Origin: Thermoleophilia bacterium | Lineage (GTDB): Bacteria; Actinomycetota; Thermoleophilia; Gaiellales; F1-60-MAGs149 | Length of the DNA: 64,000 bases | Direction: 5' to 3' | Assembly: GCA_037133755.1 (NCBI GenBank) | Contig: JBAXNN010000008.1 | Coordinates: 30,245 to 94,244, forward strand | Shown: positions 1 through 64,000 of the stretch, in pieces | Position numbering within the stretch: position 1 is the first letter of the stretch | Layout of the letters: each line of letters starts with the position of its first letter | Program-made: the position numbers and the translations under genes | The notes under the pieces: model-generated | Seen by the model: the letters and a program-made list of their open reading frames with translations, nothing else | Databases searched by the model: none | Told to the model about the DNA's origin: nothing

Positions 1-595
1 GCGCGGCGAGCATCGGGCAGTTCGAGTCGATCGTGTGGTGCGGCTCGAGCTGCTCGCCCGGCGAGCGCAGCTCGTCGCCCGTGGGGATCACCGCGACGCG
101 CGGGCGGCGACGCACCTCGACAGTCGTGTGACCGGACGCGGCGAGCAGGCCGACATCGAAAGGCGAGAGCGCGTGGCCCGACTGCAAGAGGATCTCCCCC
201 ACCGGCACGTCCTCGCCGGCGGGTCGCACATCGGCACCCGCCTCGACGGTAACCGCAACCTCCGCGCTAGCGCCGTCGATCGAGACCTGCTCGCGCCGCA
301 CGACCGCATCGAAGCCCTCGGGGATAGGCGCGCCCGTGTCGACCGGTGCGAAGTCACTTCCGGCAATCAGCACCGGCGCACTGGCGGTGTCGGCGGCACG
401 GACGGCGATGCCGTCCATGGCGGCAACACGCACCGCTGGAACTGCGCGGACAGCCTCAACGGGGGCAGCGAGTACGCGACCCGCAGCATCGGCGATCGCG
501 ACCGGTTCAGCTGCGAGCGGCGTGAGCCACCCGGCCTCGGCCAGTGCAGCGAGCCAGCGGGCACGCGCCTCACGCGGTGTCGGCTCGGCGCTCAC
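1..595 (-). CDS. moeA: Molybdopterin molybdenumtransferase MoeA, 5' part (gene runs off the left edge)
   Basis: Not in the ORF track because it is open at the window edge. Manual minus-strand translation from GTG 595..593 gives VSAEPTPREARARWLAALAEAGWLTPLAAEPVAIADAAGRVLAAPVEAVRAVPAVRVAAMDGIAVRAAD..VDTGAPIPEGFDAVVRREQV..VRPAGEDVPVGEILLQSGHALSPFDVGLLAASGHTTVEVRRRPRVAVIPTGDELRSPGE. The blocks MDGxAV, TGAPxPxGxDAVV, GED and TGDEL are MoeA hallmarks. The GTG overlaps the fdhD TGA (GTGA). Confidence 0.8.
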   Translation of the reverse strand, partial: MSAEPTPREARARWLAALAEAGWLTPLAAEPVAIADAAGRVLAAPVEAVRAVPAVRVAAMDGIAVRAADTASAPVLIAGSDFAPVDTGAPIPEGFDAVVRREQVSIDGASAEVAVTVEAGADVRPAGEDVPVGEILLQSGHALSPFDVGLLAASGHTTVEVRRRPRVAVIPTGDELRSPGEQLEPHHTIDSNCPMLAA

Positions 596-1452
596 GCCTG
601 GCCGACGTCAATCCGCTCGGTGTGCGCGTAGACGTTGCAGCGATCGTCGCGGAGAAAGCCCACGAGCGTGACGCCGAGGCGCTTGGCGGCATCGACGGCA
701 ATACTCGACGGCGCGCCGACTGCCGCCAAGATCGGAATGCCAGCGACGGCAGCCTTCTGCACGAGCTCGAACCCGGCGCGGCCCGACACGAGCGCGACGT
801 AGCCGTTGAGAGGTGTCTCGCCCTGCATCAGCCGTGCGCCGATCGCCTTATCCATCGCGTTGTGCCGACCGATGTCCTCGCGCAACTCGACGAGCTTGCC
901 ATCGGGCGTGAAGAGCCCCGTGGCGTGGATGCCGCCCGTACGGTCGAACTGGCGCTGCTTGGCACGCAGGGTCTCCGGCAACTCGAGCAGCGTCTCGAAC
1001 GCGACAACCGGGCCGTCGGGGATCACGCGGCACGCCACCTCGATCATGTCGATCGATGCCTTGCCGCACACGCCGCAGCTCGACGACGCGAACATATTGC
1101 GCTGCAGCCCAGCCGCATCAAACGGCTTGCGCAGCCGCACGCTGAGCACGTTGTACTGCTGCGACGCGTCCTCGACGTCCTCGCAGTAGCGGATCTCGGC
1201 GATCTCGTGGTTGTCGGCAACGAGGCCCTCGGTCAGCAGGAAGCCCGCCGCGAGCTCGAAGTCGGCGCCCGGCGTGCGCATCGTCACTGCGACCTGCGTG
1301 AAGGCCTCCCCCGGTCCGCCCACGCGGATCTCGAGCGGCTCTTCACCCGCCACGCGATCGCGCTTCTCGACCGGCTTCTCCCCACGGGCTAGCCGGAGCA
1401 CGCCCACCTCGGCGGTGGGCCCGGCGAGCGGTGGTCGCTCGGCGGTGCCCAT
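592..1452 (-). CDS. fdhD: Formate dehydrogenase accessory sulfurtransferase FdhD
   Basis: ORF 592..1611 trimmed to ATG 1452 (MGTAERPP..), 4 nt after the upstream stop. FdhD blocks present: SSSCGVCGKASID cysteine pair, GGIHATGLF, GRHNAMDKAIG, VSGRAGFELVQKAAVAGIP. Confidence 0.88.
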   Translation of the reverse strand: MGTAERPPLAGPTAEVGVLRLARGEKPVEKRDRVAGEEPLEIRVGGPGEAFTQVAVTMRTPGADFELAAGFLLTEGLVADNHEIAEIRYCEDVEDASQQYNVLSVRLRKPFDAAGLQRNMFASSSCGVCGKASIDMIEVACRVIPDGPVVAFETLLELPETLRAKQRQFDRTGGIHATGLFTPDGKLVELREDIGRHNAMDKAIGARLMQGETPLNGYVALVSGRAGFELVQKAAVAGIPILAAVGAPSSIAVDAAKRLGVTLVGFLRDDRCNVYAHTERIDVGQA

Positions 1453-1456
1453 CGCG

Positions 1457-2391
1457 CTACTTCTTGGCTCCGTCGCGCGCCTGAGCGTGCTGGAAGCCGA
1501 AGCGGCCCTTGATGCAGAGGTTGCCGTGCGTGATCGAGTGCTCCGGCGGGCTCGTGACCTTGACGATCGAGTTGTCCTGCACGTGCAGCTCGAGGTTGCA
1601 GCCGACGCCACAGTAGGTGCAGATCGTCGTGGTGACCGTCTGCTCCTCCTCGCGCCACTCGCCCTCCTCGCGGAGGTCGTGCTCGCTCTTGAACATCAGG
1701 GCGCCCGTCGGGCAGACCTGGATGCAGTTGCCGCAGTAGACGCAGGCCGACTCGGGCAGCGGGACGACGAACTCGGTCGAGATGCGCGCATCGAAGCCAC
1801 GGCCCGCGACGCTGATCGCGAACGTGTTCTGCCACTGCTCGCCGCACGCGTCGACGCACTTGTAACAGAGGATGCACTTCGAGTAATCGCGCATGTAGAG
1901 CTCGTTGTCGATCTTCTTGCCCTGGTAGACCGTCGCGGCCAACTGGCCATCGGTCTCGGCGCTGTGGCCGGCGCGATGGTGGTCACGATGGGTGTCCGGC
2001 GGGGCCTGCGGACCGAACTTCTCGGGCCGGGCGTCGTACGCCGCGAGGTACTCGGGCGCGACCGACGTCGTCGAAAGGTCCACGCTCGAGGCAAGCAGCT
2101 CGAGCACCATGCGGCGGCTCGCGCGGACGCGCTCGGAGTTCGTGTGGACCTTCATGCCGGGCTCGGCCTTGCGCGAGCACGAGGGCTGCAGGACGCGGGC
2201 GCCCTCGACCTCGACCACGCAGACGCGGCAGGCGTTCTTGGGCGCAAGCGTCTCGCCGAAGCACAGGGTCGGCGTCTCGGTGCCGACCTTGGTGATCGCG
2301 TCGAGCAGCGTCTGGCCCTCGAAGACCTTGACGGCCTGGCCGTCGATCTCGAGCTCGACCATCCGCTTGGGGGTCATCATCACGGGATCGC

Positions 2392-2395
<4 letters not shown>
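1457..2395 (-). CDS. NuoG-like Fe-S subunit of formate dehydrogenase; ends with the molybdopterin-oxidoreductase FS0 4Fe-4S domain (N-terminal fragment of a split FdhA/FdsA)
   Basis: Part of ORF 1457..2620. The likely start is GTG 2395, which has GGAGG 6 nt upstream and overlaps the upstream TGA; ATG 2380 is the alternative. Motifs: 2Fe-2S region TLCFGETLAPKNACRVCVVEVEG..QPSC; ferredoxin motifs CILCYKCVDAC and CVYCGNCIQVCP; then TICTYCGVGCNLELHV..GNLCIKGRFGFQH, followed by a stop. Confidence 0.82.
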
Positions 2396-4250
<1,855 letters not shown>

Positions 4251-4251
<1 letters not shown>

Positions 4252-6209
4252 TAGTCGCCCGCCACCAGTTCGCGGTCGGCGTAGGCGGTCATGGTCTGCT
4301 CGCCCTTGGCGAGCTTCTCGACCTTGATCGCGCAGGCCTTGAACTCGGCGGTGCCACTCTTCTCGTCGACGGCGTCGATCGTCAGCTGGTTCACGTCGAC
4401 CTGGTCGGGGAAGTGGAACGTCATGAAGCCAAGACCAGGACGCAGCCGGACGTCGGTGCGGACCGGCGACTCGACGGTGCCACGGCGCGAGGAGACGCGC
4501 ACGATCTCGCCGTCTTCGAGGTTCATGCGCTCCATGTCCTCGGGGCACAGCTCGAGGAACTCGCCGGCGTGCAGCGGGCTCGTGAACTTCTCGGTCTGGA
4601 CGCCCGTGTTGTACGACTCGAGGCGACGACCCGTGGTGAGACGGATCGGGAACTCGGCGTCGGTCGCCTCGAACGGCGGGCGATCGTGCACCGGCACGAA
4701 CGGCGCGAGCATGCCCTGCACCGGGTCGGCCCAGAGACGCTCGTGCAGACGCGGCGAGCCAGCGTGGCCCTCCTCGGGGCACGGCCATTGGATGCCACCG
4801 AGCTCCTCGAGCCGCGCGTACGACATGCCGGTGTGCATCGGCGAGAGCGAGCGCAGCTCGTTCCAGATGTCCTCGCTGGTCGGGTAGTTCCAATCGAAGC
4901 CCAGGCGCTTGGCCAGCTCGGTGAGGATCCACTGGTCGTCCATGGCCTCGCCCGGCGGGTCGAGCGCCTTGCGCACGCGCTGGACGCGACGCTCGGAGTT
5001 CGTGACGGTGCCGTCGGACTCGCACCACGAGGCAGAGCCCGGCAGGATCACGTCGGCGAGCTCGGCCGTCTTCGTCGCGAAGATGTCCTGCACGACAAGG
5101 AAGTTGAGGCCGCCCAGCAGGGTGCGGATGCGGTTCGAATCGGCGTCGGACTGGGCCGGGTTCTCGCCGATGATGTAGCAGTACTTCAGCTCCCCGGTCT
5201 CCATGCCGTGGAACATCTGCGTGAGGTGCCAGCCGTAGCGATCACGGATCGGCACGCCGTAGGCCTGCGAGAACTTCTCGCGTGCCTCGTGGTTGTTCTC
5301 GATGTCCTGGAAGCCCGGCAGGCGATTCGGGATCGCGCCCATGTCGCCGCCGCCCTGCACGTTGTTCTGGCCGCGCAGCGGGTTGAGGCCCGAGCCGTAG
5401 CGCCCGACGTGGCCGCAGAGCAGGGCCAGGGAGATCAGGCTGAGGACGTTGTCGACGCCCGTGTGGTGCTCGGTGATACCGAGCGTCCACGAGATCATCG
5501 CGCGGTCGGCCTTGGCGTAGGCGTGGGCGACCTCGCGGATCGCCTCGGCCGGTACGCCGGTCAGCTCCTCGGCACGCTCGAGCGTGTACTCGGCGACGTG
5601 CTTTCGATAGTTCTCGAAGTTCTCCGTGGAGTGCTCGATGAAGGCCCTGTTGGCGAGACCCGCTTGGATGATCTCGTTGGCCATGGCGTTGGCGAGGGCG
5701 ATGTCCGAGCCGACGTTATTGCCGAGCCAGATGTCGGCCCACTGGGCGGTCTCAGAACGGCGGGGATCGACGACGAAGAGCCGCGCACCGTTGTGAATGC
5801 CCTTGAGGACGTGATGGAAGAAAATCGGATGTGCGTTGCGGGCGTTCGAGCCCCACAGCAGGATGACGTCGGTGTCGTGATACTCCTCATACGAAGAGGT
5901 TCCGCCACCCGCTCCAAAGACAGTCGCCAGACCGACGACGCTAGGAGCGTGTCAAGTTCTGTTACATGAGTCGACGTTGTTCGACCCCATCACCTGACGG
6001 GTGAACTTGCCGGCGAGGTAGTTGACCTCGTTGGAGGCCTTCGAGCACGAGAACATGCCGTAGCTCTTCGATGTGTCGAGGTCGCGCGCAGGCGCGAGGC
6101 CGGCGGCGGCGTAATCGAGCGCCTCCTCCCAGCTGGCGGGTCGGAACTCGCCGTTCTCCTTGATCCATGGGTGCGTCAGGCGCCCCTTGGGCAGTTTCGT
6201 CGTCGTCAT
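4251..6209 (-). CDS. fdhA: Formate dehydrogenase catalytic (molybdopterin) subunit, selenocysteine-containing; lacks its own FS0 domain
   Basis: ORFs 5952..6527 and 4251..5684 join in frame across TGA 5954..5952: ..NNVDSCNRT-U-HAPSVVGLATVFGAGGGTSSYEEY... ATG 6209 (MTTTKLPKGRLTHPWIKENGEFRPASWEEALDY) has GGAGG 9 nt upstream. Typical MopB and C-terminal barrel blocks are present: NPLRGQNNVQGGGDMG, IGENPAQSDAD, LTTGRRLESYNTG. Confidence 0.88.
5911..5954 (-). ncRNA. Sec UGA codon plus bacterial SECIS-like stem-loop inside the fdhA mRNA
   Basis: The mRNA reads UGA CAC GCU CCU AGC GUCGUC GGUCU GGCGAC UGUCUUU GGAGC. The upper 6-bp stem (5939..5923) closes a GGUCU loop that starts 12 nt after UGA. 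The lower stem pairs GCUCC with GGAGC. Register and loop resemble the E. coli fdhF SECIS core. Confidence 0.7.
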
Positions 6210-6294
6210 CGCAGCAGTCCTCCAGCGGATATGCGTGAACACCCCAATGATGACGGGGCACGAGCGCCGGCGAAACATGGCATTTCCACTCGTG

Positions 6295-6313
6295 TGATAG
6301 GCAACGGCTATCA
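6295..6313. promoter_or_regulatory. LysR-type T-N11-A palindromic box in the fdhA/lysR divergent region
   Basis: TGATAG-gcaacgg-CTATCA is a perfect 6-bp inverted repeat containing T-N11-A. It lies 8 nt upstream of the LysR ATG and about 86 nt upstream of the fdhA ATG. Confidence 0.5.
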
Positions 6314-6320
6314 TGGCGTC

Positions 6321-7202
6321 ATGCAGTTGCGGCAGTTGGAATACGTCATAGCGCTCGCTCGCGAACGGCACTTCGGCCGCGCTGCTGCTGCATGTCATGT
6401 CTCGCAGCCGTCCCTGAGCGGCGGCATTCGGGCCCTCGAGGCGGAATTGGGTGTGCCTATCGTGGTGCGCGGCCGCACCTACGGCGGCCTGACACCCGAG
6501 GGCGAGCGTGTGGTTGCCTGGGCGCACCGCCTGCTGGCCGACGCCGACGGCCTGCGCGAAGACCTCGCCGCCATGCGCGGCGCGCTTACCGGTCGCCTGC
6601 GCCTCGGCGCGATCCCGACCGCGCTGCCGATCGCCAGCGCGCTATCGGCGACCGTCGCCGCGCTCCACCCCGGCCTGTCGATCACCGTGCTCTCGCTCGC
6701 CAGCCGCGAGATCGAACGCCAACTGCTCGAGTTCGAGATCGATGCCGGCATCACGTACCTCGACAACGAGCCGCTGCACGGTGTGCGCGGTGTCCCGGTC
6801 GCGCAGGAGCGCTACGTCCTCTACGCCCACCAGGGCAGTCCCGAGGCGAGCCGGCCATCGCTGACCTGGCGCGAGGCCGCAGAGCTGCCGCTCGTGCTGC
6901 TCACGCAGACGATGCAGAACCGCCGCATCATCGACGCGGCCTTCACGACCGCTGGCTCCTCCCCCGCCCCACGCATCGAGTCGGACGACATCGTGCCGCT
7001 CTGGGAGCACGTGGCCGATGGCCGCTGGTACACGATCGGGCCGAGCTCGTGGCTCGACGGCGGCGCGCTGCCCGACGAGATCGTCGCCGTGCCACTGACC
7101 GACCCAACGGTGGAGCAACGCATCGGCGTCGTCGTCCCCGACCGCGACCCATTGCCGACGATCACGCGCGCGCTGCTCGACGCAGCCCGCGGCGACGACT
7201 AG
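6321..7202 (+). CDS. LysR-family transcriptional regulator
   Basis: ORF 6171..7202 trimmed to ATG 6321: MQLRQLEYVIALARERHFGRAAAACHVSQPSLSGGIRALEAELG (LysR wHTH) followed by a substrate-binding domain. Divergent from the fdh operon. Confidence 0.9.
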   Translation: MQLRQLEYVIALARERHFGRAAAACHVSQPSLSGGIRALEAELGVPIVVRGRTYGGLTPEGERVVAWAHRLLADADGLREDLAAMRGALTGRLRLGAIPTALPIASALSATVAALHPGLSITVLSLASREIERQLLEFEIDAGITYLDNEPLHGVRGVPVAQERYVLYAHQGSPEASRPSLTWREAAELPLVLLTQTMQNRRIIDAAFTTAGSSPAPRIESDDIVPLWEHVADGRWYTIGPSSWLDGGALPDEIVAVPLTDPTVEQRIGVVVPDRDPLPTITRALLDAARGDD

Positions 7203-7224
7203 CTCTCCACGCGCCCACCCTTCG

Positions 7225-9114
7225 TCAGGGCGTGAGTTCGATGCGGCGGCCGATCGCCGTCAAGAGCTCGGGTGGCACGCCGAAGAACTCGGGACGCCCC
7301 TGGGAGAAGCGATGCATGGCGGCGAACAGATACAGCGGGACCGAGCGCAGTCCCCTGCCCTTGACGGCCACGGAGTCGCGCCCGATGAGGTAATCGGCCA
7401 CCTGTGGATCGAATGGCTCGCCCAGCGCGAGTCGCCCCAGTGCCGCAGGCACGTCAGGTTGCTCGGTGAACCCGAAGCGAAGCGCAATGCGCTGCACGCC
7501 GTGCTGCAGCACAACAACCTCGGCGCGCTCCGCCTCCGGAACCACGGGAACCTCGGTTGTGCTGATCGAGACGATCAGCGTGCGCTCGTAGATGCCTCCG
7601 GTGCGATCGGCCAGTTTCATCAGCGTCCCAGGCGCCACCTCCGGCTCACGCACGAGGAAGACACCCGTACCACGCAACCGGCCGCGGGCCGATGGCGGCA
7701 ACGTGGCCAGGAATCCGTCCAGCGGCACGGCGTGAGCCGCCGCCTCGGCCAGCAAGCGATCACGCCCCGTCGACCACGAGCGGACGACGAAGAAGATCAC
7801 CACGGCGATGGAGACGGTGAACCACGCGCCGTGCACGATCTTGATCACGTTCGACGAGAAGAACAGGATGTCGACGACACCGAGCGGTACGTAGACGAGC
7901 GCCACGACCAGCGGCGACCAACGCCAGACCGTGCGAGCCACGATCGCCGCGAGGATCGTCGTGCAGATCAGGGTGCCAGTGACCGTCAGGCCGTACGCCA
8001 CGACGAGACGGGATGAGGACTGGAAGATCAGCACCGTCGCCGCCACGCCGATGAACATGATCAGCGTGATCACGGGGATGTTGATCTGCCCGCGGATCGT
8101 CTTCGAGGTGTGGACGATCGGCAGGCGCGGCAGAAATCCCATCTGCATCGCCTGCTGCGTCAGCGAGTACATGCCCGTGATGACCGCCTGCGACGCGATC
8201 ACCGTCGCCAGCGTGGCGAGCACGACCATCGGCAGCATCAGTCCGTCGGGAACCAGCGCGTAGAAGGGGTTGTTGATCTTACGCGGATCGTCCAGAACCA
8301 ATGCGCCCTGTCCGAGATAACACAGCACCAGTGCTGGGAAGACGATCACCGACCACGAGATCGTGATGGGTGGACGCCCGAAGTGCCCCATGTCGGCGTA
8401 CAACGCCTCGACACCGGTGATCGCGAGGGTGACCGCACCAAGCGCGAGGAACGTCATTGTCGGCTCGCGCAGCGCGAGGTCGATCGCATAGGTGGGACTG
8501 ATCGCCCGCAGCACCGAGGGGTTCTGCACGATCTGCACGATGCCGAGTGCCGAGATCACGGTGAACCAGAGAAGCATGATCGGCCCGAACACGCGCCCGA
8601 TGCTCCCTGTGCCCCAGCGCTGCATCATGAAGAGGAGCGTCAGGATGACCAACGCGATCTCGGTCTCGTACTCCTGCAATCCGCTATTGATGAGCGATGC
8701 TCCCTCGATCGCCGACAGCACCGACACGCTCGGCGTGAGTACCGCGTCGGCGGCGAAGAGCGCGATCGCGAGCATGCTGAGGAAGATGACCAGCGCCCGG
8801 CGTCGCCCCCGGACGAGAGGCTCAACGAGGGCGCCCAGCGCCAAGGTGCCGCCCTCGCCGTTGTTCGATGCCCGCATCACAACGATCACGTACTTGATGG
8901 TGACCACGATGATGAGCGCCCAGACGAACAGTGAGAGCGCACCAAGCACGGATGGCTCGTCGACGGTGAGGCCGATATCGGGGCCGAACGCGGCCTGGAA
9001 GGCGTAGAGCGGGCTGGTGCCGATGTCGCCGTAAATGACACCGAGCGCGGCGAGGACAAGCAGCGCGACCGCGCCGCGTCGCGGCGTGCCCTGGTGACGA
9101 TTCGCATGCGGCAT
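7225..9114 (-). CDS. kup: KUP/HAK/KT-family potassium uptake transporter
   Basis: 629 aa and polytopic. N-terminal signature GVIYGDIGTSPLYAF; GEGGTLAL; a C-terminal cytosolic domain. Confidence 0.9.
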   Translation of the reverse strand: MPHANRHQGTPRRGAVALLVLAALGVIYGDIGTSPLYAFQAAFGPDIGLTVDEPSVLGALSLFVWALIIVVTIKYVIVVMRASNNGEGGTLALGALVEPLVRGRRRALVIFLSMLAIALFAADAVLTPSVSVLSAIEGASLINSGLQEYETEIALVILTLLFMMQRWGTGSIGRVFGPIMLLWFTVISALGIVQIVQNPSVLRAISPTYAIDLALREPTMTFLALGAVTLAITGVEALYADMGHFGRPPITISWSVIVFPALVLCYLGQGALVLDDPRKINNPFYALVPDGLMLPMVVLATLATVIASQAVITGMYSLTQQAMQMGFLPRLPIVHTSKTIRGQINIPVITLIMFIGVAATVLIFQSSSRLVVAYGLTVTGTLICTTILAAIVARTVWRWSPLVVALVYVPLGVVDILFFSSNVIKIVHGAWFTVSIAVVIFFVVRSWSTGRDRLLAEAAAHAVPLDGFLATLPPSARGRLRGTGVFLVREPEVAPGTLMKLADRTGGIYERTLIVSISTTEVPVVPEAERAEVVVLQHGVQRIALRFGFTEQPDVPAALGRLALGEPFDPQVADYLIGRDSVAVKGRGLRSVPLYLFAAMHRFSQGRPEFFGVPPELLTAIGRRIELTP

Positions 9115-9160
9115 CGCAGCCGTATCCTAGAACAAAGATTTCGTATTCAGCGGCACATCG

Positions 9161-11071
9161 TCAGATCTCGACGCGCGCGCCCATCGTGACCGTGTGATCC
9201 GGGGGCACGTGGAAGAAGTCCGTCGAGACCTGTGCGTGGCGATGGAGCAGCGCGAAGACGCGGCGCGGGAAGCCGATGAAGCCGCGGGACGTGACAGCAA
9301 CGGTGTCGCGGCCAACGAAGTACGACGTCGTCTCCGGGTCGATGTGGGGTCCGATCGCGCTCGCCTCGAGCGCGACGGGGACGTTCGGCGACTCGGCAAA
9401 GCCGAAGCGCAGGAACACGCGCCACAGGCCCGGGCTGATCTCCGTCGCCTCAGAGCGATTGGCATCGGTCGCGTACGGCGTGTCAAGCGTCTGCACGGTC
9501 AGCAGCACAGTCAGCTCGTGGATGCGGCCGAAGTTGCGGATCGTGGCGATCAGCGGGCGTGGCACATGGGTGGACGAGGCGACGAGGAACACGCCGGTGC
9601 CCTCCGTGCGCTTGTACTTGCCGGCCGCGACCTTCTCGGTGAAGTCATCGGCCGGCACGGCCTCGCGCGAGAGCGCGCGCATCATCGCCGTGCGTCCCGT
9701 CGACCACGACGAGATGATGATGAACAGGATTGTCGCGACGACCAGCGAGAACCACGCGCCGTGCGGGATCTTCGACATGTTGGCAGTGAAGAACGCGACG
9801 TCGACGATGCCGAGCGGTCCGAAGATCAGCACGATGCGCCACTTCGGCCAGTGCCAGAGGTGGAAGGCGACGATCACGGCGAGGACCGTGGTGCACACCA
9901 ACGTACCGGTGACGGCGAGACCATAGGCCGCCGCGAGGTGCTCGGAAGACTTGAAGATCAGGATCGTCGCAACCACCGCGAGGTACTGGAACAGCGTGAT
10001 GACGGGCATGAAGATCTGGCCGCGCACCGTCGCCGACGTCTGCAGCACCTTCATGCGCGGCAGCAGGCCGAGCTGCATCGCCTGGCGCGTCACGGAATAG
10101 GCGCCCGAGATGACGGCTTGGGACGCGATCACCGTGGCGAGCGTGGCGAGGATCACGACCGGAATCTCGATCCCACCCGGCACGAGGTGGTAGAAGGGAT
10201 TGTCGATCAGCTGCGGATTCTCGAGCAGCAGCGCGCCCTGACCGAGGTAGCAGAGCGTGAGACTCGGGAAGACGATCAGCAGCCACGACAGCGTGATCGG
10301 CGGGCGGCCGAAATGCCCCATGTCCGCGTACAGCGCCTCGGCACCGGTGATCGCGAGCGTGACCGCACTGAGCGCGCCGAACGACAGCAGCGGATGGGCG
10401 ACGATGAACTCGAAGGCGTAGATCGGCAGGATCGCGCGCACCACGGTCGGGTTCTCGCGGATGCCGTTGATGCCAATACCCGCGATGACGAGAAACCAGA
10501 CGAGCATGATCGGGCCGAACAGGCGGCCGACCTTCTCCGTGCCGAAGCGCTGGCCGAGGAAGAGCGTCGTCAGAATCACGAGCGCGATCACGATCGCATA
10601 CCGCTCGATCTCGGGAAACTTGAGGCCTGCGCCTTCGACAGCTGACAGCACCGAGATGCTCGGTGTCAGCACCGCGTCGCTCATGAAGAGCGAGACCGCG
10701 AGGATGCCGACGATGATCACCATCGTGCGCGTCTTGTTCTGCACGAAGCGCAGCGCGAGCGACTGAAGCGCCAGATCGCCGCCCTCCCCCTTGTTGTTGG
10801 CGCGCGTCACGATGATCACGTACTTGATCGTCACGACGATGATCAGTGCCCAGATGAACATCGAGAGGAGGCCGAGGATGTCCTGCTCGTTCGGCTTCAT
10901 GCCGAACGTCGAGCTGAAGGCCACCTGCATCGCGTAGAGCGGGCTCGTGCCGATGTCGCCGTAGATCACCCCGAGCGCGCCGAGCGCGAGGAGTGGCAGT
11001 GGCCCGTGCGGGACATGGCTGCCTCCGGAGGTGGCGTGGTTCGAATCGGACAATGCAGTGCGGCGTCGCAT
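9161..11071 (-). CDS. kup: KUP/HAK/KT-family potassium uptake transporter (tandem paralogue)
   Basis: ORF 9161..11110. The start is uncertain (ATG 11071 MRRRTALSD.. or 11110). Motifs GVIYGDIGTSPLYAM and GEGGDLAL. Colinear with the downstream kup. Confidence 0.88.
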   Translation of the reverse strand: MRRRTALSDSNHATSGGSHVPHGPLPLLALGALGVIYGDIGTSPLYAMQVAFSSTFGMKPNEQDILGLLSMFIWALIIVVTIKYVIIVTRANNKGEGGDLALQSLALRFVQNKTRTMVIIVGILAVSLFMSDAVLTPSISVLSAVEGAGLKFPEIERYAIVIALVILTTLFLGQRFGTEKVGRLFGPIMLVWFLVIAGIGINGIRENPTVVRAILPIYAFEFIVAHPLLSFGALSAVTLAITGAEALYADMGHFGRPPITLSWLLIVFPSLTLCYLGQGALLLENPQLIDNPFYHLVPGGIEIPVVILATLATVIASQAVISGAYSVTRQAMQLGLLPRMKVLQTSATVRGQIFMPVITLFQYLAVVATILIFKSSEHLAAAYGLAVTGTLVCTTVLAVIVAFHLWHWPKWRIVLIFGPLGIVDVAFFTANMSKIPHGAWFSLVVATILFIIISSWSTGRTAMMRALSREAVPADDFTEKVAAGKYKRTEGTGVFLVASSTHVPRPLIATIRNFGRIHELTVLLTVQTLDTPYATDANRSEATEISPGLWRVFLRFGFAESPNVPVALEASAIGPHIDPETTSYFVGRDTVAVTSRGFIGFPRRVFALLHRHAQVSTDFFHVPPDHTVTMGARVEI

Positions 11072-11153
11072 ACGGCCGGCGCCGGCTGAGTATACCGCCG
11101 CTGCGAACAAACCCCTGCCATAGTTCAGCGATGGCGTTGAAAGGATTCACCCA

Positions 11154-12605
11154 GTGTTCGTGAACAAGACCCCGCGTTTCGAGCCCCTCTCCGAGGACGC
11201 ACTCGACACCATCGACCGAGGCTGGAAGCGCCTCGTCTCCGAGGTCGGGATCAAGTTCGTGCACGAGCCGTCGCTCGAGCTCTTTCGCCGCGAGGGCCAG
11301 CGCGTCGAGGACGAGGTGGTCTTCTTCGACCCCGAGTGGATTCTTGAGAAGATCAAGACGACGCCGACCGAGTTCCGCCTGATCTCGCGCAACCCGGACA
11401 AGAACGTGCAGTTCGGCCGCGACAACATGGTCTTCTGCACCGGCCAGTCGATGCCGTTCTGCGACGACGGCGTCACGGGCCGCCGCGACGGCACGCTCGC
11501 CGATGCCGTCCAGCTGCTGCGCGCCGCACAGATGACGCCCGAGATCGACACGCCCGGCTATCCGATCATCGAGGTCAACGACAAGCCGATCGATTCGCGC
11601 CATCTCGACCTGCAGCTCGCGATGTACGAGAACACCGACCTCCCCGTCGGCGCTGCGCAGATCCACCTCAACGGCGTGATCGACTCGATCGCGATGGCCG
11701 AGATGGTGCTCGGCGGCCCCGAGGTGCTCGAGAAGGACGCCGCGGTCTTCGGCACGATCAACGCGAACTCGCCGCTGATGTTCGATACGCGCATGCTCGA
11801 GTCGCTGTGGATGCTCGCCGAGCGCAATCAGATCGTCAACATCACGCCGTTCATCATGATGGGCGCGATGGGTCCGGTCGCCGTGCCGGCCGCACTCGCA
11901 CAGCAGACCGCCGAGTCGCTGGCGGGCATTGCGCTCGTCCAGGCGATCCGCCCGGGCTGCCCCGCGATCATGGGCTCGTTCGTCTCGAACACCGACATGA
12001 AGTCCGGCTCGCCCGGCTTCGGCGGCCCCGAGGCAGCACTTGGCATCCTCGCCACCGGCCAGATCGCGCGTCGCCACAACGTCCTGTGGCGCGCCGGCGG
12101 TGGTGGCCTCAACGCCAGCCCGGCCGTGGATGGACAGTCGGCCTTCGAGTCGCTCAACACGATGGCCCAGTCGTTTCTCGCCGGCGCCAACCTCCAGCTG
12201 CACACCACCGGCTGGCTCGAGGGCGGCCTCGTGCACTCGTTCGCCAAGGTCGCGATGGACACCGAGATGCTGCGCAACCTGATCGCGGAGTTCACGCCGA
12301 TCGAATGGACCGACGAGAACCTCGCCTTCGAGGCGCATGCCGAGGTTGGCCACGCCGGCCACTTCTTCGGTGCCGCGCACACGCTGGAGAACTTCCGCGA
12401 CTGCTTCTATCGCCCGACGGTCTGGACGACAGACAACTACTCGGCGTGGACGAAGAAGGGCGGCAAGAACGCCACCGAGCGCGCACTCGACGAGTTCAAT
12501 CGTTTGCAGGAGGCATGGGCAGAGAACCCGCCCACGCTCGACCCCGATCTTCACGCCGAGCTGAAGGCGTACACGGATCGGCGTCGCACCGAGCTCGGCG
12601 ACTAA
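11154..12605 (+). CDS. MttB-superfamily (COG5598) methyltransferase, non-pyrrolysine type (quaternary/tertiary amine methyltransferase candidate)
   Basis: 483 aa from a GTG start with no in-frame TAG. The length and blocks (NANSPLMFD, ITPFIMMGAMGPVAVPAALAQ, GSPGFGGPEAA, GANLQLHTTGWLEGGL, GHFFGAAHTLENF) fit my recollection of trimethylamine methyltransferase-family proteins. Confidence 0.75.
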   Translation: MFVNKTPRFEPLSEDALDTIDRGWKRLVSEVGIKFVHEPSLELFRREGQRVEDEVVFFDPEWILEKIKTTPTEFRLISRNPDKNVQFGRDNMVFCTGQSMPFCDDGVTGRRDGTLADAVQLLRAAQMTPEIDTPGYPIIEVNDKPIDSRHLDLQLAMYENTDLPVGAAQIHLNGVIDSIAMAEMVLGGPEVLEKDAAVFGTINANSPLMFDTRMLESLWMLAERNQIVNITPFIMMGAMGPVAVPAALAQQTAESLAGIALVQAIRPGCPAIMGSFVSNTDMKSGSPGFGGPEAALGILATGQIARRHNVLWRAGGGGLNASPAVDGQSAFESLNTMAQSFLAGANLQLHTTGWLEGGLVHSFAKVAMDTEMLRNLIAEFTPIEWTDENLAFEAHAEVGHAGHFFGAAHTLENFRDCFYRPTVWTTDNYSAWTKKGGKNATERALDEFNRLQEAWAENPPTLDPDLHAELKAYTDRRRTELGD

Positions 12606-12611
12606 CGCCTC

Positions 12612-13436
12612 ATGGTCGTCCTGTTCGGCTTGGTCACGGCCTTCTCGTGGGCGTTCGCCAACGTGTTCACGCAACAGGCGAGCCGGACCAAGACCAAGCC
12701 GGCGGTGATCATGTTCTGGGTCTTGATCGTGACGGCAGCAGTGGTGCTGCCCGTCGCACTGGTCGTCGATCGCCTCGAGGGCCCGTGGACCCCAGCCGGG
12801 TTGGGCTGGCCCATTCTCGCCGGCCTGCTCGCCACCGTCGGCTTCTTCCTGCTGCTGCGCGCGCTGACGAAGGGCAGCCTGAGCGTCGTCGCGCCGATCA
12901 TCGCCCTCGAGGGCGGTGTCGCGACGCTGCTGTCGATCGCGCTTGGTGAGCGCCCATCGGCCGTCCAGTACGTGTTGCTTGGCGTGGCGGTCGTCGGCGC
13001 CTTCCTCGTGGCGGTCGAGCCGGGCCGCCGCACGGCGGCTGGGGCTCCCGAAGCGGTACTCGCAGCGTTCGCCTACGCCGGCGTGCTGATCGCGCTCGGC
13101 CAGTCGAACCTGCCCGACCTGACCACCGTCGGCGTCACGCGAACCGTCAGCGTGCTCGCGATCCTGCCGGCGTTCCTCCTGGTACGCGAGCTGCCGAAGC
13201 GCACGAACGTCTACCCGATTCTCTGGTGCGGCCTGCTCGACGCGGTCGGCTTCGCCTTCTTCGCCTTTGCCGCGTCGATCGGTCCGCTCTCGGTCGCCTC
13301 GGTGACGGCCACGCAGTGGGGCACGGCCGCGGCGCTGATCGGCATCATCGGCATGCGCGAGCGGCTGTACACGAACCAGTACATCGGCATCGCGGTCACG
13401 CTCTTCGCAGTGACCGGGCTCGGGCTCTTGTCCTAG
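12612..13436 (+). CDS. EamA/DMT-family transporter
   Basis: 274 aa with about 10 hydrophobic helices in two EamA-like halves. Starts 6 nt after the mttB-like stop. Confidence 0.75.
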   Translation: MVVLFGLVTAFSWAFANVFTQQASRTKTKPAVIMFWVLIVTAAVVLPVALVVDRLEGPWTPAGLGWPILAGLLATVGFFLLLRALTKGSLSVVAPIIALEGGVATLLSIALGERPSAVQYVLLGVAVVGAFLVAVEPGRRTAAGAPEAVLAAFAYAGVLIALGQSNLPDLTTVGVTRTVSVLAILPAFLLVRELPKRTNVYPILWCGLLDAVGFAFFAFAASIGPLSVASVTATQWGTAAALIGIIGMRERLYTNQYIGIAVTLFAVTGLGLLS

Positions 13437-14185
13437 ACGCGACGCTGGAGCGCGGCGACCGAGGCGGTCGATAGCGGCTCGCGCGTGATGCCCGTCGTTC
13501 CGCCACGCGTGGCGAAGGCGGTGATGCGGCCGGCGCGCTCGCCGTGATGCGCGAGCAGGCGGTGACGGCGGATGTCGTGCACGAGGAAGTCGACGGTCGC
13601 GGCGAGGCCATCGACCACGGTGACGTCACCGGCCAGCTCGCGTACCTCATCGGCGTCGACGTACGCGCTCGGCGTGAGCAATAGGAGCACCGCTACCTCG
13701 GGCGCGTGCTTGCGGACGCGCATGAGCAGATCGCGGGCGGGATCGGTACCGCGCTCGATCAGCGTGACGCTACCGCCGCCGCGCAGCGTGCGGATCGCCT
13801 TGGCCAGCACCATCGTCTTGACCTCGTCGGACGAGAACACCGCGGCGATCGGGCGCCCCTTCGCCTCGGCCAGGGCCGCGCGCAGGCCGCACTCCAGTCC
13901 CCGTACGGAGATGCCCTCGAACTCGGGTCGCGCCTCGAAGGATGCGAAGCCGCCGGCGAGCAGCAGCGCCTTGGCGCCCTCATCGAGGAGCCCCGTCGCG
14001 AGATCGTGCACGCGCCGCGTCACCTGATCGGGCCGCCGGCCCGCGTACGGCGCGAACGCCTGGTCGGCGACGACGAGGATGTCCTCCTTCGGCAGTTGGG
14101 CGCGCAGGAGCTCGGCTCCGCGCACGCCCTCCCAGCCCTCGGCGACGACCCCGATCGAACCTGCCGGGTCGGCGCTCCAGGTCAC
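13433..14185 (-). CDS. Glutamate-racemase-like (Asp/Glu racemase fold) protein lacking both catalytic cysteines
   Basis: ORF 13433..14311 trimmed to GTG 14185, which overlaps the upstream TGA. SIGVVAEGWEGVRGAELLRAQLPKEDILVVADQAFAPYAGRRPDQV..AKALLLAGGFASFEA aligns by eye with MurI IGVxDSGVGGL..LP.E.IIYxGDTARxPYG..[12 protein letters not shown]. The CNTA motif is replaced by GGFA and GCTHYP by LTPSAY. Confidence 0.5.
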   Translation of the reverse strand: MTWSADPAGSIGVVAEGWEGVRGAELLRAQLPKEDILVVADQAFAPYAGRRPDQVTRRVHDLATGLLDEGAKALLLAGGFASFEARPEFEGISVRGLECGLRAALAEAKGRPIAAVFSSDEVKTMVLAKAIRTLRGGGSVTLIERGTDPARDLLMRVRKHAPEVAVLLLLTPSAYVDADEVRELAGDVTVVDGLAATVDFLVHDIRRHRLLAHHGERAGRITAFATRGGTTGITREPLSTASVAALQRRV

Positions 14186-15348
14186 GACCGCGGTCGCTTC
14201 TTCTCCGAGTCGTAGATTGGGAATGCAGCGGCCGTCGCCTCGGCGAGAGTCCCGTCGGGAAGCGCAACCTGTACACGCGTACCGGATGCGACGAGGTCTG
14301 CCTCGATGCACGCCATGCCGATCTGCAAATCGACGCTCGGCGAACGACCCGCCGACGGCGACAGCAACGTTCCGACATTCCGACCATCGACAAAGACCTC
14401 TGCCCCGTAATCCGGTGCCTCATCTCCGTCGACGACCAGCGTCGTGAGGCGGTGCGTGATGCCCGCGGCCAGCTCATCGACCAGCGCCTGCTTGCCAACG
14501 AAGTCACCCGTATCGAGACTGATGGTCCGATCCAGATTCATGTGGAACGGCGAAGTCTCGCCCACGAAATAGTCGTAGCCGATAAAGATCAGGCCCGACT
14601 CGATCCGCAGCGACTCAACCGCAGCCAGACCGTACGGACGGATTCCGTACGCTGCACCAGCCGCGAGCAGAGCCTCCCACAACATCTCGGCGCTGTCCTT
14701 CGGCACGTAGATCTCGTAGCCGAGCTCGCCCGAGTACCCCGTGCGAGCCAAGTAGCAGCCGGCAATACCCGCGACCGTGATCGGCTCCGTCGTGAAGCGG
14801 AAGTACTTGAGCGACGCGACCTCGAAGTCCGTGAGGCCATCGATCAGGTCACGCGACTTGGGACCCTGTACCTGGACGTGCGGCCACTCCTCGGTGCGAT
14901 CGAGGATTTCGACGTCGAAACCCTGCTGCGTCGAGACACGGCGAAAGTGATCGACGTCACTCGGCAGCGCGGTCACCACGAGGATGCCGGCACCCGTCTC
15001 ATCACCGGTGTTGAAGACCACACCGTCGCCGAGCATGCAGCCGTTCTCGTCGAGAAAGCACGAGTACCGGGCCTGTCCGACGGCAAGGTCAGACATGTCG
15101 TTGGCGAAGCAGAAGTCGACGGCCTTGATCGCGTCGTTGCCGCGGAAGATCCACTTCTGCAACGGCGACTCGTCCCAAACACCAACGGTCTCGCGAACCG
15201 CATGGTGCTCGGCAAGTGGATTGCCGAAGTCGGAGATCCAATCCCAGCCCTCCCACTCGGCAAAGGTGCCACCCTGACGACGCTGAATCGCGTCAAAGGC
15301 CGTCAACCGCAGGCCTTCAGCGCCGGCTGCGTTTTCCTGATCGCTCAT
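14182..15348 (-). CDS. GcvT-like aminomethyltransferase-family (folate-binding) protein
   Basis: Part of ORF 14182..16050. ATG 15348 overlaps the upstream TGA (ATGA). MSDQENAAGAEGLRLTAFDAIQRRQGGTFAEWEGWDW..ARTGYSGELGYEIYVP..YGLAAVESLRIESGL is typical of the GcvT/DmdA fold. Confidence 0.85.
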   Translation of the reverse strand: MSDQENAAGAEGLRLTAFDAIQRRQGGTFAEWEGWDWISDFGNPLAEHHAVRETVGVWDESPLQKWIFRGNDAIKAVDFCFANDMSDLAVGQARYSCFLDENGCMLGDGVVFNTGDETGAGILVVTALPSDVDHFRRVSTQQGFDVEILDRTEEWPHVQVQGPKSRDLIDGLTDFEVASLKYFRFTTEPITVAGIAGCYLARTGYSGELGYEIYVPKDSAEMLWEALLAAGAAYGIRPYGLAAVESLRIESGLIFIGYDYFVGETSPFHMNLDRTISLDTGDFVGKQALVDELAAGITHRLTTLVVDGDEAPDYGAEVFVDGRNVGTLLSPSAGRSPSVDLQIGMACIEADLVASGTRVQVALPDGTLAEATAAAFPIYDSEKKRPRS

Positions 15349-17342
15349 GACCGCGGTCTCCTCTTCTCGGGGTCGTAGATCGGGTACGTGTCGGTGTACG
15401 CCGGGACGAGACGGCCGTCGGGCAGCGCCACCTCGACGCGATTGCCCGGCTCGGCCAGCTCGGCCTCGATGCACGCCATGCCGATCAGGCGATCGACGCT
15501 CGGCGAGCGTCCCGCCGACGGCGACAGCAGCTTGCCGACACCGCGACCGTTGACGAAGACATCGGCGCCGTAGTCCGGCGCCTCGTTGCCCGCGACGACG
15601 AGCGTCGTGAGGCGATGCGTGATGCCCGCGGCCAGCTCGTCGACGAGCGCCTGCTTGCCGTTGAAGTCGCCCGTCTCCAGGTTGATCGTCCGGTCCAGGT
15701 TCATATGGAACGGCGAGGTCAGGCCCTGGAAGTAGTCGTAGCCGATGAAGATCAGGCCCGACTCGATGCGGAGCGACTCGACGGCGGCGAGGCCGTACTG
15801 ACGGATGCCGCGCGACGCGCCCTCGTTGAGGAGCTCCTGCCAGAGCGCTTCGGCGCCGGCCTTCGGCACGTAGATCTCGTAGCCGAGCTCGCCCGAGTAG
15901 CCAGTGCGGGCCAGGTAGCAGCCCGCGATGCCGCCGATCGTGATCGGCTCCGTCGTGAAGCGGAAGTACTTGAGCGAGTCGACGTCGAAGTCGGTCATCG
16001 CGCTGATCAGCTCGCGCGACTTCGGACCCTGCACCTGGATGTGCGGCCACTCCTCGGTGCGGTCGAGGATCTCGACGTCAAAGCCCTGCTGCTTCGAGAC
16101 GCGGCGGAACTGGTCCACGTCGCTCGGCAGTGCGGTCACCACGAGGATGCCGGCACCGGTCTCGTCGCCCGTGTTGAAGGCGACGCCGTCGCCGAGCATG
16201 CGACCGTACTCGTCGACGAAGCACGAGTAGCGGGCCTGGCCGACCTGCATCGAGGCCATGTCGTTGGCGAAGCAGTAGTCGACGGCCTTGAGCGCGTCGG
16301 GTCCGCGGAAGATCCACTTCTGCAGCGGTGACTCGTCCCAGATGCCGACGGTCTCGCGGACCGCGTGGTGCTCGTCGATCGGATCGCCGAAGTCAGAGAT
16401 CCAGTCCCAGCCCTCCCACTCGGCGAAGGTGCCGCCGTTGCGGCGCAGAATCGCGTCGAAGGCTGTCTTGCGCAGACCCTCGGTCGAGACCTGCGGGGCG
16501 GGCGCCTCGACGATCGCGATGCCGGCGGCCTCAGCGGGAGGTGAACCCTCCTGATCGGCGGCAGCGACCGGGGTGTCGACGGGGATGATCACGATCGGCG
16601 CCTGGCGCAGGTCCGGCGGCTGATGGCCCGGCGGCAGCACCTCGGACACGCCCAACAGAGCGCGCGCGGCGGCCGGATTCGGCAGCGTGCGGTACTCCTC
16701 GAGGCAGCGCATAGGCTCCTGGTCGAGGTTGCGGCGGATGCGGCGATAGCGGGCCTGCGCACCGGCACCGAGGCCCGGCGTCGAGAAGATCGCCTGCTCG
16801 ACGTACGACTCAATCACCTTGTTGCCGAGCAGCTTGACGTCGGCCTCGCGGGCCTTGCCCGTGAGCGGGTTGTACAGCACGACGCACTTGATGGTGTCGA
16901 GGAACGAGTTCCACGTCGACAGCACGACGGGACCACGGACGCGAATGCCTGTCTCGGGGATCGCGAGGTGCGTGATGCGGCGGTCATTGATCGTGTGGAT
17001 CAGCGACTCAGCGGTCGGCGACATGATGCTGACGAACTTGTGCATCGGCCACACGTCGAGCTGGTTCCAGTCGCCGGGCTCGCAATCGACGCCGATCATG
17101 TACGTGTCGGCGTAGCGGAAGAAGTTCGCATTGCCCCGCGTCTCGCGCAAGTGGTCGTAGAACAGCGTGTTCGTGCCGCCGATCAGGTTCGAGCAGCCAA
17201 CGGCGTCCATCGGCGTGCCCATCACCACGCAGAAGCGGTCGCCGTTCTTGTAGCCACCGGGCCAGAGGGTGTTCAGCGGAGCGGAAACGCCGTCGCGCTC
17301 GACGGAGAAGTCCTCGGAATTGAGTGCGTAGGACGAATGCAT
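15345..17342 (-). CDS. Fusion protein: unrecognised ~255-aa N-terminal domain, Pro/Ala linker, GcvT-like aminomethyltransferase domain
   Basis: 665 aa. Residues ~288-665 are colinear and highly similar to the downstream stand-alone GcvT-like protein. Residues 1-255 (MHSSYALNSEDFSVERDGVSAPLNTLWPGGYKNGDRFCVVMGTPMDAVGCSNLIGGTNTLFYDHLRETRGNANFFRYADTYMIGVDCEPGDW..) have no nucleotide-binding motif I recognise. Confidence 0.8.
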   Translation of the reverse strand: MHSSYALNSEDFSVERDGVSAPLNTLWPGGYKNGDRFCVVMGTPMDAVGCSNLIGGTNTLFYDHLRETRGNANFFRYADTYMIGVDCEPGDWNQLDVWPMHKFVSIMSPTAESLIHTINDRRITHLAIPETGIRVRGPVVLSTWNSFLDTIKCVVLYNPLTGKAREADVKLLGNKVIESYVEQAIFSTPGLGAGAQARYRRIRRNLDQEPMRCLEEYRTLPNPAAARALLGVSEVLPPGHQPPDLRQAPIVIIPVDTPVAAADQEGSPPAEAAGIAIVEAPAPQVSTEGLRKTAFDAILRRNGGTFAEWEGWDWISDFGDPIDEHHAVRETVGIWDESPLQKWIFRGPDALKAVDYCFANDMASMQVGQARYSCFVDEYGRMLGDGVAFNTGDETGAGILVVTALPSDVDQFRRVSKQQGFDVEILDRTEEWPHIQVQGPKSRELISAMTDFDVDSLKYFRFTTEPITIGGIAGCYLARTGYSGELGYEIYVPKAGAEALWQELLNEGASRGIRQYGLAAVESLRIESGLIFIGYDYFQGLTSPFHMNLDRTINLETGDFNGKQALVDELAAGITHRLTTLVVAGNEAPDYGADVFVNGRGVGKLLSPSAGRSPSVDRLIGMACIEAELAEPGNRVEVALPDGRLVPAYTDTYPIYDPEKRRPRS

Positions 17343-17384
17343 GAAGGGATCCTAGACCGAATCCGTCATCTCGTGCATGTGCGA

Positions 17385-18035
17385 CTAGTTCATACGCGCG
17401 CCGAGACGACGGTGCTCGAACTCCATCACCTTCATGTCGCGATCGCCGAGCGGCAACTCGAGCCGCAGCTGCGCGGCCTTGAGCGACCGCCCCACGTCGC
17501 CACGACGCTCATACGACGCAACGAGGTTCGACAGGATGCGCAGCGCCGTCAGGTGCACCGGCGTCTGCACGATGCGGCCCGGGGGCGGCGGATCGGCGAG
17601 CAGTACACCGCCCTTGAACGGGTCGAGCAGAATCGGATCGCCATCGCCGAACCAGCCCACGACGTAGTGCCCGGGCAGGCCGACGCCGCGGATCGGGATG
17701 CCGACGCGGCGTCCCACCTCGATCCAGACGACGCTGAGCAGGATGGGCAGGCCGCGCTTGCGTTCGAGCACCAGATCCAGCATCGAATTGTCGGGATGGT
17801 CGTAGTCCTCGACGTCGCCGAGGAAGCCCTCGCGGCGTCCCAGCACCGTGCGGAGCGCCTCGATCTGCTCGAGGCCGGTCTCCCCCACGCCGTTCAGCAC
17901 GACCTCGCCGGCCAGCCGGTCGAGCTCGGCCAGCGCCAGTTCCTGATCCACCTCGCGCAGCGCACCCGCGATCGCCAGCGCGAGCAGGTCGAGCGTGGGC
18001 GCGTCGGTGCGCGCGAGTTGTGCAAATCGGTTCAT
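17385..18035 (-). CDS. Transglutaminase-like/TPR (SirB1, UPF0162-type) protein
   Basis: ORF 17385..18086 trimmed to ATG 18035 (MNRFAQLARTD..). The block YDHPDNSMLDLVLERKRGLPILLSVVWIEVGRRVGIPIRGVGLPGHYVV matches my recollection of this family. Confidence 0.55.
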   Translation of the reverse strand: MNRFAQLARTDAPTLDLLALAIAGALREVDQELALAELDRLAGEVVLNGVGETGLEQIEALRTVLGRREGFLGDVEDYDHPDNSMLDLVLERKRGLPILLSVVWIEVGRRVGIPIRGVGLPGHYVVGWFGDGDPILLDPFKGGVLLADPPPPGRIVQTPVHLTALRILSNLVASYERRGDVGRSLKAAQLRLELPLGDRDMKVMEFEHRRLGARMN

Positions 18036-18125
18036 CTCTCGTATCTTCGCGCGTCTACCCGGCGCGAGACTGGCGCAACCCCACATCAGGGGATCCAGAC
18101 CAGCTCGGCGATCAGCGTCGATTTG

Positions 18126-18153
18126 GACACCATGGGCCCGGGCCCATCGTGTC
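18126..18153. repeat. GC-rich palindromic repeat, family 1 (core ATGGGCCCGGGCCCAT)
   Basis: GACACcATGGGCCCGGGCCCATcGTGTC is a 28-nt palindrome with one mismatch. It is intergenic. Confidence 0.85.
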
Positions 18154-18315
18154 AGGAGTGCTGCGTGATCGTTCTGCGCGCTGCACGCGCGTTCCGATGC
18201 GTCCCGCGCCTGCCGCTCCGTCGCTGAACGCGCAACGCCTGTATTGACCGGTGAGGAATCGGCCTGAGTGTCCGAGTCTTCGGTCGCAATTGCGTGCGCG
18301 TTTCACCACAGATCA

Positions 18316-18349
18316 CCTGACACAGTGGGCCCGGGCCCATCGTGTCAGG
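18316..18349. repeat. GC-rich palindromic repeat, family 1, second copy
   Basis: CCTGACACagTGGGCCCGGGCCCAtcGTGTCAGG. The 26 nt TGGGCCCGGGCCCATCGTGTCAGGAG are identical to 18133..18158, 193 nt away. Confidence 0.85.
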
Positions 18350-18392
18350 AGAGCCAATGCAGCGGGCTGAAGCGGTGCCTGATGGCAGCGCG

Positions 18393-19541
18393 TCAGAGGC
18401 CGATGCGCGCGCCCATCGGCGTCTCGACGAGCGCGAAGGGCGTGTCGGGTGCCATGCGGTCGATGCCGAAAATGTCGGCCTCGGGCCAGGCGGGCTTGCC
18501 TTCGGCGATATCGCCGATCAGCTCGCCCATGATCGGCATGAACTTAAAGGCGTGGCCGCTACAACCGGTCGCAACGGTGATGGCGCCGCGTCGCTCGATG
18601 AAGTACTCACCATCGGGCGTCATCGTCCACGGACACGATTCGGTCAGGTGCGGCCCGTCCGAGGCGAGGCCCGGTGCGTGGCTGATGACCCAGTCGCGAT
18701 TGCACTCCTCTTCGAAGCCGCGATGGGGCCACGCCGCAGCGTCAGGATCCCACGTGTCCTCGCAGCCGTAATCGAGGCCGATCTTGTAGCCCTTGCCCGG
18801 GGTCGGCAGGCCGTAAACGCCGATCTTGTCGGGCGCGTAGAAGTCGACGAGCGAAGGGCGGCGCTGCCACGCGCCGCCACCACGCCAGTACGAGACCTGG
18901 CCGATGGCGGGAGCAAGCGGCAGGCGGATGCCCAGCGGCTCGAGCAGCGTCGTAGCCCACGGACCAACCGCCAGCACGGCGATGTCCGCGTCGATCACAC
19001 GTCGATTCGTCGTCACGCGCACACCGGCTGGGGTCTCATCGACCTCGAGCATGCGCTCCGGGGTCGACAGCTCGGCGCCGGCGCTGCGCGCGGCATCGGC
19101 CATCGCGGCGAGGCCCTTGGCGGCGAACAGCACGCCATCGTCGGGCACAAACGCAGCAGCCTCCTGCGGCCGGTACGACAGTTCTGGAAAGGCGCGCTGC
19201 ACGCCATCGGCATCGAGTTCCTCGACGGGCACGCCAGCGTCGCGCATGGCGGCAACCCACGCGGGGACCGGATCGCCCCGCAACACCAGGCCCACGTGGT
19301 CGAGCAGCTGCTCACCCGACAGCGCCTCGAGCTCGCGCCATTTATCGAGCGCCTTGCGAGCCAACACGATGTCTCCGGGGCGCTCGTGCGCCAGGCGGAA
19401 GATGCGGGTAGCACCCGCCGACGAGCCCGCGGGGGCCGAGATGCCGTGGCGATCGATACCGATCACCTCGTGGCCGCGCTCGGCGAGCGCACGCGCCGTC
19501 GGCAGCCCCATCACGCCCAGCCCGACCACGACGGCCTTCAT
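18393..19541 (-). CDS. FAD-dependent oxidoreductase, monomeric sarcosine oxidase / N-methyl amino acid oxidase-like (DAO family)
   Basis: ORF 18393..19769 trimmed to ATG 19541. MKAVVVGLGVMGLPTARALAERGHEVIGIDR contains the GxGxxG motif. TGCSGHAFKFMPIMGELI resembles the MSOX/MTOX covalent-flavin cysteine region. Confidence 0.75.
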   Translation of the reverse strand: MKAVVVGLGVMGLPTARALAERGHEVIGIDRHGISAPAGSSAGATRIFRLAHERPGDIVLARKALDKWRELEALSGEQLLDHVGLVLRGDPVPAWVAAMRDAGVPVEELDADGVQRAFPELSYRPQEAAAFVPDDGVLFAAKGLAAMADAARSAGAELSTPERMLEVDETPAGVRVTTNRRVIDADIAVLAVGPWATTLLEPLGIRLPLAPAIGQVSYWRGGGAWQRRPSLVDFYAPDKIGVYGLPTPGKGYKIGLDYGCEDTWDPDAAAWPHRGFEEECNRDWVISHAPGLASDGPHLTESCPWTMTPDGEYFIERRGAITVATGCSGHAFKFMPIMGELIGDIAEGKPAWPEADIFGIDRMAPDTPFALVETPMGARIGL

Positions 19542-19545
19542 CGAT

Positions 19546-20781
19546 TCAGACCTTCGCCGCGACAGTGGCGGCGATGACGAGATCAGCGGCGCGGCGGCCA
19601 GAGCGCAGCGCGCCGTCGATCGAGGCGTTCTCGGTGCCGTCGCCCGAGAGGATGACCTTGTCGCGCAGCCAGCGCACGCCACTCGACAGCGACCCCGGCG
19701 GCTGCGCGTGCTGCGCCCACTCGATGCGATCCACGCGCAGGAGGCGCCACGTGTGCACGCGGCTGCCAAACCAGGGAGTTAGCTGCGCACGCGCCGCGGC
19801 GTCAAGCGCCGCATCGTCCCCGGCGGGCAGACCCACGCACGAGGCGGCAATCAGCGCCTGACCGGCCGGCGCGTACGACGGCGCGACGGCGCTCATCACG
19901 GCGACGTTGTTGACCGGTCCGGTGCCATCACCATCGAGCACGATGCGCTTGCCCGCGGGGGCTTCGACGGCGGCGTACCAGAGGCACGTCGAGCCGCGCG
20001 GCTCGGGCGCCGGAATGCCGGCAAGCGCGCAGGCATCGACGGTGCCAGCGGCGATCACCACAGCGTGCTTGGCCTTCAGCGTCTTGCCGGAGGCGAGCGT
20101 GACGCTGGCCTTGCCGACCTTGGTGACGCGCTCGTGTAGGTGAATGCTGCCCCCTGGCAGGCGTGCGGCAAGCTGGTCGGCGATCGCGCCCATGCCGCGT
20201 GCTGGCACGACCGTGCGGCCGGAGGCCATCTGGCTGAAGACCTGGTCGATCAGATGGCTCGAGACGTTGAGCTCGGGATCGAGGAACACGCCGCGGTAGA
20301 GCGGGCGCAGCAGACGCTCGCGGACCGACTCGGAGAAGCCGAGATCGCGCAGGCGCTGGTCTGCTGTGGTCTCCGGTGCCGTTGCGGTGGCGAGTGGCTT
20401 GGCCTGCAGCAGCCACGTGGCTGCCGCCTTGATGTCTGCTGGGCCGCCGATACCGGCCTTGACGGCCTGCGGCACAGAACGCGGATCGCGCAGCGGATGG
20501 CCGATCGTCCGCATGCGGCCGTCCCACCAGATGTCGGCGCCAGGCTGGAAGGCCTTCAGGTCGAGGGCGTCGAGATCGAGCGCGCGCTTGGCCTCGGGGT
20601 ACCCGTCAAACAGCACCTGGAAGCCGCGGTCGAGCAGAAAGCCGTCGACGTGGTCGGTACGGACGCGGCCACCGACGCCATCGGACGCCTCCACGACTTC
20701 GACGTCGATGCCGTGCTCGCGCAGCAGCGCCGCGCAGTTGAGCCCGGCGAGTCCTGCTCCGATGACGACGACGTCGGCCAT
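19546..20781 (-). CDS. NAD(P)/FAD-dependent oxidoreductase, flavin amine oxidase family
   Basis: MADVVVIGAGLAGLNCAALLREHGIDVEVVEASDGVGGRVRT is the classic amine-oxidase dinucleotide fold. There is a 4-nt gap to the downstream oxidase. Confidence 0.8.
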   Translation of the reverse strand: MADVVVIGAGLAGLNCAALLREHGIDVEVVEASDGVGGRVRTDHVDGFLLDRGFQVLFDGYPEAKRALDLDALDLKAFQPGADIWWDGRMRTIGHPLRDPRSVPQAVKAGIGGPADIKAAATWLLQAKPLATATAPETTADQRLRDLGFSESVRERLLRPLYRGVFLDPELNVSSHLIDQVFSQMASGRTVVPARGMGAIADQLAARLPGGSIHLHERVTKVGKASVTLASGKTLKAKHAVVIAAGTVDACALAGIPAPEPRGSTCLWYAAVEAPAGKRIVLDGDGTGPVNNVAVMSAVAPSYAPAGQALIAASCVGLPAGDDAALDAAARAQLTPWFGSRVHTWRLLRVDRIEWAQHAQPPGSLSSGVRWLRDKVILSGDGTENASIDGALRSGRRAADLVIAATVAAKV

Positions 20782-20837
20782 GCCGGAAAGGGTGCCATGA
20801 CTCGCGCCGCCGCGGGGCGCAGCGCGAAAGACCGGAC

Positions 20838-21602
20838 ATGCCGGAACTCCCCGAAGCCGAGAAGGCGCGCCGCACGCTCGAGCGGCTCTGCGTTGGGCTG
20901 CGTATCGCTGCCGTCGAGGACAGCGATACGTGGGTCTGCCGCCCGCACGCTCCCGGCGAGCTCAACGAGGCGCTGCGCGGCTCGATCGTCACCGCCGCCT
21001 GCCGCCACGGCAAGTTCCTCTGGCTCGAGACCGACACCGGCCACGAGCTCGGACTGCACCTGGGGATGGGCGGCTCGATCCGCGCCGCGCAGGAGGTCGC
21101 GCCACGCGGCTGGGACCGTGTCGCACTGGTCTTCGAGGACGAGTCGCGCGTGGCGCTCCGTGACAAGCGGCGCCTCTCGCGCGCACACCTTGGTGCTGGC
21201 ATCGACCACCTCGGTCCCGACGCGCTGACGATCACACCGAAGGCCTTTCGCGAACGCGTCGGCACGGGGCGTGCGCCGATCAAGGCGCGCATCCTCGATC
21301 AGGCCGTCCTCGCCGGCGTGGGCAACCTGCTCGCCGACGAGGCGCTCTTTGATGCGCAGATCGATCCGCGCCGTCCGGCCGGATCGCTCTCCGCCGACGA
21401 GCTCGACCAGCTACGGTCGTCGCTCCGGTTCGCGATGCGCGAGGCGCTCAAGTCGACCGGTGGCTCGGGCCGAGGACGCTTTGCACGGGCGCGACGCGGT
21501 GCGCAGTGTCCGCGCTGCGGCTGCGCGCTCGAGCGCGCGACGGTTGGTGGGCGCACCACGTGGTGGTGCCCCGACGAGCAGGTCGCCGAGCCCACCGCAT
21601 GA
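20838..21602 (+). CDS. Fpg/Nei-family DNA glycosylase/AP lyase
   Basis: MPELPEAE N-terminus with the catalytic Pro2/Glu3; H2TH block LDQAVLAGVGNLLADEALF; C-terminal zinc finger CPRCG..WWCP. Confidence 0.88.
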   Translation: MPELPEAEKARRTLERLCVGLRIAAVEDSDTWVCRPHAPGELNEALRGSIVTAACRHGKFLWLETDTGHELGLHLGMGGSIRAAQEVAPRGWDRVALVFEDESRVALRDKRRLSRAHLGAGIDHLGPDALTITPKAFRERVGTGRAPIKARILDQAVLAGVGNLLADEALFDAQIDPRRPAGSLSADELDQLRSSLRFAMREALKSTGGSGRGRFARARRGAQCPRCGCALERATVGGRTTWWCPDEQVAEPTA

Positions 21603-23149
21603 CACGAGTCGTCTGGATTCAGGGCACGCAGCTGACGTTGGCAAACAGCGCGCTCGCCGTGGCCGACCGCGCGACCGATCGAGTCCTGCTCGTGGAGTCG
21701 CTGCCGCACATCGCCCGCGGACGGCTGCACCGCCACAAGGTCGCGCTGGTCCTCACCGCCCTGCGGCGCTTCGCCGAAGAGCTGCGCGCCGACGGGTGGC
21801 AGGTCGACGAGTGCCGCCTCGAGCGGGGACTCGCCTTCGACGCGGCGATCGCCGAGCAGGTGCGCGCGCACGATGCGACCGAGGTCGTGACGATGGCGCC
21901 GTGTGGGTGGCAGGCGCAGGCTGCGCTGCCACGACTCGAGGCCACCGTCGGTGTGCCCGTGCGCGTCACCGACGACACGCAGTTTCTCTGCAGTCGCGAG
22001 GCCTTCGCGGACTGGGCGGGCACACGGCGCCGGCTGCGCATGCAGGAGTTCTACGCGTGGATGCGCCGCACCCACGCCGTCTTGATGGACGGCGACCAAC
22101 CCGCCGGTGGCCAATGGTCATACGACCCCGATAACCGCGAGACGTTCGCCGCGTGGAAGCGGAGCGGCGAGCGCGAGCACCCCACGCCGCCACCCGCGAT
22201 CGATCGCGACGACCCGGTTCTGATGACCGTCCAGGCCGACATCGACCGCCTGCTGCCTGGCCTGCCCGGGCGGGCGGAGGACTTCTGGCTGCCCACGACG
22301 CGAGCCGAGAGCGAGCAGTGGCTCGCCGACTTCATCGAGCACCGACTCGCGGGCTTCGGACCCTACGAGGACGTCAGCGATCCAGCCGACCCGTGGCTGC
22401 GGCACGCCACGATCGCGCCGCTGCTCAACATCGGGCTGCTTGAGCCACTCGCGTGCATTCGCGCTGCCGAAGCGGCCTGGCGGGACGGTCGCGTGCCTCT
22501 GGCCTCGGCCGAGGGCTTCATCCGCCAGGTGCTCGGCTGGCGCGAGTACGTCAACGGCATCTACTGGCGCGAGATGCCCGACTACGCCGCACGCAACGAG
22601 CTGGCGGCATACGGGCCGGTACCGCCGGCGCTGACGGGCGAGGCCCGCACCGAGCTGGCCTGCGTGCAGCACGTCGCCGACGTCGTCGACCGCTACGCGT
22701 GGACGCACCACATCGATCGCCTGATGGTGCTCGGCAACCTCATGCTTCTGCTCGGCACCGAGCCACAGGCTGCCAACGCATGGTTCCGCGAGCGCTTCGC
22801 CGATGGCTACGACTGGGTGATGCAGGCGAACGTGACGGGTATGGCGCTGCACGCCGATGGCGGTCTGATGGCGACAAAGCCCTACGCCGCCGGTGGCGCG
22901 TACCTCAAGCGCATGACCGGTCATTGCAACGGGTGCCGGTTCGATCCGCGCAAGCGCACCGGCGATGACGCCTGCCCGTTCACCACGCTCTACTGGGACT
23001 TCACCGCCCGGCACCACGCGCGCCTCGTCGCCAACCCCCGCACGGCACAGGCGGCACGTGGTTGGGAGCGGTTTGCCGACGACGAGCAGGCTGCCATCCG
23101 TGCCCGTGCCGCGACCGTTGCGCAGGGGATCGTCGCCGGCACGTTGTGA
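21599..23149 (+). CDS. Cryptochrome/photolyase-family protein of the Fe-S bacterial type (FeS-BCP, (6-4) photolyase-like)
   Basis: ORF 21506..23149 trimmed to ATG 21599, which overlaps the nei TGA (ATGA). Cys pattern C-x87-C-x2-C-x12-C (ELACVQHV..GHCNGCRFDPRKRTGDDACPFTTLYW). Confidence 0.8.
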   Translation: MTRVVWIQGTQLTLANSALAVADRATDRVLLVESLPHIARGRLHRHKVALVLTALRRFAEELRADGWQVDECRLERGLAFDAAIAEQVRAHDATEVVTMAPCGWQAQAALPRLEATVGVPVRVTDDTQFLCSREAFADWAGTRRRLRMQEFYAWMRRTHAVLMDGDQPAGGQWSYDPDNRETFAAWKRSGEREHPTPPPAIDRDDPVLMTVQADIDRLLPGLPGRAEDFWLPTTRAESEQWLADFIEHRLAGFGPYEDVSDPADPWLRHATIAPLLNIGLLEPLACIRAAEAAWRDGRVPLASAEGFIRQVLGWREYVNGIYWREMPDYAARNELAAYGPVPPALTGEARTELACVQHVADVVDRYAWTHHIDRLMVLGNLMLLLGTEPQAANAWFRERFADGYDWVMQANVTGMALHADGGLMATKPYAAGGAYLKRMTGHCNGCRFDPRKRTGDDACPFTTLYWDFTARHHARLVANPRTAQAARGWERFADDEQAAIRARAATVAQGIVAGTL

Positions 23150-23159
23150 GAAGCGGCGT

Positions 23160-23720
23160 ATGCTCTCCCGCATGGAGGGCTCGCTGCAAGGTCGGCTGTT
23201 GATTGCCACGCCGACGCTCGGCGATCCGAACTTCGCCGGTTCCGTCGTGCTGATCGCCGAGCACGACGAGCAGGGCGCGATGGGTCTGGTGCTCAATCGC
23301 CCGCTCGACGTCACGGTTGCCGAGGCTGTCCCGATGCTGAGTGGCTTCGTCAGTGCGGCTGAGCCCGTGCACCAAGGTGGCCCCGTGCAGCCCGAGGCCG
23401 TGATGGCGCTCGGCGACTTCGTCGATGGCAACCGCTCCGCCGCGATCGCGTTCGGCACCGTTGGGTTCCTGCCCGCCGATGCCGACGAGACGCTCGACCC
23501 CGCGACCGTCATTCGAGCCCGCGTCTTCGCCGGCTACGCCGGGTGGGGCGCCGGGCAGTTGGAAAGCGAGCTCGACGAAGAGGCGTGGGTCGTCATCCCC
23601 GCCCACATCGATGACTGCTTCACCGAGCGCCCGGAGGAGCTGTGGAAGCAGGCGCTGCGCCGCCACGGCGGACACCTTGCGATGTTCTCGCTGCAGCCGG
23701 AAGATCCGTCGCTGAATTGA
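23160..23720 (+). CDS. YqgE/AlgH-family protein (UPF0301)
   Basis: ORF 22965..23720 trimmed to ATG 23160 (or 23172). GRLLIATPTLGDPNFAGSVVLIAEHDEQGAMGLVLNRP is the family N-terminal block. Confidence 0.8.
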   Translation: MLSRMEGSLQGRLLIATPTLGDPNFAGSVVLIAEHDEQGAMGLVLNRPLDVTVAEAVPMLSGFVSAAEPVHQGGPVQPEAVMALGDFVDGNRSAAIAFGTVGFLPADADETLDPATVIRARVFAGYAGWGAGQLESELDEEAWVVIPAHIDDCFTERPEELWKQALRRHGGHLAMFSLQPEDPSLN

Positions 23721-24979
23721 GTATCGAGACCAGCAGCAAGCCGCACATCCCACGGCGCATCTCGCAGTGGACGCTACGCCTCGCCTGTGGACAGGCTGCG
23801 ACGAGCGCCGCGATCCCCCTCAACGCGAGCGTCGGTGCGGTCGCCACGGCCGAGCTTTCGCACCACGCGAGCATGGCCGGGACAAGCGTCGGCGTGGCGA
23901 TGCTGTCGAGCGTTACCGCGTTGTTCGTCGCGGGTCGCGTGAGCGATCGTCACGGCCGACGCCCGGTCCTGATGGGCGGACTCACTCTGCTCACCGTCGG
24001 TGCGATTCTCTGTGCGTTCGCGATCTTCACCTCGTCGTACTGGCTGCTCGTCGCCGGTACCATCCTGTTCGGCTGCGGCCAGGGGCCGGCGATGATGCAC
24101 CGCGCCGCGGCTGCCGACCTCTACCCCATCGAGCAGCGCGCACACGGGGTTGGTCTCGTCGCCTCGGCGGGCGCAATCGGCAGCATCATCGGCCCGCTCC
24201 TTGGCTCTGGCCTCGTCCTCATCGCGGTCGCGTTTGGCATCAAGGAGGCCGCTGCACCTTGGTTTCTCGTGCCGCTCACGGCGATTCCGGCAATCCTCCT
24301 CGTGCGGAGCATCACCGTCGATCCGCGCGACGTCGCTCAACATCTCGACGAGTACTTTCCCGGCGCACCACCCGAGCCCGAGCACGGCGAGCCGCGGTCG
24401 CGTCGCGAGCTGCTGGCCCTGAGACCCGCGCGCGCCGCCGTCACCTCGGCCGCACTGATTCAGGCGGCGATGGTCGGCGTCATGGGCGTCACCGCCGTCG
24501 TGCTGCACCGCGGCGGCATGAGCACCGCCGTCGTCGGGCTCTTCATCTCGGCCCACTTCCTCGGCATGTTCGGCCTCGCTGCCCCGCTGGGCAAACTCAC
24601 GGACCGCATGGGGCGACGGCGGATGGTGCTCACCGGCGTCATCGTCACCGGTGTCGGCGCGGTCGGCACGTCGTTGCTCGGCAGCAGCGTCTTCATCCTG
24701 CCGTTCTTCTTCCTGCTCGGCCTGGGCTGGTGCGCCTCGTGGGTAGCTGGCACGACGATCCTCGCCGACGTCACCACGCCGCAGGAGCGCGGCCGGCTGA
24801 CGGCATCGAACGACCAGATCGTGGCCCTGTGCGGCGCCACGGCGGTGATCAGCGCCGGGTTCGTGCTCGACCGCTTCGGGTTCCCCGCCGTGGGCCTCAG
24901 CCTGACTGCGCTCCTCGCGCTCGGCCTGATACCGATGCTGCGGCTGAAGGAGCCGCAGATCGGCGTCTACGCAGATTGA
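23717..24979 (+). CDS. MFS transporter
   Basis: ORF 23642..24979. The start is uncertain; TTG 23717, overlapping the upstream TGA, is proposed. MFS motif A GRVSDRHGRRPV; about 12 helices. Confidence 0.8.
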   Translation: MSIETSSKPHIPRRISQWTLRLACGQAATSAAIPLNASVGAVATAELSHHASMAGTSVGVAMLSSVTALFVAGRVSDRHGRRPVLMGGLTLLTVGAILCAFAIFTSSYWLLVAGTILFGCGQGPAMMHRAAAADLYPIEQRAHGVGLVASAGAIGSIIGPLLGSGLVLIAVAFGIKEAAAPWFLVPLTAIPAILLVRSITVDPRDVAQHLDEYFPGAPPEPEHGEPRSRRELLALRPARAAVTSAALIQAAMVGVMGVTAVVLHRGGMSTAVVGLFISAHFLGMFGLAAPLGKLTDRMGRRRMVLTGVIVTGVGAVGTSLLGSSVFILPFFFLLGLGWCASWVAGTTILADVTTPQERGRLTASNDQIVALCGATAVISAGFVLDRFGFPAVGLSLTALLALGLIPMLRLKEPQIGVYAD

Positions 24980-25013
24980 CCAGGCCGTCGAACCCCGGCA
25001 CACTCTGCGCATC

Positions 25014-26045
25014 GTGAGCACGGAGAATGCAGTCACCCTTGAGGACCTGACGAAGCGCTTCGGCGCCGTCACCGCAGTCGACGACATCAGCTTGTCGATC
25101 GCTGCCGGCGAGTTCTTCACGCTCCTCGGCCCTTCGGGCTCGGGCAAGACGACGACGCTGCGCATGATCGCTGGCTTCGACCAGCCGACGGCCGGCCGTG
25201 TCCTGCTCCACGGCGAGGACGTGACGGAGCTGCCGCCGTTCGACCGCGACACCAACACCGTCTTCCAGGACTACGCGCTCTTCCCGCACATGAGCGTGCG
25301 CGACAACGTTGCCTATGGCCTCAAGGTGCGTGGTACATCGAAGAACGAACGACGCACTGCCGCCGAGGAGGCGCTTGAGCACGTGCGCCTCGGCGGCTAC
25401 GGCGACCGCAAGCCGTCGCAGCTCTCCGGTGGCCAGCGGCAACGCGTCGCGCTCGCTCGCGCACTCGTGCTGCGCCCCAGCGTGCTGCTCCTCGACGAAC
25501 CGCTCGGCGCGTTGGATCAGCAGCTGCGCGAGGAGATGCAACTCGAACTGAAGTCGCTTCAGCGCGACGTCGGGATCACGTTCATCCTCGTCACGCACGA
25601 TCAGGGCGAGGCGCTGGCGATGAGCGACCGCATCGCGATCTTCGATCAGGGCCGCATCGTTCAGACCGGCACGCCGCGCGAGGTCTATGACCAGCCGATG
25701 ACGCGCTTCGTCGCGGACTTCGTCGGCGCAGCGAACATCCTGTCGGGCGCTTTGGCTGAGCAACTGCTCGGTCATGCCGGCACCTGCACGATCCGCGCGG
25801 AGCACATCACGCTTGGCGCCGGTGACGGCATCCAACTCGAGGGCACGGTTCGCGAGGTGGCCTTCATGGGCGCCTCCACCCGCATTCTCGTCGACGTGGC
25901 CGGCGGCGAGACCGTGATGATCGACCGGCCCAGCACGGAGACCGCCGAACCGCTTCGGCTTGGCGATCGCACCACGCTCGTGATCGATCGTTCGCGCATC
26001 CGCGAACTGGACAACGCACACGCACCACAAGGGGAGGACCAATGA
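25014..26045 (+). CDS. ABC transporter ATP-binding protein (PotA/spermidine-putrescine type)
   Basis: Walker A GPSGSGKTT; signature LSGGQRQRVALARAL; Walker B LLLDEPLGALD; C-terminal TOBE-like tail. Confidence 0.9.
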   Translation: MSTENAVTLEDLTKRFGAVTAVDDISLSIAAGEFFTLLGPSGSGKTTTLRMIAGFDQPTAGRVLLHGEDVTELPPFDRDTNTVFQDYALFPHMSVRDNVAYGLKVRGTSKNERRTAAEEALEHVRLGGYGDRKPSQLSGGQRQRVALARALVLRPSVLLLDEPLGALDQQLREEMQLELKSLQRDVGITFILVTHDQGEALAMSDRIAIFDQGRIVQTGTPREVYDQPMTRFVADFVGAANILSGALAEQLLGHAGTCTIRAEHITLGAGDGIQLEGTVREVAFMGASTRILVDVAGGETVMIDRPSTETAEPLRLGDRTTLVIDRSRIRELDNAHAPQGEDQ

Positions 26046-27247
26046 GGAAACTGATCGCACTGATCACGATCGCCCTGGTCGCCGCAGTCGCGGCAGCCTG
26101 CGGCGGCTCGTCGAGCTCGTCGTCGAGCGGTGGCGGAGACGCCAACGCCGGGCAGTTCACGGCACCAGACGTGCCGATGCAGGACAAGCTCGGTGCCGGC
26201 GAGGGCGCGCTCAACCTGATCGCCTGGGCCGGCTATGTCGAGGACGGCTCGACCGACCCGGCAGTCGACTGGGTCACGCCGTTCGAGAAGAAGACGGGGT
26301 GCCAGGTCAGCACGAAGACGGCCAACACCTCGGACGAGATGGTCACGCTGATGAAGACGGGCGAGTACGACGGCGTGTCCGCCTCGGGCGACGCGACGCT
26401 GCGCCTGATCGCCGCCGGCGATGTGGCTCCTGTCAACACCGACCTGGTGCCGAGCTACGCGGACATCTTCCCGGACCTGAAGATGCAGTCGTTCAACTCC
26501 GTCAACGGTGTTGCGTACGGCATCCCGCACGGCCGCGGCGCCAACATCCTGATGTCGTTGCCGGGCGTTGTGAAGCCCGCACCGACCAGCTGGAGCGTCG
26601 TCTTCGACGAGAACAGCCCGTACAAGGGCAAGGTCACGGCCTACGACAGCCCGACCTACATCGCCGACGCGGCGCTGTACCTGATGAAGACCCAGCCCGA
26701 CCTCGGGATCACCAACCCGTACGAGCTGGACGACAAGCAGTTCCAGGCCGCGATCGACCTGCTCAAGAAGCAGCGCACGATCATCGGCGAGTACTGGTCC
26801 GACTACACCAAGGAGCAGGCGGCGTTCACGTCCGGCGACTCCGTGGTCGGCACCTCGTGGCAGGTGATCGCGAACCTGCTCGATGCCGACGGCGTCAAGG
26901 TCGACACCACGGTGCCCGAGGAGGGCGCGACCGGGTGGTCCGACACGTGGATGATCGCCACCAAGGCGAAGAACCCCAACTGCATGTACATGTGGATGGA
27001 CTGGATCGCCTCGCCTGAGGCGAATGCGCAGGTCGCGGAGTGGTTCGGCGAGGCGCCGTCCAACGCGAAGGCCTGTGATCTGACGAGCGACAAGGCGTTC
27101 TGCGACACGTACCACGCGGGAGACACGGCGTACTGGAAGAACGTGTACTTCTGGACGACGCCGATCGCCCAGTGCGGTGATGATCGCGGGGCGGTCTGTA
27201 AGGACTACTCCGCTTGGGTCCAAGGTTGGACCGAGGTGAAGGGCTAG
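26042..27247 (+). CDS. ABC transporter substrate-binding lipoprotein (PotD/PotF-like)
   Basis: ATGA overlap with the ATPase gene. Signal peptide plus lipobox (LVAAVAAAC) and a Ser/Gly linker. Family-1 solute-binding protein size and composition. Confidence 0.8.
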   Translation: MRKLIALITIALVAAVAAACGGSSSSSSSGGGDANAGQFTAPDVPMQDKLGAGEGALNLIAWAGYVEDGSTDPAVDWVTPFEKKTGCQVSTKTANTSDEMVTLMKTGEYDGVSASGDATLRLIAAGDVAPVNTDLVPSYADIFPDLKMQSFNSVNGVAYGIPHGRGANILMSLPGVVKPAPTSWSVVFDENSPYKGKVTAYDSPTYIADAALYLMKTQPDLGITNPYELDDKQFQAAIDLLKKQRTIIGEYWSDYTKEQAAFTSGDSVVGTSWQVIANLLDADGVKVDTTVPEEGATGWSDTWMIATKAKNPNCMYMWMDWIASPEANAQVAEWFGEAPSNAKACDLTSDKAFCDTYHAGDTAYWKNVYFWTTPIAQCGDDRGAVCKDYSAWVQGWTEVKG

Positions 27248-27257
27248 AAGCGCGCCT

Positions 27258-27286
27258 CCGCCCGCCGGGTTGATCCCGGCGGGCGG
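27258..27286 (+). other. Perfect 12-bp intercistronic hairpin between the binding-protein and permease genes
   Basis: CCGCCCGCCGGG ttgat CCCGGCGGGCGG, 11 nt after the SBP stop and 17 nt before permease ATG 27303. Confidence 0.7.
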
Positions 27287-27302
27287 AACCGCCGCCCGTC
27301 CG

Positions 27303-28184
27303 ATGGCCACGGCCGCGACACCCACCCCGCGTCGCCGCGGGAACTTCCTCTGGCGTCATCCGTACGCCCGGCTCGCACTGCTCCTTGCGCTGCCGGTGGC
27401 ATGGCTCGTGTTCGTCTACTTGGGCTCGCTCGCGGTCTTGTTCGTCAACGCCTTTTGGCGCCTCGACCCCTTCACGGCCGAGATCGTGCGCGAGTGGGGC
27501 TTCTGGAACTTCCAGACGCTGTGGGACGGCGAGGTCTACCGCACGATTGTCTTCCGGACCGTCTCCGTCGCGGCGATCGTGACCGTCGTCGATGCGATCC
27601 TCGCGCTGCCGATCGCCTTCGCGATGGCACGCCTGATCCGCCCTGCTCGACGCGCGGTCATGGTCGTACTCGTGCTGCTACCGCTGTGGTCGAGCTACCT
27701 CGTCAAGGTCTACGCCTGGCGCGTGATGCTCGGCGAGCAGGGCATCCTCAACAGCATCCTCTCGCCCTTCGGCCTGCACGGCCCGGGCTTCGGCACGACC
27801 GCTGTGACCATCGTGCTCGCCTACCTGTGGCTGCCGTTCATGATCCTCCCCGTCTACGCCGGCATGGAGCGCATTCCGAACGGCCTGCTCGAGGCCTCCG
27901 GCGACCTCGGCGCCAAGCCGCTGCGCACGTTCACCTCTGTCGTCATCCCCCTCGCCTTCCCGGCGATCGTGGCTGGCTCGATCTTCACCTTCTCGCTGAC
28001 GCTCGGCGACTACATCGCCGTGCAGCTCGTCTCGAGCACGCAGTTCATCGGCAGCGTGGTCTACGCCAACGTCGGCACGGCGAACAACCTGCCGCTCGCC
28101 GCGGCCTTCGCACTCGTGCCTGTCGCGATCATGATTGTCTACCTCTTCGTCGCCCGCCGACTTGGCGCCTTCGAGGCCCTCTGA
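27303..28184 (+). CDS. ABC transporter permease (PotB-like)
   Basis: ORF 27270..28184. The track start is a TTG inside the hairpin loop, so ATG 27303 is preferred. Six TM helices and the EAA-type loop (LLEASGDLGAKPLRTF). Confidence 0.85.
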   Translation: MATAATPTPRRRGNFLWRHPYARLALLLALPVAWLVFVYLGSLAVLFVNAFWRLDPFTAEIVREWGFWNFQTLWDGEVYRTIVFRTVSVAAIVTVVDAILALPIAFAMARLIRPARRAVMVVLVLLPLWSSYLVKVYAWRVMLGEQGILNSILSPFGLHGPGFGTTAVTIVLAYLWLPFMILPVYAGMERIPNGLLEASGDLGAKPLRTFTSVVIPLAFPAIVAGSIFTFSLTLGDYIAVQLVSSTQFIGSVVYANVGTANNLPLAAAFALVPVAIMIVYLFVARRLGAFEAL

Positions 28185-29011
28185 TGCGCCTCTCCGGACT
28201 GTCCCGCGGGCTGATCCTCGCCGCCTCCGGCCTCGTGCTGGCGATCCTCTGGGCACCGCTGTTCGTGATCGCGCTGTACGCCTTCAACGACCGCCGCGTG
28301 CAGTCGTGGCCGATCAAGGGCTTCTCGCTGCAGTGGTTCGGCAAGGCGATCGACAACCCCGGCGTGCGCCACGCGCTGCTGACGTCGCTGGAGATCGCGG
28401 TCTGCGCGGCGGCGGTCGCACTCATCCTCGGCACGCTGCTGTCGCTCGCCGTGCACCGCTTCTCGTTCTTCGGGCGCACCGCGCTGTCGTTCGTCGTCGT
28501 CCTGCCGATCGCCCTACCCGGCATCGTCACCGGCATGGCGCTCAACGCGACCTTCCGTACGGAGGTGTTCGGCGTGAGCCTCAAGCTCGGCCTGCTCACC
28601 GTGATCATCGGCCACGCCACGTTCTGCATCGTGATCCTCTTCAACAACGTGATCGCACGCATGCGCCGCGTGCAGGGGTCGCTCGAGGAGGCCGCGATGG
28701 ACCTCGGTGCCGGCGAGACGCGAGCGTTCCTCGATGTCACCCTGCCGCAGCTGCGGGGCGCACTGCTCGCTGGCGCGCTCCTGGCCTTCGCACTGTCCTG
28801 GGACGAGATCGTCGTGACGACCTTCACCGCAGGCGTCGGCATCGAGACGCTCCCGCAGTGGATCCTCAACAACCTGTCCCGCCCGAACCAGCTGCCGATC
28901 GTCAACGTCGTCGCGCTGGGCACGATTCTGCTGTCGGCAATTCCGGTCTATCTGGCGACGCGACTGTCGGCAGATGCGGGTGCACCGCTCAGCGCGATCG
29001 ATGAGCCGTAA
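28184..29011 (+). CDS. ABC transporter permease (PotC-like)
   Basis: In-frame tail of ORF 27401..29011. ATG 28184 overlaps the upstream TGA (TGATG). EAA loop LEEAAMDLGAGETRAF. Confidence 0.85.
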   Translation: MRLSGLSRGLILAASGLVLAILWAPLFVIALYAFNDRRVQSWPIKGFSLQWFGKAIDNPGVRHALLTSLEIAVCAAAVALILGTLLSLAVHRFSFFGRTALSFVVVLPIALPGIVTGMALNATFRTEVFGVSLKLGLLTVIIGHATFCIVILFNNVIARMRRVQGSLEEAAMDLGAGETRAFLDVTLPQLRGALLAGALLAFALSWDEIVVTTFTAGVGIETLPQWILNNLSRPNQLPIVNVVALGTILLSAIPVYLATRLSADAGAPLSAIDEP

Positions 29012-29020
29012 ACTCTCCGC

Positions 29021-29091
29021 GGGCCGGTAGCTCGAAGGTCGAGCAGGAGACTTTTAATCTCTCGGTCAGGGTTCGATTCCCTGTCGGCCCA
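29021..29091 (+). tRNA. tRNA-Lys (anticodon UUU)
   Basis: Hand-folded cloverleaf. Acceptor stem GGGCCGG/TCGGCCC (one G-U); U8; D stem GCTC/GAGC with a GG loop; anticodon stem GGAGA/TCTCT; loop CT-TTT-AA; T arm CAGGG-TTCGATT-CCCTG; discriminator A. No encoded CCA. Confidence 0.9.
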
Positions 29092-30162
29092 TCAGGTGCC
29101 GCGCAGCGGATCCGCGTCGATGCGCGTGTACCCGATGAAGGCCGCCGTGATGGCGATCGCCCCTGCGATCAGCGTCGCCCCCACGCGCGCCTCGGCCAAC
29201 ATGACGATCGCCTGGCCGTTGATCGCGAGGCCCGACAGAATCCCGAGCGTGATGCCGAAGACCGTCAGCGAGTAGTTGACGCTCGAGAGCGCGATCATGA
29301 CCAGCGCGCCAATCGCGTACGAGATGACGAGCGCGTACGCCCCCGGATGCAGCACCTCGACGTAGGCGACCATCACTCCGACGCCGATCAGCGTGCCGAG
29401 GACGCGTTCGGCCACGTGGTGCACCGTGCCGGTGCGGTCGGGCTGCAGGACGAAGACGAGGGTCAGCGGAATCCAGTACTCATGCGGCAACCCATCGACC
29501 CGCGATAGCAGCGAGCCGATCACGAGCGCGATGGCGAGGCGGATGGCGTGGCGCAGGAACGGATCGCGTCGATGGAAGTGCATGCGCAGGCGCTGCGGAA
29601 CCGGCACCGCGCTGTCGCCCGGAGCGGGCACGCGCGAGGGTCGCAGCAGCATGATCGGCACGAGCACGATCGCGCAGAGCGCAAAGCCGGAGCCGCCCAC
29701 GATCAAGACGACGTCGATCACGCCATGCGGCGGTTGCGGCTGCCCCGATTGGACCGCGAACTGCGCCATCGACGTCGTGCCGATCGCCACCCAGCGTGGT
29801 CCGATCGCCCCGACGTACCCGCCGACCAGCGCGACAGGCACGAGCGTGAGGCACACCCAGACGCCGAGCGGCGCAACCGCCGCGCCGGCGGCGGAGGTGA
29901 CGGTCATGAACAGCGCGGCGAGGAGCATCGTGATCCCCATGCGCTCCGATGGCACCGCGCCGCCGACGAGGCCGACGAAGGCGGCCGTCATGCCGATCGG
30001 GAAGGCGTAGCGCTCGAGGCCGACGGCGATCGCGGCAGCGACGAACGCCGCCACCGCCGCCATCTCGAGCAGCGGCAGACGCCAGTGGATCTCGCGCCAG
30101 TCCCAGGTGGAGCCGAACAGCACGAGCCGCCGACCCGCCCGCTGCACGTGGCCGGAGTTCAC
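29092..30162 (-). CDS. FUSC/ArAE-like integral membrane protein
   Basis: 356 aa and polytopic. The RHAIRLAIALVIGSLL..EYWIPLTLVFVLQP..RVLGTLIGV block fits my recollection of the FUSC family. The stop codon abuts the tRNA 3' end. Confidence 0.55.
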   Translation of the reverse strand: MNSGHVQRAGRRLVLFGSTWDWREIHWRLPLLEMAAVAAFVAAAIAVGLERYAFPIGMTAAFVGLVGGAVPSERMGITMLLAALFMTVTSAAGAAVAPLGVWVCLTLVPVALVGGYVGAIGPRWVAIGTTSMAQFAVQSGQPQPPHGVIDVVLIVGGSGFALCAIVLVPIMLLRPSRVPAPGDSAVPVPQRLRMHFHRRDPFLRHAIRLAIALVIGSLLSRVDGLPHEYWIPLTLVFVLQPDRTGTVHHVAERVLGTLIGVGVMVAYVEVLHPGAYALVISYAIGALVMIALSSVNYSLTVFGITLGILSGLAINGQAIVMLAEARVGATLIAGAIAITAAFIGYTRIDADPLRGT

Positions 30163-30217
30163 GAAGCCATCCTCACGCCGGAGACGGTAGCGTCACTCCG
30201 GTGCGAGCGAACCGCTG

Positions 30218-30700
30218 CTACGCGACGCTCGGCTGGTCGCGGCCCGACGTCGACCCGGCGGCCTGACCGCCTTCGCCCAGGAGCTCGTCGTAGCGGCGCT
30301 GACTGGCCGTGATCGCATCGTGGTTGACGATGGCCCAGTCGGCGAGTGCCATCACCGGGTCGATCAGCGTCTGCCCCAGCGGCGTGAGTTGGTATTCGAC
30401 CCTGGGCGGGACCTCCGGGAAGACCGTGCGCTGCACCACGCCGTCGCGCTCGAGCTTGCGCAGGGTCAGGGTCAGCATGCGCTGCGAGATCCCGACGACG
30501 CCGTACTTGAGGCCGGTGAACCGCTGCGGTCCGTAGCTGAGGATGACGATCACGAGCAGGCTCCATTTGTCACCGACCCGGCTGAAGGTCTCGCGCACGA
30601 CGCGGCAGTGCTCGGAGTCGGCGTACTGCGCGATCAGCCCGAATGGCGTTTCCTCCACGCTGCAGTCATCGACCGCAACGCCCTTCCTGGTAGCAGCCAT
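30218..30700 (-). CDS. HxlR-family winged-helix transcriptional regulator
   Basis: CRVVRETFSRVGDKWSLLVIVILSYGPQRFTGLKYGVVGISQRMLTLTLRKLERDGVVQRTVFPEVPPRVEYQLTPLG. Confidence 0.88.
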   Translation of the reverse strand: MAATRKGVAVDDCSVEETPFGLIAQYADSEHCRVVRETFSRVGDKWSLLVIVILSYGPQRFTGLKYGVVGISQRMLTLTLRKLERDGVVQRTVFPEVPPRVEYQLTPLGQTLIDPVMALADWAIVNHDAITASQRRYDELLGEGGQAAGSTSGRDQPSVA

Positions 30701-30814
30701 GTGGTTCCCTCCGTGTGCCTAGGGCAGTTGAACGTGCCTTCTTGTACGCCCTCCGATTGTTACGTATGGTCGGGTCAGGCACAAGAAGTAACCGATAACG
30801 CCCCAGGAGCTCTC

Positions 30815-31309
30815 ATGGCACTACTCACCCCCAGTCCCCTCGTCCGCACACCGGCCAAGATCGGCGCCGGCTTCTTCCTCCTCTGGAGCGTCCTGCACAT
30901 CTACGTCGGCATCGCGGGCCTGGTGGAGTACCTCACGGGAGATGCGAAGAGCCAGTGGACGATGCTGATTGGCGGCGCCAACGCACCCGTCAGCGGGTTC
31001 CAGTTCCCGACCGACGCACTCACCGCGAACGCCCAGTCCCACTTCATCCTCAACTTCTGCCTCGACGTCGGCGGCTACGGCGTGCTCGGCATCATCGTCG
31101 CGTGGATGATCTGGAGCCGCGCGTCGTGGACCGGCTACCTGATCGGCCTCGTGGCCATCGGCATCGCCGACCTGAGCTTTCTCTTCGCGATGGTGACGAG
31201 CGGGATCATCGTGGCCGACGTCGCCACGGTCGCCGGGCCGATCATCTGGTTCATCGCCATCATCGTCACCCCACTCGGGCTGCCGCGTCAGGCCAAGACG
31301 AGGATCTGA
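30815..31309 (+). CDS. Small integral membrane protein, unknown function
   Basis: In-frame tail of ORF 30320..31309. ATG 30815 has CAGGAG 6 nt upstream. Four hydrophobic helices. Divergent from HxlR. Confidence 0.6.
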   Translation: MALLTPSPLVRTPAKIGAGFFLLWSVLHIYVGIAGLVEYLTGDAKSQWTMLIGGANAPVSGFQFPTDALTANAQSHFILNFCLDVGGYGVLGIIVAWMIWSRASWTGYLIGLVAIGIADLSFLFAMVTSGIIVADVATVAGPIIWFIAIIVTPLGLPRQAKTRI

Positions 31310-33180
31310 TCGTTCTCGGCGAAGGCGACGAGGCGGCTCTTCGGCGGGTTGAGCACGACGCCACCACCGAGCGCACCGTCGGCATCCTCGTCGGTGCCGC
31401 GTCGGTACCCCACACAGACATGGCCTCGTCGTCGTGCGGCAGCGACGACATCGGCATACGACTGCTCCGCTCCTATGGCCAGGTAGCGCGATGCCGGTAC
31501 GAGCACGAGTTCGACACCCTCGGCATCGAAGAGGTCGGCGAAGACGCCCCGAAGTTCGGCGTTCTCCGACAGCTGCGCGAGCATGAGGCTCGTCAGGCGC
31601 TCACTCACGACAAAGTCATCGGGATTCGCGATGCGCGCAAGCTCAACGTCGCGGGCATCGAGGAGCTCGGCCACGAGACGCACGCCGTGATTGGGGCTGG
31701 CCTCGTCCTCCGTCACCTGCCGGATCTGAAGCAGTGTGAGCAGTGTCCGCGCGTCGCTCGCTGCAGCGTCATCGCCGCGGTAGCAGAGGATGATGACCTG
31801 GTCGTACCCGCGACGCCCCAGCTCGACCGCGAGCAGATTCCCATCGACCGTATCCATTTCGATGAATTCAAGATCGAGAGAACCCACTGCCGTCGCCCGC
31901 GACATTCCCCCGGCTCGCACCGGATCGAGCAGCACACGCACGGTCGATCCGGCGGAGACGTACCGATCGAGCTCATTGAGAATCCGTGGGCCCATCGCGT
32001 TCCAGCCGACGACAAGCGTGTGCTCAACCTTCAGTTCGAGCGGCGGCTCGGATGCTGTCGCAGCTGCCTGCCCTGCGATGACCTCACCGTCAAGCACCAC
32101 GGTGTCGTCATCCGCGGAGATCGCAATCACCTGATCGCCGTCGGCGAATACGCGCAACATCGACGGGCTCAGCGTGATGGTGCCGTCAGCGGCGCGGACA
32201 CCGATCACCGAGGACGATTCGTACAGCGTCAGACAGTCACCGAAGGTGTGCCCGGTCAGCCGTGGCTCTGCCTGAAAGTAGATCTCGTCGCCATCAAAAT
32301 CGAGGAGGTCCTGGAAGACGAAGCTGAGGCCAGCCTGACGGCAGACCTGTGCCGTGATGCGCGAGATCACATCGTTGGAGACAACGACGCCGAGCCGCCC
32401 GCGCGCGGCACGTTCTAGTGCAGTCGCCGAGTCGGACTCGAGAAACTCCGCCGTCACCTTGAGCTTCTCGAAATCGCGATCAAAGCCCATCAGCGCGAGG
32501 ACCGTTTTGACGGTCTGCGGGTCGCCGGCGTCCTGATCGGCCAGGACGAGCACGGACTTCGCCTCCAGCGGGCGTACCAACTCGAGGTCCGCCGGGTCGG
32601 ACGGGTCGCCAGATCGGCAGATCACGCGCGTGCGCCGCGGGCCACTGGCGCGAGCCTTCACCTCGTCTTCCATGTCCACCTTGTCGTGCGACGCGAGAAT
32701 CACCACGCTCGGGTGACGCTGATTCTCGTTGGCGATCTCGATCTCGTCGAGGATCTGATGGATCTTCGGCGACCAGCCCAGAATCAGTGTGTGCCCCTCC
32801 TCGACAACGAGTGACCGGCCCTTGCGCAACTCGTCCACGGTGCGGTCGATGCCACTCGAGATGAGACCGATCAGCGTCGACACGATGAAAATGCCGATGA
32901 TCGTGATGCCAAGAGCGATGAAGCGGAAGCGCCAGCCGGCATCACCGCCCATCGTGCCGGGGTCGAGCGTGCGGAGCAGACTGAGCCAGACTCCCTCGAT
33001 GAACGACGTCTGCGTCTCACCGTCGGCACGGATCCCGAGCAAGACGATCAGCACACCCGCGATCATCACGAAGATGAACGTGACGATCGCGAGCCACCCG
33101 ATGATGCCGATGGTCCCGCGCGACAGGGTCGCATCGAAGCGGTAGCGCAGGCGGTCACGCGTTGTGATCTGCCGCGTCAT
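31288..33180 (-). CDS. Two-TM pore plus tandem RCK-domain ion channel (CASTOR/POLLUX-related type)
   Basis: ORF 31288..33210 trimmed to ATG 33180. TM1, then pore region VWLSLLRTLDPGTMGGD, then TM2. Two RCK-like modules follow, starting HTLILGWSPK and HTLVVGWNAMG. Confidence 0.7.
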   Translation of the reverse strand: MTRQITTRDRLRYRFDATLSRGTIGIIGWLAIVTFIFVMIAGVLIVLLGIRADGETQTSFIEGVWLSLLRTLDPGTMGGDAGWRFRFIALGITIIGIFIVSTLIGLISSGIDRTVDELRKGRSLVVEEGHTLILGWSPKIHQILDEIEIANENQRHPSVVILASHDKVDMEDEVKARASGPRRTRVICRSGDPSDPADLELVRPLEAKSVLVLADQDAGDPQTVKTVLALMGFDRDFEKLKVTAEFLESDSATALERAARGRLGVVVSNDVISRITAQVCRQAGLSFVFQDLLDFDGDEIYFQAEPRLTGHTFGDCLTLYESSSVIGVRAADGTITLSPSMLRVFADGDQVIAISADDDTVVLDGEVIAGQAAATASEPPLELKVEHTLVVGWNAMGPRILNELDRYVSAGSTVRVLLDPVRAGGMSRATAVGSLDLEFIEMDTVDGNLLAVELGRRGYDQVIILCYRGDDAAASDARTLLTLLQIRQVTEDEASPNHGVRLVAELLDARDVELARIANPDDFVVSERLTSLMLAQLSENAELRGVFADLFDAEGVELVLVPASRYLAIGAEQSYADVVAAARRRGHVCVGYRRGTDEDADGALGGGVVLNPPKSRLVAFAENDQILVLA

Positions 33181-33184
33181 GGCG

Positions 33185-33862
33185 TTACCACAGGACCCCG
33201 AGCCCAACACCGGCCGGATTGCCCAGGTTAATCAGACGGATGATCGAGAAGATCAGGAGAATGCTGCCGACGATGCCGAGCCCGATCTTGATCGGCACTT
33301 GGCGCACCAAGCTCGCGACGCCGAACAGGAAGAGGCCAATCGCGATGATGATGGAAAGAATGTCGAAGGCGGCCGCGAGCGCGTCGAAGTGGTCCGCCTC
33401 CACGAACAACGCCTCCGCCTTGGCGTCACGCGCCTTCGCGGCGTCGTAGAGCGGCGAGGACCAGTGCGGATTGTCATCCGTGAACGGGGTCTTGGCCCCG
33501 CCCGTGTGCGGCTGCTCTTCCCACCAATCGACCGAGGCCGCGAGCTCCGGCGACATCAGCGACTCATGCACGTAGGTCGCCAGTGGCTTCTGCCCGGTGT
33601 GCAGCGCCTTGGTGTATTCGAGGAAGATCGCTTCGTCCGCCACGGCGACGGCCGTCGCGTCGTTGTAGTCCTGCGACGCCGCGTCGGCCGCGCGAATGCC
33701 CTGGCTGTACAGACCCGCCACCGATCCACTCAATTCCGAACTCTGGAACGTCGCCCAGGCCGTCAGGATGGCCGCAATGCCAAGCAGTATCGCAATGACG
33801 ATCTCGATGCGATCCAGCCTCCGCTGGTTCCGCTCCTCATCCCTCTGCTCCACACTCGCCAC
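33185..33862 (-). CDS. Hypothetical membrane protein (terminal TM helices, DUF4337-like topology)
   Basis: 225 aa. N-terminal TM IVIAILLGIAAILTAWATF and two C-terminal TMs. There is a 4-nt gap to the channel gene start. Confidence 0.5.
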   Translation of the reverse strand: MASVEQRDEERNQRRLDRIEIVIAILLGIAAILTAWATFQSSELSGSVAGLYSQGIRAADAASQDYNDATAVAVADEAIFLEYTKALHTGQKPLATYVHESLMSPELAASVDWWEEQPHTGGAKTPFTDDNPHWSSPLYDAAKARDAKAEALFVEADHFDALAAAFDILSIIIAIGLFLFGVASLVRQVPIKIGLGIVGSILLIFSIIRLINLGNPAGVGLGVLW

Positions 33863-33979
33863 TGCTACCTCATGAGCTCCCGCAAACGCGAAGACGTTCG
33901 CGTTGCACTACCGATCCATACGGGCGGGAACCATACAGCCGTGCACCGGTTACAGCAATGCCGTGCAGGTGGCGGAGCG

Positions 33980-35191
33980 TCAGTCGCCGGAGGGAGCGGC
34001 AGCGCCGCTCTCGGCCTGCTGCGCGCGGCGGCCGAGGATCAGGATCATCAGGCGGTTCGCGGCGAGTGCCAGCAGGAGCACGGCCACGACGAGGATGAAG
34101 AGATCCACGATCAGGTTCCACTTGAAAAGGATCAGCAGCGCGACGACGATCAGGGCCACGAACTGCAGGACCTTGCCCGACGTCGAGTCGGCTGGCGTGA
34201 TGGCCTTGCTCCCCCACGCCTTGGCGACGGCCCAGACGTCCATGACCTCGAGCTTGCGGCCACCGGCAGCGGCTGCAGCGTCGGAGTCGAGCGCCTTATC
34301 CGCTGCGCTGGCGGCCAGCGGCGCGGTCCAGCGGAGCGACCACACGATCACGGCGGCGATGACGCCGACGATGGCGATCACGTGCGAGATGTGAATCAGG
34401 TCGCTGAACAGGCCGTCGAAGATGCCCTGCGCGGCCTGATTGAGCACGAAATCGTTGGCGGTGGCCGAGTCGAGGCCCCAGTTAACGAGGTTCAGCACGA
34501 TCGCGAGCGTGATGCCCGTGATGCCGAAGGTCAGGCAGCCCGCGATCACGCCCTTGCGCCGCACGGGTGCGATCAGCGCCGCGACGGCGAGCAGGATGAG
34601 GCCAAGGATCACGACGATGTACGAGACCGGACCGAGATCGGCTCCCAGCTGGATCACCCGGAAGGCCGGACCGAGGTTCGGGATCTCCGCCAGCTTGGCA
34701 TCAGCCGCAGCGCCCACCTTCGCGGCAATCTCCGCGTCGTAGGGCTCAATCGTCTGCTGCAGCAGCTGCGGCAGACCCTCGACCTTGAAGACCAGGTTGG
34801 CGGTCTCGGGATTGAGCAGCGCCTGGTGGAGTTTGCCGAGCGCCGCGACGATGATCGTGGTGAACGCGGGCTCTGCGACGACCGTCTCGGCCGCCGACTG
34901 GATGATCGGGCGTGCGATGACGGCCTTCGGTACTTGCTTGATGACGACGTTGGTCACCTCGGTGGCGATCGCAGTCTGCGTGGCCGGCTGCTCGATCACC
35001 GACGTCATGCGCTGGGTGAAGACCTCTTGGTTGTAGAGCGTGCGGTGCAGGTAGATGCCGAGCACACCGAGCAGCAGGAAGAGCCACGCGACAATCAGGA
35101 TGACGACGACGCCAGCCCACGCGCCCTTCGTCCCCTTCTTGGTCTCCTCACCAGCGGCCATGCGCGGGACGGTACCAGAATCGCCCTGCAC
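33980..35191 (-). CDS. Hypothetical polytopic membrane protein
   Basis: 403 aa (the start may be ATG 35161). N-terminal TM, a long extracytoplasmic segment, then several TM helices. No motif recognised. Confidence 0.5.
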   Translation of the reverse strand: MQGDSGTVPRMAAGEETKKGTKGAWAGVVVILIVAWLFLLLGVLGIYLHRTLYNQEVFTQRMTSVIEQPATQTAIATEVTNVVIKQVPKAVIARPIIQSAAETVVAEPAFTTIIVAALGKLHQALLNPETANLVFKVEGLPQLLQQTIEPYDAEIAAKVGAAADAKLAEIPNLGPAFRVIQLGADLGPVSYIVVILGLILLAVAALIAPVRRKGVIAGCLTFGITGITLAIVLNLVNWGLDSATANDFVLNQAAQGIFDGLFSDLIHISHVIAIVGVIAAVIVWSLRWTAPLAASAADKALDSDAAAAAGGRKLEVMDVWAVAKAWGSKAITPADSTSGKVLQFVALIVVALLILFKWNLIVDLFILVVAVLLLALAANRLMILILGRRAQQAESGAAAPSGD

Positions 35192-35225
35192 ACTCGTTGC
35201 ACATTGCGCCGAGGGCGCTACCCGT

Positions 35226-36362
35226 CTAGCTGGTCTTGAACGCGCCGAACTTGCCGCCCGTCACCTGCTGCACCAGCACCGGCGAGACGCCATTGCGGTT
35301 GGCGTCGAACGAGAAGTTCCCGAGCAGCGTCTTGGCGTTCTTGACGGTGGCCAGGTTCGCAGCCATCGCGTCCTGCGTGGCGGCCTTGCCGTTCTTGGCG
35401 GCGGTCGCCAGCACGTACGTGTACGCGTAGGCCGTGGCGGCGAACTGGTCTGGCGTGCTCTTGTACGCCTTCTTGAAGGCCTTGATGAAGGTCTTGTTGG
35501 CGGGCGTCTGGTTCCACGAGGCCCACGCGGTGCCGACGATCAGGCCGTTGGCTGCAGCACCGGCGCCCTTAATGACGGCACCGGAGTTGAGGCCGTTGGA
35601 GCCGATGATGGCCTTCTTGTAGCCCGCGTTGCGGAGCGCCTGCAGGAGCGGCACGCCCTCGGGAGCGAGCGCGCTGATCGCGACGATGTCGGGATCGTTG
35701 GCCTTGACGTCCGCCGCGATGGCCGAGAAGTCGGTGGTGCCGGCCGGCACGATCTCGGTCTTCTTGACGCTGATAGCGTTGGCCGTCAGCGCGGTGGCAA
35801 GCAACGGACCAGAGGTGGCAGCGAACGTGTCGCTGCCCTGAATCACGACAGCGGTCTTCGGCAGGAGCTTCGAGGTTGCGACCGTCTTGACGACCTGCGG
35901 GAGCACGTACTCCTCGGTGAGCGCCGGGCGGAAGATGAAGTTGCCGATCTCGGTGATGCCGGGCTGCGTGTTCGAGATGCCCAGCACCGGGATGCGCGCG
36001 GCCTGCGCAAACGGATCAACGTCGAGTGCCACGGACGACAGCGTCGGCCCCACGATCGTGGAGACGCCGTCACGGAAGAACACGCCGTAGGCGGCAGCGG
36101 CCCCCGCCGTCGTGCTGAGGTCGTCGATCGTCTTGACGTTCACCTTCACGCCGGAGATCGCGCCGCCGTTGATCTCCTTGGCAGCCATGTCGATGCCCTT
36201 GCGCGAACTGAGGCCGTAGGCCGCCGCATCGCCGGTGAGCGACAGAGCAGCGCCGACGTTGACGGTGATCGGCGCAGCCGAAGCGGTCGGGATCGCGATC
36301 GCCAAGGCGGCGATGGCGATCAGAACGGCGAAGATGCGGGAAAGCTGACGGGGCGCGTGCAT
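35226..36362 (-). CDS. Periplasmic binding protein, branched-chain amino acid (LivK/type I) family, orphan
   Basis: ORF 35226..36380 starts at a TTG; ATG 36362 is preferred. Signal peptide ..AIPTASAAP. GAALSLTGDAAAYG..GISNTQPG is typical of LivK-like SBPs. No adjacent permease or ATPase. Confidence 0.75.
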   Translation of the reverse strand: MHAPRQLSRIFAVLIAIAALAIAIPTASAAPITVNVGAALSLTGDAAAYGLSSRKGIDMAAKEINGGAISGVKVNVKTIDDLSTTAGAAAAYGVFFRDGVSTIVGPTLSSVALDVDPFAQAARIPVLGISNTQPGITEIGNFIFRPALTEEYVLPQVVKTVATSKLLPKTAVVIQGSDTFAATSGPLLATALTANAISVKKTEIVPAGTTDFSAIAADVKANDPDIVAISALAPEGVPLLQALRNAGYKKAIIGSNGLNSGAVIKGAGAAANGLIVGTAWASWNQTPANKTFIKAFKKAYKSTPDQFAATAYAYTYVLATAAKNGKAATQDAMAANLATVKNAKTLLGNFSFDANRNGVSPVLVQQVTGGKFGAFKTS

Positions 36363-36386
36363 TGGCTCAGAGTAGGGCAAATCCGC

Positions 36387-36398
36387 GCGAAATGGCGA
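36387..36398. promoter_or_regulatory. Shared 12-nt motif GCGAAATGGCGA, copy 1 (upstream of the SBP gene)
   Basis: An identical 12-mer recurs at 37398..37409. On the coding (minus) strand it reads TCGCCATTTCGC, 25 nt before ATG 36362. Confidence 0.4.
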
Positions 36399-36410
36399 AG
36401 CGGCGATCGT

Positions 36411-37376
36411 CTAGCGCTTGGTGCCGACGAGCAGCGTCGCGCCGATCGCGCCACCCTTGTCGCCGAGCGCGGCGGTGACCACCGGCGGGGGCTTGTCCGG
36501 CTGGAAGAGAAATGGCGTCATTGCCGCGCCAATGCGGTCCGCCATCGGCTGTCCGAAGCGCGTGCCGAGTCCGCCGCCGAGGATGATCGCCTCGACGTCC
36601 AGGATGTTGATCACGTTCGCTGCGGCCGCGGCGATCGCGTCGACGCCCTCGCCAATCAACTGCGTCGCGAGAGGGTCGCCCTGCTCGAGCGCCTTGCTCC
36701 AAATGCTCGACGACAGTCGATCCTTGCCGGCCTGCTCCATCAGCTCGAACAACACGGACTGCTGACCGGCGGCGACCGCTTCGCGCGCCCGTGTCTCCAT
36801 GTTGCGGCGTCCGGCGTAGGCCTCCATCGTGCCGACCATGCCGTTCGGCTCGGCGAGGCCACCACGCTGGATGACGGTGTGGCCGAGCTCGCCAGCCGCG
36901 CCGCGCCCGTGCCACATCTTGCGGTTGAGCACGATGCCACTGCCGACGCCGGTGCCCCACCAGATGCCGACGAAGTTCTGGAGCTTGCGACCTGCACCGA
37001 GCTCGAGCTCGCCGAGCACTGCCACGCCGACGTCGTTGCCGAGCTTGACCTTCGCGCCACAGGCCTTGCCGACGACGTCGGCCAAGGGAAATGCGTCGGC
37101 AAATCCAGACAGGTTCGGCGCGTGCGAGAGCAGGCCACGGTCGGCGTTGACCGCACCGGGCGCCCCGATGCCAATGCCCTTGAGGGCCTTCGTCGAGCAG
37201 CCAGCGTCCTTACAGGCCGCCTCAATCGCTCCGACGATCGCATCGACGACGCTCTGCGGCCCACCGTCCTGCGGCGTGGGCACACGACACTGGCCGCGCA
37301 GCTTCCGCTCGGCGTTGACGACGACGACCTCGATCTTGGTGCCACCGAGGTCTACTCCACAGATGCGCTCGCTCAT
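36411..37376 (-). CDS. ROK-family sugar kinase (glucokinase-like, no HTH domain)
   Basis: In-frame tail of ORF 36411..37715 from ATG 37376. MSERICGVDLGGTKIEV; GIGAPGAV; GNDVGVAVLGE; GAAGELGH. Confidence 0.85.
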   Translation of the reverse strand: MSERICGVDLGGTKIEVVVVNAERKLRGQCRVPTPQDGGPQSVVDAIVGAIEAACKDAGCSTKALKGIGIGAPGAVNADRGLLSHAPNLSGFADAFPLADVVGKACGAKVKLGNDVGVAVLGELELGAGRKLQNFVGIWWGTGVGSGIVLNRKMWHGRGAAGELGHTVIQRGGLAEPNGMVGTMEAYAGRRNMETRAREAVAAGQQSVLFELMEQAGKDRLSSSIWSKALEQGDPLATQLIGEGVDAIAAAAANVINILDVEAIILGGGLGTRFGQPMADRIGAAMTPFLFQPDKPPPVVTAALGDKGGAIGATLLVGTKR

Positions 37377-37394
37377 GGTGGACGAGCCTACCAC

Positions 37395-37423
37395 GTTGCG
37401 AAATGGCGACGAATCCTCGCAAC
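37395..37423. promoter_or_regulatory. Inverted repeat GTTGCGA-N15-TCGCAAC containing copy 2 of GCGAAATGGCGA, in the ROK/SIS divergent region
   Basis: 7-bp perfect arms. The 12-mer occupies 37398..37409, 22 nt before the ROK ATG on the minus strand. Confidence 0.4.
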
Positions 37424-37451
37424 GACAGGCGTCTGACGTAGACTCGCCTGC

Positions 37452-38606
37452 ATGAGCACTCCGCAATGGCATGAGGACTGGTTTCCCGAACTGCGCGATG
37501 AGCGCCCGTGGGTGATGGAGGAGATGATCGACTCCGAGCCGCCGCTTGCCGCACGGATCGCGTCGAACAAGAAGCTCGGGCAGACGGCTGCGCGGATTGC
37601 GAAGAAGGTTGTCGAGGCACACGCCGCGGGCACGTCGATCAGCGTGGTGGGTTGCGGCACGAGTGAGCACGGCGCACGAGCAGTTGCCATCCAGCTCGAC
37701 GAGGCGCTCGGCCATCGTGGCGTGCGCGTCGCCGGCCGTCAGGCGCTTGAGGCCGCGATCGACACGGCTCCGGCCGGCATCACGATCGGGATCTCACACG
37801 ACAACGGCACGCGCGCGACGATGCTGGCGTTGAAGGCCGCACGCGAGGCTGGACAGACCACCGCGCTGATTACGGCCAACAACGAGGGTGGGTGCTCCGA
37901 GTTCGCCGACATCGTGTTGGTCACACCAGAGAAGGACAAGAGCTGGTGCCACACCGTCGGCTACATCTCGCCGATGGTCGCCGGCGCGGTGATCGCCGCT
38001 CATGTGTCGGGCAAGGATTTGGACGCGGCCGCGCTCGAACTGCACCTCGACGAATGCCGCGGGCTCAAGCCGCAGGCCACCGAGATCGCCAAGAACTTCC
38101 GCGACATCGAGCGGCTGATCGTGGTGGGTGGCGGCTACGACCGCATCACCGCCGACGAGCTCGTGCTGAAGGTCGAGGAGGGACTGCACCTCCCCTCCGC
38201 CGCCCGCGATCTGGAGACGTTCACGCATGGCCACCTGCCGGCGTGCGACGAGAAGACCGGACTCGTCGTCGTCGCGACGGAGCACCATGGTCGCGCCCGT
38301 CGCACCGACCGCGGTCGCCTGCTGCTGCGCGCCGCGCGCCACGTCGGCATGCCGTGTGCCGCCATCCTCGTCCCCGCCGTCGAGGGCAGCTGGGGCCGCG
38401 AGCTCACCAACGCTGGCCGCATGATTCTGCCCCACGCCGCCAAGCTGACGCCGACCACGAGCGCGCTGACGGCCTCGGCGATGGCGCTCCAGGTGCTCAC
38501 GCTCGAACTGGTGCACGACCGCGGCACCTATCCTGATCTGATCCGCCGCGAGCAGGCGCCGTGGCGTGAGGCCGCAGCCATCCTCGAAGGCACCGAGGAG
38601 TGGTGA
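37452..38606 (+). CDS. SIS-domain sugar-phosphate isomerase/aminotransferase-like protein (GlmS C-terminal / FrlB / AgaS type)
   Basis: 384 aa with two SIS-like halves; VVGCGTSEHGA in the first. Confidence 0.7.
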   Translation: MSTPQWHEDWFPELRDERPWVMEEMIDSEPPLAARIASNKKLGQTAARIAKKVVEAHAAGTSISVVGCGTSEHGARAVAIQLDEALGHRGVRVAGRQALEAAIDTAPAGITIGISHDNGTRATMLALKAAREAGQTTALITANNEGGCSEFADIVLVTPEKDKSWCHTVGYISPMVAGAVIAAHVSGKDLDAAALELHLDECRGLKPQATEIAKNFRDIERLIVVGGGYDRITADELVLKVEEGLHLPSAARDLETFTHGHLPACDEKTGLVVVATEHHGRARRTDRGRLLLRAARHVGMPCAAILVPAVEGSWGRELTNAGRMILPHAAKLTPTTSALTASAMALQVLTLELVHDRGTYPDLIRREQAPWREAAAILEGTEEW

Positions 38607-38607
38607 C

Positions 38608-38790
38608 ATGAGTAGCGAGATGACCCCAGCCGCCCAGGAGCTCGTGACCGCCATGCAGCACCTGCGCGGGGCCGACCACGCCCTCAAGCAGTGCGTCACG
38701 CTGCTCCGCCAGACCGAGCAGCCGGTACCCGACACGGTCGAGGACGCACTCTCGCTGGTCGAAGACGCGATCAGCTCGCTCGAGTCGTGA
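38608..38790 (+). CDS. 60-aa acidic helical protein, unknown function
   Basis: In-frame tail of ORF 38566..38790. ATG 38608 has GAGGAG 7 nt upstream and lies 1 nt after the SIS stop. Its TGA overlaps the next GTG. Confidence 0.45.
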   Translation: MSSEMTPAAQELVTAMQHLRGADHALKQCVTLLRQTEQPVPDTVEDALSLVEDAISSLES

Positions 38791-39635
38791 CGCCCGAGCA
38801 GGCGGTCGCCATCGCCTGCACCGCGCTCGGTGCGGATCCCGCCGACGCACAGGTTCTGCGCGCCGCCGACGCCATCACCGTGCAGCTTGACGCCGAGCGG
38901 GTCGCGCGCGTGATTCCCGACGCCGATGCCGACACGCTGCGCGTGCTCGCGGCGATTGCCGCGCTCGACGGCCACGTGCTCGAGCCGCTGGGAGAGCCGA
39001 TCGCGCTCGACGGCGCCCTCGTCGTGCCCTACCCGCGCGTTACGCCGAACGGCGATGCGCATCGCGACCTCGGCATCGCCGGTGCGTGCCTGGCCGGCCT
39101 GCACGCCCGCGGCCGGGCCGCGCTCGAGCGCGGCGACATCGATCTGCCTGAGTTCTCGCCGTCTGCCATTGCGACGCGGTGGCTTGATCGGGCTGACGCC
39201 GTGTTCACCCGCGACGAGCGCGCGCGGTTGCTCGACGCGATCGACACTGCGTGGCCCGAGGTGGCGGGCTCGCCAACCGTGATCCACGGCGATGCGCACC
39301 TCGGCAACTGGTGGCCGGCGACCAACGACTGGTGGGTGCTGATCGACCCTGAGTTCCTCTCGATCGGACCAGCTGTCTACGACCTAGCCCCGCTTGAGGT
39401 CGTCGAGCGCCGGCTCGGCACGCCCCCATCGCGCTTCCCGTCGTTCCTGGCCGGCTACGAGTCGGCCGACGGCGCGGTCGATCGGCGCTCGCTGGCGTCT
39501 GCCATCCACGTGCGCGAGTTGCTCTCCGTCGCGTGGCTTGCCTCGCGTTCGGGCGACGACTCCGAGCTGGCGTTGCGCACGCGCCGACGTCTCGTCGATG
39601 CCCTCGAGCGCCGCGAGGGCTCGTGGCTCGCATAG
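38787..39635 (+). CDS. Aminoglycoside-phosphotransferase/choline-kinase-fold kinase (APH family)
   Basis: In ORF 38691..39635. GTG 38787 overlaps the upstream TGA. Catalytic loop VIHGDAHLGNWW followed by LIDPEF (Brenner/APH motif). Confidence 0.7.
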   Translation: MTPEQAVAIACTALGADPADAQVLRAADAITVQLDAERVARVIPDADADTLRVLAAIAALDGHVLEPLGEPIALDGALVVPYPRVTPNGDAHRDLGIAGACLAGLHARGRAALERGDIDLPEFSPSAIATRWLDRADAVFTRDERARLLDAIDTAWPEVAGSPTVIHGDAHLGNWWPATNDWWVLIDPEFLSIGPAVYDLAPLEVVERRLGTPPSRFPSFLAGYESADGAVDRRSLASAIHVRELLSVAWLASRSGDDSELALRTRRRLVDALERREGSWLA

Positions 39636-40471
39636 CCGCGGTCGAGCGCGGCCGCTCGCCGATCGACATCCCTGGCACGCTCGCGTGGCTCGGCCAGCGG
39701 ACCGTCGTCGGCATCGACGACTGGGACGGCACCACCTACACACGCACAGCGGCGCTTGGCCGGGGCACAGGACGAATCACGCTGCGCGCCACCGGCAAGG
39801 CGGGCGTCGAGGTGACGGCGTGGAACGAGCGCGCGCTCGCCGCCATCCGCCCGCGCGTCCGGCACTTGCTCGGCCTCGATGACGATCCGCGACCCTGGCT
39901 GGCGGCGTTCGCCGACGACCCGGTACTCGGGCCGCGCGTTGCGGCACACCCGGGGCTGCGTATGCCCGGCTCGTGGGATGCGTGGGAGATGTGCGCCCGA
40001 GCGGTGCTCGGGCAGCTCGTGTCCGTCGCCGCGGCGCGCACGCTCACCATGCGCCTCGCCGAGCGCCATGGCCGTCGGTTGGCCGATGGCGGCATCGTCT
40101 TTCCCGACGCGGCCACGGTCGCAGCGGGCGACCTCGATGGTCTCGGTCTACCGGCTGCACGCCGCGATGCGTTGCGGGCGATCGCCGAACTCGTTGCGTC
40201 CGGCGGTGTCGACCTATCGCCTGCCGCCGACCCGGAGGCAGCACAGGCCGCGCTCGTCGCACTCAAGGGCATCGGGCCATGGACCGCGATGTACGTGCGC
40301 ATGCGCGCCATCCGCGATCTCGATGCATTTCCCGCTGCAGACCTCGGCGTGTTGATCGCGCTGGCCGATGCGCACGGCAAGCGACCGACCGAGGCCGAGG
40401 CCCGTCGCCGCGGCGAGGTCTGGCGTCCGTACCGCGGTGTCGCCACGATGCACCTCTGGGGCCTCGCCTAG
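39623..40471 (+). CDS. HhH-GPD DNA glycosylase, AlkA-like (3-methyladenine glycosylase II family)
   Basis: In ORF 39533..40471. The start is uncertain (GTG 39623 proposed). AVLGQLVSVAAARTLTMRL.., LKGIGPWTAMYVRMRA (HhH) and ..FPAADLGV. Confidence 0.7.
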   Translation: MARIAAVERGRSPIDIPGTLAWLGQRTVVGIDDWDGTTYTRTAALGRGTGRITLRATGKAGVEVTAWNERALAAIRPRVRHLLGLDDDPRPWLAAFADDPVLGPRVAAHPGLRMPGSWDAWEMCARAVLGQLVSVAAARTLTMRLAERHGRRLADGGIVFPDAATVAAGDLDGLGLPAARRDALRAIAELVASGGVDLSPAADPEAAQAALVALKGIGPWTAMYVRMRAIRDLDAFPAADLGVLIALADAHGKRPTEAEARRRGEVWRPYRGVATMHLWGLA

Positions 40472-40563
40472 CTGTTCTGCCTATGGGCCTGTGAGACGCT
40501 TAACGTCGTGCGGTGGTGCGAGGACTTCGCCGTGACGAGCGGACGTCGAGGTGGTAATGCGCG

Positions 40564-40602
40564 GTGGATGTCCCAAAGGGGTCAGACCTTTTTGGGACAT
40601 GG
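40564..40602 (+). repeat. Palindromic repeat family 2, copy A1
   Basis: GTGGATGTCCCAAAGGGGTCAGACCTTTTTGGGACATgg. It is a near-palindrome; the outer right arm is degenerate. Confidence 0.85.
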
Positions 40603-40631
40603 CTGCGTTCCGCTGCAGATCGACTCCGCCC

Positions 40632-40670
40632 TGATGTCCCAAAAGGGTCTGACCCCTTTGGGACATCCAC
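40632..40670 (-). repeat. Palindromic repeat family 2, copy A2 (inverted relative to A1)
   Basis: tgATGTCCCAAAAGGGTCTGACCCCTTTGGGACATCCAC. Its reverse complement matches A1 except for one base in the core. The 25 outer nt of A1 and A2 are perfect reverse complements. Confidence 0.85.
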
Positions 40671-40758
40671 CCTCCACGGCCACGCCGATCGCGCCCAACG
40701 CCACGGCTTCATCCCGCACCGTCGCACAGACCCATCGGCAGAACACGTGGGTGCAACG

Positions 40759-40777
40759 GCGCCGAGCGCGTCGGCGC
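40759..40777 (-). terminator. GC hairpin immediately after the DUF3891-like gene stop
   Basis: GCGCCGA gcgcg TCGGCGC, a 7-bp stem directly adjoining stop codon 40778..40780. No U tract. Confidence 0.35.
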
Positions 40778-41479
40778 TCAGGCCACGGCGACGAGCGAGA
40801 GCGTGCGCACCGACGTACCCACAATGGGAAACGGCGCCGATCCCGCCACCGACACGACGGGGACCATCAGCTCGCAGCTGGCCGGCAGCAGCCCGACGGG
40901 CATACGGACGACATCACCATCGCGCTCGACGTCGGTGTCCTCACCGCTCGGGCGCTCGAGCGCCAGCTCGTCGCCGTCGGGCCAGCCGCAGAGCCAGAGC
41001 GACATGAAGTCGACCATCGCGCACAGGCGCTGGTCGTGGTGCAGGTCGGCCGACGAGACGCCCAGCTCTTCGGCACGCTGCTCGGCGAGCGTGCGCCACG
41101 AGCCGATCACGGCGTCGCGCTGCTCCGCCAGGTGCGGGTCTTGGACGACGCGCGCGCCATGCAGCCACGCCCCATGCAGCGCCACGATCGCCTCGGCGTA
41201 CGGATGCAGATCACCGGCCAACCGCACCGACTCGCCGGAGACGTCGAGGTGCTCGGCCAACGACAGCTCGAGGAAGGACTCGGGACCGTCGCCGTCGCCG
41301 CTGCGCGGCTCGTGATCACGCTCGGCCCAGCCGTCATCGTGGTGCGCGACGGCGAGCCGAAAGCCTTCGAGCGGTCCTCGCGGCGCGTCGGCGATGGCGT
41401 CGAGAAGCGTGCACGCGAGCACGCCGTGATCAGGCTGGCGCACCAGCTCCCACCCCTGGCCAGACGAACGGCAGATCAT
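40778..41479 (-). CDS. DUF3891-like protein
   Basis: In-frame tail of ORF 40778..41695 from ATG 41479. MICRSSGQGWELVRQPDHGVLACTLL.. resembles my recollection of the DUF3891 N-terminus. Confidence 0.5.
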   Translation of the reverse strand: MICRSSGQGWELVRQPDHGVLACTLLDAIADAPRGPLEGFRLAVAHHDDGWAERDHEPRSGDGDGPESFLELSLAEHLDVSGESVRLAGDLHPYAEAIVALHGAWLHGARVVQDPHLAEQRDAVIGSWRTLAEQRAEELGVSSADLHHDQRLCAMVDFMSLWLCGWPDGDELALERPSGEDTDVERDGDVVRMPVGLLPASCELMVPVVSVAGSAPFPIVGTSVRTLSLVAVA

Positions 41480-41514
41480 GCTGCGGACGATAGCCGCCGG
41501 ATAGACTGCCGCGC

Positions 41515-42939
41515 GTGATGACCAGCCTGCTGCCCGGACTCCCCCACGCCTCGCTCGAGATCGGTGGTGTGCGCCTCGACGGCGACGAGCTGGCCGGTGC
41601 GGTCGGTGCGGTCGCGGTTTCGCTCGCCGATCACACCCGCGTGGCACTGTGGTGCACCTCGGAGCTCGTAACGGGACTCGGCATTGCCGGCGCACTGATC
41701 GCTGGCGTGACGGTCGTGCCGATCAACCCCGCCTCGGGCGATCGCGAGCTCGCGCACGAGACCGGCGACAGTCGGCCAGAGGCCGTTCTGGCTTCGGCCA
41801 CCGCAGAGTTGCCGCCGACACTCGCCGCGCTGCCCCGCATCGTGATCGACCCCGCGGCCCGCGCACCGCTCCCGTCGATCGACACCCCGCCCGATGTGGC
41901 CGCGCTGATCGTCTACACGTCGGGCACCACCGGCGCCCCCAAGGGCGTCGTGATGTCGCGCCGCGCCGTCGCCGCGAACCTCGACGCCCTCGCCGACGCC
42001 TGGGCGTGGACGAGCGCTGATGTCGTGGCGCAGGCGCTGCCGCTCTTTCACGTGCACGGTCTCGTGCTCGGCACCGTCGGCCCGCTCCGGCTCGGCGGCG
42101 GCGTACGGCACGTCGGCCGCTTCTCGCCGGAGGCGATCGCCGCAGCGTTCGCAGACGACGCCACGATGCTCTTCGCCGTGCCAACCATGCACGGGCGTCT
42201 GCTCGCCGCCGCTGAGGCGGACCCGGCTGTCGCCAACGCCCTGCGCAGCGCACGCCTGATTGTCTCTGGCTCCGCCGCGCTGCCGGCCCGCGTCCACGAG
42301 GCGTACACCGCGGCCACGGGCCAGCAGATCGTCGAGCGCTACGGCATGAGCGAGGCGCTGATGATCGCGAGCGCCCGCCACGACGGCCCACGCATCCCCG
42401 GCGCGGTCGGCACGGCCCTGCCCGGCGTCGAGATCCGCATTACCGATGACGCCGGTGTCGTGATGCCCGTCGGCGACACCGACACGATCGGCAACGTCGA
42501 GATCAAGAGCGCGTCGCTGTTCGATGAGTACCTCGGGCGCCCTGACGCGACGGCCGAGGCCTTCAACGACGGCTGGTTCCGTACGGGCGACGTCGGCTCG
42601 CTCGACAACGATGGCGTGCTCCGTCTGGTCGGGCGCAGCTCGACCGACCTGATCAAGACCGGCGGGTATCGCGTCGGCGCTGGCGAGATCGAGGCCGCGA
42701 TGCTCGAGCACCCCGACGTCGTCGAGGTGGCCGTGCTCGGCATCCCCGACGACGACCTCGGCGAGCGCATCGCCGCCTGGGTGGTGATCACCCCCGGCAG
42801 CGACCTCACCGACGATGTGCTCGTGCAGCACGTCGCCGACCTCCTCGCACCGCACAAGCGCCCGCGCGTGATCACCCGCGTCGACGAGCTACCGCGCAAC
42901 GCGCTCGGCAAGGTGCAGAAGAAGCGGCTGCTCGGATGA
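41515..42939 (+). CDS. AMP-dependent acyl-CoA synthetase/ligase (MatB-like size)
   Basis: IVYTSGTTGAPKGVVMS (AMP-binding motif I), FRTGDVG, GRSSTDLIKTGGYRV, and a terminal LPRNALGKVQKK. Confidence 0.88.
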   Translation: MMTSLLPGLPHASLEIGGVRLDGDELAGAVGAVAVSLADHTRVALWCTSELVTGLGIAGALIAGVTVVPINPASGDRELAHETGDSRPEAVLASATAELPPTLAALPRIVIDPAARAPLPSIDTPPDVAALIVYTSGTTGAPKGVVMSRRAVAANLDALADAWAWTSADVVAQALPLFHVHGLVLGTVGPLRLGGGVRHVGRFSPEAIAAAFADDATMLFAVPTMHGRLLAAAEADPAVANALRSARLIVSGSAALPARVHEAYTAATGQQIVERYGMSEALMIASARHDGPRIPGAVGTALPGVEIRITDDAGVVMPVGDTDTIGNVEIKSASLFDEYLGRPDATAEAFNDGWFRTGDVGSLDNDGVLRLVGRSSTDLIKTGGYRVGAGEIEAAMLEHPDVVEVAVLGIPDDDLGERIAAWVVITPGSDLTDDVLVQHVADLLAPHKRPRVITRVDELPRNALGKVQKKRLLG

Positions 42940-43691
42940 GCACCGGCGCACACGCCGGTCGCGACCACATCACGTGGGTCGGGCACGGCACGGTCGTCAT
43001 CGCCATGGGCGGCACGCGGGTGATCGTCGACCCTGTGCTGCGCCCCCGTGTGCTGCATCTCAAGCGCTTCCACCCGGTGCCCAAGCATGCGCTGCGCTCG
43101 CTCGACGCGGCACTGATCACCCACCAGCACCACGACCATCTCGACCCGCCGTCGCTCGAGAGTCTCGGCAAGGAGCTGCCGATCATCGTCCCGGCGGGCG
43201 CCGCCGGGACGTTGCGCCGCAAGAAGTTCACCCACGTCGTCGAGATCGACGAGGGCGAGCGCATCCAGATCGGCGCGCTGCGTGCCACCGCAACGCCGGC
43301 CGACCACGACGACAAGCGCGACCACCCGCTCGGTCCGACCGCCACGCCGATCGGGTACCTGTTCGAGGGTTCCAAGCGCATCTACGTGGCCGGCGACACC
43401 GACCTGTTCGACGAGATGGAGCTGATTGGTCCAGTCGACTACGCGCTGCTGCCGATCTTCGGCTGGGGTCCGGGCCTCGGCCCCGGCCACATGGATCCGG
43501 AGCGCGCCGCCGAAGCGGCGCGACGTCTGCAGGCGAAGGTCGCGATCCCGATCCACTGGGGCACGCTCTGGCCGATCGGCCGCGGCGAGCCGCCGCACGC
43601 GCCGGCCGACGAGTTCATCGAGCACTGCGCGCGCCTTGCACCCGACAGCCAAGCGAGATTGCTCGAGCCTGGCTCGACCGTCGAGTTCTAA
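42936..43691 (+). CDS. MBL-fold metallo-hydrolase
   Basis: ATGA overlap with the upstream gene. ITHQHHDHLD zinc motif. Confidence 0.8.
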   Translation: MSTGAHAGRDHITWVGHGTVVIAMGGTRVIVDPVLRPRVLHLKRFHPVPKHALRSLDAALITHQHHDHLDPPSLESLGKELPIIVPAGAAGTLRRKKFTHVVEIDEGERIQIGALRATATPADHDDKRDHPLGPTATPIGYLFEGSKRIYVAGDTDLFDEMELIGPVDYALLPIFGWGPGLGPGHMDPERAAEAARRLQAKVAIPIHWGTLWPIGRGEPPHAPADEFIEHCARLAPDSQARLLEPGSTVEF

Positions 43692-43704
43692 GCCCCGACC
43701 GTCG

Positions 43705-46116
43705 TTAGACGAGTCGTTGTAACTCGATTTCGGTCAGACCCGGATTGGCATCCCGTAGCGCCTGCACCTGTTCGGGATGGCAGGTGAAGTACAAGACCTG
43801 ATGCCGCGTGGCGAGGTCGGCGATGACCGCCGCTGCGCCCGCACGGCGCTCGGGGTCGAGGTGCGTGAGGACGTCGTCCATCAGCACCGGTAGCTCGGGG
43901 CCGCCGTCATCGTGCATCTCGTCGACGAGGCCTGCGCGCAGACAGAGGTAGACGAGACCGACGGTGCCCTCCGACAGCTCGGCGAACGGCGTGCGCGCAC
44001 CGTCGCGGCCGACGATCTCGGAGCGCGCGCCGGCCTTCTCGCCGTCGGGCATACGGACGGTCACCCAGGAGCCGTTCGTCGCGGTCGCGATCTGCGTGGC
44101 AGCGCGCTCGAACACGCCCGGCTGATGCTCCTCGACGAACCGATCACGAGCCTGCTCGACGATCGTGTGAGCCAGTTGCAACGTGAGCCACTCGTCGGCG
44201 ACCGCGCGGAGATCGGCCTCTGCGTCGGCGGCGCTCTGGGCGAGCATGGCAAGGTCGGTGGAGTCCTCCGCGTTCTCGATCAGCGCGCGCGTGCCGCCGA
44301 GCGCCGCGATGGCCTCGGTGTGCTCCCCCCGCGCCGCGTCGACCTGACCGTCGAGCACATCGCGCTGTGCCTCCGCCTGCTCCAGATCGAGCGCCTCCGC
44401 GGCAGCGACGAGTGCTGCGTCACCACGCGAGAGATCGTCTACGTGAGCTTGGGCGAGCTCGCGACGGTGCTGCCAGGCCTGCACGTCGGTGCGGTGCGTG
44501 GCGGCAATCTCGCGCTGTGCGTCGAAGTCGTGCAGCGCCCGATCGACGGCAGTGCGCAGCTGCTCCAGTTCGGTCGGCGCACCCTCGCCAAGCGCCGCGA
44601 TAGCGCGCGCAACGATGGCGTCGGCAGTGGCTGTGTCCGCCTGGGCCAGTGCAGCCGAGCGAGCGGCGGCATCGTCGGCCGTGCGGATCACGCCGAACGT
44701 CGCCAACACGTCGTCGAGTTGATCCACGCGCAGCTCGGCGGCGAGCCCGCTGGCCACAAGAGACGCACGCCATGCGGCTCGCGCCTGCTCCGCCACGGCT
44801 TCGGCCTGTGCGGCGGCGGCCTGGTGTTGGTCCGCGGCGGTGGCGTGAAGCTGCGGGCCTGCGGGGCGGGAGCCGGCGCCCAATCCGCCGAGGATCGCGG
44901 CGCCGACGGCAACGCCGAGAATCCCGCCGATGATCGTGGCGGTGATACCCACGAACCACCCGATGCCAATCGCGATGAGGCTGACGGCGATCAGTGCCGC
45001 GCCAAGGCCGCGGCGTGGCGTCGGGGCCGCGACCTCGACCGGGGCCGGCAGCTGCGTCGCCGCGCTGCGGGCGACATCGCCCAGGCGCGTCGCCTCGCGT
45101 TCGGCTTCGCGCACGGCCTCAGCGGCGGCACGCAATCCGGACTCGTCGGCGATCGACGGCACGGGTGCGGTCCCCGCAAGCCCCACGCGCTCGCGGGCGC
45201 GCACTGCGCGCTCACGTTCGCCCGCCGCATCGGCCTCGTGCTGCGTGGCGCGACGCCGGGCGTCGATCGCCACGGGCAGGTCGGTCAGGATCGCGCGGTA
45301 CTCGCTGACGACCTCGACGGACGGCTCCTCCACACCAGTCGCCTCGGGCCGCTGGGCGTCGACGGCAGTGGCCTCGACCAGCGCCGCGCGCAGCTGCACC
45401 AGGCGGTCGAGGCGCTGGAGGTCTTGCGTGGCGGCAACCAACTGCTCGTTGGCACGAGCCACCCGCGCCTCGGCCTCGGCGAGTGCGTCGGCAGAGCGAT
45501 CGGCCGCACCGGCGTCCTTCTCGGCTTCGCGCAGTGCACGCCGCGCCGCAGTCACGGCCTTGAGCGCATGCGCGTACGGCTGGTTCTCGCCCTGCTTCTT
45601 GTACAGCGCGTCGGCGCGCTTCTGCAGCGCGCTCAAGACCGGCTCGGCGCCAGCGCCCCCACCCAGCACCGCGGAGGCGAGCACGCCGGCGCGCACCGAG
45701 GGGTCGTCGAGCAGTCCCATCGAGGCGAGGTCCCGCGAATCGAAGGTCTGGACACGGTCGAAGAGGTCAACGCTCGTGATGCCCAGCGCGCGCATGAGTG
45801 CGGCATCGCCGACCGGCTCGCCGTGCTCGTCGGTGATCACGACGCTCGAGCCGTGCGTCCGTTCGACGCGGAAGCGGCGCCCATCGTCGGCCACGATGTC
45901 CACGCGCCCAGAGCGCTGGCCGCCACCCTTGGGCTCGCGCCGCGGGCCCTCGCCGCGCAGCGCCGGAAACCCGAACAGCACGCCGCGGATCAGCTGCATG
46001 GTCGAGCTCTTGCCCGACTCGTTGGGGCCATGGATGACAGTCAGGCCCGGCTCTGGCTCGACGACACGGCCGCCGATTGCGCCATAGGCGATCGCCTCGA
46101 TGCGCGCGATTCTCAT
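43705..46116 (-). CDS. Rad50/SbcC-like AAA ATPase (YhaN type) with a central hydrophobic hairpin
   Basis: Walker A GPNESGKSS; long Ala/Glu/Arg-rich coiled-coil segments; C-terminal Walker B LPVLMDDVLTHLD. Residues 371-415 are LGAALIAVSLIAIGIGWFVGITATIIGGILGVAVGAAILGGLGAG. No CxxC hook. Confidence 0.8.
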   Translation of the reverse strand: MRIARIEAIAYGAIGGRVVEPEPGLTVIHGPNESGKSSTMQLIRGVLFGFPALRGEGPRREPKGGGQRSGRVDIVADDGRRFRVERTHGSSVVITDEHGEPVGDAALMRALGITSVDLFDRVQTFDSRDLASMGLLDDPSVRAGVLASAVLGGGAGAEPVLSALQKRADALYKKQGENQPYAHALKAVTAARRALREAEKDAGAADRSADALAEAEARVARANEQLVAATQDLQRLDRLVQLRAALVEATAVDAQRPEATGVEEPSVEVVSEYRAILTDLPVAIDARRRATQHEADAAGERERAVRARERVGLAGTAPVPSIADESGLRAAAEAVREAEREATRLGDVARSAATQLPAPVEVAAPTPRRGLGAALIAVSLIAIGIGWFVGITATIIGGILGVAVGAAILGGLGAGSRPAGPQLHATAADQHQAAAAQAEAVAEQARAAWRASLVASGLAAELRVDQLDDVLATFGVIRTADDAAARSAALAQADTATADAIVARAIAALGEGAPTELEQLRTAVDRALHDFDAQREIAATHRTDVQAWQHRRELAQAHVDDLSRGDAALVAAAEALDLEQAEAQRDVLDGQVDAARGEHTEAIAALGGTRALIENAEDSTDLAMLAQSAADAEADLRAVADEWLTLQLAHTIVEQARDRFVEEHQPGVFERAATQIATATNGSWVTVRMPDGEKAGARSEIVGRDGARTPFAELSEGTVGLVYLCLRAGLVDEMHDDGGPELPVLMDDVLTHLDPERRAGAAAVIADLATRHQVLYFTCHPEQVQALRDANPGLTEIELQRLV

Positions 46117-47357
46117 GCCGCACCGTCCTGCTCGAGCAGCAGTCCGAGCGCGAGCTCGCGGGCGGTTGCGAGGCGACCCGCGGCATCCTCCTCTGACAGG
46201 CCGGCCAGCGCCGTGTCGGTAAACGATTTGGCGAGCCCGTCGAGCTGGCGCTGCAGCTCGGCGGGATCTGCGGCGAGCGTGTCGAAGGCGCCGAGCACCT
46301 CGGCAGCGAAGGCGTTGGATTGGCGTAGCTCGTCGAGGTCAACGGCGGGACCGGCGGTCGAGACGATGCGTTCCCAGACGAGGTCGTCGCCCTCCTGATC
46401 GTCGAGAGCGCTGCGTAGGCCAGTGAGGTACTCGTCGCGCACGAGCAGTTCGTGCACCGGGCCACGCCCGGTCAGCGTGGCCCGCAGCAGCACGACCCGG
46501 CCATCGGCCTGTACGACGACCGCGGCAGCGGCGTTGCGGAGCGCACGCTCGAGGTCGGCCTCATCGCCCAAGCCCTCGATGGGCACCTCGACGGCCTCGA
46601 AACGCACGCGGTCGAGCTCGACGCGACGATGCGCCACGACGCGGTCGCCTTCGAATTCGACGACGACGGCACCGTGCGGCCCGCGTTCGCCGGGCTTCGG
46701 CGAGCGGCCCTGCAGCGTGCCGGCGTAGATGATCGGCGGCTCGGCGTGCTCCTCGGAGTACGCGTGGATGTGCCCGAGCGCCCAGTAATCCATACGGGCG
46801 GCGACAAGGTCGCCGACGGTGCACGGCGCGTACGTCCCGTGCCCTTCGCGCTCGCCGAGTGAGCAGTGAAGGACGCCGACATGCAGGCCCGGTGCATCGC
46901 CGCGCTCGAACTTGAGCGCCAGATTCTCGGTCACCTCGCGCTTGCCGAACGAGACCCCGTGCACGGTCACCGGCCCGGCCGGCAGGTCGATCGTCTCGCT
47001 GGTCGGCACGTCCTTGCGAAACACGTGCACGCCCTCGAGCCCGGCCAGCGGCGAGCGCCCGCTGAGCGGATCGTGGTTGCCGTGCACGGCGAAGACGCGG
47101 ATACCGCGCTCCTGCAGGCGCTCGATGCCGCGGCGCACGCGCGAACGCCCACGCGGCGTGCCGTCAGCGCGATCAAAGAGGTCGCCACTGATCACCAGAA
47201 ACTCGGCCTCCTCGTCGAGGCAGCAGTCGATCAGCGCGTCCCACGCATCGAGTGACGCGTCACGCATCACGTCAGCGAAGCCCTCCCGCAACGACCCGAC
47301 GCCCGCAAACGGGCTGTCGAGGTGCAGATCGGCGGCGTGGATGAAGCGTCGTGGCAT
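46113..47357 (-). CDS. SbcD/Mre11-like metallophosphoesterase DNA-repair exonuclease (YhaO type)
   Basis: MPRRFIHAADLHLDSPF, ISGDLFD, GNHD, GHIH. ATGA overlap with the ATPase gene. Confidence 0.85.
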   Translation of the reverse strand: MPRRFIHAADLHLDSPFAGVGSLREGFADVMRDASLDAWDALIDCCLDEEAEFLVISGDLFDRADGTPRGRSRVRRGIERLQERGIRVFAVHGNHDPLSGRSPLAGLEGVHVFRKDVPTSETIDLPAGPVTVHGVSFGKREVTENLALKFERGDAPGLHVGVLHCSLGEREGHGTYAPCTVGDLVAARMDYWALGHIHAYSEEHAEPPIIYAGTLQGRSPKPGERGPHGAVVVEFEGDRVVAHRRVELDRVRFEAVEVPIEGLGDEADLERALRNAAAAVVVQADGRVVLLRATLTGRGPVHELLVRDEYLTGLRSALDDQEGDDLVWERIVSTAGPAVDLDELRQSNAFAAEVLGAFDTLAADPAELQRQLDGLAKSFTDTALAGLSEEDAAGRLATARELALGLLLEQDGAA

Positions 47358-47369
47358 GCGTGAGGCTCA

Positions 47370-47408
47370 GGCGAGAGGCGGACGACGTGCTGTCGTGCGC
47401 CCCTCGCC
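47370..47408 (-). terminator. Imperfect 15-bp GC hairpin downstream of hdeD-like gene
   Basis: GGCGAGaGGCGgACGAC gtgct GTCGTgCGCCcCTCGCC, 38 nt after the stop at 47446. No U tract. Confidence 0.35.
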
Positions 47409-47445
47409 GAACCTTACGCAGGAGTCCGGCTTGCGCCGGGAAGCG

Positions 47446-48024
47446 CTAGACCGTGCCGCCCTCGAAGAGCTTCTTGGCGGCCATACCGGCGGCGATCATC
47501 ATGATGCCGTCGAACAAGAGCTGGATGCCGACGAGCAGGCCGATCGCCCACGCGGCCGACGACGGCAGGTTGGCGATCACGAGTGCCGCGATGACTACGG
47601 CGAGGATGCCGTTGACGATCGTCCAGCCGGCGTTCGGGACCTTCCCGCGGGCCTGGATGCCGGCGAGGATGCGAAAGATGCCGATCACGAGGAAAAAGAT
47701 CGCGAGCACCCACGTCAGGGTGATCGTGCCTTCAGCCGGGTTGACGATCAGCCACACGCCAGCGATCACGTAGATGATCGCGACGATGAAGCTCCAGATG
47801 CGATGGCTGGTCGTGCCGCGCGAGATCGCCTCGGCGACGTAGGCCACGGCGCCGACCAGCAGCAGGATGCCGACAAGCAGCGTGATCGTCACCGACGCCA
47901 GCGGCGGGATGATGATCGCGATTGCGCCGAGAATGGCGCTGATGATGCCCGCGGTGAGCAGGAGCTTCCAGCTCTTCGCGAGGGCGGTCTTCAGTTCGGG
48001 GGGCATTCCGGGCACGGCAGACAT
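47446..48024 (-). CDS. HdeD-family (DUF308) membrane protein
   Basis: Only the last 192 codons of the 870-aa ORF 47446..50058. ATG 48024 has AGGAGG upstream. Six helices with the repeated GIxxIILGxxxL pattern. Confidence 0.75.
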   Translation of the reverse strand: MSAVPGMPPELKTALAKSWKLLLTAGIISAILGAIAIIIPPLASVTITLLVGILLLVGAVAYVAEAISRGTTSHRIWSFIVAIIYVIAGVWLIVNPAEGTITLTWVLAIFFLVIGIFRILAGIQARGKVPNAGWTIVNGILAVVIAALVIANLPSSAAWAIGLLVGIQLLFDGIMMIAAGMAAKKLFEGGTV

Positions 48025-48060
48025 ACAGGGTTCCTCCTGGGGTTGGTCTATCCTTGTCGT

Positions 48061-48088
48061 ACGGCGGATTCGCCGCGAATCCTGCCGT
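48061..48088. promoter_or_regulatory. Palindrome ACGGC-GGATTCG-ccg-CGAATCC-t-GCCGT in the hdeD/isochorismatase divergent region
   Basis: 7-bp perfect inner arms plus 5-bp outer arms. The core GATTCG-NCG-CGAATC recurs at 62234..62248. Confidence 0.4.
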
Positions 48089-48111
48089 TCGGTGTCGGCT
48101 ACGGTTCCCGT

Positions 48112-48690
48112 ATGCGACACGTCCCCGACCGCCTCGATCAGGACCGCGCGCTGCTGCTCGTCGTCGACGTACAGGAGGCCTTCCGGGCGCACATCGACGG
48201 CTGGGGCGCGATGGTCGCCCACTGCGACGCGCTGATCCAAGGCTGCGTCGCGCTCGACGTGCCGATCATCGTCACCGAGCAGTACCCGAAGGGCCTCGGC
48301 CACACGGTCGCGGAGCTCGCAGAGGGGCTGGCCGGCGTCACGCCGATTGAGAAGCGCTCGTTCTCGTCGCTCGGGGCGCCCGAGACGGTCGCTCAGCTCG
48401 ACCAGTTCGGTCGCGACCAGATCATCGTCTGCGGCATCGAGGCCCACGTCTGCGTGCAGCAGTCGGTCGCCGACATTCTGCGCGGCGGCCGCCAGGCGCA
48501 CGTGGCGCTCGACGCGATCGCGAGCCGCACGACCTCGAGCCGCGAGGTTGGCGTGCGCCGCATGCGCGCGGCCGGGATGGTGCCGAGCGGCGTCGAGCTG
48601 GCGCTGTTCGAGATGATGGTCGGCGCCGACCATCCGCAGTTCAAGACGATCTCGGGCCTCGTCCGCGATCTCCCCCAGTCCTTCTCCTGA
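48112..48690 (+). CDS. Isochorismatase-family cysteine hydrolase
   Basis: In-frame tail of ORF 46912..48690 from ATG 48112. ALLLVVDVQEAF, IIVCGIEAHVCVQQS (catalytic Cys block). Confidence 0.8.
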   Translation: MRHVPDRLDQDRALLLVVDVQEAFRAHIDGWGAMVAHCDALIQGCVALDVPIIVTEQYPKGLGHTVAELAEGLAGVTPIEKRSFSSLGAPETVAQLDQFGRDQIIVCGIEAHVCVQQSVADILRGGRQAHVALDAIASRTTSSREVGVRRMRAAGMVPSGVELALFEMMVGADHPQFKTISGLVRDLPQSFS

Positions 48691-48699
48691 GGAGTTCCG

Positions 48700-49350
48700 A
48701 TGAGCATCACCCTGCATACCCACCCGTTCTCGTCGAACGGGCAGAAGGCGCAGCTGATGCTCGACGTCGTGGGCCTCGACTTCACGGTGCTCGAGGTGCC
48801 GTTCGAGGTCGAGCGCGCCGAGTGGCACCTGGCCGTCAATCCGATGGGTGGGATTCCGGCACTCGTCGACGACGGCTTTCACCTCGCCGAGTCGAACACG
48901 ATCCTGCGGTACCTGGCCGATCGCGAGGGCCGCGCGGACCTGTATCCGCGTGACGCCAAGGAGCGCGCGACGATCGACTGGGTGCTCGATCTGTGGGCGC
49001 TGGTCGTGCGGCCGGCGCTGTTCTCGTACGAGGCGGCGCAGTACGGCATCGTGCTCGGCACCGGCGCGTTCTCGAAGGACGCGGCGCCGGAGGATGAGGT
49101 GCAGAAGAAGTTCGACGCCGTGGTGCCGAAGCTGAACCAGGCGATGCAGGTGCTCGACCCGGTCGGCCCGTGGGCGTGCCTCGGCCGTCGCACGATCGCC
49201 GACATCGCGGCAACGCCGGTACTCCACCGTGTTGCCAATGCGCCGGTCGATCTCGGCCAGGTGCCGCGGCTCCAGGCCTGGGCCGAGGTCTGCCTCGCGA
49301 TGCCGGAATGGCAGGCGCTGATTCCGACGAGCGGCGTACCCGCCCGGTAA
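48700..49350 (+). CDS. Glutathione S-transferase family protein
   Basis: 216 aa. N-terminal thioredoxin-like fold: HPFSSNGQKAQLML..NPMGGIPALVDDGFHLAESNTILRYL. Confidence 0.8.
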   Translation: MSITLHTHPFSSNGQKAQLMLDVVGLDFTVLEVPFEVERAEWHLAVNPMGGIPALVDDGFHLAESNTILRYLADREGRADLYPRDAKERATIDWVLDLWALVVRPALFSYEAAQYGIVLGTGAFSKDAAPEDEVQKKFDAVVPKLNQAMQVLDPVGPWACLGRRTIADIAATPVLHRVANAPVDLGQVPRLQAWAEVCLAMPEWQALIPTSGVPAR

Positions 49351-49359
49351 CGTCTCGGC

Positions 49360-50370
49360 ATGAACGGCGCGCCCCGACGACACCCCCGGTTGCGTCTCGC
49401 CGCGATCGTGATCGGCGCGGTGCTCGGCGTCGTCATCGTGCTCGCGCTTGCTCTCGCGCTGATCCCGGAGTCGCCGGGTGACGTTGCCTCGCATCCCAAT
49501 CCGGCAGCCGACTACGCAACGGCGGTCAAGCGCTTCGATGCGCTCGCAGCAGTCGAACAGCACGGCGTGTTCGCGCCGTGCAAGTCCCGCCTGCTGACAC
49601 ACGGCAGCCAGACCGAGGTGTCGGTCGTGCTCTTCCACGGCTGGTCGAACTGTCCCAAGCAGTTCCTCGAGCTCGGGCAGCAGCTGTACGACAAGGGCGC
49701 CAACGTCCTGATCCTGCGCGAGCCGCACCATGGCTTCGCCGATGCCTCCGGCACGAAGATCGGCTCGATTGACAACCTCGGCGGCATCACGGCCGAGGGC
49801 CTGCGTCAGTACACCGAGCAGGCCGTTGACATCGCCGACGGCCTCGGTCGCAAGCGGCGCGTCATGGGCCTCTCGATGGGTGGCGTCCTGGCCGCGTGGG
49901 TCGCGCAGAACCGCCCTGACGTCGAGCGTGTGGTCGCAATCGCACCGGCACTGCAACTGGCGGCCATTCCGGGTTTCGCCAATCCGCTGTTCGCCAACGC
50001 CTTCGGCCGCCTGCCCGACATCTCGATCGCCGGCAGCGACCCCGACACCCTCAACCACGCCTACTCGGGTACCTCAACGCATTCGCTGGCCTCGATGCTT
50101 CTGCTCGGGCGGTCGGTCCGCGAGCAGGCGGCGACCACTGCGCCGGCCGTGCACACGATCGCCGTCGACACGAATGCCAACGACGAGGTGATCATCAACA
50201 CCGCGGTGGATCAGCTGGCCGCCGACTGGAGCGCCCACGGCGCCGCCGTCGAGACGTACGTCTTCCCCAAGTCTGACGGCCTGCCACACGACGTGATCGA
50301 CCCGGCGCAACGGCTTGCCAATACGAAGCTCGTCTACCCGATCTTGCTCACGCAGCTCGGGTTCGGCTAG
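49360..50370 (+). CDS. Alpha/beta hydrolase with an N-terminal membrane anchor or signal
   Basis: The hydrophobic N-terminus is followed by VVLFHGW and the nucleophile elbow GLSMGG. Confidence 0.7.
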   Translation: MNGAPRRHPRLRLAAIVIGAVLGVVIVLALALALIPESPGDVASHPNPAADYATAVKRFDALAAVEQHGVFAPCKSRLLTHGSQTEVSVVLFHGWSNCPKQFLELGQQLYDKGANVLILREPHHGFADASGTKIGSIDNLGGITAEGLRQYTEQAVDIADGLGRKRRVMGLSMGGVLAAWVAQNRPDVERVVAIAPALQLAAIPGFANPLFANAFGRLPDISIAGSDPDTLNHAYSGTSTHSLASMLLLGRSVREQAATTAPAVHTIAVDTNANDEVIINTAVDQLAADWSAHGAAVETYVFPKSDGLPHDVIDPAQRLANTKLVYPILLTQLGFG

Positions 50371-52022
50371 GAAGCGCAGGTCGCGTCGGTCGCCGGCGCG
50401 TCCAGGATGCGCTCGACCAGTAGATCGGCGCGCTCCGGAGCCTTCAGCGCGAACCCACCCGGCGCCGCGGTACGGACGATGGTCTGGCCGTTGGGGCCTG
50501 GCGCAACACAATCGGCCACGCCGGCGAGCTGCCAGTACGGCATCCACCGCACCCGCAAAACGTAGCGACCCGGTTCGGTCACCGTGCCGACCAGCGTCGA
50601 GTGCCCCTGCTCCGTGATCGTCGCCTGCCCCGGCCCCGTCATCAGCGGAGTGGCATTCGGTAGCTCATAGATCGTCCAGTCACCCATCCGCGCGACAATG
50701 GCAAGGCCGGACGTGCCGGAGCGCAGGAGCTGTGCTTCAGCCTTCGCGCCATCCGTGTCGAGTGGCGTGTTCGGCAGGAGGACGTAGCGCACTGCGCGCG
50801 ACCGGAGCCACGCTTGGAACTCCCGTGGCGTGATCGTCTCCTGGTAGAGCACGGGGTTGTCGACGAGGTCGAACTGGCGGAACCAGCCGCGCACGAGGGC
50901 GAAGCCGGCCTGCGGGATCCAGTAGGCCTCCCATCGTCCCGCGGTCTGCACGACCTCCACGCGGTAATCCGGCGTCTGGTGCTGGTTGAGGAAGGCGATC
51001 GCGGGCTGCCAGAATGCGGGCGTGGTCGGGCGAGCATCGGTACGGAACATGGCGGCGCTCAGGTCCGGCACCGCCCCGTACGCGAACGAGCCGGCGAGCG
51101 CCAGTGCGACCAAGATCCGTGGCCGCCACGACGTGAGCATCACCGCGATCAGCAGCACGGGAAAGAGGAAGTAGCGCAACCGTACGAGGTTGTCGCCGAT
51201 CGGTGTGGGCACGGCAAACAGCACGATTGAGCCGATCGCCCAGACGATCAGGAGCCACATGATCAAGTGCGTTTCGGGACGCCGCCGTGCAATCGCTACG
51301 CCGACGACTGACAGACTCAGAACGGCGATCAAGTGTGAAAAGAGGAAGGGGTACACCCCCTCCGACGGAAACAGCCAGCCGATGGCAAGTTGGACGACGA
51401 CGAGCACTCCGAGCCACGCCGCCACCACGAACGTGCGCGGTTCGAAGCGTCGGTGCTCGAGCCAGACGGCCGTCAGAATCAAACCGAGGAAGGCGAAGGC
51501 GAGCGGACTCAGGCCGAGTGTCAGCGCTCCGAGCAGACCCGCAACCACGAGCCGGTGGTACTGCAACGCAACGAGGCACGTGAGCAGAGCCGCAGCGCCG
51601 ATCGCGTAGGCATACCCGCCGGTGAACAACGGGCCAAGCACGAGCAACGCCGCGATTCGGGAGCCCCACGCGGCGCGATACCCCCAGCGCTTGACGACCA
51701 GCCACGCGAACAGCCCAGCGGTCGCGATCACGGACAGCGCTGCCAGCATCGCCGGTCCAATCACGCGCTGTGGCAGATACGCGAGCAGAGAATACGACGC
51801 CAGCGGATAGTCCCCGCCGTACCAATAGTTATCCCACAGCGTCGCGTTACGCGCGACGAGGAGCGCCCGGTAGAGATGCGCCGAGGCATCGTCTGGCTTG
51901 GGGAGGGCATGGGTGACGATCACAACGCCGATAGCGGCGATGATCAGAGCGAACGCGACCTCTCGCACGAGCGTCGGCACGCGCAGATACCACCCGCGCG
52001 AGGTCTCGAGGTAGGCGCTCAT
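50367..52022 (-). CDS. Large polytopic membrane protein with a C-terminal soluble domain (GT-C-like topology, function unknown)
   Basis: 551 aa. About 9-11 TM helices in the first ~330 aa, then a ~200-aa hydrophilic domain. Converges on and overlaps the hydrolase gene by 4 nt. Confidence 0.45.
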   Translation of the reverse strand: MSAYLETSRGWYLRVPTLVREVAFALIIAAIGVVIVTHALPKPDDASAHLYRALLVARNATLWDNYWYGGDYPLASYSLLAYLPQRVIGPAMLAALSVIATAGLFAWLVVKRWGYRAAWGSRIAALLVLGPLFTGGYAYAIGAAALLTCLVALQYHRLVVAGLLGALTLGLSPLAFAFLGLILTAVWLEHRRFEPRTFVVAAWLGVLVVVQLAIGWLFPSEGVYPFLFSHLIAVLSLSVVGVAIARRRPETHLIMWLLIVWAIGSIVLFAVPTPIGDNLVRLRYFLFPVLLIAVMLTSWRPRILVALALAGSFAYGAVPDLSAAMFRTDARPTTPAFWQPAIAFLNQHQTPDYRVEVVQTAGRWEAYWIPQAGFALVRGWFRQFDLVDNPVLYQETITPREFQAWLRSRAVRYVLLPNTPLDTDGAKAEAQLLRSGTSGLAIVARMGDWTIYELPNATPLMTGPGQATITEQGHSTLVGTVTEPGRYVLRVRWMPYWQLAGVADCVAPGPNGQTIVRTAAPGGFALKAPERADLLVERILDAPATDATCAS

Positions 52023-52076
52023 CCGTGCAAAGGGTACGCGCCAAGGCTGGCGGCCCCGCTGGTCTTCACCGATTGG

Positions 52077-52724
52077 TCACGGAGCGCTGAGCGGGCCGCC
52101 CTCGTCCTCGACGGCCTTGCGGCACCCCGGGCGAGCCAGCACGGCGTCGTAGTGCGCGGCGAGCGACGGCACCTTCCACCAGTTTGCGTCGCCCTCGAGT
52201 TCGGTACCCCACGACGACAGCATCGCGAGGTAGATGTCGGCGATCGTGAACGTCTGCCCGAGCAAGAAGGGGCCGTTGCCGAGCTGCTTGGCGATCTCGT
52301 CGCGCAGCGCCGTCAACTCGACGACGGCCGCGGCAACGACGGCGTCGGCACCGTTGGCATCGGCCGTGTGTCGCGCCGGATAGAAGAAGCGTAGGTACGC
52401 CGCCTGCACGGTGTTCGTCAGGAACATCAGCCAGCGCACGGCCTCAGCCCGCTCGGGCGTGCCGACCTTCGGGATCAGGTCGTGATCGGGAAACGCGTCC
52501 GCGAGGTGCAGGCAGATCGCCGCCGACTCGGTCAGCACGAGCTCGTTGTGCTTAAGCACCGGCACCTTGCCGAACGGACTCATCTCCAGGTAGCCGGCGG
52601 GCGATGTCGGCACGCCGTCCTCGGTGCGCTCGACCAACACGAAGTCGTAGAGCGTGCCGATCTCCTCCAAGACCATGTGGGGAGCGGAGGTGGCGGTACC
52701 GGGGATGCCGTAGAGGGTGATCAT
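52077..52724 (-). CDS. Glutathione S-transferase family protein
   Basis: MITLYGIPGTATSAPHMVLEEIG..SPFGKVPVLKHNELVLTESAAICLHL. Confidence 0.8.
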   Translation of the reverse strand: MITLYGIPGTATSAPHMVLEEIGTLYDFVLVERTEDGVPTSPAGYLEMSPFGKVPVLKHNELVLTESAAICLHLADAFPDHDLIPKVGTPERAEAVRWLMFLTNTVQAAYLRFFYPARHTADANGADAVVAAAVVELTALRDEIAKQLGNGPFLLGQTFTIADIYLAMLSSWGTELEGDANWWKVPSLAAHYDAVLARPGCRKAVEDEGGPLSAP

Positions 52725-52761
52725 GGGCGAAGCGTAGCGCCGCCCATGATCACCCTCTACG
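52709..52761. promoter_or_regulatory. Perfect 21-bp inverted repeat (11-nt spacer) enclosing the GST start codon
   Basis: Left arm CGTAGAGGGTGATCATGGGCG (52709..52729) covers 5 nt of leader, the ATG and codons 2-5 plus part of codon 6. Right arm CGCCCATGATCACCCTCTACG (52741..52761) is its exact reverse complement in the 5' leader. Confidence 0.8.
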
Positions 52762-52799
52762 TGGATGTTCCAAAGGGGTCAGACCCTTTTGGAACATCG
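52761..52799 (+). repeat. Palindromic repeat family 2, copy B1
   Basis: GTGGATGTTCCAAAGGGGTCAGACCCTTTTGGAACATcg. Confidence 0.85.
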
Positions 52800-52829
52800 A
52801 TCCCGCCCGCCGAACCTCCCGCTTCGCGC

Positions 52830-52870
52830 GTGGATGTTCCAAAAGGGTCTGACCCCTTTGGAACATCCAC
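52830..52870 (-). repeat. Palindromic repeat family 2, copy B2 (inverted relative to B1; full 41-nt near-palindrome)
   Basis: GTGGATGTTCCAAAaGGGTCtGACCCcTTTGGAACATCCAC. 14-bp perfect outer arms and an inner GGGTC/GACCC stem. Confidence 0.85.
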
Positions 52871-52872
52871 GC

Positions 52873-52910
52873 CCAGTCGGGTGGAGGCCTAAAGGCCTCC
52901 ACCCGACTGG
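52873..52910 (-). terminator. Perfect 17-bp hairpin with the glxD-like stop codon in its loop
   Basis: CCAGTCGGGTGGAGGCC taaa GGCCTCCACCCGACTGG. TAG (52891..52889) spans the loop/stem junction. The last six codons form one arm. Confidence 0.55.
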
Positions 52911-54247
52911 CCAGGAATCCAGTCGGTGCCGGCCAGCGGCACCTGCGCCATCGCGGCCGACTCGATCGTCAGCGCCACGAGGTCCTCGGGCTCGAGGTTA
53001 TGGATGTTGCTCTTGCCTGCAGCACGCGCGAGCGTCTGGATCTCGAGCGTCATCGTCTTCAGGTAGTTGTTGAGCCGGCGTCCACCCTGCTCCGGGTCGA
53101 AGCGCGCGGCGAGCTCCGGATCCTGCGTCGAGATGCCCGTGGGGTCCTTGCCCTCGTGCCAGTCGTCGTAGAAGCCGGCGGCCGAGCCGATCTTGGCGTA
53201 CTCGTCCGCGTAGGCCGGGTCGTTGTCGCCGAGGGCGATCATCGCCGCGACGCCAACCGACACCGCGTCCGCACCGAGTGCGAGCGCCTTGGCGGCGTCG
53301 GCACCGTTGCGAATACCGCCAGAGACGATCAGCTGCACCTCGCGGTGCATGCCCATCTCCTGCAGCGCCGTCACGGCCTGGCGGATGCACGCGAGCGTCG
53401 GCAGGCCGACGTGCTCGATGAACACATCCTGCGTGGCGGCCGTGCCGCCCTGCATGCCGTCGAGGACGATCACGTCGGCACCGGCCTTTACGGCCAGCTG
53501 CGTGTCGTAGTACGGGCGGCTCGCACCGATCTTGATGTAGATCGGCTTCTCCCAGTCGGTAATCTCGCGGATCTCCTGGATCTTGATCTCGAGATCGTCC
53601 GGGCCGGTCCAGTCGGGGTGACGGCACGCGGAGCGCTGGTCGATGCCCTTCGGCAGGTTGCGCATCTCGGCGACGCGATCCGAGATCTTCTGGCCGAGCA
53701 GCATGCCGCCGCCGCCGGGCTTCGCGCCCTGGCCGACGACGACCTCGATCGCGTCAGCGCGACGCAGATCGTCGGGGTTCATGCCGTAGCGCGACGGGAG
53801 CAGCTGGTAGACGAGGAGCTCGGAGTGGCCGCGCTCCTCCTCCGTCATGCCGCCGTCGCCGGTGGTCGTCGACGTGCCCGCCATCGTCGCGCCACGACCG
53901 AGGGCCTCCTTGGCCGGACCCGACAGGGCGCCGAAGCTCATGCCGGCGATCGTGACGGGGATCTTCAGATGGATCGGCTTCTTCGCGAAGCGCGTGCCGA
54001 GCACGACGTCGGTCGAGCACCGCTCGCGATAGCCCTCGAGGGGATAGCGCGACATCGAGGCGCCGAGAAACAGCAGGTCGTCGAAGTGCGGCAGCTTGCG
54101 CTTGGCGCCGAAGCCGCGGATGTCGTAGATGCCCTGGCTCGCCGCGCGACGGATCTCATGGATCGTGTTGCGATCGAAGATGTAGGACTCGCGGAGCCCC
54201 GGATGCCAGTTGGTGCCGTTCGGGCCCGTGGGATCGAAATCAGTCAT
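52889..54247 (-). CDS. FMN-binding glutamate-synthase-family protein (GltB domain 2; GlxD/MgsC-like)
   Basis: ORF 52889..54346 trimmed to ATG 54247 (GGGAG upstream). IAGMSFGALS, VVVGQGAKPGGGG, LDGMQGGTAA, VSGGIRNGADAAKALALGADAV. Confidence 0.85.
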   Translation of the reverse strand: MTDFDPTGPNGTNWHPGLRESYIFDRNTIHEIRRAASQGIYDIRGFGAKRKLPHFDDLLFLGASMSRYPLEGYRERCSTDVVLGTRFAKKPIHLKIPVTIAGMSFGALSGPAKEALGRGATMAGTSTTTGDGGMTEEERGHSELLVYQLLPSRYGMNPDDLRRADAIEVVVGQGAKPGGGGMLLGQKISDRVAEMRNLPKGIDQRSACRHPDWTGPDDLEIKIQEIREITDWEKPIYIKIGASRPYYDTQLAVKAGADVIVLDGMQGGTAATQDVFIEHVGLPTLACIRQAVTALQEMGMHREVQLIVSGGIRNGADAAKALALGADAVSVGVAAMIALGDNDPAYADEYAKIGSAAGFYDDWHEGKDPTGISTQDPELAARFDPEQGGRRLNNYLKTMTLEIQTLARAAGKSNIHNLEPEDLVALTIESAAMAQVPLAGTDWIPGQSGGGL

Positions 54248-54257
54248 CGTCAGCTCC

Positions 54258-54956
54258 CTAGTACGCGCCGGCGTTGTCGATGTTGAAGTTATAAAGCTGG
54301 CGGGCCGAGCCGTAGCGCTTGAACTCGTCGACCTTCGCGTCGGCACCCGACACCTCGAGCAGTCGGCCGAGCTCTTCGCGATGGAAGTCCTTCAGCTCCT
54401 TCTCGATGCAGTCTGCGCCCAGGCCCTTGACGGAGCCGCGCACGTAGATGTGCGTCTCGTAGATCGAATCACCGAGCGCGTCGCCGGCGTCGCCGCACAC
54501 GACCAGCGTGCCCGACTGCGCCATGAATGCGCTCATGTGGCCGATGTCGCCCTTGACGACGATCTCGACGCCCTTCATGGAGATGCCGCAGCGCGCGGCC
54601 GCGTCACCGTCGACGACCACCAGGCCACCGCGACCCGTCGCCGCGCACGCCTGCGAGGCGTTCCCGGAGATGCGGATCGTGCCGCTCATGATGTTCTCGC
54701 CCACACCGACGCCGGCGTTGCCGTCGATCGTCACGTTGGCGTGCTTGTTCATGCCGGCGGTGTAGTAGCCCGTGTGGCCCTCGATCAGCACGTCGAGCTC
54801 GGCGTCGATGCCGACGGCGAGTGCGTGCGCGCCGTTCGGGTTGACGATCTTCCAGCTCTTGGGGCCGCCGTTCTTCGCGTCGTGCAGCCGCTGATTCAGT
54901 TCGCGCAGCGGCGTGACGGCGAGGTCGACGACCTCGATGTCGGTCGCAGTCGTCAT
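54258..54956 (-). CDS. GXGXG-motif protein (GltB C-terminal domain; GlxC/MgsB-like)
   Basis: ORF 54258..55106 trimmed to ATG 54956, which overlaps the upstream TGA. Repeated beta-helix G-x-G pattern: IDGNAGVGVGENIMSGTIRISGNA, VVKGDIGHMSAFMAQSGTLVVCGDAG. Confidence 0.85.
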   Translation of the reverse strand: MTTATDIEVVDLAVTPLRELNQRLHDAKNGGPKSWKIVNPNGAHALAVGIDAELDVLIEGHTGYYTAGMNKHANVTIDGNAGVGVGENIMSGTIRISGNASQACAATGRGGLVVVDGDAAARCGISMKGVEIVVKGDIGHMSAFMAQSGTLVVCGDAGDALGDSIYETHIYVRGSVKGLGADCIEKELKDFHREELGRLLEVSGADAKVDEFKRYGSARQLYNFNIDNAGAY

Positions 54957-55861
54957 CAGACCTTCTCCTTCTCCCACGCGTAGATCGTCGCGGGAGCGGG
55001 CTCCCACGTCTGCGCCTTCTCGGCGCCCGGCAACGTCGCGATCGAGCGGTACTCGGACGACATGGCGACCCACTCGTCTGTCTCGGCGATCACGGCCGGC
55101 TTGCACGCGATCGGGTCGCGCACCACGGCGAAGCCGTCGCGCGTGCCGATCAGGAACGTGTAGAAGCCGTCCAGATCCTCGAAGGCGTTGTCCATCATCT
55201 GCTGCATGGAGTCACCCTCGCGCTGGCGCCACATCATGTAGCCGGCGGCGACTTCGGTGTCGTTCTCGGTCTGGAAGCGGATCCCCTCGCGGCGCAGCAT
55301 GCGGCGCAGGCCGTTGTGGTTCGACAGCGAGCCGTTATGGACGAGACAGAGGTCGAGGCCCGTCGAGAACGGATGCGAGCCGGCGGTCGTCACCTTCGAC
55401 TCGGTCGCCATGCGCGTATGGCCGAGCGCATGCGTGCCGTTGAGAGACTTGATGTCGAACGTCTCGATGAACTGCTCGGGGCGGCCGGTCTCCTTGTAGA
55501 TCTCAATCGCCTCACCGGCGCTCATGATCTTGACGTCGGGGTACTGCTCCTCGATCCAGGCCTCGACCGGGGCCGCGTCATCGTGCGCCACGAGGACGGC
55601 ATGGTTGGCGCGGCGGACGACGTCGTTGTCGGCACCGAAGCGGTCGGCCAGCGCGTCGCGCATCAGCTCCCAATCGTGATGCGGGTCGTCGCACTGCAGC
55701 GTCAGCTTCGTGTTGCCAGACGCGACGGGATTGCGGTAGAAGGCAACGCCGGCACTGTCTGGCCCACGGTCGCTCATCTCGTACAGCATTGGCGCCAGGA
55801 GCGCCCCCAGGTTCGCCTCGACCTCAGGGGTCTTGGCGAACAGTCCCACGATTCCGCACAT
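54956..55861 (-). CDS. Class II (Ntn) glutamine amidotransferase (GlxB/MgsA-like)
   Basis: Only the last 301 codons of ORF 54956..56875. ATG 55861 has GGAGG upstream. MCGIVG N-terminal nucleophile; GHTRMATES; HNGSLSN. Confidence 0.85.
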   Translation of the reverse strand: MCGIVGLFAKTPEVEANLGALLAPMLYEMSDRGPDSAGVAFYRNPVASGNTKLTLQCDDPHHDWELMRDALADRFGADNDVVRRANHAVLVAHDDAAPVEAWIEEQYPDVKIMSAGEAIEIYKETGRPEQFIETFDIKSLNGTHALGHTRMATESKVTTAGSHPFSTGLDLCLVHNGSLSNHNGLRRMLRREGIRFQTENDTEVAAGYMMWRQREGDSMQQMMDNAFEDLDGFYTFLIGTRDGFAVVRDPIACKPAVIAETDEWVAMSSEYRSIATLPGAEKAQTWEPAPATIYAWEKEKV

Positions 55862-56041
55862 CTGTCGGCCTCCAAAACGTGTAGTCAGAGCGCACGGCAG
55901 GCGTCCCTGCCGGCATAGGCGGTAATGGTACAGACATTGGGCCTTTAGGGAAGGGAGAAGGGTGGTTCTCGTTGGACCGTCTTCGCGCGCCCCGTGTGTC
56001 AGGTGCACACATACGGCCCGCGAGCAGATACCGTGCAGCCT

Positions 56042-57592
56042 ATGTCGTACGACGTCGTCATCGTCGGCGGAGGCCACAACGGCCTGACCGCCGCTGCCTA
56101 TCTCGGCCTCGCCGGCCGCCGCGTGCTCGTCCTCGAACGGCTCGACGAGACCGGGGGCGCTGCGGTCTCCGAGCGCCCCTTCAAGGGCGTTGACGTGCGC
56201 GTCTCGCGCTACGCGTACCTCGTTTCCATGATGCCGCGCGAGCTGATCAGCGAGCTCGACCTCGATCTCGACCTGCGCTCGCGTGAGATCTCGTCGTACA
56301 CGCCGACCCACCGCGATGGCCGCGACACCGGCCTGCTCGCCGCCCGCCACGACGCGACGACCGCGCTGTCGATGCGGTCCCTCACGGGGACCGATAAGGC
56401 GTGGGCGCAATGGCAGGCGTTCTACGGCGACGCGCAGGAAATCGCCACGCGCCTCGCCCCCACCCTGCTCGGCACGCTGCCGTCGAAGGACGAGGCACGC
56501 GCGCTGTTCAGCGACATCCCTCATGTCTGGGAGGCGTTTGCCGAGCGCCCGCTGGGCGACTGGATCGAGCGTTCGATCGACGACGACCTGCTGCGCGGTG
56601 TGGTCCTGACCGATGGTCTGATCGGCACCTTCGCCTCGGCCAATGACCCGTCGCTGCAGCAGAACCGGTGTTTCCTCTACCACGTGGTCGGCGACGGCAC
56701 GGGTGACTGGAAGGTCCCCGCCGGCGGCATGGGCGCGGTCTCCGGTGCGCTCGACCGCGCAGCACGCAAGGCCGGCGCCGAGATCCTGACCGGCGCCGAT
56801 GTCGTTGCGATCCGCGAGACGCCCGATGGCGCCGAGGTGACGTGGCGCGACGCCACGGGCGAGCACACCACACACACGCCAACCGTCCTCGCGAACGTCG
56901 CTCCGACTGTCCTCGCGCGCCTGATGGGCGACGAGCCGCCGCAGCCAAAGCCCGTCGGCCCCCAGCTGAAGGTCAACATGGTGCTCAGGCGCCTACCGAA
57001 GTTGAAGAGCGGCCGTGATCCGCGAGAGGCCTTCGCTGGCACGTTCCACGTCGACGAGGGCTACGCCGAACTCGAGACCGCGTACCGCGAGGCCAAGAGT
57101 GGCAAGCTGCCCTCGAAGCCGCCGAGCGAGCTGTACTGCCACACGCTGACCGACCCCTCGATCCTCTCGGCCGAACTCCAGGCGAAGGGCTACCAGACGC
57201 TCACGCTGTTCGGTCTCCACGCCCCCGACGCGCTCTTCGCGGACGATCCGAAGGGCACCACTGCCGAGTATCTCGCACGCACGATCAGTGGCTTTGAGGC
57301 GCATCTCGCCGAGCCGCTGATGGACGTGATCGCGCTTGATCAGGATGGCCAGCCCTGCATCGAGGCCAAGTGCCCCCTCGACCTCGAGGACGCGCTCGGC
57401 CTGCCCGGCGGCAACATCTTCCACCGCGACCTGCAATGGCCGTGGGCGGAGTCGCCCGAAGAGGTCGGCACCTGGGGCGTCGCCACGCAGTACGACCGCG
57501 TGCTGCTCTGCGGATCGGGTGCTCGCCGCGGTGGCGCGGTCTCTGGCATCGCCGGCCGCAGCGCCGCGATGCACCTGCTCGGTCGCCGCTAA
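56042..57592 (+). CDS. Phytoene-desaturase-family (CrtI-like) NAD(P)/FAD-dependent oxidoreductase
   Basis: ORF 55994..57592 trimmed to ATG 56042. MSYDVVIVGGGHNGLTAAAYLGLAGRRVLVLERLDETGGAA; C-terminal GSGARRGGAVSGIAG. Confidence 0.8.
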   Translation: MSYDVVIVGGGHNGLTAAAYLGLAGRRVLVLERLDETGGAAVSERPFKGVDVRVSRYAYLVSMMPRELISELDLDLDLRSREISSYTPTHRDGRDTGLLAARHDATTALSMRSLTGTDKAWAQWQAFYGDAQEIATRLAPTLLGTLPSKDEARALFSDIPHVWEAFAERPLGDWIERSIDDDLLRGVVLTDGLIGTFASANDPSLQQNRCFLYHVVGDGTGDWKVPAGGMGAVSGALDRAARKAGAEILTGADVVAIRETPDGAEVTWRDATGEHTTHTPTVLANVAPTVLARLMGDEPPQPKPVGPQLKVNMVLRRLPKLKSGRDPREAFAGTFHVDEGYAELETAYREAKSGKLPSKPPSELYCHTLTDPSILSAELQAKGYQTLTLFGLHAPDALFADDPKGTTAEYLARTISGFEAHLAEPLMDVIALDQDGQPCIEAKCPLDLEDALGLPGGNIFHRDLQWPWAESPEEVGTWGVATQYDRVLLCGSGARRGGAVSGIAGRSAAMHLLGRR

Positions 57593-57599
57593 TCGCAGC

Positions 57600-58838
57600 T
57601 CAGCGAAAGCGACTCGGGTCGAGCAGCGGGTCGGTGGTATCCGCATCGCCCGTGATGCAATCGGCGACGAGCTCGCCCGTCACCGGCGCGAGCGTGATGC
57701 CGAGGGTGCCGTGGCCCGACGCGATGATCACGCGCGGATCGCCCGGCAGCGGGCCGATCAGCGGCATCGAGTCGGAGCTGAGCGGGCGCTGCCCCATCCA
57801 GATGTGGGAGGCCTCGTCCGGCACGCCATCGAGGTTGCGCTGGCCGGCCTCGCGCAGTGCGTCGACGCGGCGCATGTCGATCGTGTCGGGGTCCGTGCCG
57901 ATCTCGAGCGTGCCGGCGATGCGGATGCGCCCGTCGAGCGGTGTGGCGACGCAGTGTGCCTCGCTGAAGTAGATCGGGCGCTGCGCATCGGAGACGGCGC
58001 CCTCAAATTCGACGTGGTAGCCCTTCGCCGGTGTGATCGGCAGCGACGTGCCGACGTCCTCCGCGAAGCGACGCGTCCAGACGCCGGCGGCGACGACCAC
58101 GCGCTCGCACGTGATCGCCCCTTGCGTGGTGGCGAGACGGATGCGCGGTCCGGAGCGATCGATGCGTAGCACCTCGACGCCCTCGACGATCGTGCCGCCG
58201 TTGGCACGCACGCCCTCGCCGACGCACTCGGTGAAACGCAGCGAATCGACGTGCCCATCATCGGTGGCCAGTGCCCCGTGCGTCGCACCGCGCACCGACG
58301 GCTCAAGCGCCGCGATCTGCGTGGCGTCGAGCTCCTCGATCGCGAGCCCGGCATGGCGCGCCTCGGCAACCACCGCGGCGCGCTGCGCATCCGCATCGGG
58401 GCCGGACCAGAGGTTGAGCGTGCCGTTCATCACCAGACCCGTACCGAGCTCGTCGCTCCACTCACGATGCAGCTGCGTGCTGCGAAGCGCGAGCTCGCGC
58501 AGCAGCACCGTCCCCTCCTCCGCCCGCTCCTCGCTGAGCGATGACGCAGTGAAGCGCGCGACCCAGGCGAGCTCACTCGGCTTCGGTCGCAGCTTCAACG
58601 GCGCCTTCGGATCGAGCAGGAAGCGGAGCCCGCTCTTGAGCGCCGCAGGCGAAGCCGTGCGGTCCGAATGACTCGGCGTGATCATGCACGCCGTGCCCGC
58701 CGAGGCACCGCTGCCGATGTGGTTGCGCTCGAGCACCACTGTGTCGACGCCGCGCTTAGCAAGCAGATACGCCGCGCTGAGCCCGACGGCACCACCGCCA
58801 ATCACGACAACCTCAGCTGTGGTCGGAACCTCGTTCAC
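57600..58838 (-). CDS. FAD-dependent oxidoreductase, D-amino-acid dehydrogenase (DadA)-like DAO family
   Basis: VVVIGGGAVGLSAAYLLAKRGVDTVVLER..GSGASAGTACMITPSH..PLKLRP. This is the DadA-type N-terminal layout. Confidence 0.75.
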   Translation of the reverse strand: MNEVPTTAEVVVIGGGAVGLSAAYLLAKRGVDTVVLERNHIGSGASAGTACMITPSHSDRTASPAALKSGLRFLLDPKAPLKLRPKPSELAWVARFTASSLSEERAEEGTVLLRELALRSTQLHREWSDELGTGLVMNGTLNLWSGPDADAQRAAVVAEARHAGLAIEELDATQIAALEPSVRGATHGALATDDGHVDSLRFTECVGEGVRANGGTIVEGVEVLRIDRSGPRIRLATTQGAITCERVVVAAGVWTRRFAEDVGTSLPITPAKGYHVEFEGAVSDAQRPIYFSEAHCVATPLDGRIRIAGTLEIGTDPDTIDMRRVDALREAGQRNLDGVPDEASHIWMGQRPLSSDSMPLIGPLPGDPRVIIASGHGTLGITLAPVTGELVADCITGDADTTDPLLDPSRFR

Positions 58839-58890
58839 GCCCAGCAGGGTACTGGCGTTTTACGCCCAGCCGAAATGCGGCTGACGATGA

Positions 58891-59469
58891 TTAGCCGCGC
58901 AGCTTGGAGACCAGCCGCCACGCACCCGGCAGCAGAGCACCGGCCAGGTAGAGCTTCAGCAGGTCGCCCGGCACGAACGGGTACAGGCCGTACTCGAGCG
59001 TCGTCGCGACGTCGAGGCCCTGATCGTGCTTGAGCCAGACAAGGCCACAGGCGTAGATGATCACGGTGCCGGTCAGCATCGCGGTGACGGCCGACGAGAA
59101 TCGGCGGTCCCACTTGCGCTGGGCCAGAAGACCGACGACGACAGCCGCGAGGATGAAGCCGACGAGATAGCCACCCGTCGCGCCGATCACGACGTCGAGC
59201 CCGTGGGTACGATCCGCGAAGACCGGCAGGCCGACGATGCCCATCAGCAGGTAGACCGCAGCCGTGAGGCCACCGCGCACGGCGCCGTACGACGCGCCGA
59301 TCAGCAGCACGCCGAACGTCTGGAGCGTGATCGGCACCGGCGTAAACGGCAGCTCGAACGAGATCTGCGCGCACAGGGCGAGGAAGAGCGCGCCGCCGAG
59401 AATCAGCAGGGCGTCAGTGAGGATGCCGGTGCGCGGGACAACGGCAAGGCGAAGGGTTGCGGCGTTCAT
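58891..59469 (-). CDS. bioY: BioY-family biotin transporter S component
   Basis: ORF 58891..59610 trimmed to ATG 59469. PFTPVPITLQTFGVLLIGASYG..GATGGYLVGF..PFVPGDLLK. Confidence 0.85.
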   Translation of the reverse strand: MNAATLRLAVVPRTGILTDALLILGGALFLALCAQISFELPFTPVPITLQTFGVLLIGASYGAVRGGLTAAVYLLMGIVGLPVFADRTHGLDVVIGATGGYLVGFILAAVVVGLLAQRKWDRRFSSAVTAMLTGTVIIYACGLVWLKHDQGLDVATTLEYGLYPFVPGDLLKLYLAGALLPGAWRLVSKLRG

Positions 59470-59557
59470 AGCGAGCAGGGTACCAGCGTGGCGACCTGCT
59501 CGCAGGGGTGGTTCCCTCGCGTCTGCCGACCGCACGGGCCGACTACCACTGGATCCC

Positions 59558-60013
59558 TCAGGTATCGCAGGCAAGATCGACCTCGTCGACCCAGTCCAGT
59601 TCGGGCGCAACGGCCAGCAGGACGTGCTTCACACGTTTGACGTGCGGATTGCGGTTGAAGCGCAGCTCCGCCCCATCGGCACGTATGAAGGCGATCGCAT
59701 TGCGGCGCTCGGCGACTCGCGCAATGTCGTCGATGCCGAGTTCGAACATCGCACCGTCGGCATGGACGATCACTGCCGACGTCTCCGTGATCAGCTGGTC
59801 CTCGATCCACAAGCGCTCCCGCCCCAGCCAGCCAAGCGCCACGGCGCCGACAGCAGCGAGCAAAAGCACGGCCTGCCAGAGGTGACTCGACGTCGTGAAC
59901 GCACCCGCGACCAGGAAGGCGCCGCCGATCAGTCCAAAGTGAATCGCCGGCGGGCGTCGTCGATGCCGAAATCGCACGGCGGTCTGCGGCGGGGCTGCCT
60001 TTGCAACGCTCAT
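59558..60013 (-). CDS. Hypothetical membrane protein (two TM helices plus a small soluble domain)
   Basis: 151 aa with coding-like composition. No motif recognised. Confidence 0.45.
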   Translation of the reverse strand: MSVAKAAPPQTAVRFRHRRRPPAIHFGLIGGAFLVAGAFTTSSHLWQAVLLLAAVGAVALGWLGRERLWIEDQLITETSAVIVHADGAMFELGIDDIARVAERRNAIAFIRADGAELRFNRNPHVKRVKHVLLAVAPELDWVDEVDLACDT

Positions 60014-60076
60014 GCCGCCACCCTAGTGCATGCCCGAAGTGGCTTCGGTGACCGCGCCCACGCTACGGTTCTCCGC

Positions 60077-61486
60077 ATGAGCAACGCGATCTGGCAGCTG
60101 TCCGCAGTCGAGCAGGCGGCGCGCATCGCCGGCGGCGACCTCTCCCCCGTCGAGGTCGTGCAGAGCTCGCTCGACCGCATCGCCGAGGTCAACCCGCAGC
60201 TCAACTGCTTCTGCTTCACGTTTCCCGAGCGCGCGCTCGAGCAGGCTCGTGCCGCCGAGCAGGCTGTCGCTACCGGCGCGCCCCTTGGCCCGCTGCATGG
60301 CGTGCCGATTGCGATCAAGGACCTGACCGCGACCAAGGGTGATCGCACGACGCTCGGGTCGTACTCCCACGAGCATCACGTGCCCGACTACGACAGCGTG
60401 ATCGTGGAGCGACTGCACGCGGCAGGCGCGATCGTGGTCGGCAAGACGACGACGCCGGAGTTCGCGTACTCGAGCTTCACCCGCAGCCCCCTGTGGGGTC
60501 CGACCCGCAACCCGTGGAACCCGGCGCTCAACCCGGGCGGCTCGTCCGGCGGCTCGGCCGTTGCCGTCGCGACCGGCTGCGTGCCGCTCGCCGAGGGCAC
60601 CGACATGGGTGGCTCGGTCCGCATCCCCGCGAGCTACTGCGGCCTGGTAGGCCTCAAGCCCGCGTTCGGTCGCATTCCGCTCGACGTCGTGCCGTCGAGC
60701 TGGGACACGATCCACCACTTCGGCCCACTCGCCCGCACGATCGACGATGCGCGGCTGTTCCTCCTCGCGGCGGCCGGCTACGACGATCGCGACGCGCTGT
60801 CGCAGACGGCGACACTCGATTGGACGACACCGATCCCGAGCGATGTGCGCGGGCTGCGACTGGCGCTCGACGTCGATCTCGGCGACTACGTCGTCGATCC
60901 GCAGGTCGAGCGCGAAGTGCGTGCGGCCGCGGCGGCACTGGCCGAGGCCGGAGCGATCGTCGAAGAGGTAGACCTCGGCTGGACGCGCGAGGTGGCCGAC
61001 GCCTGGGGCGAGCATTGGAGTGTCTACCTCGCCGCGTGGTTCGGCGACACGCTGCCGGAGTACGGGGACAAGATGGACCCGACCGTCAAGCGCCTGATCG
61101 AGCACGGCCTGAAGCTGGACGCCGTCACGTTCAAGCGCCTCGAGCTCGTGCGCCAAAAGGCGTGGTCGCAGCTTGCCGCCGTGCACCGCGACTACGACGC
61201 GCTGCTCTGCCCGACGATGGCGCAGCTGCCGCTGCCGATCGATACCGATGAGTACGCGCACTACCGCACGCAGGACGACGGCCGCTACTACGCGCTCGAC
61301 ATAACGAGCCAGTTCAACTTCACGAGCCCGTGCCCCGCGCTGAGCGTGCCGGCTGGCTGGTCCGACGAGGGACTGCCCGTCGGCCTGCAGATCATCACGC
61401 GCAAGGATCGCGACGACGTCGCGCTGCGCATCGGCGCGGCCGTCGAGGCCGTCCGCCCGTGGGCGGATCGCCGCCCCGCGATCTAG
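60077..61486 (+). CDS. Amidase (amidase-signature family)
   Basis: In-frame tail of ORF 59264..61486 from ATG 60077. GVPIAIKD, GGSSGGSAVAVATG, GTDMGGSVRIPASYCG. Confidence 0.88.
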   Translation: MSNAIWQLSAVEQAARIAGGDLSPVEVVQSSLDRIAEVNPQLNCFCFTFPERALEQARAAEQAVATGAPLGPLHGVPIAIKDLTATKGDRTTLGSYSHEHHVPDYDSVIVERLHAAGAIVVGKTTTPEFAYSSFTRSPLWGPTRNPWNPALNPGGSSGGSAVAVATGCVPLAEGTDMGGSVRIPASYCGLVGLKPAFGRIPLDVVPSSWDTIHHFGPLARTIDDARLFLLAAAGYDDRDALSQTATLDWTTPIPSDVRGLRLALDVDLGDYVVDPQVEREVRAAAAALAEAGAIVEEVDLGWTREVADAWGEHWSVYLAAWFGDTLPEYGDKMDPTVKRLIEHGLKLDAVTFKRLELVRQKAWSQLAAVHRDYDALLCPTMAQLPLPIDTDEYAHYRTQDDGRYYALDITSQFNFTSPCPALSVPAGWSDEGLPVGLQIITRKDRDDVALRIGAAVEAVRPWADRRPAI

Positions 61487-61489
61487 GCG

Positions 61490-62062
61490 CTACGCGCCAC
61501 CGAGCCCCGGCCCGGGGTTGGGGCCCCACGGGTCGGCTCCATCGCTGGGCAGCGGCACGTCGATCGACGCGAGGTAGCCGGCGATCATCCGATAGACGCC
61601 GGCCAGCACGCTCAGCTCGAGCAGCCCCTCCACGCCCCACGTCGCGATCACGCGCTCCTGCAGGTCGGCGGGAATCGAGTGAAGCGCGAGCGCCTCGAGC
61701 GCGACCGCCACGGCATCGCGCTCCTCGCCCGACAGCGAAGCGTCGTCGTAGCGGCCGGCGCGCAGCGCCTCGATCGCCTCCTGCGGCATGCCAGCGCTCC
61801 GTGCCGTCGGCTCGTGCTTCGACCACACGTACGCGCACTTCGTCTCGTTGGCCACGGCCAGCGTTGCCGCCTCGCGGTAGCGATCGGGCACGGTCGCGGC
61901 GGTCCGGTAAAACCGTCCGATCTCGAGCATCATCTCGGCCAACCCGCGATGGAGCGTCAGCGTGCCGTACAGGCCATCGAGGCGCCCACGCTGCTCTTTC
62001 AGCTGCGCGTAGTGCGCCTCTTGGTCTGCATTCCGAATGCCGTGTTCGCCGAGGTCAGCCAT
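61490..62062 (-). CDS. Carboxymuconolactone decarboxylase (AhpD-like) family protein
   Basis: 190 aa. Helical CMD-like blocks (REAATLAVANETKCAYVWSKHE). Assigned from memory of the family. Confidence 0.6.
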   Translation of the reverse strand: MADLGEHGIRNADQEAHYAQLKEQRGRLDGLYGTLTLHRGLAEMMLEIGRFYRTAATVPDRYREAATLAVANETKCAYVWSKHEPTARSAGMPQEAIEALRAGRYDDASLSGEERDAVAVALEALALHSIPADLQERVIATWGVEGLLELSVLAGVYRMIAGYLASIDVPLPSDGADPWGPNPGPGLGGA

Positions 62063-62118
62063 GCGGAGAGCCTACTCGGCAGCGCCGTCCAGTCCCACCG
62101 GATTTCGCAACCCACCTG

Positions 62119-62160
62119 CTGACGTGATGGACGTGATGGGCCCGGGCCCATCACGTCAGG
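62119..62160. repeat. GC-rich palindromic repeat, family 1, third copy (arm variant)
   Basis: GACGTGATGGGCCCGGGCCCATCACGTC is a perfect 28-nt palindrome (62130..62157). It is preceded by a 9-nt direct duplication of GACGTGATG. Confidence 0.85.
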
Positions 62161-62233
62161 CAATTCGCCCTGGATCCCGCATGGTTACGTGTGCCGACTT
62201 CGTCACGTCCCCAAGGCTCTCGCAAATTGCGGA

Positions 62234-62248
62234 GATTCGACGCGAATC
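62234..62248. promoter_or_regulatory. Palindrome GATTCG-acg-CGAATC (second occurrence of the 48.07-kb core)
   Basis: Perfect 6-bp arms inside the 330-bp non-coding stretch 62063..62390. Confidence 0.3.
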
Positions 62249-62390
62249 CCGGCATGCGCGGCGCGCCGTCTGGCTTGGCCGACCGCGTTCCGTCAGTGTG
62301 CCGGTGCGGGCTCGCACAGGTTCGCATGAAACGAGCCAGCAATCACGTGGGTGCGCGCGCAGGTGCGTCCAAGCGCGATGCGACGCGCAC

Positions 62391-62948
62391 TCAGCCGCGC
62401 GGGAAGCGCATCAGGCCCGCCGAGGGCGTGATGACGGCGGCGACCGGTAGGTCGTGCGGCTCGGTCGGGACGGAGTCAAGAAGCTCGTCGTCGGCGACGA
62501 TCGCGATCACCTCGCCGGAGGCGCGCGGGAGCGAGCGGTCGTAGCAGCCGCCACCTTGTCCGAGGCGCTGGCCCATCCGATCAACGGCGAGCGCCGGCGC
62601 GAGAATGGTGTCGGCGTCGGCAATTGCGTCGAGGCCGAGGCGGGGCGCCGTGGGTTCAAAGAGACCACGCGCGACGGAGACGAGCCCGTCGGCGCCGGTG
62701 TACTCCGCCCAATCAAGGTTCATGTCGTCGAGCGTGATGGGCAGCAGCACGCGGCGGCCGTCCGCAACGAGCGCGTCGAGGAGCGGCAGCGTGGGCACCT
62801 CGCCCCCCGCACCCACGAAGGCCGTCAGCGTTTGGCCGGGGATGCTCGCCACGTGCGCAGCGAGGAGCGTGCCCCAGGCCTCGAGATCGGCATCGGAGCG
62901 TGTTCGACGACGAGCGCGGAGCTCGGTGCGCAGCGCCTGCTTATCCAT
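62391..62948 (-). CDS. 5-formyltetrahydrofolate cyclo-ligase
   Basis: 185 aa. ..GEVPTLPLLDALVADGRRVLLP.., LAPALAVDRMGQRLGQGGGCYDR (MTHFS G-x-G-G-G-Y-Y/F-D-R block). The ATG overlaps the upstream TGA. Confidence 0.85.
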   Translation of the reverse strand: MDKQALRTELRARRRTRSDADLEAWGTLLAAHVASIPGQTLTAFVGAGGEVPTLPLLDALVADGRRVLLPITLDDMNLDWAEYTGADGLVSVARGLFEPTAPRLGLDAIADADTILAPALAVDRMGQRLGQGGGCYDRSLPRASGEVIAIVADDELLDSVPTEPHDLPVAAVITPSAGLMRFPRG

Positions 62949-64000
62949 CAGACGACCGTTTCGACCGACGGCACCGTGTCGAGCGGGTCGCCCTCGGGCT
63001 CCGGCGAATCAGCGTCGGGATACTTCGCCCGCAGCGCACGCACGCTTGGCGTCCCGAGCACGATCGCGGCGTTCACGAGAACGGCGACGAAGGCGAGAAT
63101 CTCGGCACCGGTGTTCGAGAACGCGCCGGTGATCGGGCCGACGAGGATCATGCCGACAGGCAGCATCGCGACGCTGCCGAGCGTGCGAAACGAGCCAACG
63201 CGCGACCGGAGGTCCGCGGGCACCTCGCGGGTGATGGTGGTCTCGAGCAACGTGCCGGAGATGGAGATCACCGAGCCGGCGATGATCGCCGCGAGCGCCA
63301 GCACGATCACCGGAGGCGCGAGCGCGAGCGCGATGAAGAAGAACGCGAAGGGGATGCAGAGGATGTACGCGAGGATCAACGGGCGCTGCGGACGCAACTT
63401 CATCGCGGTCAGGCCGCCGACCAGGAACCCGATCCCGAAGCCCGAGACGACGGCTGCCCACGAGCTCGCGCCACCGAGCTTCTCGTCGGCGATCGCGGGG
63501 CCGACGGCGTAGATCGAGGGCATCACGAAGAGCGCATAGAGCACCTCGCCGATCACGACGACGACCAGCCAATGCCGCGACGAAAACGCCGTCCAGCCCT
63601 CGCTCAGATCGTGCCGGAAGTTGCGGTTCTTCCACGGACTCGGCGAGCCCTGTGTCTGCATCAGCGCGAGACAGATGGCGCTGACGCCAAACGACGCGGC
63701 GTCCACGGCAATGGCGCCAGCCGGGCTGATCAGCGCCACCAGCGCACCGCCAATTGCGCCGCCGACCGCAATGCCGAGCGCCGGCGTCGTGGCGAGCAGC
63801 CCGTAGGCCTCCTGCAGCCGCTCCGCCGACACCGTCTGCGGGATGATCCCGGACAGCGCCGGCCGGAAGAACGCCTCGCCGATGCCGTAGATCGCCATCA
63901 GCCCGACGAGCACCCAGATCGAGCCGTGGCCGGAGACCAGCGCGGCGAAGGTGAGCAGCATGATCACGCCGCGGATCAGATCACTCGTCAGCATCACGAG
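62948..64000 (-). CDS. MFS transporter (EntS/MFS_3-like), 3' part; the N-terminus lies beyond the right edge
   Basis: ORF 62948..63997 is open to the window end and consists of multiple TM helices. The listed Met is internal, since the MFS fold needs about 90 more N-terminal residues. Confidence 0.75.
   Translation of the reverse strand, partial: LVMLTSDLIRGVIMLLTFAALVSGHGSIWVLVGLMAIYGIGEAFFRPALSGIIPQTVSAERLQEAYGLLATTPALGIAVGGAIGGALVALISPAGAIAVDAASFGVSAICLALMQTQGSPSPWKNRNFRHDLSEGWTAFSSRHWLVVVVIGEVLYALFVMPSIYAVGPAIADEKLGGASSWAAVVSGFGIGFLVGGLTAMKLRPQRPLILAYILCIPFAFFFIALALAPPVIVLALAAIIAGSVISISGTLLETTITREVPADLRSRVGSFRTLGSVAMLPVGMILVGPITGAFSNTGAEILAFVAVLVNAAIVLGTPSVRALRAKYPDADSPEPEGDPLDTVPSVETVV

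Follow-up and report, generated by a model that had tools for sequence, protein, structure and literature searches.

RNA thermometers and translational attenuators lie in the transcribed 5' untranslated region, where their stems are imperfect and can be melted and where the register of the helix is kept with covariation. Palindromes of another kind are left by hAT or V(D)J-type excision, in which opened hairpinned flanks leave 'P-nucleotide' footprints of a few nucleotides after the element has departed. Earlier bacterial work on quasi-palindrome template-switch mutations is reportedly that of Ripley and of Lovett. By template switching, a perfect hairpin can be created in one event, and an existing one can be repaired or maintained (Monttinen and Loytynoja, 2022, PMC8794818). 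Finally, REPINs are REP doublets that form hairpins and owe their mobility to RAYT transposases (Bertels and Rainey, 2011, PMC3116915).

Here, we consider a locus that shares features with each of these systems. It lies in a Thermoleophilia bacterium of the Gaiellales (Actinomycetota), on a stretch of 64,000 nt of contig JBAXNN010000008.1 that was analysed as a whole and is called the window below. The start codon and first codons of a glutathione S-transferase (GST) gene are enclosed there in a perfect inverted repeat, hairpin A, at the edge of a palindromic doublet. Our preferred reading, to which we give a probability of roughly 60%, is that hairpin A is an inverted duplication made by template switching, of a kind that recurs beside the doublet, and that the GST gene is leaderless, with translation from its own mRNA unblocked.

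The inverted repeat and the doublet beside it

On the minus strand, the 3' end of a glutamate-synthase-like gene is followed by hairpin C, the palindromic doublet, hairpin A and the body of the GST gene. The latter (52077..52724) is an open reading frame of 215 amino acids with Pfam domains GST_N and GST_C, and its promoter motif, discussed below, makes it probably leaderless. Its start is supported by close homologues, all of 215 amino acids at 100% coverage and from sources named as Gaiellales and Gaiellaceae MAGs, and by the GST_N match, which begins at residue 2. The co-directional gene upstream (52889..54247) encodes a glutamate-synthase-like FMN domain protein (Pfam Glu_synthase) with 452 amino acids, as in its orthologues.

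A sequence-only reading of this DNA had described two 21-nt arms with a gap of 11 nt, which take in leader, start codon and first codons of the GST gene, and in these respects it was exact. The distal (3') arm of hairpin A, 52709..52729, reads CGTAGAGGGTGATCATGGGCG and contains five leader nucleotides (-5..-1), the ATG (52724-52722), codons 2-5 and the first base of codon 6 (coding +4..+16); it is the proposed template of the copy. The proximal (5') arm, 52741..52761, is its exact reverse complement (21/21, or 100%) and spans -37..-17 of the predicted promoter, with the 11-nt 'loop' at 52730..52740 between them. Only these two sites of the 21-mer exist in the window, and none arose in 100 dinucleotide shuffles. 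Folded as RNA, hairpin A reaches -47.1 kcal/mol (z -9.4; matched by 0 of 200 shuffles), and folded as DNA -29.7 kcal/mol, or about -30 on either strand. Its stem is GC-rich and perfect, with no mismatch or weak pair for a regulated opening. Perfect spaced-arm inverted repeats of this size are confined, in the 64-kb window, to those at this doublet, and the 281-nt intergenic block as a whole folds at -199.6 kcal/mol (z -15). An Rfam search of the region at a permissive E-value gave only spurious, far-sub-threshold matches of microRNA precursors to long hairpins.

An assembly artefact was ruled out by independent assemblies: an identical hairpin A is present in a separately assembled Logan contig (L001), and a variant with 20/21 identical arms is found in three assemblies from other samples (L005, L006 and L007). 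The mini-ORF MGGATLRP*, whose TGA overlaps the GST ATG, does exist as the earlier reading had proposed, although it runs from 52747 to 52721 on the minus strand rather than from 52749 to 52723. It is a mechanical by-product of the inverted copy, because CATG is its own reverse complement and an inverted start region therefore also holds an ATG.

The doublet (52760..52871) is made of two 39-nt arms, 52760-52798 and 52833-52871, which are 100% complementary and separated by a 34-nt spacer. That the upstream arm of hairpin A adjoins a palindromic repeat was borne out: it overlaps the first doublet arm by 2 nt, the 'CG' being common to both. On the opposite side of the doublet is a second perfect hairpin that the earlier reading had missed, hairpin C (52873..52910, minus strand), with an 18-bp stem and a 2-nt loop, which holds the last six codons of the upstream gene (QSGGGL) and its TAG (52891-52889).

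Each doublet arm is a 17-bp palindrome in itself, and the conserved unit is GGATGYNNCRAAGGGGTCAGACC. A second copy of the same family, of the TCCC subfamily, lies between convergent genes elsewhere in the window (40563..40672). When species-representative genomes were scanned with the doublet core, at least 102 loci were found, mostly in Gaiellales or Thermoleophilia MAGs and with many copies per genome; the 16-nt core also occurs in several other phyla. With inverted palindromic units, a spacer, one hairpin and many extragenic copies, the doublet has the structure of a REPIN. The likeness to REPINs (PMC3116915) extends to a variable spacer, to the one long hairpin that can form and to arms that change together, and also to the copies themselves, which are numerous in each genome, extragenic and in most cases placed after a gene.

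There are differences as well. No RAYT or Y1 HUH transposase was present among the 25 families listed of the 49 Pfam families matched by 88 small ORFs within 600 nt of doublets. The GTAG or CGTC tag at the unit end of REP superfamilies (PMC3733652) is lacking here: GTAG is present in 16/187 ends and CGTC in 20/187, at no fixed position, and conservation begins at GGATG. The host is a member of the Thermoleophilia, and the core reaches beyond its phylum. The abstracts of three REP and REPIN papers (PMC3116915, PMC3733652, PMC3337134) make no mention of unique DNA at the flanks being duplicated in inverted form. Doublets, including copies from other phyla, had no Rfam match, nothing relevant to the repeat core emerged from a full-text search of the literature, and a literature search for repeats in Gaiellales or Thermoleophilia found nothing.

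Promoter geometry and translation of the GST gene

A -10 hexamer of the TANNNT type, TACGCT (52736-52731), is predicted at -12..-7 from the A of the GST ATG, inside the loop of hairpin A. Every GST orthologue has a hexamer TA(C/G)(G/A)CT 6-7 nt before its ATG, with the T, A, C and T positions invariant in 10/10. No Shine-Dalgarno sequence precedes the start codon, the upstream bases CGCTTCGCCC being without GGAG, GAGG or AGGA. Among 1400 candidate starts of high-GC3 ORFs in about 720 kb of Thermoleophilia loci, TANNNT motifs were counted 42 times at -12..-7, 26 times at -13..-8 and 10 times at -14..-9, and mostly 0-6 times at other offsets. In Mycobacterium tuberculosis, mapped start sites have a TANNNT -10 element 7-12 bp upstream and no -35 consensus, and leaderless genes make up 26% of the total (PMC3898074). 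From the position of the hexamer, its invariant bases, the missing Shine-Dalgarno sequence and the peak of offsets, the GST gene is most likely leaderless, with a predicted transcription start at or beside the A of the ATG and thus within the distal arm. A sigma-70 promoter scan returned nothing; it needs an E. coli-like -35 and is therefore uninformative for this phylum. A -35 element created by the inverted copy was also considered and found unconvincing, with TAGAGG matching 3/6 positions.

Since transcription is predicted to start at or beside the ATG, the mRNA made from the GST promoter would not contain the upstream arm, and its translation would go unblocked. Hairpin A probably leaves expression from that promoter unaffected, and the 85 nt that begin at the ATG have less structure than shuffles do (z +1.2). 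The earlier reading had proposed that the helix blocks initiation at the GST start codon unless it is melted or cleaved. Such a block needs the upstream arm in the GST transcript, and the predicted promoter geometry, with the -10 hexamer in the loop and the transcription start between the arms, argues against it. Hairpin A does resemble leader hairpins that sequester a start codon or Shine-Dalgarno sequence in that the ATG and first codons would lie in a stable stem, given a long enough transcript. It differs from them in having its 5' arm upstream of the predicted transcription start, in its perfect stem and in its unconserved register. A switch that can be melted would be expected to contain weak points, and this 21-bp stem, at -47 kcal/mol, is free of them.

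The register was followed through 10 orthologues, where the column-wise share of paired cells (63.5%) equals the shuffled mean (63.5%) and the covariation score is 0.095 as against 0.103 in shuffles. In 7/10 lineages, the hairpin in the register of the window is absent or decayed. The locus thus shows neither the conserved register with compensation nor the meltable stem of a translational hairpin acting in cis. A start-codon hairpin as a general regulatory motif of leaderless-type starts was rejected, as such starts have no excess of it (mean energy -25.2 vs -27.3; start codon paired in 21% vs 23%). On computational grounds, the block is close to refuted on two counts, namely the predicted transcription start between the arms and the hairpins of doublet-free relatives described next.

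Hairpins in orthologues and at other doublet flanks

The GST locus was compared across relatives, whose GST identity to that of the window is given as a percentage. The closest arrangement is that of L005, L006 and L007 (84%), where an imperfect hairpin C and a doublet of another subfamily precede a hairpin A with arms as in the window and a different loop. Freshwater Thermoleophilia (L022/L117 and L040/L116; 73%) keep a doublet at the same spacing from the ATG, and their proximal arm is decayed, with no helix in L022 and a 13-bp helix including three G-U pairs in L040. In L008-L013 (79%), the doublet and hairpin C follow the synthase gene, two opposite-strand genes stand before GST, and there is no hairpin at the GST start. 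The same absence is found next to a divergent ArsP_1 neighbour (L004, L118, L119 and L122; 89-93%) and downstream of an Abhydrolase gene in L121 (88%), whose leader is identical to that of the window. The hairpin is absent from L004, L008, L118, L121 and L122, and decayed in L022, L040 and L116. No relative of the window lineage that predates the event at the GST locus was found among the orthologues, the DNA upstream of the L121 leader being unrelated, and a metagenome scan for a doublet next to a GST start gave two loci only, both of the freshwater type already in the set.

Two further arrangements, L002/L003 (93%) and L120 (90%), have a 45-nt spacer in place of the doublet, and each has a strong start-codon hairpin of its own. 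That of L002 pairs GGTCATGTCCCGCAG with CTGCGGGACATGATC at -38.7 kcal/mol (z -4.8), and that of L120 pairs GAGGGTGATCGTGC with GCATGATCACCCTC plus CGGA with TCCG. The doublet is therefore not required for a start-codon hairpin. Of the two explanations offered by the earlier reading, the translational block is poorly supported, and the alternative, an inverted duplication of the gene's 5' end, is supported, although its tie to insertion of the repeat is not, as L120 has the hairpin and no doublet. The hairpins of the window, L120 and L002 stand in three registers with different loop sizes, and each proximal arm matches the leader of its own lineage. Bases peculiar to a lineage are paired too: CGCCC with GGGCG in the window, TCCG..GC with GC..CGGA in L120, and CTGCGGGAC with GTCCCGCAG in L002. 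The coding-side stem of L120 is near-identical to that of the window in a shifted register, and the proximal arm of L002 is different. That proximal arms are identical in different lineages is no sign of common descent, since every one of them is complementary to a coding sequence that is itself conserved. The L002 hairpin was also considered as a remnant of doublet ends (ATGTCCC...GGGACAT); this was inseparable from chance, the match being partly forced by the CATG of the start codon.

Rates of change in the proximal arm do not fit simple neutral decay. The arm of the window matches that of L005 at 20/21 positions, although four-fold synonymous sites differ by 0.32, for which we estimate a probability of about 0.003 under neutral drift; repeated re-templating or selection for pairing is needed to account for it. 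Between L022 and L040, the proximal arm has 6/21 differences against a four-fold divergence of 0.20, or about the neutral rate.

Hairpin A is one of several such structures in the family. A perfect stem of at least 17 bp that starts no more than 4 nt from a doublet edge was found at 9/195 flanks and at 0/996 control positions. Folds of -45 kcal/mol or below occurred at 11/183 doublet flanks and at 0/1161 controls, with equal medians. Most control positions in both comparisons are coding, so that relative to intergenic DNA the enrichment is lower, by our estimate four-fold or more. Of the 31 perfect hairpins found in 728 kb, 12 are no more than 45 nt away from a doublet core. Unique-sequence perfect hairpins thus occupy about 5-6% of doublet flanks. 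Besides hairpin A, eight further flank hairpins are likewise the exact reverse complement of nearby sequence, and both flanks of a doublet bear one in the window and in L115. In these same two loci, a CATCC motif resembling the doublet end follows the distal arm.

Eight of the nine flank hairpins are at gene 5' ends, compared with 43 of 117 classifiable flanks (binomial, about p = 0.002, with some cases reclassified by hand); hairpin C is the only one at a gene 3' end. The ATG is inside the distal arm for GST in the window, a MatE gene (L053), scpA (L084), the ORF downstream of an HTH_17 gene (L113) and an unannotated ORF (right flank of L115). The arm ends 1-3 nt before the ATG in L039 and on the left flank of L115, and 13 nt before it in L069. 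The far edge of the copied stretch clusters at +11..+17.

For the MatE gene, a before/after comparison is available, as orthologues of the L053 gene adjoin doublets in L085, L046 and L109. The leader in all four is GACATACTGTCGCC(G/C)ATGACCG, which contains a 4-bp seed palindrome, GACA tac TGTC. In L085 and L046, there is only this seed. In L053, 19 nt upstream of the seed are replaced by a stretch of the same length, which extends the stem from 4 to 19 bp (CGGGCGGTCATCGGCGACA / TGTCGCCGATGACCGCCCG), 3 nt from the doublet; the replacement comes with the loss of 35 nt between two CATC motifs. L109 has a cluster of four substitutions, of which one falls in the leader, and these bring another quasi-palindrome from 7/11 to 11/11. 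The stem is younger than the doublet, because the doublet is present in 4/4 orthologues and the long stem in one only. On sequence grounds, the changes in L053 and L109 are signatures described for template switching in replication.

Origin and persistence of the hairpin

On the preferred reading, a nascent strand at the GST locus would have switched template during replication and copied about 21 nt of the GST start (-5..+16) as the reverse complement, and this copy would have replaced the DNA between the doublet and the GST -10 box. The perfect stem would thereby be made in a single step and could later be re-perfected from the conserved coding arm. The likeness to published template-switch mutations (Monttinen and Loytynoja, 2022, PMC8794818) lies in the exact reverse complement of a neighbouring stretch, in clustered changes, in the same-length replacement from a short seed palindrome at the MatE locus, and in lineage-specific arms that always match their partner. 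Unlike those cases, the events here cluster at doublet edges with a strong bias to gene 5' ends, the stems of 17-40 bp are far longer than typical stems of RNA genes, and we infer the event. P-nucleotide footprints likewise repeat, in inverted orientation, a short piece of the unique sequence that borders a mobile element; here, though, the arms are 17-40 nt long and separated by a loop, and the doublet is still present. Snap-back during reverse transcription at the mRNA 5' end was rejected, because part of the duplicated stretch lies upstream of the point where the transcript is predicted to start.

The helix would be restricted to single-stranded DNA or to transcripts that read through from the glutamate-synthase-like gene, so any effect at the RNA level is probably limited to the latter. 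In read-through RNA, hairpin A, hairpin C and the doublet together would form a very stable block that hides the GST start, and they may act as a barrier or as a 3'-end stabiliser. This leads to the main rival, which shares the origin by template switching and adds that selection keeps the stem as an RNA insulator between co-directional genes. The leaderless transcript of the gene would then be the only source of GST, while in read-through transcripts the start codon would be hidden, the upstream mRNA stopped or stabilised, or both. We regard it as doubtful, though it keeps some weight. Three differently built hairpins enclose the -10 box and ATG where Glu_synthase is directly upstream and co-directional (window/L005, L120 and L002), and none is present in lineages with a divergent neighbour (L004, L008 and L118). 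The 20/21 proximal arm shared with L005 and the very low fold energy of the intergenic block point the same way. Yet L022 and L117 have lost the pairing while keeping gene order and doublet, and the arm drift from L022 to L040 is near neutral. The stem is followed by GCAUCCCCGG, and no U-tract terminator was found in 52400-53100. Comparable doublet hairpins are also found between divergent genes, where read-through is impossible (L115, L053 and L039). The shifting registers, the lack of positional covariation and the lack of hairpin excess at leaderless-type starts in general weigh against an insulator as well.

The order of events might instead be reversed, with the doublet as a mobile element whose insertion target is the foot of hairpins already in place, or whose transposition makes hairpinned target ends. 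We consider this improbable, more so than an insulator. Hairpins do begin 0-4 nt from the doublet edge, those of the window and of L115 on either side of it, and the CATCC motif after the distal arm in these two loci is like a doublet end. The doublet-free hairpin of L120 could be an unoccupied target, and different doublet subfamilies occupy the same GST site in different lineages. However, about 94% of doublet flanks have no such hairpin, few unoccupied perfect unique-sequence hairpins were seen in 728 kb, and no transposase was among the families listed for small ORFs near doublets. At the MatE locus, moreover, the doublet of all four orthologues came before the long stem of one.

That the inverted repeat acts in double-stranded DNA, as the operator of a dimeric regulator or as a supercoiling-dependent cruciform on the -10 box that controls the GST promoter, is very unlikely: the repeat is centred on the predicted hexamer and its DNA folds well on either strand, but the arms are simply the gene's own start sequence, register and arm sequences vary between lineages, and no half-site is common to the other hairpin-bearing genes.

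With recurrent inverted duplication by template switching as the preferred origin, these loci are natural bacterial examples in which promoter-proximal DNA has probably been rewritten, including a clean before/after pair. They also call for caution in annotation, since a start codon can come to lie in a perfect stem as a by-product of mutation, and in Actinomycetota what appears to be the loop may house the promoter. The doublets point to a REPIN-like repeat family that is so far undescribed, its flanks being hot spots of inverted duplication. If the 5'-end bias reflects selection or conflict between promoters and replication, the family would be a tractable system for the origin and persistence of long perfect hairpins. 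A more speculative proposal, which we regard as doubtful, is that the doublets regularly provoke or accompany such 5'-biased duplications and that some of the hairpins are kept as insulators, so that leaderless genes would be translated only from transcripts beginning at the start codon. If true, this would be a repeat-driven, one-step route to gene-specific occluding hairpins.

Variation at the orthologous doublet site

At the orthologous site, the subfamily of the doublet (two palindromic units of a REPIN-like family in inverted orientation) differs by lineage, being TTCC in the window (52760-52871), GCGAC in L005 (2842-2963), mixed TTCC/TCCC in L008 (about 1090-1198) and TCAC in L022 (about 3200-3290), where L-numbers denote loci from other assemblies. 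All four half-arms differ jointly between these subfamilies, and the switch is therefore either a concerted change of the arms or a replacement, in place, of one family member by another.

The flanks of the site vary as well. Hairpin C (52873-52910), at the 3' end of the upstream glutamate-synthase-like gene, is a perfect 18-bp stem that encloses the stop codon and the final six codons of this gene, and one of its pairs is altered on both arms between the window (GGT/ACC) and L006 (GGC/GCC). The encoded protein ends in QSGGGL* in lineages with hairpin C and in Q(S/A)RDGF* or RSKDGF* in lineages without it. It seems that this end of the protein was rewritten along with the hairpin. Close relatives (L002, L004, L005, L008, L118, L121) also differ in how the glutamate-synthase-like gene and the GST gene are arranged, with the two genes either adjoining or separated by opposite-strand ArsP_1 and DUF1980 genes or by an abhydrolase gene. 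The junction 5' of the -10 box of the GST gene has the look of a hot spot for rearrangement.

Doublets at other loci and in other phyla

In L113 (5750-5980), the interval from an HTH_17 gene to a downstream ORF of 128 aa holds a doublet and a perfect 21-bp hairpin, and the start codon of the ORF falls within the distal arm of the hairpin. The two genes may constitute a toxin-antitoxin-like pair separated by the repeat; a PIN identity for the 128-aa ORF was not borne out against Pfam. The second doublet of the window, of the TCCC subfamily (40563-40672), sits between convergent genes and is enclosed by an outer 26-nt inverted repeat (40473-40498 / 40720-40745, 88%), which begins directly behind a stop codon. 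Doublets in L075, L076 and L087 have comparable outer repeats around them.

The 16-nt doublet core, AAGGGGTCAGACCCTT, is also present as inverted doublets in other phyla (L014, L016, L018, L043, L048, L092, L096, L097, L106, L112), and these had no family match in Rfam. They include two betaproteobacterial MAGs, with the DnaA-box-like TTATCCACA in the arms, three Lachnospiraceae whose spacers closely resemble one another (e.g., CCATATTCAGAATATTCAGAAAACGG in L096), a Bacteroidaceae MAG and Schlesneria. Further palindromic repeat families, such as GGAGGACACCACATCCG-cg-CGGATGTGGTGTCCTCC and AATGTCCAGAAGGGGTCAGGCACGATCTGGACATT doublets, occur in doublet-bearing genomes (L029, L042, L049, L077, L100, L115).

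The mini-ORF and probable leaderless starts

The inverted copy at the GST start creates a mini-ORF (52747-52721) with GAGG 6 nt before its ATG and a TGA sharing bases with the GST ATG (ATGA); L005 retains an equivalent ORF of 8 codons (MGIATLRP*). These features are probably incidental. Across about 720 kb of Thermoleophilia loci and the window, TANNNT before candidate start codons peaks sharply, with 42 occurrences at -12..-7, 26 at -13..-8 and mostly 0-6 elsewhere. On this motif count, Thermoleophilia appears to have many leaderless genes.
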